DNA of 64,000 nucleotides from Octopus vulgaris (Eukaryota): positions 16,554,001-16,618,000 of the forward strand of contig OX597839.1 of the NCBI GenBank assembly GCA_951406725.2, given 5' to 3'. Positions 1-64,000 of the stretch are shown here, piece by piece. The position numbers were made by a program, and so were the translations under genes. Each line of letters begins with the position of its first letter. The stretch's first letter is position 1. The notes under the pieces were generated by a model, which saw nothing but the letters and a program-made list of their open reading frames with translations, searched no databases and was not told the origin of the DNA.

Positions 1-401
1 TCGACGGAAATCTGATCTACGACATGCGAAACTTCGCCGGAGTACTAGATGCACAAAGTAAACAACAATACAAATAACTACGCAGAGACAGCCATGGTTG
101 AAACAAGAACAAGAACAACAAGCGTTATTAAAAGAGAAAAGAAGTGTGGTCATTCCTTACCCAAGTGACTTTATCTTATCGCCCATCACTAGTTATGCGC
201 TCATGTGTGTGACACGATGAAATCACCAGGAGCACCATACTGAGGAATTGTAGTCAAACAAATCGCCCCTAGTCCTTGTTTTTTGAAGTCTCATACTAAA
301 GAAGGACACTCTATACGTTAGAGCAGTAATGTATTTACAAGAAGCTAATTATATGGCCTGTCATAGAATGACCAGTGGTTTCGCACGTAATAAGCTTCCT
401 G

Positions 402-658
402 TGTGGAGGCACATGGCCTAGTGGTTACAGCAGCGGACTCGCGGTCGAGGGATCGCGAGTTCGAATCTCAGATCGGGCGATGTGTGTGTGTTTATGAGCG
501 AAACACCTAAGCTCCACGCGGCTCCGGCAGAAGGTAATGGCGAACTTCTGCTGATTCTTTCGCCACAACTTTCTCTCTCCCGTCCAGGTGGGGAACCTAT
601 ACGCCAAAGAAACCGGGAAACCGGCTCTTATGAGCCAGACACGGCTCGAGAAGGAACA
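402..658 (+). mobile_element. tRNA-derived SINE with TSD
   Basis: A box TGGCCTAGTGG, B box GTTCGAATC; 14-bp TSD TAATAAGCTTCCTG at 388-401 and 659-672; related head at about 3350-3600. Confidence 0.85.
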
Positions 659-876
659 TAATAAGCTTCCTGCAGTAGTAAGGTCACCAAGGTCTTGTCT
701 TGCTGGTGCCACATAAAAAGCATCCAGTACATTTTGTAAAACACACATCTATATATATAGAGAGAGTGTCCATGAATTCCATTCGTAATTTGAAAGATTC
801 AGAAAAAAAAAACATAATCACTCTGCAGGTTGCATGCAGTCAATGGAAATGTTTTGATGTTTCTAATAAAATTTTA

Positions 877-1288
877 GGATCTTTTCGGTTTGAACGGCAG
901 TTTTTTCTAGCGGTGTCATATGAAATTGTCACCCATAATTATGACCCTAGTATCGATCTATTGCATTTCAATCTGGGTTAGGGTTAGGGGTGGGGGAAGG
1001 GTATCTTTTTTTCTTCACAAATGTAAATAAATCCAATCTGGTTCTTAAACGAGGGACATATTCATACGGCGCAGAATTTTTTTACCTCAATGGACGTCAT
1101 TGATTGGTTGAAATTGCAGAAACTGAAGAAAAAAAAGCAATAAATATCTTACAAACTATAGAATTTTTCTCAATAAAGCCACGAGAAAAAGATGTTTTAC
1201 AAACACATTCTACCAGTATATCAAGTCTAAAAGTGTTTAGTTACGTGGAAATAATTTTTAAAAACTGTCGTTCAAACCGAAAAGATCC
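877..1288. mobile_element. MITE with ~29-bp TIRs and 6-bp TSD
   Basis: GGATCTTTTCGGTTTGAACGGCAGTTTTT ... AAAAACTGTCGTTCAAACCGAAAAGATCC; ATTTTA on both sides; internal GGGTTAGGGTTAGGG. Confidence 0.85.
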
Positions 1289-1584
1289 ATTTTATTTCTT
1301 TGCAACAGACTCTACTGAGTTATCCTTTTTTTTTTTCTATGAATTTTCCTAATTGTAAAGGTAACTTATGGTTTCAAATTTTGGCACAAGGCCAGCAATT
1401 TCGAGGGCGGGGATAAGTTGATCCTAGTGCTCAACTGCTAACTAATTCATCGACCGTGAAAGGATGGAAAGTAAGGTCACTCTCACGAGAATTCGAACTC
1501 AGAACGTAAAGACGGATGAGATGTCATTAAAAATTTTGCCAGGCGTGCTAACGATTCTGCCAGCTCACTACCTTAAACTGTAAA

Positions 1585-1970
1585 AGGCGTAGGAGTGGCT
1601 GTGTGGTAAGTAGCTAGCTTACCAACCACATGGTTCCGGGTTCAGTCCCACTGCCTGGTACCTTCGGCAAGTGTCTTCTACTATAGCCTCGGGCCGACCA
1701 AAGCCATGTGAGTGGATTTGGTAGAGAAACTGAAAGAAGCCCGTCGTATATATGTATATATATATGTGTGTGTGTTAGTCCCCGCTAATATCGCTTGACG
1801 ACCGATGCTGGTGTGTTTACGTCCCCGTAACTTAGCGGTTCGGCAAAAGAAACCGACAGAATAAGTACTAGGCTTACGAAGAATAAGTCCTGGGGTCGAT
1901 TTGCTCGACAAAAGCGGTGCTCCAGTATGGCCACAGTCACATGACTGAAACAAGCAAACGAGTAAAAGAG
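1585..1970 (+). mobile_element. Octopus-type tRNA-derived SINE (head GGAGTGGCTGTGTGGTAAG...GGTTCAGTCCC)
   Basis: Pol III A/B boxes and internal microsatellite; other copies at about 2915-3335(-), 15680-15843(-), 22866-23262(+), 24805-25175(+), 26117-26550(+), 49030-49420(-), 55935-56285(+). Confidence 0.85.
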
Positions 1971-2050
1971 AATATCCGGTTTTATACAAGTTTGCCCAAC
2001 CGAAGCAAGCAACATAAAAAAGAAACAGGAATTTAAAAACGACAATGATG

Positions 2051-2093
<43 letters not shown>

Positions 2094-2097
<4 letters not shown>

Positions 2098-2780
2098 CAT
2101 AAGGGACATTAGCCAACCGAATATGGCTAGGGACAGGGCAGGGTGGTGGGGGTGTCACTGTTGCATTTAGCCCCAGGCGAACATCAACGTCACCAGATAG
2201 GCCGACACCATCACGGCGTCCTCTATCTTGCAAAGGGAGATCATTCCCCAAGAAGCGGATGCCACATACGGACCTAGGTTTCAAGGTGTATTGCCTATTA
2301 TCAACGTATGGTAGGCACCGCTTCTCGACGAACAACTCACAGTGCAAGATATATATAAAGATTTTCAAGTAAATACATTTACTGATTTCGAAAATCTGTT
2401 CGACAGCAATAATAATTCTCTAAATGAGATATAGACAGTGACTGCTCCATAACATAAGGGACATTAGCCAACCGAATATGGCTAGGGACAGGGCAGGGTG
2501 GTGGGGGTGTCACTGTTGCATTTAGCCCCAGGCGAACATCAACGTCACCAGATAGGCCGACGCCATCACGGCGTCCTCTTGGGGAATGATCTCCCTTTAC
2601 AAGATAGAGGACGCCGTGATGGCGTCGGCCTATCTGGTGACGTTGATATTCGCCTGGGGCTAAATGCAACAGTGACACCCCCACCACACTGCCCTGTCCC
2701 TAGCCATATTCGGTTGGCTAATGTCCCTTATGTTATGGAGCAGTCACTGTCTATATCTCATTTAGAGAATTATTATTGCT
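2094..2780 (-). mobile_element. Hammerhead-containing tandem/inverted repeat element (retrozyme or Penelope pLTR-like)
   Basis: 355-bp monomer 2094-2448, partial direct copy 2449-2579, inverted copy 2580-2780; (TA)n on both flanks; hammerhead at 2265-2310. Confidence 0.75.
2265..2310 (-). ncRNA. Type I hammerhead ribozyme motif
   Basis: CAUACG-UUGAUAA-uAGGcaauacaCCUu-GAAA-CCUAGG-UC^CGUAUG: 6-bp stem I, core boxes, palindromic stem III, GUC cleavage triplet. Confidence 0.8.
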
Positions 2781-3115
2781 ATATATATATATATAATCAA
2801 AATAAGCAACAAGGATATCCTTGTTGCTTATTTTGATTATAATCACCCCATTTTGAATTATATGGATAATACCATACTAAATTCTGGTGCCTTTAACTTA
2901 AGTACCATATTCTTTTCTTCTTTTAGTTGTTCCAGTCATTTGACTGCACCCATGCTGGAGCACCGCCTTTAGTCGAACAAATCGACCCCAGGCCTTATTC
3001 TTGTAAACCAAGTATCTATTCTATCCATCTCTTTTGCCGAACCGCCAAGTTGTGGGGACGTAAACACACCAGCATCGGTTGCCAAGCGAGGGTGGCGGGC
3101 GTGTGTGACAAACAC

Positions 3116-3172
<57 letters not shown>

Positions 3173-4849
3173 TACATACGACAAGCTGCTATCAGTTTCC
3201 GTCTACCAAATTCACTCACAAGGCTTTAATCGGCCCGAGGCTATAGTAGAAGACACTTGCCCAAGGTACCATGTGGTAGGACTGAGCCCGGAACCATGTG
3301 GTTGGGAAGCAAGCTACTTACCACACAGCCACTCTTGTTCCTCCTGTGTGTAGAGGCGCAATGGCCTGGTGGTTAGGGAAGCGGACTCGCGGTTTCGATT
3401 CCCAGACCAGGCGTTGTGAGCGTTTATTGAGCGAAAACACCTAAAGCTCCACGAGGCTCCGGCAGGGGGGGGGGCGATCCCTGCTGTGCTCTTTCTCACT
3501 CTTTCTTCTGTTGCTTAGCCAGCGGGGTGGCGTCATTTGAAGGCTAAAACAATACGAAGCGCATTGTGACCAGCGATGTGTAGCAACATTTGATAGCCTG
3601 GTGTGTGTGTGTATATAAATACACACACACACCTATTATGAATAATTCAAACAATTAATAGACCAATGGTAATGTCTAGTTTTTTTTAAAAATGTCGGAT
3701 TTCCTCCTCAAGGAAATCATTTAGAAAAAGGTCATGACGTTATAGTGACGCAGATGACTACGACAACAATAACCACCACCATGATAATGATGATGATGAT
3801 GATGATGATGACGACGTTGAAGTTGACAGACATTGTTACTGTACGTAGTCACAATTACATGCTTCAGTGACTATTAAATGTGTCATCTCATCATGTGTGT
3901 GTGTGAGTGTGCATGCGCGCACGCGGTTAAGTACTTCCCATCGACTAAACTGCAACTAGTCTTAATGGCACCATCATCAGCATTGCCATCATCGTCAGTC
4001 ATTGCCATCAGCAGCAGCTCAACCGCATCACCACCGCCACCTTCCTTACCACATCACCACCTCCAGCCGCAGCAGCAGTAGTAGTAGTAGCAGCATCACC
4101 TCCACCATTACCACCACTACTGGCTCTGGGTCTTTTATGTTTGGCTGCCACTTCTCAATTTCTTCAATTTTTGTTCCAACTGCTTTTATATTTGGTGTAC
4201 TGGTGTAGTTTTGTAAGGTAACCATTGTTATGAAATTCATTTCCCCCATAAATCAATAAATAGAAAGTTAATAGCTTTTAAAGTCTGCAAATGCTCGGAA
4301 ATTTTAGCCAATCGAAAGCCATAGACGTATAGGTGTCTGTTTCTATAGTAACAAGCCAAGCTATTACCTGTTTCTATAGTAACAAGCCAAGCTATTACCA
4401 AGCTGCTTACGCGGTCATTTTTTTTTTCTTGTTAAATGGTAATAGTAAGATGCGCTAAATATACTAGCTAAAGAGCCCTTAAATCACGCGTCAATTTTTT
4501 CCCCATAATTGTATGAATACCTATGTGTAGAATACAAATTCAGAAACATTTCCTGAAAATTCACCCAAAATTAAAGTAGATATGAGGGGTATATGGCGTA
4601 TGGGTACTTTTTTGATTCTCTCATCCCCATTAAAAAATTGGTTTATCTTCCCCAACAGAAAAAATTGTTTAACACTCAATAAAACAAAAAAAAAAACGAA
4701 AAAATTAATAAACATGAAAAATGAAAAGATTAAACATCTTACAGTTTTATATTTAAGAGATGATGAGGAATTATGTACATTATTTACATTCGACGGCTAT
4801 TTGTCCTCATCTTGGTTTGTTGTTAACACAACGTTTTGGTTGATATACC

Positions 4850-5445
4850 TATTTCTTTATTACCCACAAGGGGCTAAACATAGAGGGGACAAACAAGGAC
4901 AGACAAACGGATTAAGTCGATTACATCGACCCCAGTGCGTAACTGGTACTTAATTTATCGACCCCGAAAGGATGAAAGGTAAAGTCGACCTCGGCGGAAT
5001 TTGAACTCAGAACGTAGCGGTAGACGAAATACCTATTTCTTTATTACCCACAAGGGCCTAAACACAAAGGGGACAAACAAGGACAGACACACGGATTAGG
5101 TCGATTACATCGACCCCAGTGCGTAACTGGTACTTAATTTATCGACCCCGAAAGGTTGAAAGGTAAAGTCGACCTCGGCGGAACTCAAAACGTAACGACA
5201 GACGAAATACCTATTTCTTTATTACCCACAAGGGCCTAAACACAAAGGGGACAAACAAGGACAGACAAACGAATTAAGTCGATTACATCGACCCCAGTGC
5301 GTAACTGGTACTTAATTTATCGACCCCGAAAGGATGAAAGGCAAAGTCGACCTCGGCGGAATTTGAACTCACAACGTAACGGCAGACGAAATACGGCTAC
5401 GCATTTCGCCCGGCGTGCTATCGTTTCTGCCAGCTCGCCGCCTTT
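4850..5445 (-). mobile_element. MetaSINE-like element as a head-to-tail trimer
   Basis: Three ~180-bp units containing GCCTTTCATCCTTTCGGGGTCGATAAATTAAGTACC; one tRNA-like head; 17-bp TSD GTTTTGGTTGATATACC at 4833-4849 and 5446-5462. Confidence 0.88.
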
Positions 5446-6118
5446 GTTTTGGTTGATATACCCTCCAGCCTTCTTCAGGGGTCTTGGGGGAAATTTCGAA
5501 CCTGGGTTCGAAATTAAGCAGCTTATTGAACCTAATAACATTTCTATAACAGCTCCTATCATGCCTATTGAGGAAGCCAAAAGTCAACAATCTGATAAAG
5601 TATTGAATCAAAAGGATCTAACCCTTTTAATCCAATTTTTTGTCGCCACATAAACTCAACTTTTTAGTGGGGAGATAACCCAATTTTTTAATGGGGGTAA
5701 AATAACCAAAGAATTAGCCCTGAGTTTCAGCGTGGAAAATTATATCACTGCACCAAATTTTAAAATTTTCACTAAACTTTTAAAATTTCCAGAGGCGCAG
5801 CCTAATAGACGCGATCTCTAGATATTTATAAACATCAATTGTCCTTCACAGCTGCATTGACCTCAACTCATACGTGAGTACACGCATGTCTTCAAAAGTC
5901 TTTGCTGTTAACAAGCAATACATATATATGTACATGTATGTAGATGTATACGTGTGAGCGCGCGCCCACATCATATTGTATCCTGTCTAGCTACACTGCA
6001 GCAGTCAAACAGGTTAGTGATTAAGTGATTTGCAAGTTAAATCCATCTACAACAAACAAGCAGGCTGTCTGTCGGCCTCTGATGGGAACATAGAATGACA
6101 CCATTATATTATTCTATA

Positions 6119-6582
6119 AGGTGGCGAGCTGGCAGAAACGTTAGCACGCCGAGCGAAATGCGTAGCCGTATTTCGTCTGCCGTTACATTCTGAGTTCAAA
6201 TTCCGCCGAGGTCGACTTTGCCTTTCATCCTTTCGGGGTCGATTAAATAAGTACCAGTTACGCACTGGAGTCGAAGTAATCGACTTAATCTGTTTGTCTG
6301 TCCTCTCTGTGTTTAGCCCCTTGTGGATAGTAAAGAAAAAGGTATTTCGTCTGGTCTGTGTTTACGTTCTGAGTTCAAATTCCGCCGAGGTCGACTTTGC
6401 CTTTCATCCTTTTGGGGTTGATAAATTAAGTACCAGTTACGCACTGTGGTCGATATAATCGACTTAATCCGTTTGTCTGTCCTCTCTGTGTTTAGCCCCT
6501 TGTGGGTAGTAAAGAAAAAGGTATTTCGTCTGGTCTGTGTTTACGTTCTGAGTTCAAATTCCGCCGAGGTCGACTTTGCCTT
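6119..6582 (+). mobile_element. MetaSINE-like element with tandem internal duplication
   Basis: Same family as 4850-5445, about 2.3 units; other copies near 1375-1573(-), 8600-8950(-), 45445-45673(-), 55335-55555(-), 57585-57780(+), 60540-60725(+). Confidence 0.85.
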
Positions 6583-6686
6583 TACGGAGTGGCACTTGCA
6601 AGTTCACCAAATAACTCACAAGACCTTTCAAATGAGGAAGTAGTATCAAGGGAAGTGGCTCTATGCCAGACATTGAAAGGTTAGAG

Positions 6687-6998
6687 CAAGGGTTCTCAAT
6701 CATTTTTTTTATCTACGGACCCCTTTGATTACTATTCTACTCTGGTGGACCCCATAACTATTTGGTGTTTACAACTAGTTTTATAGAAACTTCTTTCAAA
6801 TTTCCTAGTTCGTTTTTCACACATCAGCTTGTGTAGGTTGAGCTATGGAAAATGTTAGAAAAAGAAACCAAGCTGGTTCTTGCAATACATAAATCTAAAA
6901 CTAAATTTTTTTCAGGGGCCCTTCAAATACTATTGTGGATCCCCCAAAATCTTATATGAACCCTCAAAGGCTACATGGGCCCTGGCTGGGAACCACTA
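6687..6998. mobile_element. hAT-type MITE
   Basis: Imperfect CAAGGGTTCTCAA / CTGGGAACCACTA termini; near-identical 8-bp TSD GGTTAGAG / GATTAGAG. Confidence 0.65.
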
Positions 6999-7802
6999 GA
7001 TTAGAGTATGATGGAAGGACAAGAACAAGTGTCTTGCTGTAGGGAGACACATGCTTAACCCCAGCCGGAGAGGAAAAAGGGTAGCACTGAAGATGCTACA
7101 AAGGTAACCAGGGTCTTTTACATAAACACAAGGGTTAGCTTCAGGTGCTATCCCTACGAAGGGCATTAACCTTCTCCTACAGAAAATAACATCTGAGTCT
7201 TAATGGTTCTTGTGCAGTTGGCTTGTACACTGGGCAGTAAGGAACAGCCAACCATCCCAGTTCTGGGCATAGTTTCCTGCATCTTCCCAGATAATGCTAA
7301 GTTACTTTAGATCTTCTTTGAAGGTGGTATACGATGTCTTGCAGCTCCCTTTTTTCCTTCATCCCTCTGGTGGCACCCATTGTACAGGGAGTCCACAAAG
7401 TCTGGGTACATGGGGATTAACACATACTTTAAGAAATTATTATTCAAACTTTGTGGACACCCTGTATATCTGTCTTAGGTATGTCTTTAAGGCAGCTGGC
7501 AAACATGACCTGCAAGTCTCACTCTGTTATCCACCACAATATACTGCAGGCTCAGATTGGCTTTTTTCAGGGCTTCAGCGTTTGGGATTCTGTCCCTGTA
7601 GGGGATCTTGAGTATTTTGTGTAGACACTATTGGTGGAATACAATTAATATCTGAGTAATCTAGCAGTGCAATGCCTCTAGTACAGCAGGATCTTCTTAC
7701 GAATCTCCAGACAGAGATAGCTAATTACTATTGCTAGTCCCAAGCCCAGATGCAAAAGGAGGGTGATTGGCAAGCTAGCAACCTGTTGCCAGAATTGTTT
7801 AA

Positions 7803-8023
7803 CCCTTTCGTTACCAACCTGGCTGAAACCGGCTCTGGCTCTGTAGTACAAATGTCTTGTTTTCATAAGTTTTGAATTAAAATCTTCCACCAAGCCTTAG
7901 TCACAATTTATGTTCCTAACACTAGCTTAATGATAACCAAGTTATTTTACTAAATTCTTTGTTATATTTAAAGTAATTGAAAGAAACACAGAGCTTCTCA
8001 AAATAAATACAGTAACGAAAGGG
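7803..8023. mobile_element. TTAA-targeting (piggyBac-like) MITE
   Basis: TTAA|CCCTTTCGTTAC ... GTAACGAAAGGG|TTAA. Confidence 0.85.
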
Positions 8024-9924
8024 TTAAGAAAACACTGTTAGGCATAATTACAACTGCTACGGAAACGAAAAGAAAAACTGTCGACAACACTTGACATGAG
8101 GAGTAAGACTCAGCCTGAGTTATAAAAGGAGTGAGACAAAGCAGAGATGTTACTTGGCCCCTGATGAAAAGTTTGATACTGAGTGCCAACAAAACAACAT
8201 GGTTATCAACAATAAAGGAAAATAAAATAAATTAACAAAACAGAATGTTAAGAAATAAAATATTTTAATGAGCAATAATTTGTTTCTTCATTTTACAAAC
8301 AGTTTTTATTAAAACATGTTTCAAGTTTTGGTTTACTTTGTTTTTTTTTTCTTTTTAGTTTTTATGTTCCAGTCTCTCTTTAACCTTCATCATCTAATTA
8401 TACTCAATCATTACAAGAGAAGGTTGGTTGGTTGTTTTTTTTTTCATTTTTCTTGTTTTATTTATTTATATTTTTTTTTGGAATCATCTAAAAAAATGTC
8501 ACAGCAACAGTTTGATCTGATTTGGGGTATTTGGTGGTATGTTAGTTTTATTTTAATTTTTACTTTTTGTTGCTTTTCAATAATAATAATAATAATAATA
8601 ATCCTTTCTACTAAAGGCACAAGGCCTGAAATCTTGGAGAAGGGGGTACTTATTTCATCAACCCTAGAAGGAGGAAAGGTAAAGTTGACCTTGGTGGAAT
8701 TTGAACTGAGAACGCAGCTACAGGTGAAATACTGCTAAGCATTTTGCCTGGTGTGCTAACGATTCTGCCAGCTCACAAAAATAATAATAATAATAATAAT
8801 AATTTCTTTTTCATTTTGGCACAAGGCCAGCAATTTAAGGGCAAGGGGGTTAAGTTATTACATTGATCCCCTAGTACTCAACTGATACTTTATTTTATCA
8901 TCCCCAAAAGGCCGAAAGGCACAGCTTTGCTCGGCGGGATTTGAACTCAAGAATAAAAGTGATAACAAACACACACACACACACACACAGAGTAAGCTTG
9001 ACACACATGCGACATTATACATCATCATGACCACGCAAACACGAATTCACACATATAATAGTCATTCAGTCATTCAAGCACCTTTTGTATATAGGCTATA
9101 GATTCTTTTGTGCCTATGATTCATAGGACCATAGACTTACACAACAACAAATTCACACAGAAAAGCCTGGAAGTACCACAGATTTTCAAAAAAACATAAA
9201 ACAAACTGACTCAAAGCCACCAAATCCCATTGCTTATTTGTGTAGAACATTTACTAAAACAGCAGAGATTTCTCAATTTGGGATTTTTTGGAATGAACAT
9301 CTTCACACAATCACAAGGGTGTTTCTGGCATACATATACATACACATAATGATTAACCATTTTAATACCAGCCTGCCCTTGGTTCTGTGATACCAGCTAC
9401 TGTATCAAAGTGATTCAACTGTCAGGCGATGGCAGGGCTGACTTATCAGCTGAAAAGTTGAATAACAAAGAAGACGACCAGGTCTATCCATTGGCCTGAT
9501 AAAACAAGCCTCGAGATTAGCTGGCTGGTCTTTGCACCAACCAATCAGATTGCTTCTTGCACATCTGGGCCTTTCAATGGCAGCTTCCATGATAGTTTGC
9601 TGTGTTCTGTGATTTTACATTGAGTTTTTTGTGTTCCAAGTGAGCATCGTGAAATTTCACCAGGTCCAAGAGTAACACTAATGAAAATATCGAGAGTCTA
9701 AGTTCACCCAGCCTAGCAGTGAATCTGACATCAAAACTGGTGAAAACAACCAGGAAAGTAAGGGAGAAGATCAAAATGACGATGGTGATGATAATGTTGT
9801 GAACATTTAGTTTAGGATTAGGGATACTGAACTAGACAGAGACGACTCCTATAAATTCTTTAAAAAAATATAGGGCCTAGAAATATACTACAAGGCATAA
9901 GTACCCCAGTGAAATACTTTATGA

Positions 9925-10414
9925 CAGCGTTTCTCAACCGGGGGTCCCCCAGAACCCCCGAGTTTCGCAAGAAAGGGTGAGATAAGCTAATGCTAATTTC
10001 ATGATTGTAATATTACTGTACATGCACAACATATTATTGGCTATTGTAATATAGACATCATCCTATATTGTAATATAGACATCATCCTATATTACACCAA
10101 TGAATACATGCAGGTCTACCATTTGCGAGAAAGTGAGCAAGACATCTGCTGGATTGAAAGTACACATGCAGTGTCACAAGGCTTAGGAATTGTTGAAGGC
10201 TATTTACTGAACCCTCATTCATCGTCTTCGATGAGAGAATCCACCATATATATATATGATATGTGTATATATATATATACAGCTTCCTGATGATTTCTCT
10301 TGAATGAAACAGTTCTAGTCCTGTAGAAGCTCCTTCTATATAATAAATTAATTTTACTCTGCTATGTATTGAGTACCTTATTTACTGTGGTTAACCCCGA
10401 ATCAACCCGGGACC

Positions 10415-10458
<44 letters not shown>

Positions 10459-10588
10459 ATGTACAACATGAACTATAATGAAAAAATATGAGAAAGATAT
10501 GGTATATAATTTTTTTTGTGCAGGGGTTTCTTGAGACATGTAATTTATTTTAAGGATTACAAAAGGGTAAAAAGGTTGAGAAACACTG
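9925..10588. mobile_element. hAT-type MITE hosting a nested hammerhead-bearing repeat
   Basis: TIRs CAGCGTTTCTCAACC / GGTTGAGAAACACTG; perfect 8-bp TSD CTTTATGA at 9917-9924 and 10589-10596. Confidence 0.88.
10281..10331 (+). ncRNA. Type I hammerhead ribozyme motif
   Basis: AGCUUC-CUGAUGA-uUUCucuuGAAu-GAAA-CAGuucuagucCUG-UA^GAAGCU: perfect 6-bp stem I, canonical core, GUA triplet, AATAAA shortly downstream. Confidence 0.8.
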
Positions 10589-10719
10589 CTTTATGATGTT
10601 TTTCACTTGGAACTCATTCAAATGTTTGTCAGAGGGACCAATAAGTATGCTGCCGACTTTCTCAGGAACACTCAGCGCAAGAGGAGGTCCCTCGGTCACA
10701 AATGGTTCCGTCTTCAAGG

Positions 10720-11550
10720 GTTAAACCTTCCATCAAAATTTCATGTTAAAATTAAATTCTAAATGCCAGCTTTATAACAACAAAGTTATTTTTAATAAAT
10801 TCTTCCTAATTTTCAAAATTAACCCTTTCGATACCAACCTGGCTGAAACTGGCCCTAGCTCTGTAGTACAAATGTCTTGCTTTCATAAGTTCTGAATTAA
10901 AATATTCCACCAAATTTTAGTCACAGTTCATGTTCTGAACACTAGCTTAATGATAACTAAGTTATCTTATTAAATTATATTTAAAATATAATTGAAAGAA
11001 ACACAGAGCATCTCAGAATAAATATGGTAACAAACGGGATACTGGAAATATATAAATGTGTGAACAGAAATATGGTAACAAAAGGGTTAAAGGGATTCAA
11101 ACTGAAAATTTCAATTAAAATTTAATGTTAATTTATATTCTAACCAGCAGCTTAATAATGACAAAGTTATTTCTTAATTGCAAAATTAATTGAAATGAAG
11201 GCAGTGTATTTCAGCAGAAATATGGTAACAAATGTTCAAATGATCTAAATGAAAGCCCTCCAATGAAATTCAATGTTCTAAACACCATCTTAATAAAGAC
11301 AAACTTATTTTACTAAATTCTTCATTATTTTCAAACTTAAATGAAACAACAGCAGTATATTTCAACAGAAAATTGGTGACGTAAGTGTTAAAGTTATCTA
11401 AACTAAAATCTTCCATCAAAACTCGGCGCTAATTTATGTTCTAAATGCCATCTTAATAACGACAAAGACAGTTTAGTAAATACATCATTATTTTTTAAAC
11501 TGAAAGGAAGGCAGCGTATTTCAACAGAAATGCAGTAACGAAAGGGTTAA
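10720..11550 (+). repeat. Tandem/nested cluster of TTAA-MITE-derived units (~140-150 bp)
   Basis: Five to six diverged repeats (cttccatcaaaattt...cagcttaataatgacaaagttattttactaaattc...cagaaatatggtaacaaaagggttaa) similar to the 3' part of 7803-8023. Confidence 0.75.
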
Positions 11551-12773
11551 TCATACAGCCAAGCCTGCACTTAAAACACATTAAATCAAATACATACATA
11601 TTTGTTTGCACACATTGACTCATGCATTCATAAATTTTTTCTCAATTTTCTTGAGTTAAAAAATGAAAGCCTTCCAACCTGAATTCTGAGAAAGAAAACG
11701 TTAAGAAATTTCTAATAGAAATTATATAAATGTGCACCCATCCATAAATAACAATATAAATACAATATAAAATAATACAACATTATATATATATATCTTA
11801 GATATATAAAATATATATTAAATATATATTATATATATTAAATATATATACAGCACATATATGTTTATATTTTTATACATAACATATTCACTAAATATTC
11901 CTTTATTATTATTATTATTATTATTAGAAATGGATAAAGCAACTTACAGCCATCCCTGTATATATTAACAGCAGTGGGATGGTAATTATCACAAGAGACC
12001 CCCAAGACAGCAGGGGTGTGTGTGCTAATCAAGTTGCATGGGACTTAGGTGAAATGAATGCCATCCAGGTTGGATGCTGTTGAATTGCAGTTAGGCAGGT
12101 TAGATTCCAGAAAGCAGGGATCAAATTGTGTGTGTGGATTCAAATTCAAAATGGTCGATGACTGGCATCACACTTGAAACTCAAGAGTACTAACAAATTT
12201 GAATCAAACTGTTTTGATCCATATATATATATACACACACATATATAGATATTTACACACATACATATATAGATATATACACACATACATATATAGATAT
12301 ATACACACATACATAAATTTATGTGTGTGTGTGCATCTATATGTGTGTATGTGTAAATGTGTACATACACATACATACACAAACGTACATATCTATGTAC
12401 ACGCATTTGTGTTTTGCAAAGTCTTAAAGAGATATTATATAGTATTATCATTTATAAGCAGCTGGTACCGGTAACTGGTACTTACACAAAAGAATTCCAC
12501 CTGATTGAAGGTAAAGAATGGAGAGCTGTGAATACCAATGGACATGTAAAGCACCAGCATTCGTCAGGCTAATGATTATGGAGTAAATATTTTAATTACT
12601 CTCAGATTTATCATTAAATGCTCAACTCTAAGCAGTTGAACACAGATCCTTTTAAACTTGTTACCCACTGGAAATATAATAATAATAATAATAACAACAA
12701 CCAAGGAATATGGAGTGAGCAAGTCTCATTTCATTGAGTTATAATTGTTGCAAATTAATGAAATAAAATGAAG

Positions 12774-12779
12774 TTTATT
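12774..12779 (-). terminator. Candidate polyadenylation signal of PPP1R7
   Basis: AATAAA on the minus strand about 620 nt after the stop, followed by U-rich sequence; other candidates exist (e.g. 8305-8310). Confidence 0.35.
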
Positions 12780-12879
12780 TATATAAATATGTGTATGTGT
12801 GTTTGTGTATACACACACATATGCATACACACTCATATATATATATATGCTCTGACTCTCTGTCTCTCTCTCTATATAG

Positions 12880-12918
<39 letters not shown>

Positions 12919-13396
12919 CACACAGATAAATAGACACCCAAACATAGAATAGCTTCATTAAATACGCCTATTTTTCATATAAATGCACACACATACACAC
13001 ACACACGGAGTCTGGTAGAGAATGTCGACATGTGCGTCTGTTGCTACAGTGGCATCCATGTATCTGGGATGCCGTGGCCTTCAGCAATACAGATTTGGTT
13101 CAGGAAGCTACAAACTAGCAGCTTATCTAAAGCTTTTTCAGCCAAGTCCACTGAAGATTGCTGCTGTGTCGAAAAATCTCATTACCAGCATGAAACCATG
13201 GTCACAGAAGAGGTAATAACAGTTACTACTAAACTGACACAGACACATACACAATAAAAAAAAAAACATGTTGGAACTTTGTACATATGTAAAGATTAAA
13301 AATGAAGACAAGAAGAAAAATACCCAAACAAAGGAACAAAAAAAAAAAACTAGTAACAGGAAGTTTAAATCAAGGGAGGGAAATAAGTGGCTCCCT

Positions 13397-13594
13397 CTAA
13401 CGACAATATGTGGCATCAATTTGTGTTACCTGTGGCAACATTAATTTGACTTTCCGTCGATAGGCTGGATCTTGGCAGTTCTTCTCACTAGGTTCGTACC
13501 AAATTGTGTTGTGCTCGAGGTAGACGGTCCGTAGTTCTGCTAAGCAGGCCAACTCCTTCAGGTCATCCCAGTTAGAAAGCTGGTTGTTGTTAAA
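13397..13594 (-). CDS. PPP1R7: PPP1R7 coding exon 8, last (FNNNQLSNWDDL...TVYLEHN...DPAYRRKVKLMLPQVTQIDATYCR*)
   Basis: ctgtAG acceptor after a pyrimidine tract; 198 nt including TAG at 13397-13399; LRR-cap motif YRRKV...LP.V.QIDAT; total protein 335 aa. Confidence 0.95.
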   Translation of the reverse strand, partial: FNNNQLSNWDDLKELACLAELRTVYLEHNTIWYEPSEKNCQDPAYRRKVKLMLPQVTQIDATYCR

Positions 13595-13840
13595 CTACAG
13601 AAAAAAAGAAAGAAAAGAAAAGGTAAACCCAGGCATGGCAGTGTGGTCTTGGGTTCAGTATCACTGTGCAGCACCTAGGGCAGGTGTCTATTACTCAAGC
13701 CCCAGGTGAATCAAAAACTGTGTGTGGATTTGGAAGATAGAAAACTGAAAGTAGCCTCTTGTGTAAAGCAAGCAAGGAGGCAGGTGGGCAGGCAAGCAAG
13801 CAAGCACACACACTATCTATTTCTTTGTCTATACACATAT

Positions 13841-14302
13841 CATCATCATCATCATCATCAATTAGCATCCGCTTTCCATGCTAGCATGGGTTGGACAGTT
13901 CAACTTGGGTCTGGGAAGCCAGAAGGCTGCACCAGGCCCAGTCTGATCTGGCAATGTCTCTATGGCTGGATGCCCTTCCTCACGCCAACCACTCCGTGAG
14001 TGTAGTGGGTGCTTTTTACGTGCCACCGGCACAGGTGCCAGACGAGACTGGCAAATGGCCACGATCGGATGGTGCTTTTTATGTGCCACCAGCACGGGGG
14101 CCAGGCAAGGCTGGCAACGACCATGATCGGATGGTGCTTTTTTTGTGCCACCAGCATGGGGGCCAGGCGAGGCTTGCAACAACCATGATCGGATGGTGCT
14201 TTTTATGTGCCACCGGCACGGAGGCCCGTCGGGGCGGCGTTGGCAACAGCCACGTTCGGATGGTTCGCTTACGTGCCACCGGGTTTGCTTACGTGCCACT
14301 GG
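13841..14302 (-). mobile_element. RTE 3'-end-derived short element with a ~62-bp internal tandem array
   Basis: Matches LINE 3' UTR 30040-30315 including the (GAT)n tail; further copies at about 18321(-), 18900(-), 24235(-), 25631(-), 31740(+), 34860(-), 37310(-), 41760(-), 44400(+), 46380(+), 47430(-), 50846(-), 51810(+), 54110(+), 54812(-), 56718(+), 58425(-). Confidence 0.88.
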
Positions 14303-14529
14303 CAGTAACTTTGAAGTTTCAGCTAGCGGATGATGGCTTAGCTGCCTGAAATTTCCAAGTCACTGTCAACAACATTCTTGTACAAGAATAATAAATCTGT
14401 ATTCTACATAAGTATAGAGTAACCCATCAGATTAATGTAAAATTGTTTTTATTACAACTGAACATAAAAATAAATATTCTGATGCATAAAATATCTGGAT
14501 TAGTAGGATATGATCCAGTCACCAGGAAA

Positions 14530-15140
14530 ACTAATTAAGGTTAATCAGGAAGGTGTCAATCCCAATGATAAACATAGCAGCAAGGTAGTCAACTGCTACA
14601 AGAGTAAAGAAGATGCTGGACCAAGTCATGAAAGCTATGGAAAGAGTTATAGCTCAGTTAATTGAGAAGAGAATTAGACAAGAGGAAATGCAGTTGAGCT
14701 TTGTGCAGGGGAGAAGTGACACTGACACTATCTCCTTAGTCATACAATTGCCAGGGGATAGTATCTTGCTCTGTGATATGGTGGTCCCTGAGGAATTTAG
14801 GATTAGGTGAATGGCTTGTGAAAGCTGTACAAGTCATGTATAGGGAGTGCTATCAATAAGGTAAGTGTTAACCATGAGTACAGTGAAGAATTTAGTATAC
14901 AAGCAGCTGCTCACCAGGGCTCAGTTCTCCCTCATTCATCATCATCCTTCAGGCCATAACAGAAATTTAAGACAGGCAGTCCATAGGAACTACTATATGC
15001 TGATGACCTTGTTCTCATAGTGTTATTAACAGAGTTTGAAAAGAAATTTCAGGTGTGGAAGCAAAAGCTGGAATCAAAGGGTCCTAAAGTTAACTTAGTA
15101 AAGACCTAAGTTCTTGTAAGCAAGAAAATAGTGGAAACAC
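14530..15140 (+). pseudogene. Degenerate RTE RT fragment
   Basis: LDQVMKAMERVIAQLI; nucleotide similarity to about 28240-28930; frameshifts and stops. Confidence 0.8.
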
Positions 15141-15989
15141 TGATTGTGTTTACATCTCTGTAACTTACCAGTTCGCCAAAGGGGGCCAATAGAGTAAGTA
15201 CCAAGAATTTTTTTTTAAATGTACTAGGGTTGATTCATTTGACTAAAATTCCTCTAGGCAATGCCCCAGCATGGCCACAGTCTAACGATTGAGACATGTA
15301 GAAGATAAAAGATTGCAACGTGATAAATTATGACACAGATTTTAAAAACTCACACCTCCACCCCACAGAGAAACACTCCAAATAGTTACATATACAAAAA
15401 AAATATATGTTTAAATACATTATGGTAATAGGACATGGCCATGATTCTGTCAACTGATCTAGTAACCTGTTTCATCAGCTTCGAATGAAACAGATAATTG
15501 TGTTTGCTATTGACAAGGTCACAATCACAGCTGGCTGCTAATTTGTATATATTTCAGAGTTGTATTTATTTGGCAAGTGACTTGATTTGTGATTGAAATA
15601 TCTCACATTGGCCAGTTTAATCATTAAACACACACACACATATGCATACATATACATACATACATACATACATACAAAGGGCTTCTTTCTTTCAGTTTAT
15701 GCCTACCAAATCCACTCACAAGGCTTTGGTTGGTCCAAGGATATAGTAGAAGACACTTGCCTAAAGAGCTATGCAATGAGACTGAACCCAGAACCATGTG
15801 GTTGGGAACCTAACTAATTACCACACGGCCATGTCTGCGCCTATATTGAATTTTCTAAATTATTAACTGTTTGCTGATCAGTTCTGCTAAAATATACCTC
15901 GAGTCAAACAAGTTAAGATGAGTTATGATCAACACACGTCTGAGTAAGTCATATCATTATCATAACAGTCATCTTCATTTTAATATCCA

Positions 15990-17345
15990 CTTCAGGTGTG
16001 GAAGCAAGGTCTAGAACCAAAGGGCCTTAGAGTCAATCTAGCAAAAACTAAAATGTTAATAAGTAGGAGGGTTGACAAATCATAAATCCCTTCAGGTAGA
16101 TGACCCTGCTTGATATTTAGGAAAGGCGTAGGTAGACACTCCATAAGATGTACCCAGTGTAAGCTATGGACACTGGACACATAAGAGGTGCAATATTATC
16201 AAAGGAAGGCTAACTGTGATGATAGTTTTTGTGTGAGGCAAATGCTCAGGGGCAATAAACACTGAGAATGTGCAGAAAACAGCTTCCGACACATGCCAAG
16301 GGAAAAAACTATTACGTTAGGTGACCAAGTTGGTAGCGGGGGTGGATGCTCTGAGAGTGTAGCTACTAGAATAAAAGGGTAAAGTTCAGAGAGCTCGTAC
16401 CTCTGTTGGTGACAAAGGGCTTCTCACTCAGAGTAAAAGGTAGAATGTATGATGCATGTGTACGAACAGCCATGCTACACGGCAGTGAAACATGGGCCAT
16501 GACTACTGAGGACATGTTTACACATGTCCTCAGTAGTCATGGCTTGCAAGAGATGAAGCTAGTAAGCTCTGCTGGATGTGTAATATCAGTGTGCATACAT
16601 GACAGAGTGTAAGCACCCTGAGAGAAAAGTTGGACATAAGAAGCATCAGATGTAGTGTGCAAGAGAGACGACTGCACTGGTATGGTCATGTGCTGCGTAT
16701 GGATGAGGACAGCTGTGTGAAAAAGCGTCACACCCTAGTAGCAGAGGGAACCTGTGGAAAAGGTAGACCAGGAAGACCTGGGTCAAGCACGACCTTCGAA
16801 AGTTGTGCCCCACAGAGGCGATGATGAATGACCGAGACCTTTGGAGATATGCTGTGCTTGAGAAGACCTAACAAGCCAAGTGACACTGTAACCATGGCCT
16901 ATGCCAGTAGAGCATAACTGGCTTGTTTAAGAGTACCCTTCAATCATTGGCCAATAAACTGTGCTTGCAAAGACCTGTTGAGACAAGTGAAGTTATTTTT
17001 CAAGGTTGATGCCAGTACCGCCTGACTAGCACCCGTACCAGTGGCATGTAAAAAGCACTATTCAAGTGTGGGCATTGCCAGTGCTACCTGACTGGCTCCC
17101 ATGCTAGTGGCACGTAAAAAGCAGCATTCAAGTGTGGTTGATGCCAATACCACCTAACTGGCCCTCGTGACGGTGGCACATACAAAGCACCCACTACACT
17201 CTCAGAGTGACTGGCATTAGGAAGGGCATCCAGCTGTAGAAACCTTGCCAGATCAGATTGGAGCCTGGTACAGCCTTCTGGCTTGCCAGTCCCCAGTCAA
17301 ACCGTCCAACTCATGCCAGCATGGAAAGTGGACGTTAAATGATGA
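15990..17345 (+). mobile_element. Degenerate 5'-truncated RTE LINE copy
   Basis: Similar to 28850-30315 (RVKGRMYDACVRTAMLHGSETW; QERRLHWYGHV) with frameshifts, 3' UTR and GAT tail. Confidence 0.88.
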
Positions 17346-17459
17346 TTTTCCATACTCACACAGGACGGACAGAATTTGTAGAGACAGATTTTCTACGGAT
17401 GGATGCTGTTTCCTGATACCAACTCTCACCTGTTTCCAAGCAAGGTAAATATTTCCTCA

Positions 17460-17762
17460 TCTCTATATATATAAATGGCAAAATATCTTTCTGTGTGTGC
17501 ATGTCCTTTATACAAATCCACAATTTTTCAGTTAGAGGGCTCGCACTTTCTAAGGTCATTCAAAACCGTCCAAGGGTGGTCGTGCATATCTTTACATTTC
17601 CCCAGTCACCCCGCAAAGCCATTAAAAAATCAATAGAAGTGACTTTTTTTAAAGAATTTTCTATCCAAAACCCAATCAAAATGCCCGAAACTTGATACGC
17701 CAATTGAATGTCAGCTAGTATTACTAGCATTATGACCCGGTCTTGCCGGGTCATAGTGCTAG
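17460..17762 (+). mobile_element. Non-autonomous Helitron
   Basis: A|TC 5' end, hairpin TATGACCCGG-tcttg-CCGGGTCATA (17731-17755), CTAG|T 3' end, no TSD. Confidence 0.88.
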
Positions 17763-19492
17763 TAATACTATAAAAGAAGACACTTGCCCTGTATAGTATG
17801 CAGAAGAAACTATGTGTTCACAGTAGATAGAAGAGTGATGAGATATGTAAACTCACACACACACACAGATACACAAAGCAATGTACAAACAAAAGAAAAC
17901 AGCACTCAACACATGCTATGCAAGTTAAATGCTAGTATTAACAGATTAGCATAGATTTAAATTTCTTATAGTATTACATATGCAAAATGCATGTTTGATC
18001 AATAAGATGTGATGATACTATGTAGTGAGGTAGCCACAGCTTCTAGATAAGACCAACTTTCAGTGTCCAATTAGCCAGTTTGTGTCACATGATGAAATCA
18101 ATATAGATAACTGCTTCGTGGCTGCCGGATGGCCACTGAATTGGAGCAACTGTGGTGCAGTAGATAAGAATAGTTTCCCTTGCTTTTGTCAGAAACTAAG
18201 ATTGAAGGACAATGTTAATAAGTAATGGATGAAAAACAAACTAATCTGATGGCAATAATAAGAAAGTTCAGTGTTTTCTTCAATGTTTTTTAACCAGATT
18301 TCTTTAGAAAAATACAGTGCCATTCATCATCATCATCATCATCATCGTCGTTTAACATCTGTTTTCCATGCTGGCATGGGTTGGATAGTTTGACTGAGGT
18401 CTGGAGAGGCAGCAGCTGCATCAGGCTCCATTCTGATCTGGCAAGGTTTCTATAGCTGGATGCCCTTCCTAACACCAACCACTTGGAGAGTGTAGTGGGT
18501 GCTTTTTACATGCCACCAGCACAGGAACCAGTCAGGCGGATGTGGCATCGACCACGTTCGAATGGTGCTTTTTACGTGCTACCAGCACAAGAGCCAATCT
18601 GTCCTTGAGCAAGACATTTCACGTTGCTCCAGTCCACTCAGCTGGCAAAAATGAGTTGTACCCGTATTTCAAAGGGCCGGCCTTGTCACAATCTGTGTCA
18701 TGCTGAGTCTTCCTGAGAACTACGTTAAGGGTACACGTGTCTGTGGATTGCTCAGTCACTTGCACATTAATTTCATGAGCAGGCTGTTCCATAGATTGTA
18801 TCAGCTGGGACCCTCGTCGTTGTAGCCGACAGAGTCCTCCTCCTCCTCCTCCTCATCATCATCATCATCACCACCACCACCACCACCACCATCACCATCA
18901 CCATCATCATCATCGTTTAACGTCCGCTTTCCATGCTAGCATGGGTTGGACGGTTCAACTGAGGTCTGGGAAGCCCGAAGGCTGCAACAGGCCAGTCAGA
19001 TCTGGCAGTGTTTTTACAGCCGGATGCCCTTCCTAACGCCAACCACTCCCTGAGTGTAGTGGGTGCTTTTTATGTGCCACCGGCACAGGTGCCAGACGGG
19101 GCTGGCGAACGGCCACGCTCGGATGGTGTTTTTTTATGTGCCACGTATATATATATATATATACACACACACATATACATAAATATACATAATCCAAAAA
19201 AGAAGATAAAGAAAGAGCTTATTGCATCTTTAATGATCAGTTACAATTGATTCTGTAGCAACTGTTTTTAATGTCAATTCATGCTAAAGTTCCAGGATGT
19301 TTATGGGTTCTAAACATTAGCATGGCACTTTGCAAGGCGTGCATCAAAAACGCACTCTTGCCCTGTGCATCTGCCACATGTATTTTCCTTTATCAAGGAG
19401 AAACGAATGTAGGTAGCCCCATGTTCGGTTTAAGTGCTGCTTTGGAAACACCCCATCGTTCCACCCTTCCAGAACTTTAATACACACACACA

Positions 19493-20543
19493 TCTCTTAT
19501 GATAAAAGGCAGATTTTCTCTGCCTCCCAAACCGTTCGTTTTTTATACAATTGTACTATATAGAATTTCTTCAATTGGAATTTACCTACGATTTTTACAA
19601 GTAGATTCGATTGGGTCATGGCATGTAAAGTTTTTTCTATTTGACCCCCAATTAAGCAAAAATTCAAGAAAAGTAAATATTTTACGATTTGCCTCTCTAA
19701 TTTCAACTGCTTCACTCAAACTATTACCACACTTTCTGCTACTTTCTCTTTGCAAGTGTACACACACATAGACACGCAAACATATACATATACGATAGCC
19801 TCTCTCATTTCAAATGCTTTCCTCCGTTTTTTTCGGGAAGTTCTTTTGAAGTTGGTGTGCATCGGAAGCATTGATGTACATGTGTGTGTGTGTTTGATAG
19901 GGTGTGCGACACAGAAAGTGTGGTGTGTAAGTGAAGTGCTTTTGTTAGTGTGTGTAAAGAGACAGAGAGAGTAATGTTGTGCTGTGTATGTGTGAAAGAC
20001 AGAGATAACTGAACTTTTTTATTCACTTTTAGTAGTGAGTGACTGAGAGAGAAAAGAAGAGAGAGAGGCTATGTATGTATATATGTATGTATGGCTTCAG
20101 TGACACACACACAAAAACACATACCTACGTACACCTAAGGCACGCACACACACACACACACAAACGGAGCGCGAACTTCAAAAGAACTTCGCGCTCTATC
20201 TATCTGGTTTGCCATTCCTCACACATGCACACGCAAACATATACATATATGACAGTGACAAATACAAACGTTTCAAACAACTACATACAAACACTCAAAC
20301 ACACATGTGTGTTTGTTATTAGTAAAAAAAGGCGCCAAACACAATTCATTTTATCATTCGAACACATTTGCAAACACACACCGACGGTCGAATTGCCATA
20401 ACTCAACAGAAAAGGTAAATTGGTTTTTAATTTACTTTCTGTCACTAAATTTTGGTAGTATTAATTGGCGAGCGTACTTCAGTGGTCAATTGTTGACAGA
20501 AAGAAATTGTAAGCTAAGAAGGTGTGTTTATATGTGTGTGTGC

Positions 20544-20576
<33 letters not shown>

Positions 20577-20640
20577 TGTGTGTACGAAGTGAAGGATAAA
20601 AATATGGCAAGAAGTGGACAGATGTACATATATACATACA

Positions 20641-20695
<55 letters not shown>

Positions 20696-21369
20696 GTATT
20701 AATGTGTGTGTTATCTCTCTCTATATAAAGCTGAAGTTGTCTGTGTGCGGCAGGTTTGGTAGCCTTCAACTAACACTTATCTCCTCCGAGACCCTGCGGC
20801 GCAAGTTGACCAAAATTGAGAGTATGATAGAAGAAGGGTTGCTCTTCCTTCTGTTATTATGTGTGTGTGTGTGTGTATTAGCAATTCGTATAAAATTGCA
20901 TCAATGACCTGAACTTGAATAAGTGGTTTCACATAAATGGGGATAAATTAAAAAGGTTTGTTGTTATTATTATTACTGTTTGACTATTGTAATCACGTTT
21001 GTTGGTTCCTCATCAGGGAAACGTTGTTGTGTTGCATTTGTTAAATAATTGTAAACCGTAACCCTCCCCCCTTTCGGAGCAGGGGCTTTGGTTATTGTTT
21101 CAAAATTGAATTGTGTCCCTGTTTGGGGAAATTGACAATATTTTCACCGTCTTTACGGAAGCATTTTTGTTAAAATGCCTTCGATAGAAGAAAGTCCAAA
21201 AATGAATTTCGCTGCAGCCATACACTTCTATACAAGAGGGAGGACAAGATCCAATTGATCGAAATTGCAAGAGACGGGCCTACAATTCCAGTCTGTTATA
21301 TATTTTGAGTATTGTTATCATTAGCGATATCAAGATATAACCTTCTATTTTGTATTTTATGTGTAGATG

Positions 21370-21403
<34 letters not shown>

Positions 21404-21467
21404 TATGTACATGTAATATGTACATATATATATATATACACATATATACATGCATAATATATCTACC

Positions 21468-21503
<36 letters not shown>

Positions 21504-22820
21504 TAGGGGCAGGTGTGGCTGTGTGGTAACAAACTACGTTCGAAGATACTGTACTTGATATGGGCGGTAGTGCCTTGCCGGTCTATGGCCTACCTTCAAC
21601 AAACCGGGAAGGCACAAACACTCTGTCTTCACATTTGCTGCGTGAGACATGTTTTAATGTTGACGAGCTTGTCGAGTACATAGCCGACAATGAGCCAAAG
21701 CTCCTTCCAGAACAGAAGTTCGCTTACAACTCCGTTGTTAATTCAGTCCGGGCCAAAGCTGTGGGGATATTTTTCCTGGCCGCTCCTGGGGGCACTGGGA
21801 AAACTTTTGTCAACGAATTAATATTGGCTGAGATTAGGCGAACACAAGGCATTGCCTTAGCTGTGGCATCATCTGGAATTGCGGCTACTTTGTTGCCAGG
21901 CGGCAGGACAGCTCACTCCACTTTCAAGCTTCCGCTTGACTTAGCGAAGACTGAGACACCAACTTGCAACATCAGTAACAGCTCCGATCAGGCAGAAGTC
22001 TTCAGACGATGCAAGCTTATTGTTTGGGATGAATGCACGATGGCCCACAGAGACATCAAACACTCTTCAGCTCCCATGGGAGGCATAACACTTCTTCTTT
22101 CAGGGGACTTCCAACAAACACTTCCCGTTATTTCCAAAGGGACTACAGCTGATGCAGTAAGTGCGTGTCTTAAATCATCCACATTGTGGCCACTGGTGAA
22201 GACTTTCAAACTTCACACCAATATGCGTGCTCATATGCGACGTGATATCACATCAGCAGCATTTTCTCACACCCTTCTTGCACTTGGCAAAGGCAAAATA
22301 CCAGGGGATGAAAATGGTAATATTGCCATCGATTCCATTTGTACCATTGTTAAAACGCCTTCTGATCTCAGAGATGCAGTGTTCCCAGATCTACAAGCTA
22401 ATTATCAGAATATGGATTGGATTGGCCAAAGGGCTATTCTGGCCCCGAGGAATAAAACTGTTCACCATATTAATGATGAAATGCTAAAATTCATTCCTGG
22501 GGATGTCTATGTATATAAGTCTATCGATACAACTCCTGACCCAGAGGACGTCATCAACTATCCAATAGAGGTACTCAATTCCTTTGAGCACCCCGGACTA
22601 CCACCACACATTCTCAAACTTAAGGTTGGTGCCCCTATAATGCTCATTAGAAATTTGGTTCCCCCAAAACAATGCAATGGCACACGTTTGATCGTTAAGT
22701 TCTTATCTCCCACCGTAAACTTATATCAATATTTGCCTGAATAATCATCATAATTCAGTGCAATCATTAACAGTACTTTCAAGCAATTCAGCCTCGAGCA
22801 TCGCCGGGCAATTCTACTAG
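19493..22820 (+). mobile_element. Composite internally deleted Helitron
   Basis: A|TC start at 19493 (tentative); 3' GC hairpin at about 22791-22809 then CTAG|T at 22817-22820; carries the helicase fragment; 20455-20850 is shared with the element at 33853-34793. Confidence 0.7.
21560..22744 (+). pseudogene. Helitron RepHel Pif1-family helicase fragment
   Basis: APGGTGKT (Walker A), IVWDECTM (Walker B), LSGDFQQTLPV, LKVGAPIMLIRNL..CNGTRL; no Rep domain, C-terminus missing, apparent short in-frame deletion after MAHR. Confidence 0.88.
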
Positions 22821-23279
22821 TTTATATATAAACACTAACACATGCACACAAATATAGATATATATAGGCGCAGGAGTGGCTGTGTGGTAAGTAGCTTGCT
22901 AACCAACCACATGGTTCCGGGTTCAGTCCCACTACGTTGCATCTTGGGCAAGTGTCTTCTGCTATAGCCCCGGGCTGACCAATGCCTTGCGAGTGGATTT
23001 GGTAGACGGAAACTGAAAGAAGCCTGTCGTATATATGTATATATATATATATGTATGTGTGTCTGTGTTTGTCCCCCTAGCATTGCTTGACAACCAACGC
23101 TGGTGTGTTTATGTCCCCGTTACTTAGCGGTTCGGCAAAAGAGACCGATAGAATAAGTACTGGGCTTACAAAGAATAAGTCCCAGGGTCGATTTGCTCGA
23201 CTAAAGGCGGTGCTCCAGCATGGCCACAGTCAAATGACTGAAACAAGTAAAACAGTAAAGAGAGTGTATATATACTCAC

Positions 23280-23366
23280 CCAAAAATCACCAAGATTGAC
23301 TAAATGGCAGACATTTTCTATTCTCTGTATTTTGTTACAGGCAAGATCAAGGACTGTTAACTGGGT
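23280..23366 (-). CDS. PPP1R7: PPP1R7 coding exon 7 (TQLTVLDLACNKIQRIENVCHLVNLGDFW)
   Basis: ttcAG acceptor, TGG|GTGAGT donor, 87 nt; ends in FW as in Sds22. Confidence 0.95.
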
Positions 23367-23699
23367 CTGAATAAAAACAAAAGCAAAACTGAATACACAC
23401 ACACACATATATATATAAATATACATACATACATATATGTAAGTATATGTACATTAGAAATACATGAATTAATACATACCCATACATTTTCTTGTATCAA
23501 TATTCTGATCTTTGAACTGAGTCTAAACAGAAAGCTAAAACATTACACATACACACACACGTGTGTGTGTGCATGTGTTAGTGTTAGTGTGTATGCATGC
23601 ATAACTGTTCTGTATTTTCTGGTATATAAGCTGACACAACACGGTACGTAGTGTAAACATTCAAACGGCATCACTATCATTCCAAACCTTGTTGATATA

Positions 23700-24137
23700 G
23701 CCATGGTTCATGGTCTCAAGAATTTGTCTTATGAAGAAAGGCTGAAGACGCTCGACCTTTATTCTCTAGAAAAATGCCGCCGCTGTGCTGATCTCATTCT
23801 TGCTCACAACATCATGAGCGGAAAGTGTAACCTCTCGAAAGAGCTGTTCTTCACTCCTGCTCCAGAGCGTCGGCTGCAGGGTCATTCCGAAAAGCTGTAC
23901 CTGCGATGATTTCATCTCAATCAAAGGAGAGGGGCTTTCTCCATCCGGGTTGCAGATCCGTGGAACAAGCCGCCAGACGAGATGGTGAAGATGCCGACGA
24001 CCGCTTTGTTCAAAGTCTCCCTTGACCTCAAGTGGACTGAACTCTTTACATGAACACCACCCTGTACATAACTCCATGTCCCCCTACATGGCTTTGCTTT
24101 TTGCTTTTGAGCTAAAAAATTAACTAACTAACTAACA
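23700..24137 (+). mobile_element. CR1-clade LINE 3' fragment
   Basis: LSYEERLKTLDLYSLEK..R.ADLI C-terminal motif and (AACT)n tail; closely similar inverted copy at 36205-36750. Confidence 0.8.
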
Positions 24138-24545
24138 TATGTCACGTGGAATTTTTGGTCCTCTAGTGTTGTCTTGGTTTATAAGCCAAATTTTGGTGTG
24201 AAAAATTCAACCCCTATGCCTGAAAATAAGGTACCATCATCATCATTTAACATCCATTTTCCATGCTGGGTTGGATGGTTTGACAGGAGCTGACCAGACG
24301 AATAGATGCCCAGGCTCCATGTCTGCTTCAGCACGATTTCTACAGCTGGATGCTCTTCCTAATGCCAACTGCTTTACAGAGAGTACTGGGTACAGCACCA
24401 GTACCTATGAACCCACAAGATTAGGGATGCTCAGCTGGAGAGGCTTGCAGGGGATGAGCCTGTATGCAAGGACACTGGTGCTTTTACTTAGCTTGATGTG
24501 TCTTTTCAAGCATAGCTAACTGCCAGAAAATATGTGTTAGTGAGA

Positions 24546-24546
<1 letters not shown>

Positions 24547-24594
<48 letters not shown>

Positions 24595-24656
24595 TACATA
24601 CATATATATACATACATACATACATACATACATACATACATACATACATACATACA

Positions 24657-24692
<36 letters not shown>

Positions 24693-24724
24693 CATACATA
24701 CATACATATATATATATATATATG
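24547..24724. repeat. Compound (TA)n/(TACA)n microsatellite, representative of dozens in the window
   Basis: Direct reading; such tracts produce the many YIYIYI/CVCVCV pseudo-ORFs. Confidence 0.95.
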
Positions 24725-26647
24725 AATATTTAAATGGATGAATGAATTATCCTTTGTTTACCGTTAACATGGAAAATTCATATACACATATACACACAAA
24801 GAGTGGCCATGTGGTAAGAAGCTTGCTTCCCAACCACAGGGTCCCACGTTCAGTCCCACTGTGTGGCACCTTGGGCAAGTGTCTTCTACCATAGCCTTGG
24901 GCCAACCAAAGCCTTGAAAGTGGATTTGGTAGATGGAAACTGAAAGAAGCCTGTCATGTGTGTGTGTGTGTGTAGTGTGTCTGTGTTTGTCCTCCCACCA
25001 TCACTTGACAACTGATATTGGTGTGTTTGTCTCAGTAACTTAGTGGTTCAGCAAAAGAGACCAATGGAATAAGTACTAGGCTTACAAAGAATAAGTCCTG
25101 GGATCGATTTGTTTGACTAAAGGCGGTGCCCCAGCATGGCCGCAGTCAAATGACTGAAACAAGTAAAAGAATAAAAAGAATATATATATCTGCATACACA
25201 CACAACAAGCTCCCATATGTACACAAGCATGGCTGAGTGATTACAAAGTTCATTTTACAACCCACTGTGTATTTGTTAACATTTGATCCTTTATGAAAAC
25301 CACAAACTACAAGCAGTGATTCTGTGGTCATTTCTCCTGTAACCAAATCATCTGCTGGCTTTGGAGCACTGAAACCATGTGAAATGAGGGGTACCATGAA
25401 AAGAAGGGTTAGCAGCAGGAAAAGCATCCAGCTACAAAATAATGGTTCAATAAAATATTCAGCTAACCCATGCTGTCATGGGGAAAATGGACAAAAATCA
25501 AACTAATAAACAAATAATATAATTAAATATATAGCAGTGTTTGAATACATACACACATGTAAGTGAGTGAATGTGTGTGTGTGAGTGTAAAGGAGAGAGG
25601 AGAGTACTAAATATATAAAATAGAGTATATATCATCATCATTGTTCAACATCCGTTTTCCATGCTGGCATGGGTTGGACAGTTTGACTGAGGTCTGGAGA
25701 GCCAGCAGCTGCACCAGGCTACAATCTGATCTGGCAATGTTTTTATAGCTGGATACCCTTCCTAACGCCAACCACTCCAAGAGTGTAGTGGGTGCTTTTT
25801 ATGTGTCACCGGCATGGGAGCCAGTCAGGGGGTACTGGCATTGGCCACATTTAGATGGTGCTTTTTATGTGCCACCGGCATGGGAGCCAGTCAGAGGACA
25901 ATGACCACAACTATGCTACTGGTTTTACTTGACTCAACAGGTCTTCTCAAGCATATCATCTCGCCTCCCGCATCAGGGATATTCTTAAACAGTAAATGTC
26001 TCAAACATCACTCAGAGTGTCATAGGCCTATACAGCTTTAAGTTTGCAGACAGAATAAATTCTACTTCTTCGTCCTATTTCATTTGGAAGCTTAGAAGTT
26101 AGGGTTAAAGACCATAAGGCACAGGCATGGCTGTGTGGTAAGAAGTTTGCTCCCCAACCATATGGTTCCAGGTTCAGCACCACGGCGTGACACTTTACAC
26201 AAGTTATATTCTACTAAAGTATAGGGTGACAAAAGCCTGTTGAGTGGATCTTGTAGATGGAAACTGAAAGAAAGCCATCGTATATGTGCACACGTGTACA
26301 TGTGTGTGCGTATTAACATTTGTGAGTGTGCATCTTTGTCTGTCTGCCACCACTGCTTGATTGTCAGTGTTGGTGTGCTTACGTCCCCATAACATGGCAG
26401 TTCAGCAATAGCTATAGAGAAAATATCTAACAGGCTTAAAAAAAAAAAACAGCAGAAAGTACTGGAGCCCATCGGTTCAACTAAAATTCCTCAAGGCAGT
26501 GCTTCAGCATGGCCACAATCTAATGACAAACAAGTAAAAGGTAAAAAGATACACATACACACACAGAGAGGTGTATGAGTGCAAATATATATTCTGTCTG
26601 TCTGTCTCTCTCTATTTATGTGTGTGTGTGTACACACCCTCTAATAT

Positions 26648-26684
<37 letters not shown>

Positions 26685-26949
26685 AGTATAAGTCTATTAC
26701 ACAGACAAAAAGAGGACACTCAGTACACAATTAACAAGCATGCACACGCAAGATTTTGAACAGATTTCCAGTTACTTCAAATTACATATTTGTTCAAAAC
26801 CACAACAATCGCTGAAGCGTAGATAAAGGAAGTTGGTGTCTAAGTTTCCTATTACACAAATACTTTCTGTATAAGACATGCCTTAAATGATTTTTTTATA
26901 GAAATATAATACGTTGTTACGCACACCCAAATATTTATATACATAGATA

Positions 26950-29900
26950 AAGTAATTGAGGTAATCAGAGTATGTGACAGAATACTTAAGATTAGATTAG
27001 TGCTTCATCATAGTTTAGCAACCATTATATCAGCCTATGCTCCTCAGTCGGGGCTACCCGATGGACAGAAAGACCGATTCTATGACACTCTACTGCAGAC
27101 TACCTCGTTGACGAACGACAGAGACCTTATCTTTGTGGCTGGTGACTTCAATGGTCACGTTGGACGACATGCTGGGGGCTTCCATGGCGTACATGGAGGC
27201 TATGGCTATGGCTCCCACAACGAGGAGGGAACCAGGCTGCTGGAGTTCTGCGATGCAAATAATCTTATGATTTGCAACACTAACTTCAGGAAACCTACCA
27301 GCCACCTAGTCACTTACCAATCGGGCCAACATACCAGCCAAATTGACTACATCCTTGCAAGGCAAAGGGAGAGATGGCTGCTTATAAATGCCAAAACCTT
27401 CCCAGGTGAAGAATGTACCCCACAACATAGACTGGTAGTTAGTGACTTTAGGATCAGGACTAGGAGGACAACCAGAAGACGACAAATATGGAGAAGAAGG
27501 ATCTGGAAGCTTAAAGATCCTGCAAATGGACAGAGATTTAGGGACATATTACTTGAAGCCTCTGACGAAGTAGAAGGGGATAGAGCATCACAGGGGGTAG
27601 AAGACAGCTGGACGTTTCTAAGGGACAACCTGCTGAGAGCCACTGACCAGATCTGTGGCTTGTGCAAAGTCCCCTCTCGACCTAGAATAACGTGGTGGTG
27701 GAACAATATTGTAGACAGGGCTATTAGAGAAAAGAGACAGGCTTGGAAGGTCTGGAAAAATGGGGGTAGCAGGGAATTGTATCAGACTGCCAAAAGAGAA
27801 GCTAGGAGACAGGTTTATTTAGCCAGAGGGGAAGCAGATAAGAAAAAATTTGCCAATGTTCTGCGCCGTGAGGACCAAAGACTGGAGGTGTTTCGTGTTG
27901 CAAGACAGTGTGTGAGAGAGAATCGTGATGTGGTAGGAGAGAAGTGTGTTCGCATGGAAGATGGTTCACTTGCGCTAAATGAGGATGCAAAGAGAGAGGT
28001 TTGGAGATGCCACTATGAAAGGTTGCTGAATGAAGAAAATGAATGGGATAAAGAGAGTCTGCCGAATGTTGACCCAACAGAGGGACCAGCTATCCGAGTT
28101 GATAGTTCCGTGGTAGCTAAGGCAATTAGAAGCATGAAGACAGGGAAAGCCCCAGGCCCATCAGGAATCACTGCAGAGATGCTCAAAATGTCTGGTAGTG
28201 TCGGCTATAGCCTAGTCACCCGTATAGTTAATCAGGTGATACACAAAGGGGTCATACCCAATGACTGGTGTAGCAGTATAATAGTCAACTGCTACAAAGG
28301 TAAAGGTGATGCCCTAGATACAAATAACTACGGAGGTATCAAGCTGTTGGATCAGGTGATGAAGGTTACGGAGAGGGTCATAGCCCAACTAATTAGAGAG
28401 AGAGTTAGTTTAGATGAGATGCAGCTTGGGTTTGTGCCAGGGAAAAGTACTACTGATGCTATATTCCTGGTAAGGCAGCTGCAGGAGAAATACCTAGCCA
28501 AAGATAAGCCCCTGTACCTGGCTTTTGTTGACATGGAGAAAGCCTTCGACAGGGTTCCCCGATCCCTTATCTGGTGGGCAATGAGGAAACTAGGGATAGA
28601 TGAATGGTTAGTGAGAGCTGTGCGGGCCATGTATAGGGACGCTGCTAGTAGGGTGAGGGTTGGAAATGAGTACAGTGAAGAATTCCGGGTAGAGGTAGGG
28701 GTCCACCAAGGCTCAGTACTCAGCCCCCTCCTATTTATCATAGTCCTCCAGGCAATAACGGAGGAATTCAAGACAGGATGCCCTTGGGAGCTCCTCTATG
28801 CTGATGACCTTGCTCTAATTGCTGAGTCGCTATCAGAACTGGAGGAGAAGTTTCAGGTGTGGAAACAAGGATTAGAATCGAAGGGCCTCAGAGTCAATCT
28901 AGCTAAAACCAAAGTCGTAATCAGTAGGAAGGTAAACAAATCACAAACACCTTCAGGTAGATGGCCCTGCTCGATCTGTAGAAAAGGTGTAGGTAGAAAC
29001 TCTATAAGATGCACCAAGTGTAAGCTATGGACACATAAGAGATGCAGCAATGTCAAAGGAAGGCTAACTAGGAAGATGGTTTTTGTATGTGGCAGATGCT
29101 CAGGAACAATAAACACTGAAAATGCTCTGAGACCAACTTCCGTCACTTTCCAGGGAGAAAAACTAGAAATAGTTGATAGTTTCCGTTACCTAGGTGACCA
29201 AGTCAGCAGCGGGGGCGGGTGTGCTGAAAGTGTAACTGCTAGAGTAAGAATAGCTTGGGCAAAGTTCAGAGAGCTCTTACCTCTGCTGGTGACAAAAGGC
29301 CTCTCGCACAGAGTGAAAGGCAGACTGTATGATGCGTGTGTACGAACAGCCATGCTACATGGCAGTGAAACATGGGCCGTGACTGCTGAGGATATGCGTA
29401 AGCTCGCTAGAAATGAAGCCAGTATGCTCCGATGGATGTGTAATGCCGGTACTCACACTCGGCAGAGTGTAAGTACCTTGAGAGAAAAGCTGGACCTAAG
29501 AAGCATCAGTTGTGGTGTGCAAGAGAGACGTTTGCGCTGGTATGGTCATGTGGCGAGAATGGATGAAGATAGTTGTGTGAAAAAGTGCCACACCCTAGCG
29601 GTTGAGGGAACCTGTGGAAGAGGCAGACCCAGGAAAACCTGGGACGAGGTGGTGAAGCACGACCTTCGAACTTTAGGTCTCACTGAGGAAATGACTAGAG
29701 ACCGAGACCTCTGGAAGTGTGCTGTGCGCGAGAAGACCCGGCAGGACAAGTGAGTCCATAACCCGTGGCCTTCTACATGGGATGGAGCCAGCCTACGTAT
29801 GCATACCTTCCCTTCTTGGGACACAAAACTCTACTTGTGAAGACGTGTTGAGGCAAGTGAGGATCAGAATCGAAATCGATCAATGGAAATTGCGGATGTG

Positions 29901-30315
29901 CTACCAGTGCCGGTGGCATGTCGAAACTCTGCTTGTGAAGACCCGTTGAGGCAAGTGAGGATCAGAATCGAAATCGATCAATGGAAATTGCAGATGTGTT
30001 ACCAGTGCCGGTGGCATGTAAGAGAACTTTCCGTTTCGCGACCGTTGCCAGCCTCGCCTGGCCCTCGTGCCGGTGGCACATAAAAAGCACCATCCGTTCG
30101 TGGCCGTTTGCCAGCTCTGTCTGGCACCAGTGCGGGTGGCACGTAAAAAGCACCCACTACACTCACGGAGTGGTTGGCGTTAGGAAGGGCATCCAGCCGT
30201 AGAAACACTGCCAGATTTGACTGGGCCTGATGAAGCCTTCTGGCTTCACAGACCCCAGTAGAACCGTCCAACCCATGCTAGCATGGAAAACGGACGCTAA
30301 ACGATGATGATGATG
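26950..30315 (+). mobile_element. RTE-clade LINE, 5'-truncated, antisense within a PPP1R7 intron
   Basis: Long EN-RT ORF, about 560-nt 3' UTR and (GAT)n tail; possible TSD/microhomology ATAGATA at 26943-26949 and 30316-30322. Confidence 0.93.
27000..29753 (+). CDS. LINE ORF: partial APE endonuclease, reverse transcriptase and PHD-type zinc finger
   Basis: 917 aa without stops; SAYAPQ, GDFNGHVG, SQIDYIL (endonuclease); KAPGPSG, FVDMEKAFD, GVHQGSVLSP, LLYADD (RT); the frame is open back to about 26946, so no native start is present. Confidence 0.93.
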   Translation: MLHHSLATIISAYAPQSGLPDGQKDRFYDTLLQTTSLTNDRDLIFVAGDFNGHVGRHAGGFHGVHGGYGYGSHNEEGTRLLEFCDANNLMICNTNFRKPTSHLVTYQSGQHTSQIDYILARQRERWLLINAKTFPGEECTPQHRLVVSDFRIRTRRTTRRRQIWRRRIWKLKDPANGQRFRDILLEASDEVEGDRASQGVEDSWTFLRDNLLRATDQICGLCKVPSRPRITWWWNNIVDRAIREKRQAWKVWKNGGSRELYQTAKREARRQVYLARGEADKKKFANVLRREDQRLEVFRVARQCVRENRDVVGEKCVRMEDGSLALNEDAKREVWRCHYERLLNEENEWDKESLPNVDPTEGPAIRVDSSVVAKAIRSMKTGKAPGPSGITAEMLKMSGSVGYSLVTRIVNQVIHKGVIPNDWCSSIIVNCYKGKGDALDTNNYGGIKLLDQVMKVTERVIAQLIRERVSLDEMQLGFVPGKSTTDAIFLVRQLQEKYLAKDKPLYLAFVDMEKAFDRVPRSLIWWAMRKLGIDEWLVRAVRAMYRDAASRVRVGNEYSEEFRVEVGVHQGSVLSPLLFIIVLQAITEEFKTGCPWELLYADDLALIAESLSELEEKFQVWKQGLESKGLRVNLAKTKVVISRKVNKSQTPSGRWPCSICRKGVGRNSIRCTKCKLWTHKRCSNVKGRLTRKMVFVCGRCSGTINTENALRPTSVTFQGEKLEIVDSFRYLGDQVSSGGGCAESVTARVRIAWAKFRELLPLLVTKGLSHRVKGRLYDACVRTAMLHGSETWAVTAEDMRKLARNEASMLRWMCNAGTHTRQSVSTLREKLDLRSISCGVQERRLRWYGHVARMDEDSCVKKCHTLAVEGTCGRGRPRKTWDEVVKHDLRTLGLTEEMTRDRDLWKCAVREKTRQDK

Positions 30316-31588
30316 ATAGATATATAAATGAATAAAAAATAAATACACCCTTTAAAAGCCTAACCAGGCACATGGGCCTGGTTTCCCGGTTTCAATGGCG
30401 TATGTGTTCCCCAGCTGGACGGGATGCCAGTCCATTGCAGCGTTACTCATTTTTGCCAGCTGAGTGGACTGGAGCAACGTGAAATTAAGTGTTTTGCTTA
30501 AGAACACAACTCATAGCCCGATCCAGGAATCAAAACCACAATCTTACGATCATGATGCTGACACCCTAACCTACACGCCTCCACAGATATATATATATAT
30601 ATATTTTTTATCTAGTTTCAGCTCACGAGCTGTGGCCATATCAATATATAAACATATCTATCTATCAGTCTGCTATAATAAATCCATAAACACATATAAA
30701 ACAGCCGAGGGTATATTTTATTTCCCTCTGAAGAAATAATTATGCTCAGGTCATATAAATTTAATATTTACTGAATATTAATTAAAACACTTGTAAGGGA
30801 TGATTAATTTGCTGTTAATAATAAACAATTAATAACTTCCCAATCTTCATTTTCTTTTTCTTCTTTTATATGAATATAAACTATATGTTTATATATATAT
30901 ACACCCATTATTTTAAAGAAATTCATTCCCCCAAAATACTAGGTACTGAACCAGTATTTCCTTCTATGAAAGTATCCCTTCATGAGGTTAACAAACCCCT
31001 AATCGAAGTATGTTTGTGCCCCCAACATCATTTGACAACCAATGTTGGTGTGTTTATGTCCTTGTAACCTAGTGGTTCAGCAAAAGAGCCCGAAGACCAA
31101 TAGAATAAGTACTAAGCTAACAAAGAATAAGTCCTGGGGTTGGTTTGCTTGACTAAAGGCGGTGCTCCAGCATGGCCGCAGTCAAACAACAAACAAGTAA
31201 AAGAATAAATGAACACACACACACACACACATATAGACACATACACACATATATATACATATACACTCACACACTTGTATATATAATTGGTTTTACAGAC
31301 GTATTTTCCCCATTCAAATCATTGATTTCATGATGCAATTCCTTTCATATATCTATGCCATAATAACAACGAAGGTGTGTCAGCTGTTAACTATTGAGTG
31401 CCTTTGAATGACAATGTCTTGTCTTCATAGGTGTGTCCTTTACAACGATTGGATAAATACACAGATTCCTATACACACCTAGACACACCCAACACATACA
31501 ATGCATTAAACATAATTTATTTTAAAATATTGTTAAATCATGACTACAAATGAACAAAATGTTTATTTTGTCATTGTTAACTATGACG

Positions 31589-31654
<66 letters not shown>

Positions 31655-31672
31655 CATACACATATATACATA

Positions 31673-32834
31673 CTAGCTGAAGGTGACCCGCTCTACGCGC
31701 GGGTAAGAGTGTGGTTGTTACTTTCTGTTGCTTCCTTTCAGCACGTAAAAAGCACCATCCAAACGTGGCCGATTGCAGCGCTGCCTTGACTTGCTTCTGT
31801 GCCGGTGGCACGTAAAAAGCACCAACCGATCGTTGCCGCAGCGAGCCCCCCTGGCAACTGTGCCGGCGGCACGAAAAAAGCACCCACTGGCATTAGGAAG
31901 GTCATTCACCTGTAGAAACACTGCCAGATCAGACTGGAGCCTGGAGCAGCCTCCTGGCTTCCCAGACCCCGGTCACACTGTCCAACCCGTGCTAGCACAG
32001 AAAACGGACGTTAAACGATGATGATGATGATGATTCTCCGTCTTTGCTTCTCTCTCACTTTCCCACTCTCTTACTTTTCTTTTCTCTCGGACTCTCCCTC
32101 GCTTTCTCTTACTCTCTATCTTTATCTATCTCTCTCCCACTTATAAACAACAGAAGATCTTGAGTAAGTTGAGAAATAAAATATTTAGAAAGATCAATCA
32201 TAAATATCAGGCAGTGGCAACGGAAAGGTCTGCTTCAAGGCAGACAGCAAAACGCTAACATTTAAAAGGGACAGACGAACTTGCGAGCTGAATAAAAATA
32301 ATAAAATATTGGAAACCAAAGTTTGACGGGATAGAATGTGAGGATAGTAGAGTCACCATGGCTGGCATTTTTAAACGATGGATAGCAACGTATTGACAGT
32401 TTAATGGCTGGCGTAAAATTTTGAACTTGATGTAAAAGAAAATTCATAAACACCAAGTTTTGAAGTGATTCTTTCTCACAACAGTAGACTCACCATGGCA
32501 AGCATTCAAAACTTCTTTATCATGGACGGCAACACATTGACGATTAAAAGGCTGGCGCAAATTTTTTAGCTTGATGTAACAGAGAATTCCTAAACACCCA
32601 CTCCTTGAAATTTTAATCCCCTTCCAGCCCCATTTAGACCCCTTTTCATATTTTGGTTAATATAACCCGATTTCATTCGGGTCTACTGGGGCCACATTTT
32701 ATAAGATGAGGAATTTTGTCCTAGAGGTGACGCCTTTCATTTGAGGAACAAAATAGTTGTCATGCAAACTTGCCAGCACTTTTAACATAGGTGTGCATAT
32801 TTTCAGCTGAATCGACCGACTACGTAATGCACAC

Positions 32835-32870
<36 letters not shown>
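31673..32870 (-). mobile_element. Non-autonomous Helitron (5' end runs into a TA tract) with a nested RTE-tail element at about 31740-32033
   Basis: Minus-strand 3' end: CTAG at 31673-31676 with hairpin ACCCGC-tctacgc-GCGGGT; a second Helitron-like 3' end lies at 32875-32878. Confidence 0.6.
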
Positions 32871-32875
<5 letters not shown>

Positions 32876-33852
32876 TAGCGGCATAGCCCGGCATTGCCCG
32901 TGTATGTAAGAGCCCCTAGTAGGCAACGACTAATCCCAATCTAGTTCTTTCCCTATAGGGAACGAAGGCGCATGTGTAGGTTGCAATGTCTTCTCTTCAC
33001 TCGAATACTTCTATGTATATATATATATATATATGAAAAGACAAGCTACTAGCGTCACAGCTCTTCAACCGCCCACTGATCTTACGCTTCCTCCTGTTTT
33101 GAATCTGACACTGCCTCAATCCGACTATCTCCTTCCAGTCCCCTCCCCGCCTCGTAATATCCTACGTTTTTATTTCTTACGAACCTGCACCAACCCTTCC
33201 TGCCATCGTTCCTCCTTACCCCCCAACCTTCCCCACCCCCACCCATTCCAAGTACCCCGGATCCCTGTTGCCCCCGTGCCGTGGGCACGTTAAAAGCTCG
33301 AACCGATCGTGACCGATGCCGGACCCCCCGGCCCCTGTGCAGGTGGCACGTAAAAAGCAAAATTGTCCTGTTAGAGGGCCCTGGTCAACCTGGGCAATGT
33401 GATGTGGGCCCCTCTGGTGAATTGCACTATCACTCTGTCAACTGTAGAAAATGGGATCATAAGGTTTTCTTTGATTTTACACTAAGTCCACCTTCAAATT
33501 GACCCAGAATGTGGCCTCCTTGAAATTCGGATAATTCCAAGTTCTTTTGTTCATGGCAGTCACATATAAAACCCAAAATATAAAAATGTCAATTAATAAA
33601 AAATATAAACCTTTTCAAGTTAAAATAGACATAAAACAACATTTTATGGGGTGTCTATCTACTACTGTCATGTGTGTGTTAACACCAATAGAGAAGATTT
33701 TTAGAAACAGTATAATAATTCAAAATATATTAGACTAAAAATGACATATTTACTTATTTAGCTAATATCAATAAAAGACTGATGTTTGGTATCAGCTAAA
33801 GAAATATTTAAGTTATGGAACAATCATATTTTACACTAATCTTATTTTATAA

Positions 33853-34792
33853 TCTCTATATATATAAACGGCAAAATGTCTGCGTGCGTGTCCTTTATAC
33901 AAATCCACAATTTTTCAGTTAGAAGGTTCGCACTTTCTATAGTCATTCAAAACCGTCCAAGGGTGGTCGTGCACATCTTTACATTTCCCCAGTCGCACCG
34001 CAAAGCCATTAAAAAATCAATAGAAGTGACTTTTTTGTGAATTTTCTATCCAAAACCCAATCAAAATGCCTGAAACTTGATACCCCAATTGAATGCCAGC
34101 TAGCTGTATGTGATTGGTCGGAGATTTGGACAGTACTCGCATTCTGCTACTTTCTCTTATCAATGCTTAAACCAATCCTCAAAAAAAAAAAGGAAACTGA
34201 GATCTGTTGCTACCTTTTGGTAGTATTCATTGGCGAGCCTACTTCAGTTGTCAATTGTTGAAAGAAAGAAATTTTAAGCTAAGAAGGTGTGTGTGTGTGT
34301 GTGTGTAGGAAGTGACCGATAAAAATATGGCAAGAAGTGGACAGATGTACATATATACATACATACATCCATACATACATACATACATACATGTGTGTGT
34401 GTGTTATCTTTCTCTATATAAAGCTGAAGTTGTCTCTGTGCGGCAGGTTTGGTAGCCTTCAACTAACACTATCTCCTCCGAGACCCTGCGGCGCAAGTTT
34501 ACCAAAATTGAGAGTATGATAGAAGGGTTGCTCTTCCTTCCGTAGAAGATAAAATTCAAAACGGACCATGTTAACACCAAAAATTATTTACATCTAAAAG
34601 GTGCTTTTTCTATGAAAATCCCTATTTTTTACGATTTTTTCATTGCTGTGTTGCCACTTTTCAGTGTATTTCAACCAGAAAAATGTTCACTTGAAGAGAA
34701 TAACAAGCTATATAATGCAAAATTTTTACTTTTCAAAAATTCCAATTCCAGCGGGTCGAAACAAACCTGAGCAACGCCAGGCGATACTGCTA

Positions 34793-34793
<1 letters not shown>
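33853..34793 (+). mobile_element. Non-autonomous Helitron
   Basis: A|TC start; first ~250 nt match 17460-17716; subterminal hairpin and CTAG|T end. Confidence 0.85.
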
Positions 34794-34846
<53 letters not shown>

Positions 34847-36204
34847 ATATATATATAATCATCCTCTTCATCATCGTTTAACATCTGTTTTCCATGTTAG
34901 CATGGGTTGGACAGTTTGACCGGGGTCTGGGAAGCCAGGAGGCTGCACCAGGCTCCAGTCTTATCTGGCAGTGTTTCTACAGCTAGGTGCCCTTCCTAAC
35001 GCCAACCACTACGTGAGTATAGTGGGTGCTTTTTACGTGCCCACCGGCACGGAAGCCAGACAGCTGCTCTGGCAGTGGTACTGCTTGGAGGGAGCTGTTA
35101 GCACACCATTGGCACAGGTGCCAGTCATCGGATTTGGTTCAATTTTGATTTCATTTGCCCCAACAGGTCTTTGCAAACACACATACACAAATACAATACA
35201 TATAAATATACAACAGCTTCCCATAGTTTACCTCTATCAAATTCACTCACAGGGTATTGGTCATCCTGGGACTATAGTAGAAGACACTCGCCTAAGATGC
35301 TGCAGCATGGGACTGAACCCCAAACCAAGTGGTTGCAAAGCAAGCATCTTAACCATGCTTTTCAAAGAAACCCTTTTCTTCATTTATTCAGTAACGAGCA
35401 TGACAATCAATGACAATCTATGGTCTTCACAGACATGGTCGTGTGTTTGCCAAGTAACTTGCAAGACAAGAAAGAACAAGGAAAGGGGGAATGGGAAAAG
35501 CCCTGTTGACTAAGTAGCAGGGAGAGTATTTAGAATGAAGGAGAAGTGGCTTTATTCAAGGGACAGGCAGAGTTGTGTTCCTATAGAGAAGTCGCAGACA
35601 ATACAAATCCTGCTACACGTAAGTCAAACTGATTTACTGAAGGTCATATACAATAAAGTTCTTAAATAACTGAAATTACCCTCATAGTTGGAGAAAGACA
35701 ACTAAAACCTAGCAGTGATCGCAGGCCCATTGCCAGACTTTGACCCCCCAACATCGCTTAACAACCGATGCTGGTGTGTTTACGTCCCCGTAGCTTGGCG
35801 GTTTGGCAAAAGAGACCAATAGAATAAGTACTAGGCGGTGCTTCAAAATATTCTGGATGGGCCCTAATTTGTAATAATGCTGAAGTGCACCATTGAATAA
35901 CGAGGGGGCCAGTGCTGTGCACCCACTTAGTGACAGGCAGGAGCAACTGTTAGTTGCTGTTAAAGAGGAGGGGAGGTAATTTCAAGAAATTAGAATTGTT
36001 CTCTTAAGAATGAATATAAATGACAGGTAAAGATATGTTTTGATCTATATTAGTGCTCATCAGCATAGTACAGCCTGCTCAGTCAACAGATAGAAAAAGA
36101 GTTATGAATTATTGCTTTGGTCAATCTAATTTGCATAATATATAAAATGTGCCAAGGAAAGTAACTCATCTAGGTTTGTGTATACAAATGAACATTTATA
36201 TAGT

Positions 36205-36750
36205 TACGTTAATTTTTTGGCTCAAAAAGCAAAAGCAAGGCCATGTAGGAGGACATGGAGTTATGTACAGGGTGGTGTTCATGCAAAGAATTCAGGCCAT
36301 TTGTGGTCAAGGGAGACTTTGAACAAAGCAGTCATCGGCATCTTCACTATCTCGTTCCGGCAGCTTGTTCCACAGATCTGCAACCCGGAGGGAGAAAGCC
36401 CCTCTCCTTCGATTGAGATGAAATCGTCGCAGATAGAGCTTTTCGGAGTGACCTCGCAACCGACGCTCTGGAGCAGGAGTGAAGAACAGCTCTTTCGAGA
36501 GGTTACACTTTCCGCTTATGATGTTGTGAGCGAGAATGAGATCAGCACGGCGGCGGCGGCGTTTTTCTAGAGAATAAAGGTCGAGCGTCTTCAGCCTTTC
36601 TTCATAAGACAAATGCTTGAGACCAAGAACCATGCGGGTAGCCAGCTTCTGGACTCTTTCAAGATGATGTATGTCTTTGAGGAGATAAGGAGAAGAGGCT
36701 ACTTCTTTAACCCCTTGCAGATGGGAAGCGGTACTGACCACATTGAAACA
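36205..36750 (-). mobile_element. CR1-clade LINE 3' fragment
   Basis: SPYLLKDIHHLERVQKLATRMVLGLKHLSYEERLKTLDLYSLEKRRRRRADLI. Confidence 0.85.
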
Positions 36751-38159
36751 GTGTGTGTGTGTGTGTGCGAGTAGTGTGATGCCCCGCTCTGTGTGGCACC
36801 ATGTTTTCAAATCTACCATACTGAGAAAAATCTGTAAATACACTGTAGAATTCCTTGTATGAAGAATTATGAAAGCACAGCTCAAACAATGCTTGGGCTG
36901 ATGGCAGTCCCTTGCATTTTCAATGCCTGAGCCTGCAAGTTATATTTCACTTGCTACAGAGGATGTCTTGGAAAACACAGTACCTGGTCATTTCTTGGCA
37001 AGTCATGATCTGCCTTAATCAAAAACATGCCACAGATTATGTAGTTAGTGAACGGCCTAATACCAGGACACAGCACAGATTGTCAGTGCTAAATCCGTCA
37101 GCAAGGGGTTAATTCATATCTTGCAATTTGTGAGTAACAAGAGTTGTTGGTCATAGGTATCCAAGGAACAAATTTCTGGTTCACAGCATTTATGATGATG
37201 ATAATGAGAAGAAAGTCTATGGAACTCAGGTGAAACAAACATTACAAGGTATTTCTGTTTGAAAGCAATAATCATTGTTTCGCTGCCATTTACATCATAC
37301 AGCATTGGCATGGATCAGACGGTTTGACCTGGGCTGGCAAGCTGGAAGGCTGCACCAGACACCAGTCTGATTTGCCTTGGTTTTCTACAGCTGGAGGCCC
37401 TTCCTAATGCCAACCACTCCAAGAGTGTAATGGGTGCTTTTACCTGCTTCCGGCACAGGTGCCATTCGCGTGACACTGGTATCTGCCACAACTGCAATTT
37501 TGCTCAGCTTGTTGATGGGTCTTCTCAAGCATGACATAATGCCAAAGGTTTCAGTCATTACCTCTGTGAGGCCCAACACTGGGAAAATAACACATACACA
37601 CTGAAGCCACAGGCATAATTATGTAGTTAGGAAGCTCACTTCTCAACCACATGGCTTTGTGTTCAGTCCCACTGCAGAGCATTATGGACAAATATCATCT
37701 ACTATAGCCCTGGGCTGAGCAAAGCTTTGATTGAATGCAGGAGGCAAAAAATGACGAAAATAAGAGAAAAAAAAGAAGTTCAATGAACGTGTGTGAGTGT
37801 GTATAAGTTTGTACCAGTGTGTTTGTTTGCATTAACAGTCTACAAAATGGGGTACCAAAGAATCCCTTCTGCTGTCAACAAATTGCCTGCTCACTTTGCA
37901 GCTTTGATAATCTGTAAAACTATTCCTAACACCAGGAATGGGAAATGAGGCATTTTAGGATGAAGACAGTGAAGTAGAACTGGTTGGCAGGTTTAATCCT
38001 CAGCTCAGTTTAACAACACTACATAGGCATAGGTGTGGCTCTATGGTAAGAAGTTTGCTTCCAAACCACATGGTTTCAGGTTCAGTCCCAATATGTGGAA
38101 ACTTGGGCACATGTCTTCTATAGCCCTGCACTGATCAATGGTATTCGTAGGTAGAAAAT

Positions 38160-38352
38160 AATAACAATAATCATAAGCTTAAAGCTTATAAGTCATCAGT
38201 GTATTTGGCTAAAGGAAATAGTCTAATATTGGAGCATATAAACCCTTCGTGGAAAAAAGTGGGTTTTAGTATGCATGAGAATTGAACCCACACCTCTTAG
38301 CTAATATAAGGTGATGGCTTATAAGCTTTAAGCTTACAGTTATTATTATTAT
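38160..38352. mobile_element. Small fold-back element/MITE
   Basis: Inverted termini TAAGCTTAAAGCTTATAAGTCATCA / TGATGGCTTATAAGCTTTAAGCTTA flanked by (AAT)n and (ATT)n. Confidence 0.6.
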
Positions 38353-38425
38353 TTAATGAATTGTCACCCGTCATCGTTTCTCTACTTAATGCATATGTGC
38401 GCGTGTGTGTGTGTGTGTATATTGA

Positions 38426-38752
38426 GACTCCCTTCGGTCATGACTGACTGTGGGATTGCACCTAGCAAGTTCCCCTTGAAGGCACAAGTCTGGGCAAGGT
38501 TGTTTATGGAAGAACTAGCAGTCGTCCATGCATACCGGCCTCCCCTCTCCAGACCACCAGTGTTATCCAAGGGAAAAGCAGCAGCCGATACAGCTTGGCA
38601 CCCATGACATTGCAACCCATTTCTACAGCTGAGTGAACTGGAGCAACGTGAAATAAAGTGTCTTGCTCAAGAACACAACATGCAGCCCGGTCCGGGATTC
38701 GAACTCGCAACCTCATGATTGTTAGCTCGATGCTCTAACCACTGAGCCATAT
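38426..38752 (-). mobile_element. CORE-like tRNA-derived SINE
   Basis: Head TGGCTCAGTGG...GTTCGAATCC, then GTGTTCTTGAGCAAGACACTTTATTTC; similar copy at about 52748-53082(+) and relatives at about 44885-45840 and 30350-30570. Confidence 0.8.
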
Positions 38753-39366
38753 ATATATCTGTATGTATACAAATATGTGTGTGGGTATTTGAGTTTTGTC
38801 TTTGACATCATGTGGTAGTTGTAAATGCGTGTCACTTTCATTGAAAACAGCGTCATCCATTTTCATTCTTCCATGGAAAAACGTATCTGGACATGGGGAA
38901 AATATTACCTTGCTTGGAAACAGGTGACGCTTGGCAACAGGAAGAGTATCCAGTTGTAGAAAAATGTGCCTTAAAGAAAACCTACCTGGCCATACAAGCA
39001 TGGAAAAGTGAACATTAACTGATGATGATGACATAGCTTTTTGCACCCCGTTACTGAAGTACATGTTATAAGTGCTCAATCCGGGTTTCTGGTCTGAGAA
39101 TGACCCCTCGCCTTTCCTCCATCAACCCAAGAATGCTTAAGAATGGTCTTTGATGAAACCCTTCCTCCTCTATGCCCAAGTAGACAATGAAAGGTTTACA
39201 ATATATTTGACCTCATGAATTGTGTGATGGTAAACCATACCATAATCCACAAATGGTCTCCATCCGTTATGACAACGAGGGTTCCAGTTGATCTAATAGG
39301 AAAACCACAAACTGATAGACCAGAAGAGCAAAGTGACCACAAAAAAAAAAAAAAAAAGATACTTAC

Positions 39367-39471
39367 ATTATTTGACAACCCTTCAATCTTTTCAATGCCG
39401 TTGTCACTCAGGTAGAGTTCATCTAAGTTCACCAAGGCATCCAGACCTTCAATTTTAGTCAAGCGGTTGTC
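39367..39471 (-). CDS. PPP1R7: PPP1R7 coding exon 6 (DNRLTKIEGLDALVNLDELYLSDNGIEKIEGLSNN)
   Basis: tttacAG acceptor, AAT|GTAAGT donor, 105 nt; NRLTKIEGL and ELYLS.NGIE motifs. Confidence 0.95.
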
Positions 39472-40749
39472 CTGTAAAGGGAGAAAAATGAGGATTATAG
39501 CACAGCAGCAGGGATTGGTAAGAGATCAAAACTTTAACTCTTTAGCATTTAAACTAGTCATACCTGGCCCAAATATTATCTTTTATCTTCTTGTTTCAGT
39601 AATTTGACTGTGGCATTGACTTGAAGGGTTTTTTTAGTTGAACAAATGGACTCCCAGGACTTATTGTATTTATGCCTAGTACTTATTCTATTGGTCACTT
39701 TTGCTGAATTAAGTTACGGGGTCTTAAACACACCAACACTGCTTGACAACCAGTGATGGGAGGACAAACACGGATACAAGTACATACACGCTACACCTGT
39801 ACCTCTACTTGTTTTGTTCAAATTGGCTAAATTTTGCCTTTCACACATACCCTACAATGTCGTAGTAAATATCAACAATTACCTCATCAAAATCTTGAAG
39901 TTACAAGACAATGCATAATTAATTAAAAACAACGTGATTAAATAAGCATTACAACTGGCAGAAAAACCTGAATGCTAAACAATTAATATCTCAGATATAA
40001 CAACAGCTCGCCATTAAAAGGAAAATAAGGACAGCTATATTGATACAGTACTGATGGCAATGAGTACAACAGTTAACCAAGGAACCATAACCTGTTTATC
40101 AGCTTGTAGTACCATCGTTCGATTTCTGTGACTGAAGGGGAGATAACTACTCCGAAATGCTAGCATCTCACAGTATGGATAGGTGGTGTTGTGAGCTGAT
40201 TTAGGTGTATTTCCACCAGTTGTCTATATGACAAAACACAGCGAATGGCTTGTTTACAAGTCTGAACATGCCACTGACATAGCCAAACTGGTAATAACAT
40301 TGCATTCAGATTACTCTGTCAAATATAATGCTTATTTATTTGTATTGTTTTCAATTAATCAGGTATTATCTTGTAGCTTTTGAGATTTCGATGATGTGAT
40401 GGTTTATCTTTAGAATGGCATTGTAGGGTAGGTGTGAGGGGCCAGATCTGGCCAGTTTGAACAGTTGGAATATCTGGGCTGGATATTGTTGGTTTAAATG
40501 CTAGAGGATTAAGCCACAACTTGTAATCTCATTAACCTGTCTTATAGCAATCATACATAGATAATGTCCTGTACTTGTGTATGTTTTGGTCTTATATCCT
40601 TTACTTATCTCTCGTGTATTTGTGTATTTTTCACTCATTGGTGATGTCCTGTACTTAATGCGTATTTTTTATTTACTCATTCGAATTTGATGGACATATA
40701 GCGGTACGTAAGTTGACTCAAGAGATCTCTTGTGAGACATTTTATTGAT

Positions 40750-40791
40750 GTGCCTGAAGAGATCCAGAATGGGTCAAAAAATGTGTAGTAC
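40750..40791 (+). ncRNA. Degenerate type I hammerhead motif
   Basis: GUGC-CUGAAGA-GAUCCagaauGGGUC-AAAAAA-UGUG-UA^GUAC, then AATAAA at 40794-40799; G12 lost, stem III decayed. Confidence 0.45.
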
Positions 40792-40859
40792 CCAATAAAC
40801 TTTATTCCACTTTTCATATTCTATTTTATTAATACCGTTACCCCAACGCCAGTCAACTG

Positions 40860-41440
40860 GTACCGTCATCGGCCACGACAACGATTTCACTTGCCTCAAC
40901 AGGTCTTCACAAGTGTAGTTTATTATCCAATGATTGAAGGATACTCTTAAATGGGCTGGTTATACAGCACTGGCATAGGCCACAGTTATGGTCTCACTTG
41001 GCTTGCTGGGTCTTCTCAAGCACAGCATATCTCCAAAGGTCTTAGTCACTTGTCATTGCCTCGGTGAGGCCCAATGTTTGAAGGTCATGCTTCCCCACCT
41101 CATCCCAGATCTTCCTGGGTCTACCTCTTCCACAGGTTCCCTTAACTGCTAGGGTGTGACACAATTTCACACATGACCATAACAGCGCAGTTGTTTCTCT
41201 TGCACACCACATCTGATGCTTCTAATGTCCAGCTTTTCTCTCAGGGTGCTTACACTCTGTCGTATATGCACACTGACATTACACATCCAGTGGAGCATAC
41301 TGGCTTCATTCTTTGCAAGCTTATGCATATACTCAGTGGTCATGGCCCATGTTTCACTGCCATGTAGCATGGCTGTTCGCACACATGCGTCATACAGTCT
41401 GCCTTTTACTCTGAGTAAGAGGCCCTTTGTCACCAGCAGA
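40860..41440 (-). mobile_element. Degenerate RTE LINE fragment
   Basis: ORF 41167-41505 repeats the LINE C-terminus (RVKGRLYDACVRTAMLHGSETW). Confidence 0.85.
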
Positions 41441-42264
41441 GGTGGGAGTGAGAGAAACACAGAGAGAGAGAGAGAGAGAGAGAGGGATGAGTTACTGCAG
41501 TGCAACTTTGTTAGTGACTAGGTCACAGTGGTAAATGAAAATGTTGACATCTTAAGAAAATAAATTGAAACGTTAACTTAATCTTTTTGTTACCACCCAG
41601 GAATAGTGGAGTCACTAACAGTATTATTGCAATGTATATTTTAAATACCCATTTGGAAGATTAGAAACAAACAACAATGATGTACGGCAATGATGCTCAT
41701 TTACAACTATCAAGTGCATGTCTAGACATGAGTGCACATGTATGTATACATCATACATATCATCATCATCATTTAACGTCCGCTTTCCATGCTAGCATGG
41801 GTTGGACGGTTCAACTGGGGTCTGGGGAGCCCGAAGGCTGCACCAGGCCAGTCAGATCTGGCAGTGTTTCTACAGCTGGATGCCCTTCCTAACGCCAACC
41901 ATTCCGAGAGTGTAGTGGGTGATTTTATGTGCCACCGACACAGGTGCCAGACGAGGCTGCACACACACATACACACACAGACAGAGGCTTCTTTCAGTCT
42001 TTCAGTTTGCATCTAGCAGATCTACTCAGTGTGAGGCTATAAAAGAAGATACTTGCTCAAGGTGCTTTGCTGTGGAACTGAACCCGAGACCATATGGTTG
42101 GGGAAAAAAAAACCTTAGTAATGGACACTTTTTTTAATTATTATTTTTAAAAAAAGCTATTGTTTTTATGATTTGCTTCATGGAAAATTTAGCACTGGTA
42201 TAAAAAAGCAAAAAACAACAACAAAAACTGAGGTGCCCTAAATACATGTTTATACTGTTTAGAG

Positions 42265-42461
42265 CAGTGGTTTTCAACCAGGGTTCCGTGGAACCTTAGG
42301 GATCCGCAAGAAGTTACAAAACTGCTAAAATCGGCAGTAATTTTTAATTCTCCTGAGCAGATATGTGTGCATAAGACTATTAAATTATTGCACAGGGGTT
42401 CCTTGAGCTAGTGGAATGTTTCCTTGGGGTTCCACTCCAGCAAAAAGTTTGAAAAGCACTG
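42265..42461. mobile_element. hAT-type MITE
   Basis: TIRs CAGTGGTTTTCAA / TTGAAAAGCACTG; perfect 8-bp TSD GTTTAGAG. Confidence 0.88.
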
Positions 42462-42625
42462 GTTTAGAGGTTAATCCTAGCCTGGGGACATGTAAGAGAT
42501 AGAATGCTAGTAAAGAGAAAGGAAAAAACAAGCACACAGAAACAGACAGAAACGAGAGTAACACACTTGTAGTCTGAAATGTAGTCTGCTTTAGTAGTTA
42601 GTTAAGAAGAAATCAAGCTACATAC

Positions 42626-42742
42626 CTGCAGACTGAGACATGTCAAGTTGACAAGGTTATCTAAACCAGAAATCTGAGTAATTTTATTCTTGCCCAGGTA
42701 TAAGCCAGTTATATTGGTATGGGTGTTTAAATTCTCGATGAC
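42626..42742 (-). CDS. PPP1R7: PPP1R7 coding exon 5 (VIENLNTHTNITGLYLGKNKITQISGLDNLVNLTCLSLQ)
   Basis: ctgcAG acceptor, CAG|GTATGT donor, 117 nt; LYLGKNKIT motif; translated by hand. Confidence 0.95.
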
Positions 42743-43350
42743 CTGCAGGAGAAGGGAAAAAAAATGAATGAATAAATAAGTAAAATATGGAAACTTTCAG
42801 CTTTTTATCAGGTTTAATCTTTTTGCATTCAGATTACTCTGTGAAATATAACGCTTACTTTGTTTTGAATGAATCATGCATTATCTTGTAGCCAGGACTA
42901 TGGAGTCAGTAACTGAAACCTTTGACTCCAACTCCTGAAAATTAGAAGGTTAATATTGACTTCAACTCCTATCAATTAATCATAATAGAGAATATATTTA
43001 TTCTTAAACTCGGGAGCCCCTGTGAGTGTTAAATCACATAGAAAATAGGGCAAAATAGAATTACTGCATGAGGGTGGTTAAGAGATATTCTTAAATCATT
43101 ATTCAATTCAGTCATGAACCAAAATGGCATTTCATCACCACCAAATGAATAATCAGGATAGTTTTAAAGATTGAATTTTTTGTTATTTTATTCAAAAGAA
43201 AAAGCCAATGCTTATTTTTAACAAAAGCTATTACAAATCTTTTATAATTCCTATAGCATAAACGTAAATAAAATAGAAATAAAAGTTTATATTAAACATT
43301 AAATCCTTTGCCATAAAACTGAACAATTCAGAGAAATCATAAATTTAATT

Positions 43351-43575
43351 TTAAGTTCTAAGAAATAAAATAGTATCAACAACACCTTCCTTCATTGAAG
43401 CCCTGAGATCTGACTTGATAAGTTTTAGAACAGAGAAAAGCCTCTTCACACTAACTTGAGTAGGAGGAATAGCTGTCACCGTTCTTGCTGTTTCTCTGAT
43501 GATTTCAGAGTAAATTGGAACAAGTTCTTCCAATGGTGTTGCACATGAACAATCATATTTCTCTATCTCTTTCAT
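43351..43575 (-). pseudogene. hAT transposase C-terminal dimerisation-domain remnant
   Basis: IPPTQVSVKRLFSVLKLIKSDLRASM resembles the P.TQVSVERLFS hATC motif. Confidence 0.75.
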
Positions 43576-46500
43576 TGCTGTATTGAATTTGTCTTTGAAT
43601 TTTTAAAACTTAATATTCTTTAGCATTCAGGTTACTCTATCAAATACTATGCTTATTTATTCATATTGTGTTGAACTTGGGTTGGATATAGAAGGCTTAA
43701 ATGTTCAAAGGTTAAAACAACAGGGTTTTCTTTTTTTCTTTTTAAAGAGAAAACCCATTTTGTTCTAGGTCAAAGGCAGCAAACCTGAGTTAAGGGAGTT
43801 GGTTTTATACCAGGTGATGAGAAGCTAATGTATGATAGGGGACAAGAACAGGTGTCTTGCTGTAGAGAGATATATGGTTACCCCAGTTTAAAAAGAAAGA
43901 TTGTGATGAAGATGAGTCATGGTGTGACTATGTAATATTGAAGTAGTTCTTGAATTATTTAAAATGTCGTTAAATAGTTACATTTTTATTCCTCCTCCTC
44001 ATTGTTTTAATGTCTCTTTTCCATGTTTCCGTGGGTCAGGCAGAATTTTGTTGGGGTAGATTTTCTACAGCCAAATGATGCCCTTCTTGTTGCCAACTCT
44101 TACCTGTTTCCAAATAAGCTAATGTTTCCATCATGACCAGACATATCTTCACGGAAGATTGGAAACAGAGGACACTCATTTACAACTGCTATGCAGTGTC
44201 AAAGCAAAGAAACTGTGATGCACAAACACACATATATGTATATATGAAGAACTTCTTTCAGTTTCCATCAACCAAATCCACTTACAAGGCTTTGATTGGC
44301 CTAGGGTTATAGTAGAAGACACTTGCCCAATGTGTCATGCAGTAGGATTGAACCCAGAACCACATGGTTTGGGACAACTTCTTACCACACTGCCATGAAA
44401 TATAAAAAGCACTCAACACATTCTGTAAAGTGGTTGGCATTAGGAAGGGCATTCAGCTGTAGAAACCAAGTCACATCAGACTGGAACCTGGTGCAGCTCT
44501 CAGGGTTACCAGCTCTGGTTAAACCGTCCAACCCATGCCAGTATTAAAAAATGGATGTTAAATGATGATGATGATATTTTTACTCTTTTACTTGTTTCAG
44601 TCATTTGACTGCGGCCATGCTGGAGCACCGCCTTTTAGTCGAGCAACTCAACCCCGGGACTTATTCTTTTTGTAAGCCCAGTACTTTTGGCTGCTGCTAT
44701 TTTTAGCAATTCAAGAGACTGGATAGAAATTCTTTCAATGGAGATGGTTAAGTGGTTCAAGATGTCAGCTCATTTTAAAAATAGTAGCATGGAACCATGA
44801 AAATAGTGTTATTTTACTACTTAGATGGTAATCTAGCAACCCTGTTATAGGAAGTTACGTAGCTTAGTGATTAAGAGTATGTGAAGGCAGGTGGCTTAGT
44901 GGTCAGGGGGACATTCGGCTCATGATCGTAAGGTCATGAGTTCAATTCCCAGCGGCGCGTTGTGTCCTTGAGCAAGACACTTTATTTCACGTTGTATATT
45001 TAATAAGAATTTGTATAATGAACCTTCAGTACCTGTATTTCAAAGGGCCAGCCTTGTCACACTCTGTGTCATGCTGAATCTCCCCGAGAACTACGTCAAG
45101 GGTACACGTATCTGTGGAATGCTCAGCCACTTGCATGTTAATTTCAGAAGCAGGTTGTTCCTTTGATTGGATCAGCTGGGACCCTCGTCGTTGAAACTGA
45201 CGGAGTGCTCCTATCTATCTACCTATCCAGTGGTTAGAGTAGTCAAGTCAGCTCATGGTCATAAAGTCGCGAGTGTAATTCCTGGTGGCAAATCGTGTCC
45301 TTAAATAAGACGCTTTATTTCATGCTGCTCCAGTTCACTCGACTGGCAAAAATTAGATATACCTCTAATTCAAAAGAGCCAGCCATAACCAAATTTGCTA
45401 GACACAAGATCCAATATTTTTACTGGCAAAAATTAGATATACCTATTTCTTTATTACCCACAAGGGGCTAAACACAGAGGGGACAAACAAGGACAGACAT
45501 AGGTATTAAGTCGATTACATCGACCCCAGTGCGTTACTGGTACTTAATTTATCGACCTCGAAAGGATGAAAGGCAAAGTCGACCTCGGCGTAATTTGAAC
45601 TCACAACGTAACGCAGACGAAATACCGCTAAGCATTTCGCCCGGCGTGCTAACGTTTCAGCCAGCTCGCCGCCTTAGATATACCTCTAATTCAAAAGAGC
45701 CAGCCATACCACATTCCGTGTCATGCTGAATCTCCCTGAGATGTCTGTGGAGTACTCAGCCACTTGCACATTAATTTCATGTGCAGGCTGTTCTGTTGAT
45801 CGAATCAACTGGAATCCCCGTTGTTGTAACCAACGAAGTGCCAGTTTATACAACGTCATAAGGTGATCCGCTAGAAGTTAAAACAGATGTGTGAAGGGAG
45901 ACAACTACGTTGTTAAAACCAAATTTGCTAGACACAAGATCCAATATTTTTACTGATACATTAGAGCTAACATGTCCTGAGTAAGGATCTAAAAATTCTA
46001 AGTGATGGTGATATTATACATTTAAGCATAATAAACATGAAATGAAGGAAAGGAGGGAAAAGAAATACGACAGGGACTCAAAATTTATATCTAAAACATG
46101 CCAGACAAACATATTACAGAGGAAGCACATGACAGAGTAGTCAGGATGTCGGACCCATGATTGTAAGATTGCAATTTCGATATCTGGATCAGGCGATGTG
46201 TTGTTTTTCGGCAAAACACTTCATTTCACGTTGCTCCAGTCTACTTAGCTGGCAAAAGTGAGCAATCATGCAATGGACTGGCATCCTGTTCCAGGGAGTT
46301 AATATATACATAGGTCACAGGAACCGGGGAACCAAATTTATGAGTCTGTATGACTTGGGAAGGATTTTATCCTTTCTTTTGAGCGTGGCCGTTGCCAGTA
46401 CCGCCTGACTGACCCTCGTGCCGGTGGTGCGTAAAAACACCTACTACACTCTCGAAGTGGTTGGCATTAGGAAGGGCATCCAGCTGTAGAAACTCTGCCA

Positions 46501-47744
46501 GATCAAGATTGGTGCCTGGTGCAGCCATCTGGTTTGCCAGTCCTCAGTCAAATCGTCCAACTCATGCTAGCATGGAAAGCTGACGTTAAAAGATGATGAT
46601 GATCCTCTAAGCACCTTACTGCTTATACTAATGAACATCTGTTATTTTATCTTCTACTTGGGGACCATAAATTGCTTTGAATACAGACCCATTTCTCATT
46701 TCTAACCCAATATGTCCAATATCATTTGCATTAAAATTATGTCAGTTAATCCTAAAACATCTTCATTTATTTAACATCCACCCCACCCCCCATGCTGATA
46801 ATCCCTCAATACATATCTCTCTCCATTGAAGGAATTTCTATCCAGTCTCTTCATTTACTAAAAATAGTAGCCAAAAGTCCTTTAAATTTCACTCTACTTC
46901 AGTGTCTAGAATCACAACAGGTAACCTTGTCTGAAGGCTGCATTATAAAATATTTTTATTAAATATACAAAGAAATGTAATGATGATTTTGACAGAGGGT
47001 GGAGTAGTTATTTGAAGTAAGCGTTTACAGCTGGATGCTCTTGTTGTTGCCAACCTTTACAGGTTTTCAAATAAGGGATTTTCACTTTAATTCCAGAACT
47101 CTTTGAACATCGAATAGCAAGTCACACATACTTACACACACATGTAAACATATATATGATAGGCGACCTGCATTTTCTTTTCATCACAAGGCATTTGGCA
47201 ACCCTGGGCAATAGAAAATACCTACCCATGCTGCTGAGTAGTAGAACTGAACCTGAAATCGTGTGATTAAGAAGTGAATTTGCTAACTAAACAACCAGGC
47301 TTGTACCTGAATACTTCAAATATTATGACCTCATGAGCAGAAGGCAATAGAACTGGAAACATAGATAAGCTGTAAGGATTCCTTATAGTTGAACATCATG
47401 GTTACACGTCAGAAATGTTCCATCTATCTATAAATCATCATCATCGTTTAACATCCATTTTCCATGCATGGGTAGGATGGTTCACAGGAACTGGCCAGGT
47501 AGAAAAACTACGCTATGCTACTCTGTTTTGGCAGGGTTTTTACAACTGGATGCTCTTCCTAACACCAACTACTCTGCAGAGTGGACTGAATGCTTTGTAC
47601 GTGGTACTAGCACAGGTGAGGTTAGCTTTGGCATGATTTTTACAGCTGGATGCCCTTCCAAACGCCTACTACTTTACAGTGTGGACTGGATGCTTTTTAC
47701 ATGGCACCAGCACTGGATATATAAGCATATATAAATACTAGATT

Positions 47745-48270
47745 GTCCCTTAAATAATGTGGGTTTTTTTTTATACCACTTTTATTTTTCAAAATTAAGA
47801 TAAAGAAATTTCTTTTTTAATCTAAAATATACTCTCCTTCATTTTCTACAATGCTCTTCCATCTAGCTGATAGACTTGCAAGGCCCCTCTTCTAAAATTC
47901 ACTTCACCGTGACAAAAAATACTCCTCCAGTACTATTCTGACTTCATCTACAGAATTCATAGTTTTTCTGTCCATATGATTTTGAAGACTGCAGAATAAA
48001 TGACAATCAGATGGGGCAATGTCTGGCAAATATGGTGGGTGAGGCATCGTTTCCCATTCAAACTGCTTCAGCCTTTGGAATGTCATCCTCACTGTATGTG
48101 GATGAGTATTATCCTGATGAAAGAACACCTTTTCTCTTGAAACCAAAGATGGTTGTTTTTCTTCTAGCGCTGACTTAAGCTGCTCGCAGCAGATCTTTTT
48201 TATTGTTTGGTTTGGGTTTAAAAGTTCAAAATGGACTAAACTTTTCATATCCCACCAAACACATAACAAC
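47745..48270 (-). mobile_element. Mariner transposase remnant (DD34D region) with one TIR
   Basis: MLCVWWD, FHQDNTHPH, HPPYLPDIAPSDCHLF. Confidence 0.85.
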
Positions 48271-48278
48271 TTTTATAT

Positions 48279-48321
<43 letters not shown>

Positions 48322-48661
48322 TGTGACCAACCTGGCTATCAGATGTTGCTACACATCACTGGTGACAATGCGCTTCACATTGTTTTAGCCTTCAACTAAC
48401 GCCACCCCGCTGGCTAAGCAATCAAGCCTATATATATGTGTGTGTGTTATATATTGTTAAATGAGTTAGTAAGAAAAAGGCAGTGCACATGAGCTTTATT
48501 TTTTAAGGCTTCCAAGATCCTTAAGGAGAGCAGAAGAACTGGAAGTAGCAAGCTTGGAAAAGGAGACATTAAAATGACAATGAGGATACATGCATGTGAG
48601 TATGTGGGGAGAAAGAGAGAGAGAGAGATGTAAAGAGACAAATGCAACTGTACTGACATAC

Positions 48662-48824
48662 CCGAATCTTATTGGAACCCAATTCCAGCATATCCAGGTT
48701 AACGAGTGTTTCAAGGTTCTCGATGACGGTTATTTTGTTATTCACTAAATATAACTTGACCAAGTTAGTCAAATGAGAAATATTTTCTATTTTCTTGATC
48801 CGGTTAAAAGAGAAATCTAGTTGA
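48662..48824 (-). CDS. PPP1R7: PPP1R7 coding exon 4 (QLDFSFNRIKKIEN...MLELGSNKIR)
   Basis: ttccAG acceptor, CGG|GTATGT donor, 163 nt; the first base completes the split Thr codon; SDS22-class LRRs. Confidence 0.95.
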
Positions 48825-50019
48825 CTGGAAAAAGAGGAAGAAACAAATACACAATCAATCAAATTAGCCAAGTTAACGTCTCTTTGGGCTTTTTAAAAAT
48901 CTTTTCATTATTATTTAGTTTAATGAAGATTAATAAGATAGTACAGGGCAAGAAGCTTCAATGGATAAGATCTGCCTAACCTGTGTAAGCATAGAAAGTG
49001 ATGTAAAAAGGATATTGTATGTATTAGATCTTTTTATCTTTTACTTGTTTCAGTCATTAGACTGCGGCCATGCTGGGGCACCACCTTGAAGAATTTTAGT
49101 TGAATGAATTGGCTCCAATATCTATTTTCTTTTTAATTTTAAGCCTAGTACTTATTCTATTGATCTCTTTTCCTGGACCACTAAGTTACAGGGACCTTAA
49201 CACATCAACACTAGTTGCCCAACAGCGGAGGGGAACAAACACCAACACAAACACACATGCAGACTGTCTTATATCTAGAACAGGCTTCTGTCTACAAATC
49301 CACTCACAAGGGTCTGGTCAGCCTGAAGTTATAGTAGTAGAAGACACTTGTCCAAGGTGCTATGCAGTGGGGATGAATCCAGAACCATGTTGGGAAGCAA
49401 ACTTCTAACCACAGACCCACACTTGTGACTATATATGAGGAGCTTATTTTCAAAACTGGTTTAAGTGCATATTTGGTTATTTTCAAAACCATTAAAACAC
49501 AATCTGCAAGTAAGGGATCACTTATTCTTTGATGACACAAAGCACCTAGAGGACAATCTGTTAACACAAGAAATTAACCACATTACCAATTACTGCACCT
49601 TGTATAAGTAATTACATGTGCAAACAAGTACAGATACTTATACGCACTACCACACCACCTAGCACTAGCACTGACCACTTCCCAGCACCTACACCATCAT
49701 CCACACACCTACTCATGCACACACATCAATGTCAACAGTCCTCTTCTACATGCACATAGACATGCATGGGCACCTTCATTTTGAGATCACCACTACTTTA
49801 TTATCTCCCCTTCTTCCTAGTTCTCCTGTGTGACCCCTCTGTCCAGCATTCACCATGATAGATCGCTAGCCACTATACACTTTTTTCTATTTTCTCTCCC
49901 TGTTTATTTCTGTATTCCTTTCTGTCGAAGGGCGTAGGCTCGAAACATAAAAGACTTTCTCACTCCCCGAGCGTCAATACTGTGTTGTTTTTGGTAAGAA
50001 ACACACAAGTGAGGAAAGC

Positions 50020-50565
50020 TCAGTAACAGGGTGCAAGGTTGTCAGAAGAATCCAATTCTTCATGCACCAGAGATCCAGTCGCTTTCACAAAATGTCCACC
50101 CTCAAATGCTTCAAAGCATCAATTGTCCTCCAATGATCCTTATGTACAAGCTGATGAAGTTCCTCTACATTTCCAGGGGTGGGGCTCATGGCAGGTCTTC
50201 CAGGGACATTCTAACTGCCTTTGAAGTACCCGTACCAGTTGAATCATTATGTATGACTCATTGCCTCGTTGCCATAAATTTGCCGAACCATGATCAATGT
50301 CTCTGCAGCAGACTTCCCAAGTTTAACGCAAAATTTCATGTGGACTCTTTGTTTCAACTTCCTGTCCATGACAAAAATCGCAGACGGCAGCATACATGTG
50401 ATCACAAAAACACCAACTTCACAACTTGCAAAGTAAACACAGAGATGTCCCTGAGCACATTGCCTCATGAAAGTCACTGCTAGCTCTCATTGTGCACGCA
50501 ACCGTCTGCTGCCATCTGTTGGCATGCTACAAAACTAATCCAGGAACTTTTCGATACCACCTCGT
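50020..50565 (-). mobile_element. Mariner remnant (N-terminal HTH region)
   Basis: KQRVHMKFCVKLGKSAAETLIMVRQIYGNEAMS. Confidence 0.8.
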
Positions 50566-50678
50566 ATGTATATATCTCATATTACTGGCACACACAGATT
50601 CTACAATCACTGCTGGGACTCTATCACCTCCAACCATATAACACCAATGTCATCACTTAGAAAATAAGAGTAACTTAC

Positions 50679-50809
50679 GTTAAATTAGTCAGCTCTGTTA
50701 AATTTTCTATTTTTGTTATTTGGTTGTCATACAGATCCAACATATTTAAATGGACCAAAGTCGATAAACCTTCAATACACTTGATCAAATTCTGTCGTAG
50801 ACACAAACT
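50679..50809 (-). CDS. PPP1R7: PPP1R7 coding exon 3 (SLCLRQNLIKCIEGLSTLVHLNMLDLYDNQITKIENLTELTNL)
   Basis: tttttAG acceptor, AC|GTAAGT donor, 131 nt (phase 2); LCLRQNLIKCIE and LDLYDNQI are Sds22 signatures; absent from the ORF track, translated by hand. Confidence 0.95.
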
Positions 50810-53341
50810 CTAAAAAAGTCAAAGAGAAAATAATTAAAGATCAAGTCATCATCATCGTTTAACGTCCACTTTCCATGCTAGTATGGGTTGGACCAATGAC
50901 TGAGGGCTGGCGAACCAGATGGCTGCACCAGGCTTCAATCTTGATATGGCAGAGTTTCTACAGCTGGATGCCCTTCTTAACGCCAACCACTCCGAGAATG
51001 CAGTGGGTGCTTTTACGTGCCACCGGCATGGGGCCAGTCAGGCGGTACTGGCAGCGACCTCGCTCAAATCTTTTACACATGCCACCGACACGGGTGCCAG
51101 TAAGGTGATGCTGGTAACGATCACACTCGAATGGTGTCTTTTACGTGCCACCAGCACAGAGGCCAGATAGCCGCTCCGGCAACAATCACGCTCAGATGGT
51201 GCTCTTTAAGGCGACGCTGGTAACGATCACACTCAAATGGTGCCTTTTAAGTGCCACTGGCATGGAAGCCGGTTAGCTGCTCTGTCAATGGTCACACTTG
51301 TGTGGTGCTCTTTGCACCCCACTAGCACGGAGGTGAAATAAATAGGAAGCGAGATGTGTTCCACCAAAGACACTTGAAAAGGATTCCAAGAATATACTGG
51401 CAAGGTCACATAACTGATGAAGATATTCTAAAGAGAATCAACATAAGACCATTTAGTAGAATCCTTGCAGAATGAAGATTAAAATGAACCGACCTCCTAT
51501 TTGGTTCAGGCACGTGATGTTGATAAACCACAGAAATGGTTAAACATCAATGTCCATCGTTCCTGAATAGGATCTGGGGTGAGTTGTCTCCCAACACCTG
51601 GCACTGTGATGCAGTCAACCCCACCACACCAAATCGCAACCTACTAGCAAACACATGAAGCATATATATTAAGTATGTGTGGTCAATAATGTTTATTACA
51701 CTAGCACAACTTCCATTTCATATTTGAATTTATTCTAACGCATGCATCGTTGGTGCATACCAGCACATAGTTTTTACACTATATGCATATAAATTGTGGA
51801 TTGGTGATACAATGCCAGTGCCCCATAACTGGCTCCCGTGCTGATGGCACATAAAAAGCACCCACTACACTCTCGGAGCGGTTGGCATTAGGAAGGGCAT
51901 CCAGCAGCAGAAACCCTGACAAATCAAATTGGAGCCTGGTGCACCCTCCTGGCTTGCCAGTCCTCAGTCAAACTGTCCATCCCATGCCAGCATGGAAAGC
52001 GGATGTTAAATGACAACGATGATGATGATGATGATGGTGACGTGTAGCTTGGAAACCAGGGAGTCTTTCCAGGTCAAACTACTACCTCTCTGCATTGAGA
52101 AGTCACGTCTGTGGTACTATAGACATGGGATTAGAATGCGACAGGAAAGAATCACAAGATGGATTAGCCAAACAGCAGGAGTCCAAAGAGTAAATCAAGA
52201 ATGAGATAATTGGATAATATCCACAGTTTCAGTCATGTTTAGGATTCCTGCTGGAAAGTTGAATGCTGGTTACTTTTGATGGGATCCTTTGGAGGAAATA
52301 CCTGCACTCTATTCCCACAATCCTCCGAGGAATCGTGGGTGGAAATGATGGATGGATGTATAAGAATGTCATGAGATGGACCTCTGAAGCCAAGTCAACT
52401 GGCAGGTGATCTTGGAACAGACCATGTATGAATGAGATGGCTGGAGAATAGCGATGGTCTCAGTTAAGGTTTGGGGCTAGTCAAGCTTGGGAATCCGGCC
52501 AGGAAGTCTAATAATGGGTGCTTCTGATAGGACCCTATGGAAGAGGTGCCTGAGTACTCTACCCTCATGACCTTCCCAGAAATAGGGGAGCAGAGAAAAT
52601 AGATGGATGAAAACACACACACACATATATAAAAGAATACCACATGAAAGAGTCACGAAACAGCCCCGAGTTGAGCCAACCAGCAGGTGATCTAGGGGTA
52701 GACCATGAACGAGATGGTTAAATAATGTGAATAGTCTCATTGACTGTGAAGGTGCATGGCTCAGTGGTTAGAGCATCGAGCTTACGATCATGAGGTTGTG
52801 AGCTCGAATCCCAGACCAGGCTGCGTGTTGTGTTCTTGAGCAAGACACTTTATTTCACGTTGCTGCAGTTCACTCAGCTGTAGAAATAAGTCACGACGTC
52901 ACAGGTGCCAAGCTGTATCAGCTCCTGCCTTTCCTTTGGATAACACTGGTAGCGTGGAGAGGGGAGGCCGGTATGCTTGGGCGACTGCTGGTCTTCCATA
53001 AACAACCTTGCCTGGACTTGTGCCTGGGAGAGTAACTTTCTAGATGCAATCCCATGGTCAGTGTCGTGACTGAAGGGGGTCTCAGGCTCATTGACTATAC
53101 TTGGGAATCCAGCCAGAAAGTGCAATGATGGCCACTTCTAATAGGACTCTATGGAGGAGATGCCCCGAGGACTCTGCCTCAACAGTTCTCCCAGGAAAAG
53201 CAGGTGGAGAACATAAATGGATGGATACATTACAATTTACTGACTCCAACTTAGTAACTCAATAATTACTTCTGAATTGCTTCTGACTCCGACTCTACAG
53301 ACCTGAGAATTCGAAAAGAAACAACAGCTGATTATATTTAC

Positions 53342-53407
53342 CGTAACATTGGTAAGTTTCTCCATCTGTTCAATCTTACCAATCTTGCAATGACTTAAGT
53401 CAACATC
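53342..53407 (-). CDS. PPP1R7: PPP1R7 coding exon 2 (DVDLSHCKIGKIEQMEKLTNVT)
   Basis: cAG acceptor, ACG|GTAAAT donor, 66 nt; resembles the first Sds22 LRR (DVDLNHYRIGKIEG in human). Confidence 0.93.
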
Positions 53408-53896
53408 CTGAAGTAAACAATGAAAGAAAAATAACATCTAATTAGTAATTATAAAGCAAATTATTTTACATTTAATTATATGTTAATAAACAACGTTGAA
53501 TTGTAACTATAAAAGTAATTTTATTACTTTTTAATTACCTGAATAAACAGCAGTTCTGTAATTACAAAGTTAATTTCATCAAAATTAATTATTACACATA
53601 ATCACTTCAATAAACTTTAATAATTACTGAGGATGATGATGATGATGACAAAACAACAAATCTTAAACCCTTTGGTTACTAAATTCCAGTCGAAATATAC
53701 TGTCTTTATTCCAATTAATTAGCAAAATAGTGAAGGATTTAGTGAAAAAAGAGTCATTATTAAGCTGGTATTTGGAACATAAATTAACAAGGAATTTTGA
53801 AAGAAGATTATAATTGGCAGATCAGCAAACAAACTGTTCACGGAAATTATAAACAAGACCCTTGACTCTTGCTGAATTCAATAGTCCAGGGGCGTG

Positions 53897-53943
53897 TCTG
53901 GCTGATGAGACACAATAATGTCAAAAACACTGGCTGTCCCAGA
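53897..53943 (+). ncRNA. Degenerate type I hammerhead motif
   Basis: UCUGG-CUGAUGA-GACAcaauaaUGUC-AAAAA-CAcuggcUG-UC^CCAGA, then AATAAA; catalytic G12 is lost. Confidence 0.55.
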
Positions 53944-55747
53944 ATCCTAATAAATATAATGTGTTATGAACACATATACTTTGTAATTGAGAAGCTGTTC
54001 TCTTGTGACTAAATACAATAGCAATTAGCATATTTCCAATCAAATCTGCCGAAACTGGTGCCAGCTAAGAAGCAGCAGTGATAACACCATTTAAAAGACG
54101 GCTGCTGGTACCTACATAAAAAGCACCCACTACACTCTGCAAAGTGGTTAGCTTTAGGAAAGTCAGCTATAGAAACTATGCCAAAGCAGACACTGGAGCC
54201 TAGTGCGGCCCTTGGCTTTACCAGCTCCCATCAAATCGTCCACCCATGCCAACATGGAAAATGGATGTTAAATGATGATGATGATGCAGGTCATCATTTC
54301 ACTTTAGATCAGTGCCATCAGCTGCTGGTATGCAGCAAGTTTCCAGAAGAGAAAGAAACATTATAAAATGCTTATGTAATATTGTAATATTTGTTTACAA
54401 AATAAATACAAGATAAAAAAAATTGTCAACTTTTATTATATTCATTATATTGTTTCCGGTATAAATTAATATTTCTAGGAAATATTACTGGTCCCTGACA
54501 CATTGGAAAAAAAAACTGCTGGTACACCACATCAAATAGTTTGAGAAGCACTGCTTCCAGAGTATTCTGTCAAATGTAATACTTAATCATTCACATTGTT
54601 TTGAATTTATCATGCATTATCTCAAAGCTTTAAGATTTTGATGATGTAATTGTTTATTTTTAGGTTATTCTAGGGTAGATATGAGAAACTGAATCTGGGT
54701 AGTTTCAATATAAAACAAGTAGAATATCTGAACTGGATATGACTGGTTTAAATGTTAAAGGATTGTTTTAAATTAATTATGCATTATCTCAGAGCTTCAA
54801 GATTTCAGTGATATCATCATCATCATCGTTTAACGTCCGCCTGCCATACTGGCATGGGTGGGACGGTTTGACAGGAGCCGGCCAAGAAGAAGCCTGAATT
54901 TGACTTCTATGTCTGTTTTGGCAGGGTTTTTACAGCTGGAAGCCCTTTCTAACACCAACCACTCTGCAGAGTGGACTGAGTGCTTTATGACTTTCTAGAG
55001 AAGGTGTGAGAGGCTGGATCTGGCTGGTTTCAAAATAAATCAGGTAGAATATTTGAACAACATATAACTAGTTTAAATGTTAAAGCAGGGGTCAGCAAAC
55101 CAAGGTAAATTACCCTAAGTTGGAGTAAAAATGAAATTTTGGTGGGTAATGAGGACTCATTAGACATAAGTAAAATTATATTAAAAAAAACATGTTCCTT
55201 GTTAGCTTTGATCTTCCTTTCAAATCAAGGGGCTAACGTCAACATAAATAAATATATTTTGGGGTAATTGGTTAAAAATGTTCCCCGACCCCTATCCCAA
55301 AGGATTAAAACCAGGATTAACAGATTAAAGCTATCTTATTTCTTAATCGCCCACAAGGGGCTAAACAAGGACAGACAAAGGGATTAAGTTGATTACATCG
55401 ACCCCAGTGCATAACTGGTACTTATTTAATCGACCCCGAGAAGATGAAAGGCAAAGTTGACCTCGGCAGAAATTTGAACACAGAACGTAGCAGCAGACAA
55501 AATACCACTAAGCATTTCGCCCGGCATGCTAACGTTTCTGCTAGCTCGCTGCCTTTAAAACCAGGAGTTCTTGTCAGAGCCAGGGGATATCTTTGACAGG
55601 TTAGAAACATAAAAGTTAAAGGTTCTATTTTCATTGTGAATCTAAAATGACATAAAGTTGTAAATAAAAAGTGAAACTGAACTTGAGAATACAGTATCAG
55701 CAGTAGACAACAACAGTGGCACACAAAGAAACAAGGAACAAACCTAC

Positions 55748-55888
55748 CAAAGCTGTTGGGTCAACAATGACCACTTCCTTTGACTGTTCGTCATCATCTT
55801 CTTCTTTAGCTGATGATTGGGACTCAAAATCATCTTCATCCATGAGGTTTTGGTTGGGGGCCTCGGCAACGACCGCTTTTGATTCCAT
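55748..55888 (-). CDS. PPP1R7: PPP1R7/sds22 coding exon 1 (MESKAVVAEAPNQNLMDEDDFESQSSAKEEDDDEQSKEVVIVDPTAL, acidic N-terminus)
   Basis: ATG at 55888, 5 nt after acceptor tttccAG (exon starts 55893); donor TTG|GTAGGT; 141 nt, phase 0 into the next exon; an acidic N-terminal segment precedes the LRRs as in Sds22. Confidence 0.85.
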
Positions 55889-56083
55889 CTTACCTGGAAA
55901 TAGATATAATGGGATGTTAACATTGTTCAGTTTACAATGGTTGTGTGGTAAGAAGCTTGATTCCCAACCACATGATTTGGGGTTCAGTCCCACTGCATGT
56001 CACCTTGGGAAGGTGCCTTCAAGCTGACCAAAGCCTTGTGAGTGGATTTAATAGAAGGAAACTGAAAGAAGCCTGTCATGTAC

Positions 56084-56117
<34 letters not shown>

Positions 56118-56861
56118 TTGTCCCCCATCACCTCTTGACAACTGGTATTGGTGTGTTTTTGTATCCATAATTTAGTGGTCCAGCAAAATAGAGTGATAAG
56201 AATAAGTGCTAAGCTTAAATAAATAAATCTTATGATCAATTTGTTTGACTAAAAGCCTTCAAGGTGGTGTTCCAGCATGGCCTCAAGAAAGAGGAGAGAA
56301 ACAAGTGTGCAGTAGTAAAGGAGATGCAAGGTTACCAAGCCGAAGGCAAGAACAACAGAGGAAGGGAGAGAAAGTGATCAAGAATGAGGGCAGAAACATG
56401 CATGCTGCTGTAGAGGAGATACATGGTTACCCAGCCAGAAGGAAGAGCAAGGGAAAGAAAGAGAGAGTGAGAGATAGCAAGAGTGCAAGAGCAGGAGAGA
56501 GATGGCAACAAAGTGCCAGGGCATACTTGCAAGGAACGGGAATCAGAGCATATGTTGGGTCATCGCCTAAATAATGCAGTTTTTCCAATTGTATAAACTG
56601 AATGTCTGAGGTGGGTGGGATAAACTACCTGCATCAACTGGCAATAAAACAGGTGATAATTTTACCTTTTTTCTTATTCTTAGTGCAAGTTTGATTTCAA
56701 CAGTTATTTTTTCAAAGCTAGGAAGGGCATCCAGCTGTAGAAACACTGCCACATCTGACTGGCCTGGTGCAGCCTTCGGGCTTCCCAGACCCCAGTTGAA
56801 CCGTCCAACCCATGCTAGCATGGAAAGCGGACGTTAAACGATGATGATGATGATGATGATG

Positions 56862-57566
56862 ATATTGGAAGTAACAAAAGAGCATATTTGGCATATTTGT
56901 AAGTTCAGTAAAGGCAATAATGCAACAGAAATTGTAAGGAATATTAATGCTGTATATGAGGATCGGACAATAAGTGTAAGCCAATGTCAACAGTGGTTCC
57001 AGAAATTCCGAGCCAGAAAGAACAACCTAGAAGATGAGCTTTGTCCTGGAAGATCTGTAGAGCTCAACAAAAACGTCCTGCAAACTCTGGTGGAACAAAA
57101 TCCCATTGTAACTGTTGAGGAACTAGCAGAGAAGCTTGGATTTGGTCATTCAACTATTCACTGACACCAGTGCTAGAAGAAAAATGACCATCTTTGGTTT
57201 CAAGACGGAAGGTGTTCTTCCATCAGCCACATATAGCAAAGATGACATTCCAAAAGCTGGAGCAATTTGAATGGGAAACAATGCCCCACCCACCATATTC
57301 ATCGGATATTGCCCCATCTGATAATCATTTATTCTGCAGGCTTCAAAATCGTTTGGACGGGAAAAATATGAATTTTGCAGACGAGGTCAGAACAGTAATG
57401 GAGGAGTATTTTCCATCACAGACAAGTGAATATTGGAAGATGGCCTTGCATGTCTATCAGATAAATGGAAGAGCATTGCAGAAAATGAGGGAGAGTATAT
57501 TTTAGAACTTACTGATGAAAAATAAAAGAAGTACAAAAACTGCATTATTTATGGGATGACCCAATA
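56862..57566 (+). mobile_element. Internally deleted mariner element
   Basis: HTH region (NATEIVRNINAVY..QWFQKFR..LEDE..PGR) and HPPYSSDIAPSDNHLF; same family as 47745-48270, opposite orientation. Confidence 0.85.
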
Positions 57567-58575
57567 ATTATAAAATTGTTTACAGGTGAGCTGGCAGAAC
57601 CATTATTAGCACGCTGGATAAAATGCTTAACAATATTTTATCCATCTTCATATTCTGAATTCAAATTCCAAAGTTTTTCATCCTTTCGGGGTTGATAAAA
57701 TAAGTACAAGTTGAACACTGGGGTTAAAGTAATCAACTTACTCCTCACCTGAAATTACAGGCCTTGAGCCAAAATTTGAAATCAATTATATTACAGAGGA
57801 AGGGAAGGAGAGGAAAAATGGGAGGAGGCGTATGAGGAAGAAGAAGGGAAGGAGAGGAAAATGAAGAGGAAGAAGTGGTTTAGCCCTGATCCAAAGATCC
57901 CTGGGTGTCTTTTGGAGGAACCCGTCCGGTGGAATCATTCAGGCCATGAGTCCAGTCTGAGGCTAAATCCCTCCCAGCAAATTGAAAGCTCTGAAAAGGG
58001 TCATGGGTGCTGCCCTTCTTTTCTAATTAAGTCATCACAAATAAAAAAAAGTCATGACCATCCCATCTTTTTGTGAAATAGTGATAACCTTGTCTAGTGT
58101 ATCCAGCTTTCATCAAGATAGTACAGGTGTTATCCGAGAGAGATTTTTGGTTGCTATTTGTTACAGGTTAAGCCACCATATAAAGCAGGGGTTTTCAATA
58201 CAGGGTACCTACACTCCTTGGGGGGTTGGATACAACAAAATAAACGAAAAGATAAAAATTCCGTAACAGATTAAAATCATTTAACAAACCTTAGAGATAA
58301 CTTTACTCTTTTAAGCATTCTAAGAACTTTCTTATTTTACATAAGCATAAGCATGGCTGTGTAGTAAGAAGTTTGCTTCCCAACCACATGGTTCTGGGTT
58401 CATATCCACTGTCTGGTACCTTGGTATCATCGACGTTTGACGTCCACTTTACATGCTGGCATGGGTTGGACGGTTTGACTGAGGGCTGGTAAGCCAGAAG
58501 GCTTCACCAGGCTCCAGTCTGATCTGGCAGAGTTTTTACCGCTGATGCCCTTCCTAACGCCAACCACTCCAAGAG

Positions 58576-59025
58576 GATTTCGGAAAATTCACAAAATCCG
58601 AGTTTTTCCCTCATAACTTTTAGGAAATGTTTTTTTCAATGAAATTTTATATAAATACCTTTGAAACAGCATACATTACGACTATAAAGTAATTTGTGGA
58701 GAAAATCTTGAGGTAGAGAGAGGACTTTCGGAAAATTCCCAAGATCCAAATTTTTCCTCGTTAATCTCCGGAATCATTCAACTTTCTACAGATACCCTAA
58801 CGTAGTACCACTACACTACATAGTGCTTATTTCTACCCACTTTCAATAATTTTTAGTGTTTTGGATTCAATTTTGTTTCATTTTCAATTATTTTTATGCT
58901 TTTTTAATCCTTCGTCGTTATTGTCATTCATTCGTTATTACTTTCTCTCTCTATATATATATCTATATAGAGAGAGATAGATACATATATATATATATAT
59001 GTACATATATTATATATATATATAC

Positions 59026-59057
<32 letters not shown>

Positions 59058-59092
59058 GTGTACATATATTACACACACACACACACACATAC

Positions 59093-59129
<37 letters not shown>

Positions 59130-59330
59130 CAGTTATGAGGGAAAAACTTCTTGTGAATTTTCCGAAGTCCTCTTCCCACCTTTGGGAAAAGATTTTCCTC
59201 ACAAATTACTTTATAATCACAATGTATGGCGTTTGAAAGGTATTTCTATAAAATTTCATTGAAAAAACCCCCCATTTTCCTAAAAGTTATGAGGGAAAAA
59301 CTTGGATTTTGTGAATTTTCCGAAGTGTTT
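58576..59330. repeat. Fold-back element with ~190-bp inverted arms around a TA/CA microsatellite core
   Basis: 58579-58765 is the approximate reverse complement of 59130-59325 (TTCGGAAAATTCACAAAATCC...CCCTCATAACTTTTAGGAAA). Confidence 0.75.
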
Positions 59331-60189
59331 TCCCCACCTTCCAGTTGCTTTGCGCGCATTTTTTTTCCTATTCGTTTCCTCTCATTGTTTTACACCCATT
59401 CCAGTATTTTTTCGGATTGTAAACATTAACCAAATTTTGCGAGTTTCTGTTCTACATACGAGAGGGAACTCATACACGCGTAGAACACTAATTCGTAAAA
59501 CTTTTCTGAAAATTCCAAAAAAATAAAGGAAGTTATGAGGGGGGTCATAATGGGATGCTTAAACTAGAATTCCGCCGTCGATTACATCAACTATATATCG
59601 ATCCCGAAAGGATAAATGCCAACAACGACTTGAGCGGAATTTGAACTCAGAACGTAAAACCAAACGAAATGCCGCTAAGGATAAATCGGCGAACACAGTT
59701 CATAGATATACTATATCTTATATCTGAAAATGAAAGACGGTGAAATCATGACTAGATCACTTTTTATCATTAATTCTACTGGTCCATGCGAAGTCGTCAT
59801 GAACAACGACCTCCGATTTAAAACAGAAGGGACCACAAACGACTTGTTACATTCACCCAAATTACAACTATGATTTAATTAAACTGAGGTAATTACTATT
59901 TTATGATGTATTTTATAGACATTAAACAACATATCGTAGAAATGTTTGTATATATTCAGAATCCACATAGGTAGCGTAAATAATAATTTTTTAAGCCAAT
60001 AAAGAATCCTATAATTACTAAGACTCATTAACCCAACTGAATTATTGTTTTAAAATATACCTTATCAACAATAAAACACAACACCATAGTTGAGAAGTTT
60101 TGTAGACATTCAGGGACACCAAGCATTTGGTGTCTAGGTGATGCTTCGTTTTTGCCAGAGGTCGTTATGTACAGATTCAGTAACCTTAC

Positions 60190-60300
60190 CTGTTGTTCAA
60201 TAGTTCAAAAAAGAATATCGCATCACCTACCTAGTATTGTTGATGTATGTGGTTATGTATTCAATGGTGAGGGTCAATAACGGGACGACAAACGATTCAC
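60190..60300 (-). other. PPP1R7: Probable non-coding 5' exon of PPP1R7 (upstream boundary uncertain)
   Basis: Coding exon 1 begins at an acceptor, so an upstream exon is expected; this is repeat-free sequence with a strong donor CAG|GTAAGG at 60190 and a second donor TAG|GTAGGT at 60231. Confidence 0.5.
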
Positions 60301-60321
60301 TTCCAACAGACCTTAGTACAC

Positions 60322-60333
60322 TGTGACGTCACA
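60322..60333. promoter_or_regulatory. CRE/ATF palindrome TGTGACGTCACA in the putative PPP1R7 promoter
   Basis: Perfect TGACGTCA (60324-60331) within a 12-bp palindrome, just upstream of the candidate first exon, in non-repetitive DNA. Confidence 0.5.
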
Positions 60334-61039
60334 TCCGTCATGAAAGCTAGCGCCATTGACATTCATCAGCCGTACTTTTGAATCATGCCATATAGAAATT
60401 ACATTTCGGCAGAGAAAATTATGAATGAATCATGATTAAATTTCTTCTAACCATTTGAAGTACAGTACGGGACCTCTTTTCCGGGTTCAAGACATCCAGG
60501 AATCCTATGCAGTATCATGCAATATAATATATTCGTAAGGCAAGCGAAGTGGCAGAATCATTTCCGCGCCGGATAAATGTTGAGCGGCATTTCCTCCTAC
60601 TTTACGTTTTAAGCTCAAATGCCGCCGGGGTCTTCATAATTTCGGAGTCGATAAAATGAGTACCAGTTGAACACTGGGGTCAATGAAATAGTCTTATCCC
60701 CTGCCCCGAAATTGCTAGCCTTGTGCTTTTTTGTTTCTTTGTTGTTTTCCCATTCGTTTCTCCGGATCTTGGATTTGTATTTTTAATGTGTTATTGTATT
60801 ACATATGTATCATTTCTAAATGTGTTATATTCCAATAAAACTGATACCTAACTCTTTAAAAAATGTATTGAGTATATAGTCCCTGTTATAGAAGTTGGTT
60901 AATTAGCATACGGTGTTTTAAAAATAGTTTTGTTTTACACTTTCTGAAGATTAAACGTACTGCTTTAGAACTGCATTGATTTGCCCCTGTATTTGTTAAA
61001 TAAAATAATATTCTTTACTTCTCTTTGTTAATTTTCACC

Positions 61040-62158
61040 CTATAAACATTACAAAGAATTATGGACTGTCTTCCTCCAAGTGATGAATGGGAATAGTGGA
61101 TCCCTCACTTCTTCCTGAAACGGCAGTTCATCTCAGGTCGGTCATCAGCTCAACCACGTCCAAACTTAGAGAAGGCTGTTAATGCCAAATTCAGTGGATT
61201 TGACATTAAAAGGGCTGTTTGCCTTCTTTCCTCTCTGCCCTCCCTCATCCCTTGTACCACAGACTCCCTCAACCAACTGAAGGAGAAACGTCCTCCAGCC
61301 CCTCCAGATAATCACCTACACTGACCCAAACCACCAAATTTTCTACAACTCATCTTCACTCCTGACAATGTCAGGAGGGCAGTTGCCTCTTTTCCAGCAG
61401 GTTCTGGCGCTGGGATTGATGGCTTATGACCTCAGCATCTTAAGGGTGGTATCTCCCTGTCGGCTGGTGATGCTAAGCTTGAACTCTTGGAGAACCTAAC
61501 ACGAATCATAAACTTGTTCTTGTCTGAGAGTGTCCTTGCCTACAATCGTCCCCTGTTCTTAGGGACCAAATTATTTGGTCTCATCAAGCCCAACGGTGAC
61601 CTCCGCCCCATAGCAGTTGGTTGTACTTTGCGATGGCACACAACAAAAGTGTGCATGTCCTCAGTTTCTAACTGCCTAACCAAGGAATTTTACCTTATTC
61701 AGCTAGGAGTGGGAATTAAGCTAGGTTGTGAGGCTGCTGCTCATGCCACCAGGGCTTTCACCAACTTGCCCTCTGAATCCCGAAAGGTCATCCTCAAATT
61801 TGACCTTAAGAATGCTTTTAACTCGATCAGTCAAGACGTCATCCTCCACACAGTAAGGGAGAATTCTCCACCACTTTATCACTTTGCTTGGCAAGCCTAT
61901 CGGGAGCCCTTCGACCTCTCATTTGGTGACCACCTCATCCCATCTGCCTCTGGAGTCCAACAGAGTGATCCACTTGGTCCTGCCTATTTGCCATTGGGTA
62001 TTGATGATGTTACCAAGATGGGAGCTGACCTAGACCTAAATGTCTGGTACCTCATTGATGCTTGTTTGGGAGGCCCTCCTGACAAGGTGCTTGCAACTGC
62101 AAGGACAATGATCAAGGAACTTGGTCGTAGAGCCTCCAGCTGTATGAAAATTTCCTGA
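61040..62158 (+). pseudogene. Degenerate CRE-like non-LTR retrotransposon RT
   Basis: LRPIAVGCTLR, QLGVGIKLGCEAAAH, KFDLKNAFNSI, SGVQQSDPLGP; catalytic YLDD decayed to YLID. Confidence 0.75.
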
Positions 62159-62249
62159 CTCCCCTCCCCTTGTCAGAAAACAGCTTCAGGAGTTGTGAAG
62201 AACGAATTTGTATGTAGTCTGTTTCTGAGAACTATTCTATTGGACCGCT

Positions 62250-62722
62250 GTCTAATCGTTAAAACATTGATTTCATTGTGAACATAGCAGTTGTATCCGT
62301 ACAAATTTTATTTGCATAGAGCAGAAATTGAAAGAGGACACATGAACTGGACGTGTGTGTGCATGCTTGCATGTGTGTATGTGAGAGAGAAAGTGGGTGA
62401 GAAAGAGAGATAGAGTGAGTGAGTGAAAGTGTGTGTCGTGATGATTGGCGTATTTGTACGTAGTCTGACTCTGAGAGCTATCCTGTTGGGTATCTGTCTA
62501 ATCATTAAAACATTGATTTAATTGTGAACATAGAAAGAAATCATACATTAATCCCTATTTTTGTAAGCAGTTGTATCCGTAAAAAATTTTATTTGCAGAG
62601 AGCAGAAAATGAAAGAAGATATATGAAATGGATGTGTGTGTGTGTGTGCGTGTATGCTTGCATGTGTTTATGTGAGAGAGAAAGAGAGATAGAGTGAGTG
62701 AAGTTCTGTGTCGTGATGACTG
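62250..62722 (+). repeat. Diverged tandem duplication (~245-bp unit)
   Basis: ctgtctaatc.ttaaaacattgattt.attgtgaacatag...gcagttgtatccgta.aaattttatttgca.agagcagaaa present twice. Confidence 0.75.
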
Positions 62723-63350
62723 ATGTCTTTTAAGGTACACACACATATAGAAAATATGAGGACATCGTATAAAATTTTAATGATAACTGATTTATGGAAA
62801 AGATTATTTAAAATTTTTGAAATGCAAATATGTGAATGAAAATTAAGTTCAGACCTCTACATGGTAGCTAGACCTGGTAGAAATAGCAGCCAAATCTCCC
62901 TCAAAACACCCTATTGTCTTAATCTGACAATTATGCCTATTATGTAGTTTGAATGAGAAACTGTAACTAAAGATTAAGATTATTAACCCCACTAAGAGGT
63001 GAAAGAAGAGAGACAACATAGCGAAAGTTTTGGCTGACTGTCATCCTGTACTCCCCTTGTTGCTAGCAAAATGGTATATGCCGGCTGTGTGAGCAGCTGG
63101 TTGTTTTAATGGCAGAACAAACAGGGGAATTCCATTAGAAAAGTTTTAATCGATTTTCTCCGTAACTATGGAGAAATACAACTAAATCAATTATCAACTA
63201 CCAGATAATACCCAATCACATACTTTATTAAACCACTACATTAAGGTCAAACATAATAATATAGAACAAAACAGTGTACATGAAGGAGTAATATGATACA
63301 ATAAGTACAATATGTATAAGAGAATATAAATAAATATAAATATAAACTAC

Positions 63351-63477
63351 ATCTTACAGCTGTTTCGGCCATGCAGATATGGGTGTCTCAATTTACTTAT
63401 ATTAGCCATGTGTGATAGGTCAATATGTAGTTATAAATGAGACATTTACAAAAATATCCCAAGGCCTCTTCGGAGAT
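63351..63477 (-). ncRNA. Type I hammerhead-like motif with a ~90-nt insertion in stem II
   Basis: AUCU-CCGAAGA-GGCC...GGCC-GAAA-CAGCUG-UA^AGAU; U4C core variant; AATAAA at 63224-63229 downstream. Confidence 0.55.
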
Positions 63478-64000
63478 TATGAAATACAAACCAAATTAAA
63501 TATACACCCATATAAGTGTGGGTACATACCCATAATATATCATATACACATACATATGAGTGCAAATACTCATACTCCTATACATATATATATATATACA
63601 TATATATAATAATATAAATAATATATATCAATAAACATACATATATTCTATATTTAATGTAACAGTTTTTCAACGTAATATTATGATATTACAATGTAGA
63701 AAACATACACATATTAATACTCAAATGCAGATATACAGAGTCAAGAGTACATTATATTAATTTATATTAATTTACAAAATGTCATTAATGTTAACATCAT
63801 TACTATTATCATTACCACTAATGCTACCGATATCATTATTCTTATTATTAATAACACTAATACTAGCAAAACAATATATAGATCACATTATTAGCAACAT
63901 AATAGCAAAACCAAGAACAACAATAGTACTACAGTACCATGCAAAGCATTAAATATCTGCATATACATACAAAATGAGAAATAAAAGCATTTGGTTTACA

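What the first reader, a model, noticed from the sequence alone, without database searches (positions are those of the whole stretch)
2094..2780. Candidate retrozyme: 355-bp tandem monomer carrying an intact type I hammerhead ribozyme
Seen: a non-coding 355-bp unit (2094-2448) is repeated directly (2449-2579) and bounded by (TA)n on both sides. Its minus strand contains a complete hammerhead at 2265-2310 with a predicted cut after GUC, between 2271 and 2270. Established: animal non-LTR retrozymes are short tandem monomers with one type I hammerhead each, processed into monomeric and circular RNAs, and thought to be mobilised by Penelope-like elements. Inference: this is a young, microsatellite-targeting cephalopod retrozyme family that would yield ~355-nt circular RNAs. 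I cannot tell whether it has been described.
Basis: partly seen in the sequence, partly recalled or inferred. Interest (0 to 1): 0.9.

Follow-up and report, generated by a model that had tools for sequence, protein, structure and literature searches.

The report
Self-cutting RNA repeat rides Penelope retrotransposons
This is one copy of a family of short, protein-free repeats, over 2,000 of which carry a hammerhead ribozyme motif in this genome; they are inserted with the signature ends of Penelope-like retrotransposons, and hybrid copies joined exactly at two predicted cut sites suggest that ribozymes of this lineage likely cut inside living cells.

Summary
Real, and richer than reported. It holds only one hammerhead, with a non-consensus U3-A8 core, so this locus cannot release a unit circle by itself.

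It belongs to a lineage with 2,059 hammerhead motifs genome-wide. The 3-8 pair covaries (only 8 motifs are C3·A8), loop III stays self-complementary (442 of 453), and a sister family has the canonical core. None of 124 classed insertions is joined to an ORF. 79 of 84 head-to-head insertions have one tailed and one untailed end, as do two co-resident Penelope-like elements (PLEs): the PLE signature.

New: three insertions join a sister family's RNA end to a PLE's 3' end exactly at both predicted cut sites (shifted controls: 0). At least two arose independently, likely fossils of in vivo cleavage and joining.

Verdict: new member of the non-LTR retrozymes. Circular RNA and cleavage by this copy are untested. 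The scan had not noted this family before.

The parts
2054..2093 (.). (TA)n target microsatellite, left
   Evidence: 181 of 208 family 3' ends adjoin a TA run
2094..2448 (-). Full 355-nt unit (subfamily A); its untailed 3' end is at 2094
2250..2325 (-). Type I hammerhead with extended stem I, UAC bulge, stem II AGG/CCU closed by U·U, loop II CAAUACA
   Evidence: 95% of cells paired, 6 pairs with changes on both sides
2298..2304 (-). Catalytic core UUGAUAA (U3 at 2304, A8 at 2299): compensated U3-A8 variant
2272..2279 (-). Self-complementary stem/loop III ACCUAGGU, predicted to pair between two ribozymes
   Evidence: 442 of 453 self-complementary; self-duplex -11.4 kcal/mol
2270..2271 (-). Predicted scissile bond, after GUC
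   Evidence: the homologous bond is the exact joint in family-D chimeras
2449..2579 (-). 5'-truncated upstream copy (unit positions 225-355), no hammerhead
2577..2736 (+). Inverted arm (unit positions 196-355), no hammerhead; 3-nt overlap at the head-to-head junction
2737..2780 (+). 44-nt tail (unit positions 1-44): the optional PLE-type 3' extension
2781..2795 (.). (TA)n target microsatellite, right

Best explanation
This is one insertion of a protein-free, hammerhead-bearing tandem repeat (a non-LTR retrozyme) that was likely copied into a (TA)n run by the reverse transcriptase-endonuclease of a co-resident Penelope-like element. Steps: (1) a multi-unit copy is transcribed (inferred). (2) Paired hammerheads cut after GUC (indicated for sister family D by the chimeras; inferred for this subfamily). 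(3) The ends are joined into a 355-360-nt circle, likely by RtcB (inferred, about 0.6). (4) The PLE protein nicks both strands of (TA)n and starts DNA synthesis at two fixed points 44 nt apart, one per strand (the two ends and their one-of-each pairing are shown; the enzymology is inferred). (5) Each cDNA runs a variable number of units, passes the cut site without stopping, and the two are joined head to head, often at short overlaps (shown as sequence). This copy kept one ribozyme and is probably a dead end for circle production.
For: Hammerhead: covariation over 9 natural units, 0 of 500 shuffles as high. 8 of 2,059 motifs have non-pairing C3·A8. Seven common self-complementary loop III types; 442 of 453 motifs self-complementary. 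Canonical CUGACGA core at the same place in family E. The tree shows U-A, U·G and C-G states, with C-G reached twice. No ORF joined in 124 insertions. PLE signature: 79 of 84 head-to-head insertions tail/untailed, 0 tail/tail; PLE1 6 clear and 1 unclear of 7; PLE2 26 of 29. Both PLEs encode RVT_1 plus GIY-YIG and carry odd hammerheads of their own. Independent arms: 25 of 80 do not fit simple fold-back; arm lengths uncorrelated. One template per insertion: variants present in all units 128 against 16 partial in B, 305 against 10 in A; arrays exceed 21 units. 5' ends show no pile-up at the cut (4 against 2.3 expected of 208; 6 against 7 at +3). In vivo cutting: 3 insertions joined at both predicted bonds; 0 such joints at +3 and +6.
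Against: No cleavage assay and no RNA evidence of a circle. Rfam does not call the motif. In the monomer the hammerhead fold is 6.2 kcal/mol above a competing fold. No parent PLE found: no significant DNA match between units A, B, D, E and the three PLEs examined, so the helper is not identified. Families C and D spread with a U3·G8 core, which suggests fast cleavage is not needed. In a lizard PLE, ribozyme mutants still insert in vitro (PMC11167929). Some arrays are mosaic (L231, L234; L317 has one variant in two adjacent units), which a single circle does not explain. Chimeras were found only for family D, not for this subfamily. A 9-nt duplication I first used to separate the chimeras differs between arms in 12 of 29 PLE2 insertions, so only two of the three joins are firmly independent.
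Confidence: 0.85

Rival explanations
1. Same element and same PLE helper, but the template is an uncut read-through transcript of a tandem source copy; the ribozyme cuts only occasionally and no circle is needed.
For: Uncut RNA is the main substrate of a lizard PLE in vitro (PMC11167929). No 5'-end pile-up at the cut fits this too. Subfamily A arms never reach 3 units (0 of 76). Mosaic arrays exist.
Against: Family variants are shared by all units and both arms of an insertion, which needs repeated single-unit bottlenecks and re-expansion. No two of the 85 head-to-head junctions listed repeat the same pair of break points, apart from near-matches at one fold-back palindrome. Arrays exceed 21 units.
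Confidence: 0.3
2. The U3-A8 ribozyme of this subfamily is catalytically dead; what is conserved is a long hairpin used for protein binding.
For: Non-consensus core, U·U at the base of stem II, competing fold favoured, no Rfam hit. Stem I covariation alone fits any hairpin.
Against: The 3-8 pair and loop III self-complementarity are hammerhead-specific. U3-A8 recurs across lineages and in Schistosoma PLEs (PMC4209133). U10.1·U11.1 is tolerated (PMC3088659, PMC7229834). PLE2 has the same UUGAUAA core and supplies a piece that starts exactly at its predicted cut.
Confidence: 0.15
3. The units are solo pseudo-LTRs, that is 5'-truncated remains of an autonomous Penelope-like element.
For: Same ends, target and inversion pattern as PLEs. 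In Xenopus, retrozymes are related to pLTRs (10.64898/2026.07.22.740005). Only part of about 3,400 units was inspected.
Against: Units follow each other head to tail with nothing between. Nearby PLE fragments are separated by (TA)n or lie in the other orientation. Pairs of units spaced 1.6-6 kb apart were local duplications or separate copies without a PLE ORF between them.
Confidence: 0.06
4. The chimeras are template jumps by the PLE reverse transcriptase between two cleaved RNA ends, not ligated RNAs. This is a rival for the joining step only; it still needs both ribozymes to cut in vivo.
For: End-to-end jumping is known for R2-type reverse transcriptases (recalled). DNA cannot tell a jump from a ligation.
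Against: The joints have no added or lost base in 4 of 5 arms, and the fifth lacks one A of a run. RtcB joins such ends in retrozymes (PMC7229834) and in U6/L1 chimeras (PMC6789731).
Confidence: 0.35

Closest known systems
Metazoan non-LTR retrozymes (Cervera and de la Peña 2020, PMC7229834): mussel 350-390 bp, axolotl Rtz_353 with HHR_Amex2
   Same: Non-coding tandem units of about 350 nt, GC under 50% (0.45-0.47), one type I hammerhead per unit, 2-bp stem III with tetraloop, U·U at the base of stem II as in HHR_Amex2, co-resident PLEs.
   Different: U3-A8, U3·G8 and U4C cores. Head-to-head insertions with a PLE tail and (TA)n targeting were not in the sections I read. Expression and circles are untested here.
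EN+ Penelope-like elements with a CX4CXXC linker (Neptune/Nematis type by the motif in PMC8557442); PAc of Anolis (PMC11167929)
   Same: 5' truncation, partial tandems, inverted 5' arm, optional tail from two start sites, AT-rich targets, hammerhead near the 3' end.
   Different: No ORF; 355-nt unit instead of about 4.3 kb; no detectable DNA homology to the three PLEs examined.
Xenopus retrozymes derived from PLE pLTRs (bioRxiv 10.64898/2026.07.22.740005)
   Same: Non-autonomous partner of PLEs.
   Different: There the link is sequence homology to pLTRs and co-occurrence; here it is insertion anatomy and cut-to-cut chimeras, with no homologous pLTR found.
U6/LINE-1 chimeras made by RtcB (PMC6789731)
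   Same: An RNA ending in a cyclic phosphate joined to a 5'-OH retroelement RNA and then retrotransposed would give the same kind of hybrid.
   Different: Here both ends would be made by ribozymes, and ligation is inferred, not shown.

Membership tests
Non-LTR retrozyme | Short (150-450 bp) head-to-tail units, non-coding, no LTR, PBS or PPT | tested here: met
   355-360-nt units in arrays of 1 to over 21; no joined ORF. PBS and PPT were not searched for separately.
Non-LTR retrozyme | One type I hammerhead per unit | tested here: met
Non-LTR retrozyme | [quoted passage not shown] | tested here: inconclusive
   Not met by this locus (one hammerhead); met by 21 of 77 subfamily A and 18 of 29 subfamily B insertions
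Non-LTR retrozyme | Self-cleavage in vitro | not testable with these tools
   Indirect only: chimera joints for family D and PLE2
Non-LTR retrozyme | Expressed as monomeric linear and circular RNA | not testable with these tools
   Only contigs were available
Type I hammerhead | Core C3 U4 G5 A6 N7 G8 A9 / G12 A13 A14 / A15.1-U16.1, H17 | tested here: inconclusive
   This copy departs at C3U and G8A together, a covariation reported in PMC4209133; all other core positions match; sister family E matches fully; no Rfam hit
Type I hammerhead | Three helices with compensatory changes; palindromic loop III | tested here: met
PLE-type insertion | Fixed 3' ends with optional 30-45-nt tail, 5' truncation, inverted 5' arm | tested here: met
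PLE-type insertion | AT-rich or microsatellite target | tested here: met
   181 of 208 3' ends against 13 of 38 5' ends adjoin a TA run
Autonomous PLE or its pLTR | RT plus GIY-YIG ORF joined to the repeat | tested here: not met
   0 of 124 classed insertions; none seen in further loci of families D-F

The most novel reading that the evidence does not exclude
Hammerheads of both retrozymes and autonomous Penelope-like elements cut in the germ line, and their cut ends are ligated to each other, so ribozyme sites act as exact swap points that build new mobile elements. A dimeric PLE enzyme then copies one RNA circle from two fixed start sites, one for each nicked DNA strand.
Probability: 0.45. 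Interest if true: 0.8.

Novelty: new member of a known kind. Interest (0 to 1): 0.62.

Why it matters
Retrozymes are known, but two points were open in the papers I read. PLEs were proposed as their mobilisers from co-occurrence and pLTR similarity (PMC7229834; 2026 preprint). [quoted passage not shown] This genome offers sequence evidence on both: the exact PLE end signature on ORF-less units, and chimeras joined at both scissile bonds. It also supplies a natural series of core variants (U-A, U·G, C-G, U4C) and very young intact PLEs for a direct test of rolling-circle copying.

Tried and rejected
Rfam: no hammerhead at the locus or in families B, E, F; only a weak HH9 match (E 0.75) at a PLE in L266. 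The miRNA hits come from the inverted arm.

Expression: no RNA holder listed. Contigs of 4 of the 24 listed runs were laid and cover the unit, but two are only guessed to be RNA and contigs cannot show a circle or an end; not used as evidence.

Parent pLTR: none in PLE1, PLE2 or the L369 PLE. A 12-nt match near PLE1's stop codon is antisense with E 0.5-7.7 and was rejected. An apparent PLE2 match was a separate distant unit downstream.

Widely spaced unit pairs as ORF-flanking pLTRs: rejected.

RT run-off at the cut: no excess.

More chimeras: none in 30 of 46 hits viewed for a joint followed by C; no reciprocal PLE-to-retrozyme joint in 12 and 4 hits. Families with other loop II sequences were not covered.

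Three donor haplotypes as proof of three independent joins: reduced to two, because the 9-nt duplication is labile.

Rows left out of counts: L225 (degraded), L090 (complex), L230 (runs off the fetched stretch), as set in each script. Earlier scan notes: nothing on this genome or sequence; one unrelated rotifer note.

Full report
THE LOCUS. Window 2094-2780 lies between two (TA)n runs. Read on the minus strand it is a 5'-truncated copy (2449-2579, unit positions 225-355) followed by a full 355-nt unit (2094-2448). On the plus strand, 2577-2736 is an inverted copy of positions 196-355 followed by positions 1-44 at 2737-2780. Only the full unit contains the hammerhead.

THE RIBOZYME MOTIF. Minus-strand 2265-2310 reads as stem I (6 bp), core UUGAUAA, stem II closed by U·U, GAAA, a 2-bp stem III with a palindromic loop, and GUC, with the cut at 2271/2270. 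The core differs from CUGANGA at two positions that pair (U3-A8). Rfam finds no hammerhead. The exact core occurs 151 times in the genome, the reversed control 0 times. Following relatives gave a lineage: B (360 nt, core CCGAYGA, 1,238 motifs), C (UUGAYGA), D (about 72% to A), E (canonical CUGACGA) and others. A broader pattern counts 2,059 motifs, of which 8 have the non-pairing C3·A8; a 3' motif counts 3,432 units. On 9 natural units, 95.3% of cells pair and 6 of 19 pairs change on both sides; no shuffle of 500 reaches the covariation score, though the tool warns that related sequences can beat that control. Loop III is self-complementary in 442 of 453 motifs held, over seven common sequence types. 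A tree of 59 units shows U3-A8 spread widely, U3·G8 next to it, and C3-G8 reached twice, in B and E (midpoint root, for drawing only). U3-A8 was reported in Schistosoma PLEs (PMC4209133); U10.1·U11.1 and U4C are reported as tolerated (PMC3088659, PMC7229834). Against activity: the hammerhead fold is 6.2 kcal/mol above a competing fold in the monomer, while the loop III self-duplex is -11.4 kcal/mol, so a dimer is the likely active form.

NO ATTACHED ORF. I classed 124 distinct insertions: 77 of A, 40 of B, 7 of C. None is joined to an ORF. PLE fragments near some copies are separated by (TA)n or face the other way. One such fragment led to PLE1, a 4.27-kb element with a 775-aa stop-free frame, RVT_1 (just under Pfam's cut-off) plus GIY-YIG, and at least 150 copies 99-100% identical. 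PLE2 has a 784-aa frame, 47% identical to PLE1. Both have the CX4CXXC linker of the Neptune/Nematis type (motif from PMC8557442; no tree was made). Both carry odd hammerheads: PLE1 has C4 and U·U like subfamily B; PLE2 has the same UUGAUAA core as the window, with GCAA in place of GAAA. Neither shows DNA homology to the units, so the helper and the parent are not identified.

PLE SIGNATURE. 3' ends fall at unit position 350-355 or 44 nt further on; 181 of 208 adjoin a TA run, against 13 of 38 5' ends. Of 84 complete head-to-head insertions, 79 have one tailed and one untailed end, 1 has two untailed ends, 0 have two tails, and 4 have a damaged end. PLE1 shows the same in 6 clear cases of 7 and PLE2 in 26 of 29. 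A tail on one end is described for PLEs (PMC8557442, PMC3846280) and traced to two reverse-transcription start sites by a protein that cuts and extends both strands (PMC11167929). Arm lengths are equal in median and uncorrelated, and 25 of 80 insertions, this one included, cannot be a simple fold-back copy of either arm. 49 of 85 junctions overlap, most by a few bases. I infer two cDNAs, one from each nicked strand, each from its own start site.

TEMPLATE. 5' ends are spread around the unit with no excess at the cut (4 against 2.3 expected among 208; genome-wide 6 at the cut against 7 at +3). So the template was uncut or re-joined. Variants are mostly shared by every unit of an insertion (B 128 all, 16 some, 202 single; A 305, 10, 264), and arrays exceed 21 units. 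That fits repeated copying of one circle, as proposed in PMC4209133 and PMC7229834. It does not exclude an uncut tandem transcript: A arms never reach 3 units (0 of 76, against 7 of 29 in B), and a few arrays are mosaic. I put the circle at about 0.6.

CHIMERAS. A search for cores followed by foreign sequence right after GUC gave 8 hits: 3 were point or indel variants, 5 were arms of three insertions, one of which lies in a local duplication (L341/342, L343/344, L347). In each, family D sequence ends at GUC and continues with the 3' end of PLE2, starting at the base after PLE2's own predicted cut. The bases next to the joint differ between the parents, so microhomology does not explain it. The same search shifted by +3 and +6 gave 0 and 1 hits, the latter a 2-nt deletion. 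L347 carries a stable PLE2 insertion haplotype that the others lack; the feature separating L341 from L343/344 on the PLE2 side is labile (12 of 29 insertions differ between arms), leaving one D-side base. So at least two joins are independent. The partner's break point was not selected by my search, which is why the double match is strong. The likely reading is that both ribozymes cut in vivo and the ends were ligated, as for U6/L1 (PMC6789731), or jumped by the reverse transcriptase. This is shown for family D and PLE2, not for the window's subfamily.

WHAT THIS COPY DOES. With one ribozyme it cannot release a unit. A transcript across it would fold a 175-bp hairpin, a likely silencing or editing substrate (inference).

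LITERATURE SEEN. PMC7229834: passages and parts 3-4 of 6; supplement unreadable and may list cephalopod examples. PMC4209133: parts 1-2 of 4; supplements searched, no octopus, squid or cephalopod, one file not searched. PMC11167929: parts 1-2 of 4. bioRxiv 10.64898/2026.07.22.740005: parts 1-3 of 5, supplements not seen; 35 genomes sampled (31 vertebrates, 3 insects, 1 coral). PMC8557442, PMC3088659, PMC3846280, PMC7151607, PMC6962438 (235 Rfam hammerhead hits in giant squid), PMC13282606 (no hammerhead or retrozyme in text or supplement): passages only. PMC6789731: abstract, start of introduction, section list. Searches for this family and for such chimeras listed no paper that describes them, judged mostly from titles and abstract starts. 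The library lacks most subscription journals and Repbase, so absence from print is not established.

VERDICT. A new member of the non-LTR retrozymes, confidence 0.85 for the class and PLE mobilisation, about 0.6 each for the circle and for activity of this copy's core. The added interest lies in the end rule and the cut-to-cut chimeras.

Noticed in passing
L131 (G000:C3:5852600-5862500) and one search list: PLE1: a very young autonomous Penelope-like family, 4.27-kb unit, 775-aa stop-free frame, at least 150 copies 99-100% identical, with a hammerhead in its 3' UTR.
   Followed up: partly
L382, L393, L395, L399, L402, L407/408: Several PLE2 copies have small deletions just before the predicted cut, or arms that begin at or next to it; may reflect cleavage and repair. 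No shifted control was run.
   Followed up: partly
L343/344, L341, L347: All three chimeras lose family D sequence at about unit position 128-131, inside the long stem I and at an ACCGGT palindrome; a stall or fold-back site.
   Followed up: no
L231, L234, L317: Mosaic arrays: variants in some but not all units; may be gene conversion, mixed templates or assembly error.
   Followed up: partly
L083, L128, L241, L244: Retrozyme copies and PLE1 ends share the same (TA)n run, consistent with a common target.
   Followed up: partly
B versus A arrays, E array L310: The two families with a C3-G8 core have the longest arrays seen (B over 21 units, E about 7); age and ribozyme strength are confounded.
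   Followed up: partly
window 10287, + strand: A second hammerhead-like motif with a canonical CUGAUGA core and long stem III found by my scan; may be chance.
   Followed up: no
window 26910-29753 +, 21530-22744 +, 61430-62158 +, 36307-36939 -: Long stop-free frames that read like a LINE endonuclease-RT (947 aa), a PIF1-type helicase and RT fragments (names from recall, not searched).
   Followed up: no
window 1593-1969 and 2911-3334: Two copies of a SINE-like repeat in opposite orientation flank the element.
   Followed up: no
window 2795-2841: A near-perfect palindrome of about 46 nt right after the right (TA)n run.
   Followed up: no
L479:5509-5790, - strand: A distant (about 70%) member of the retrozyme lineage with a decayed core, showing the lineage is older than the young subfamilies.
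   Followed up: partly
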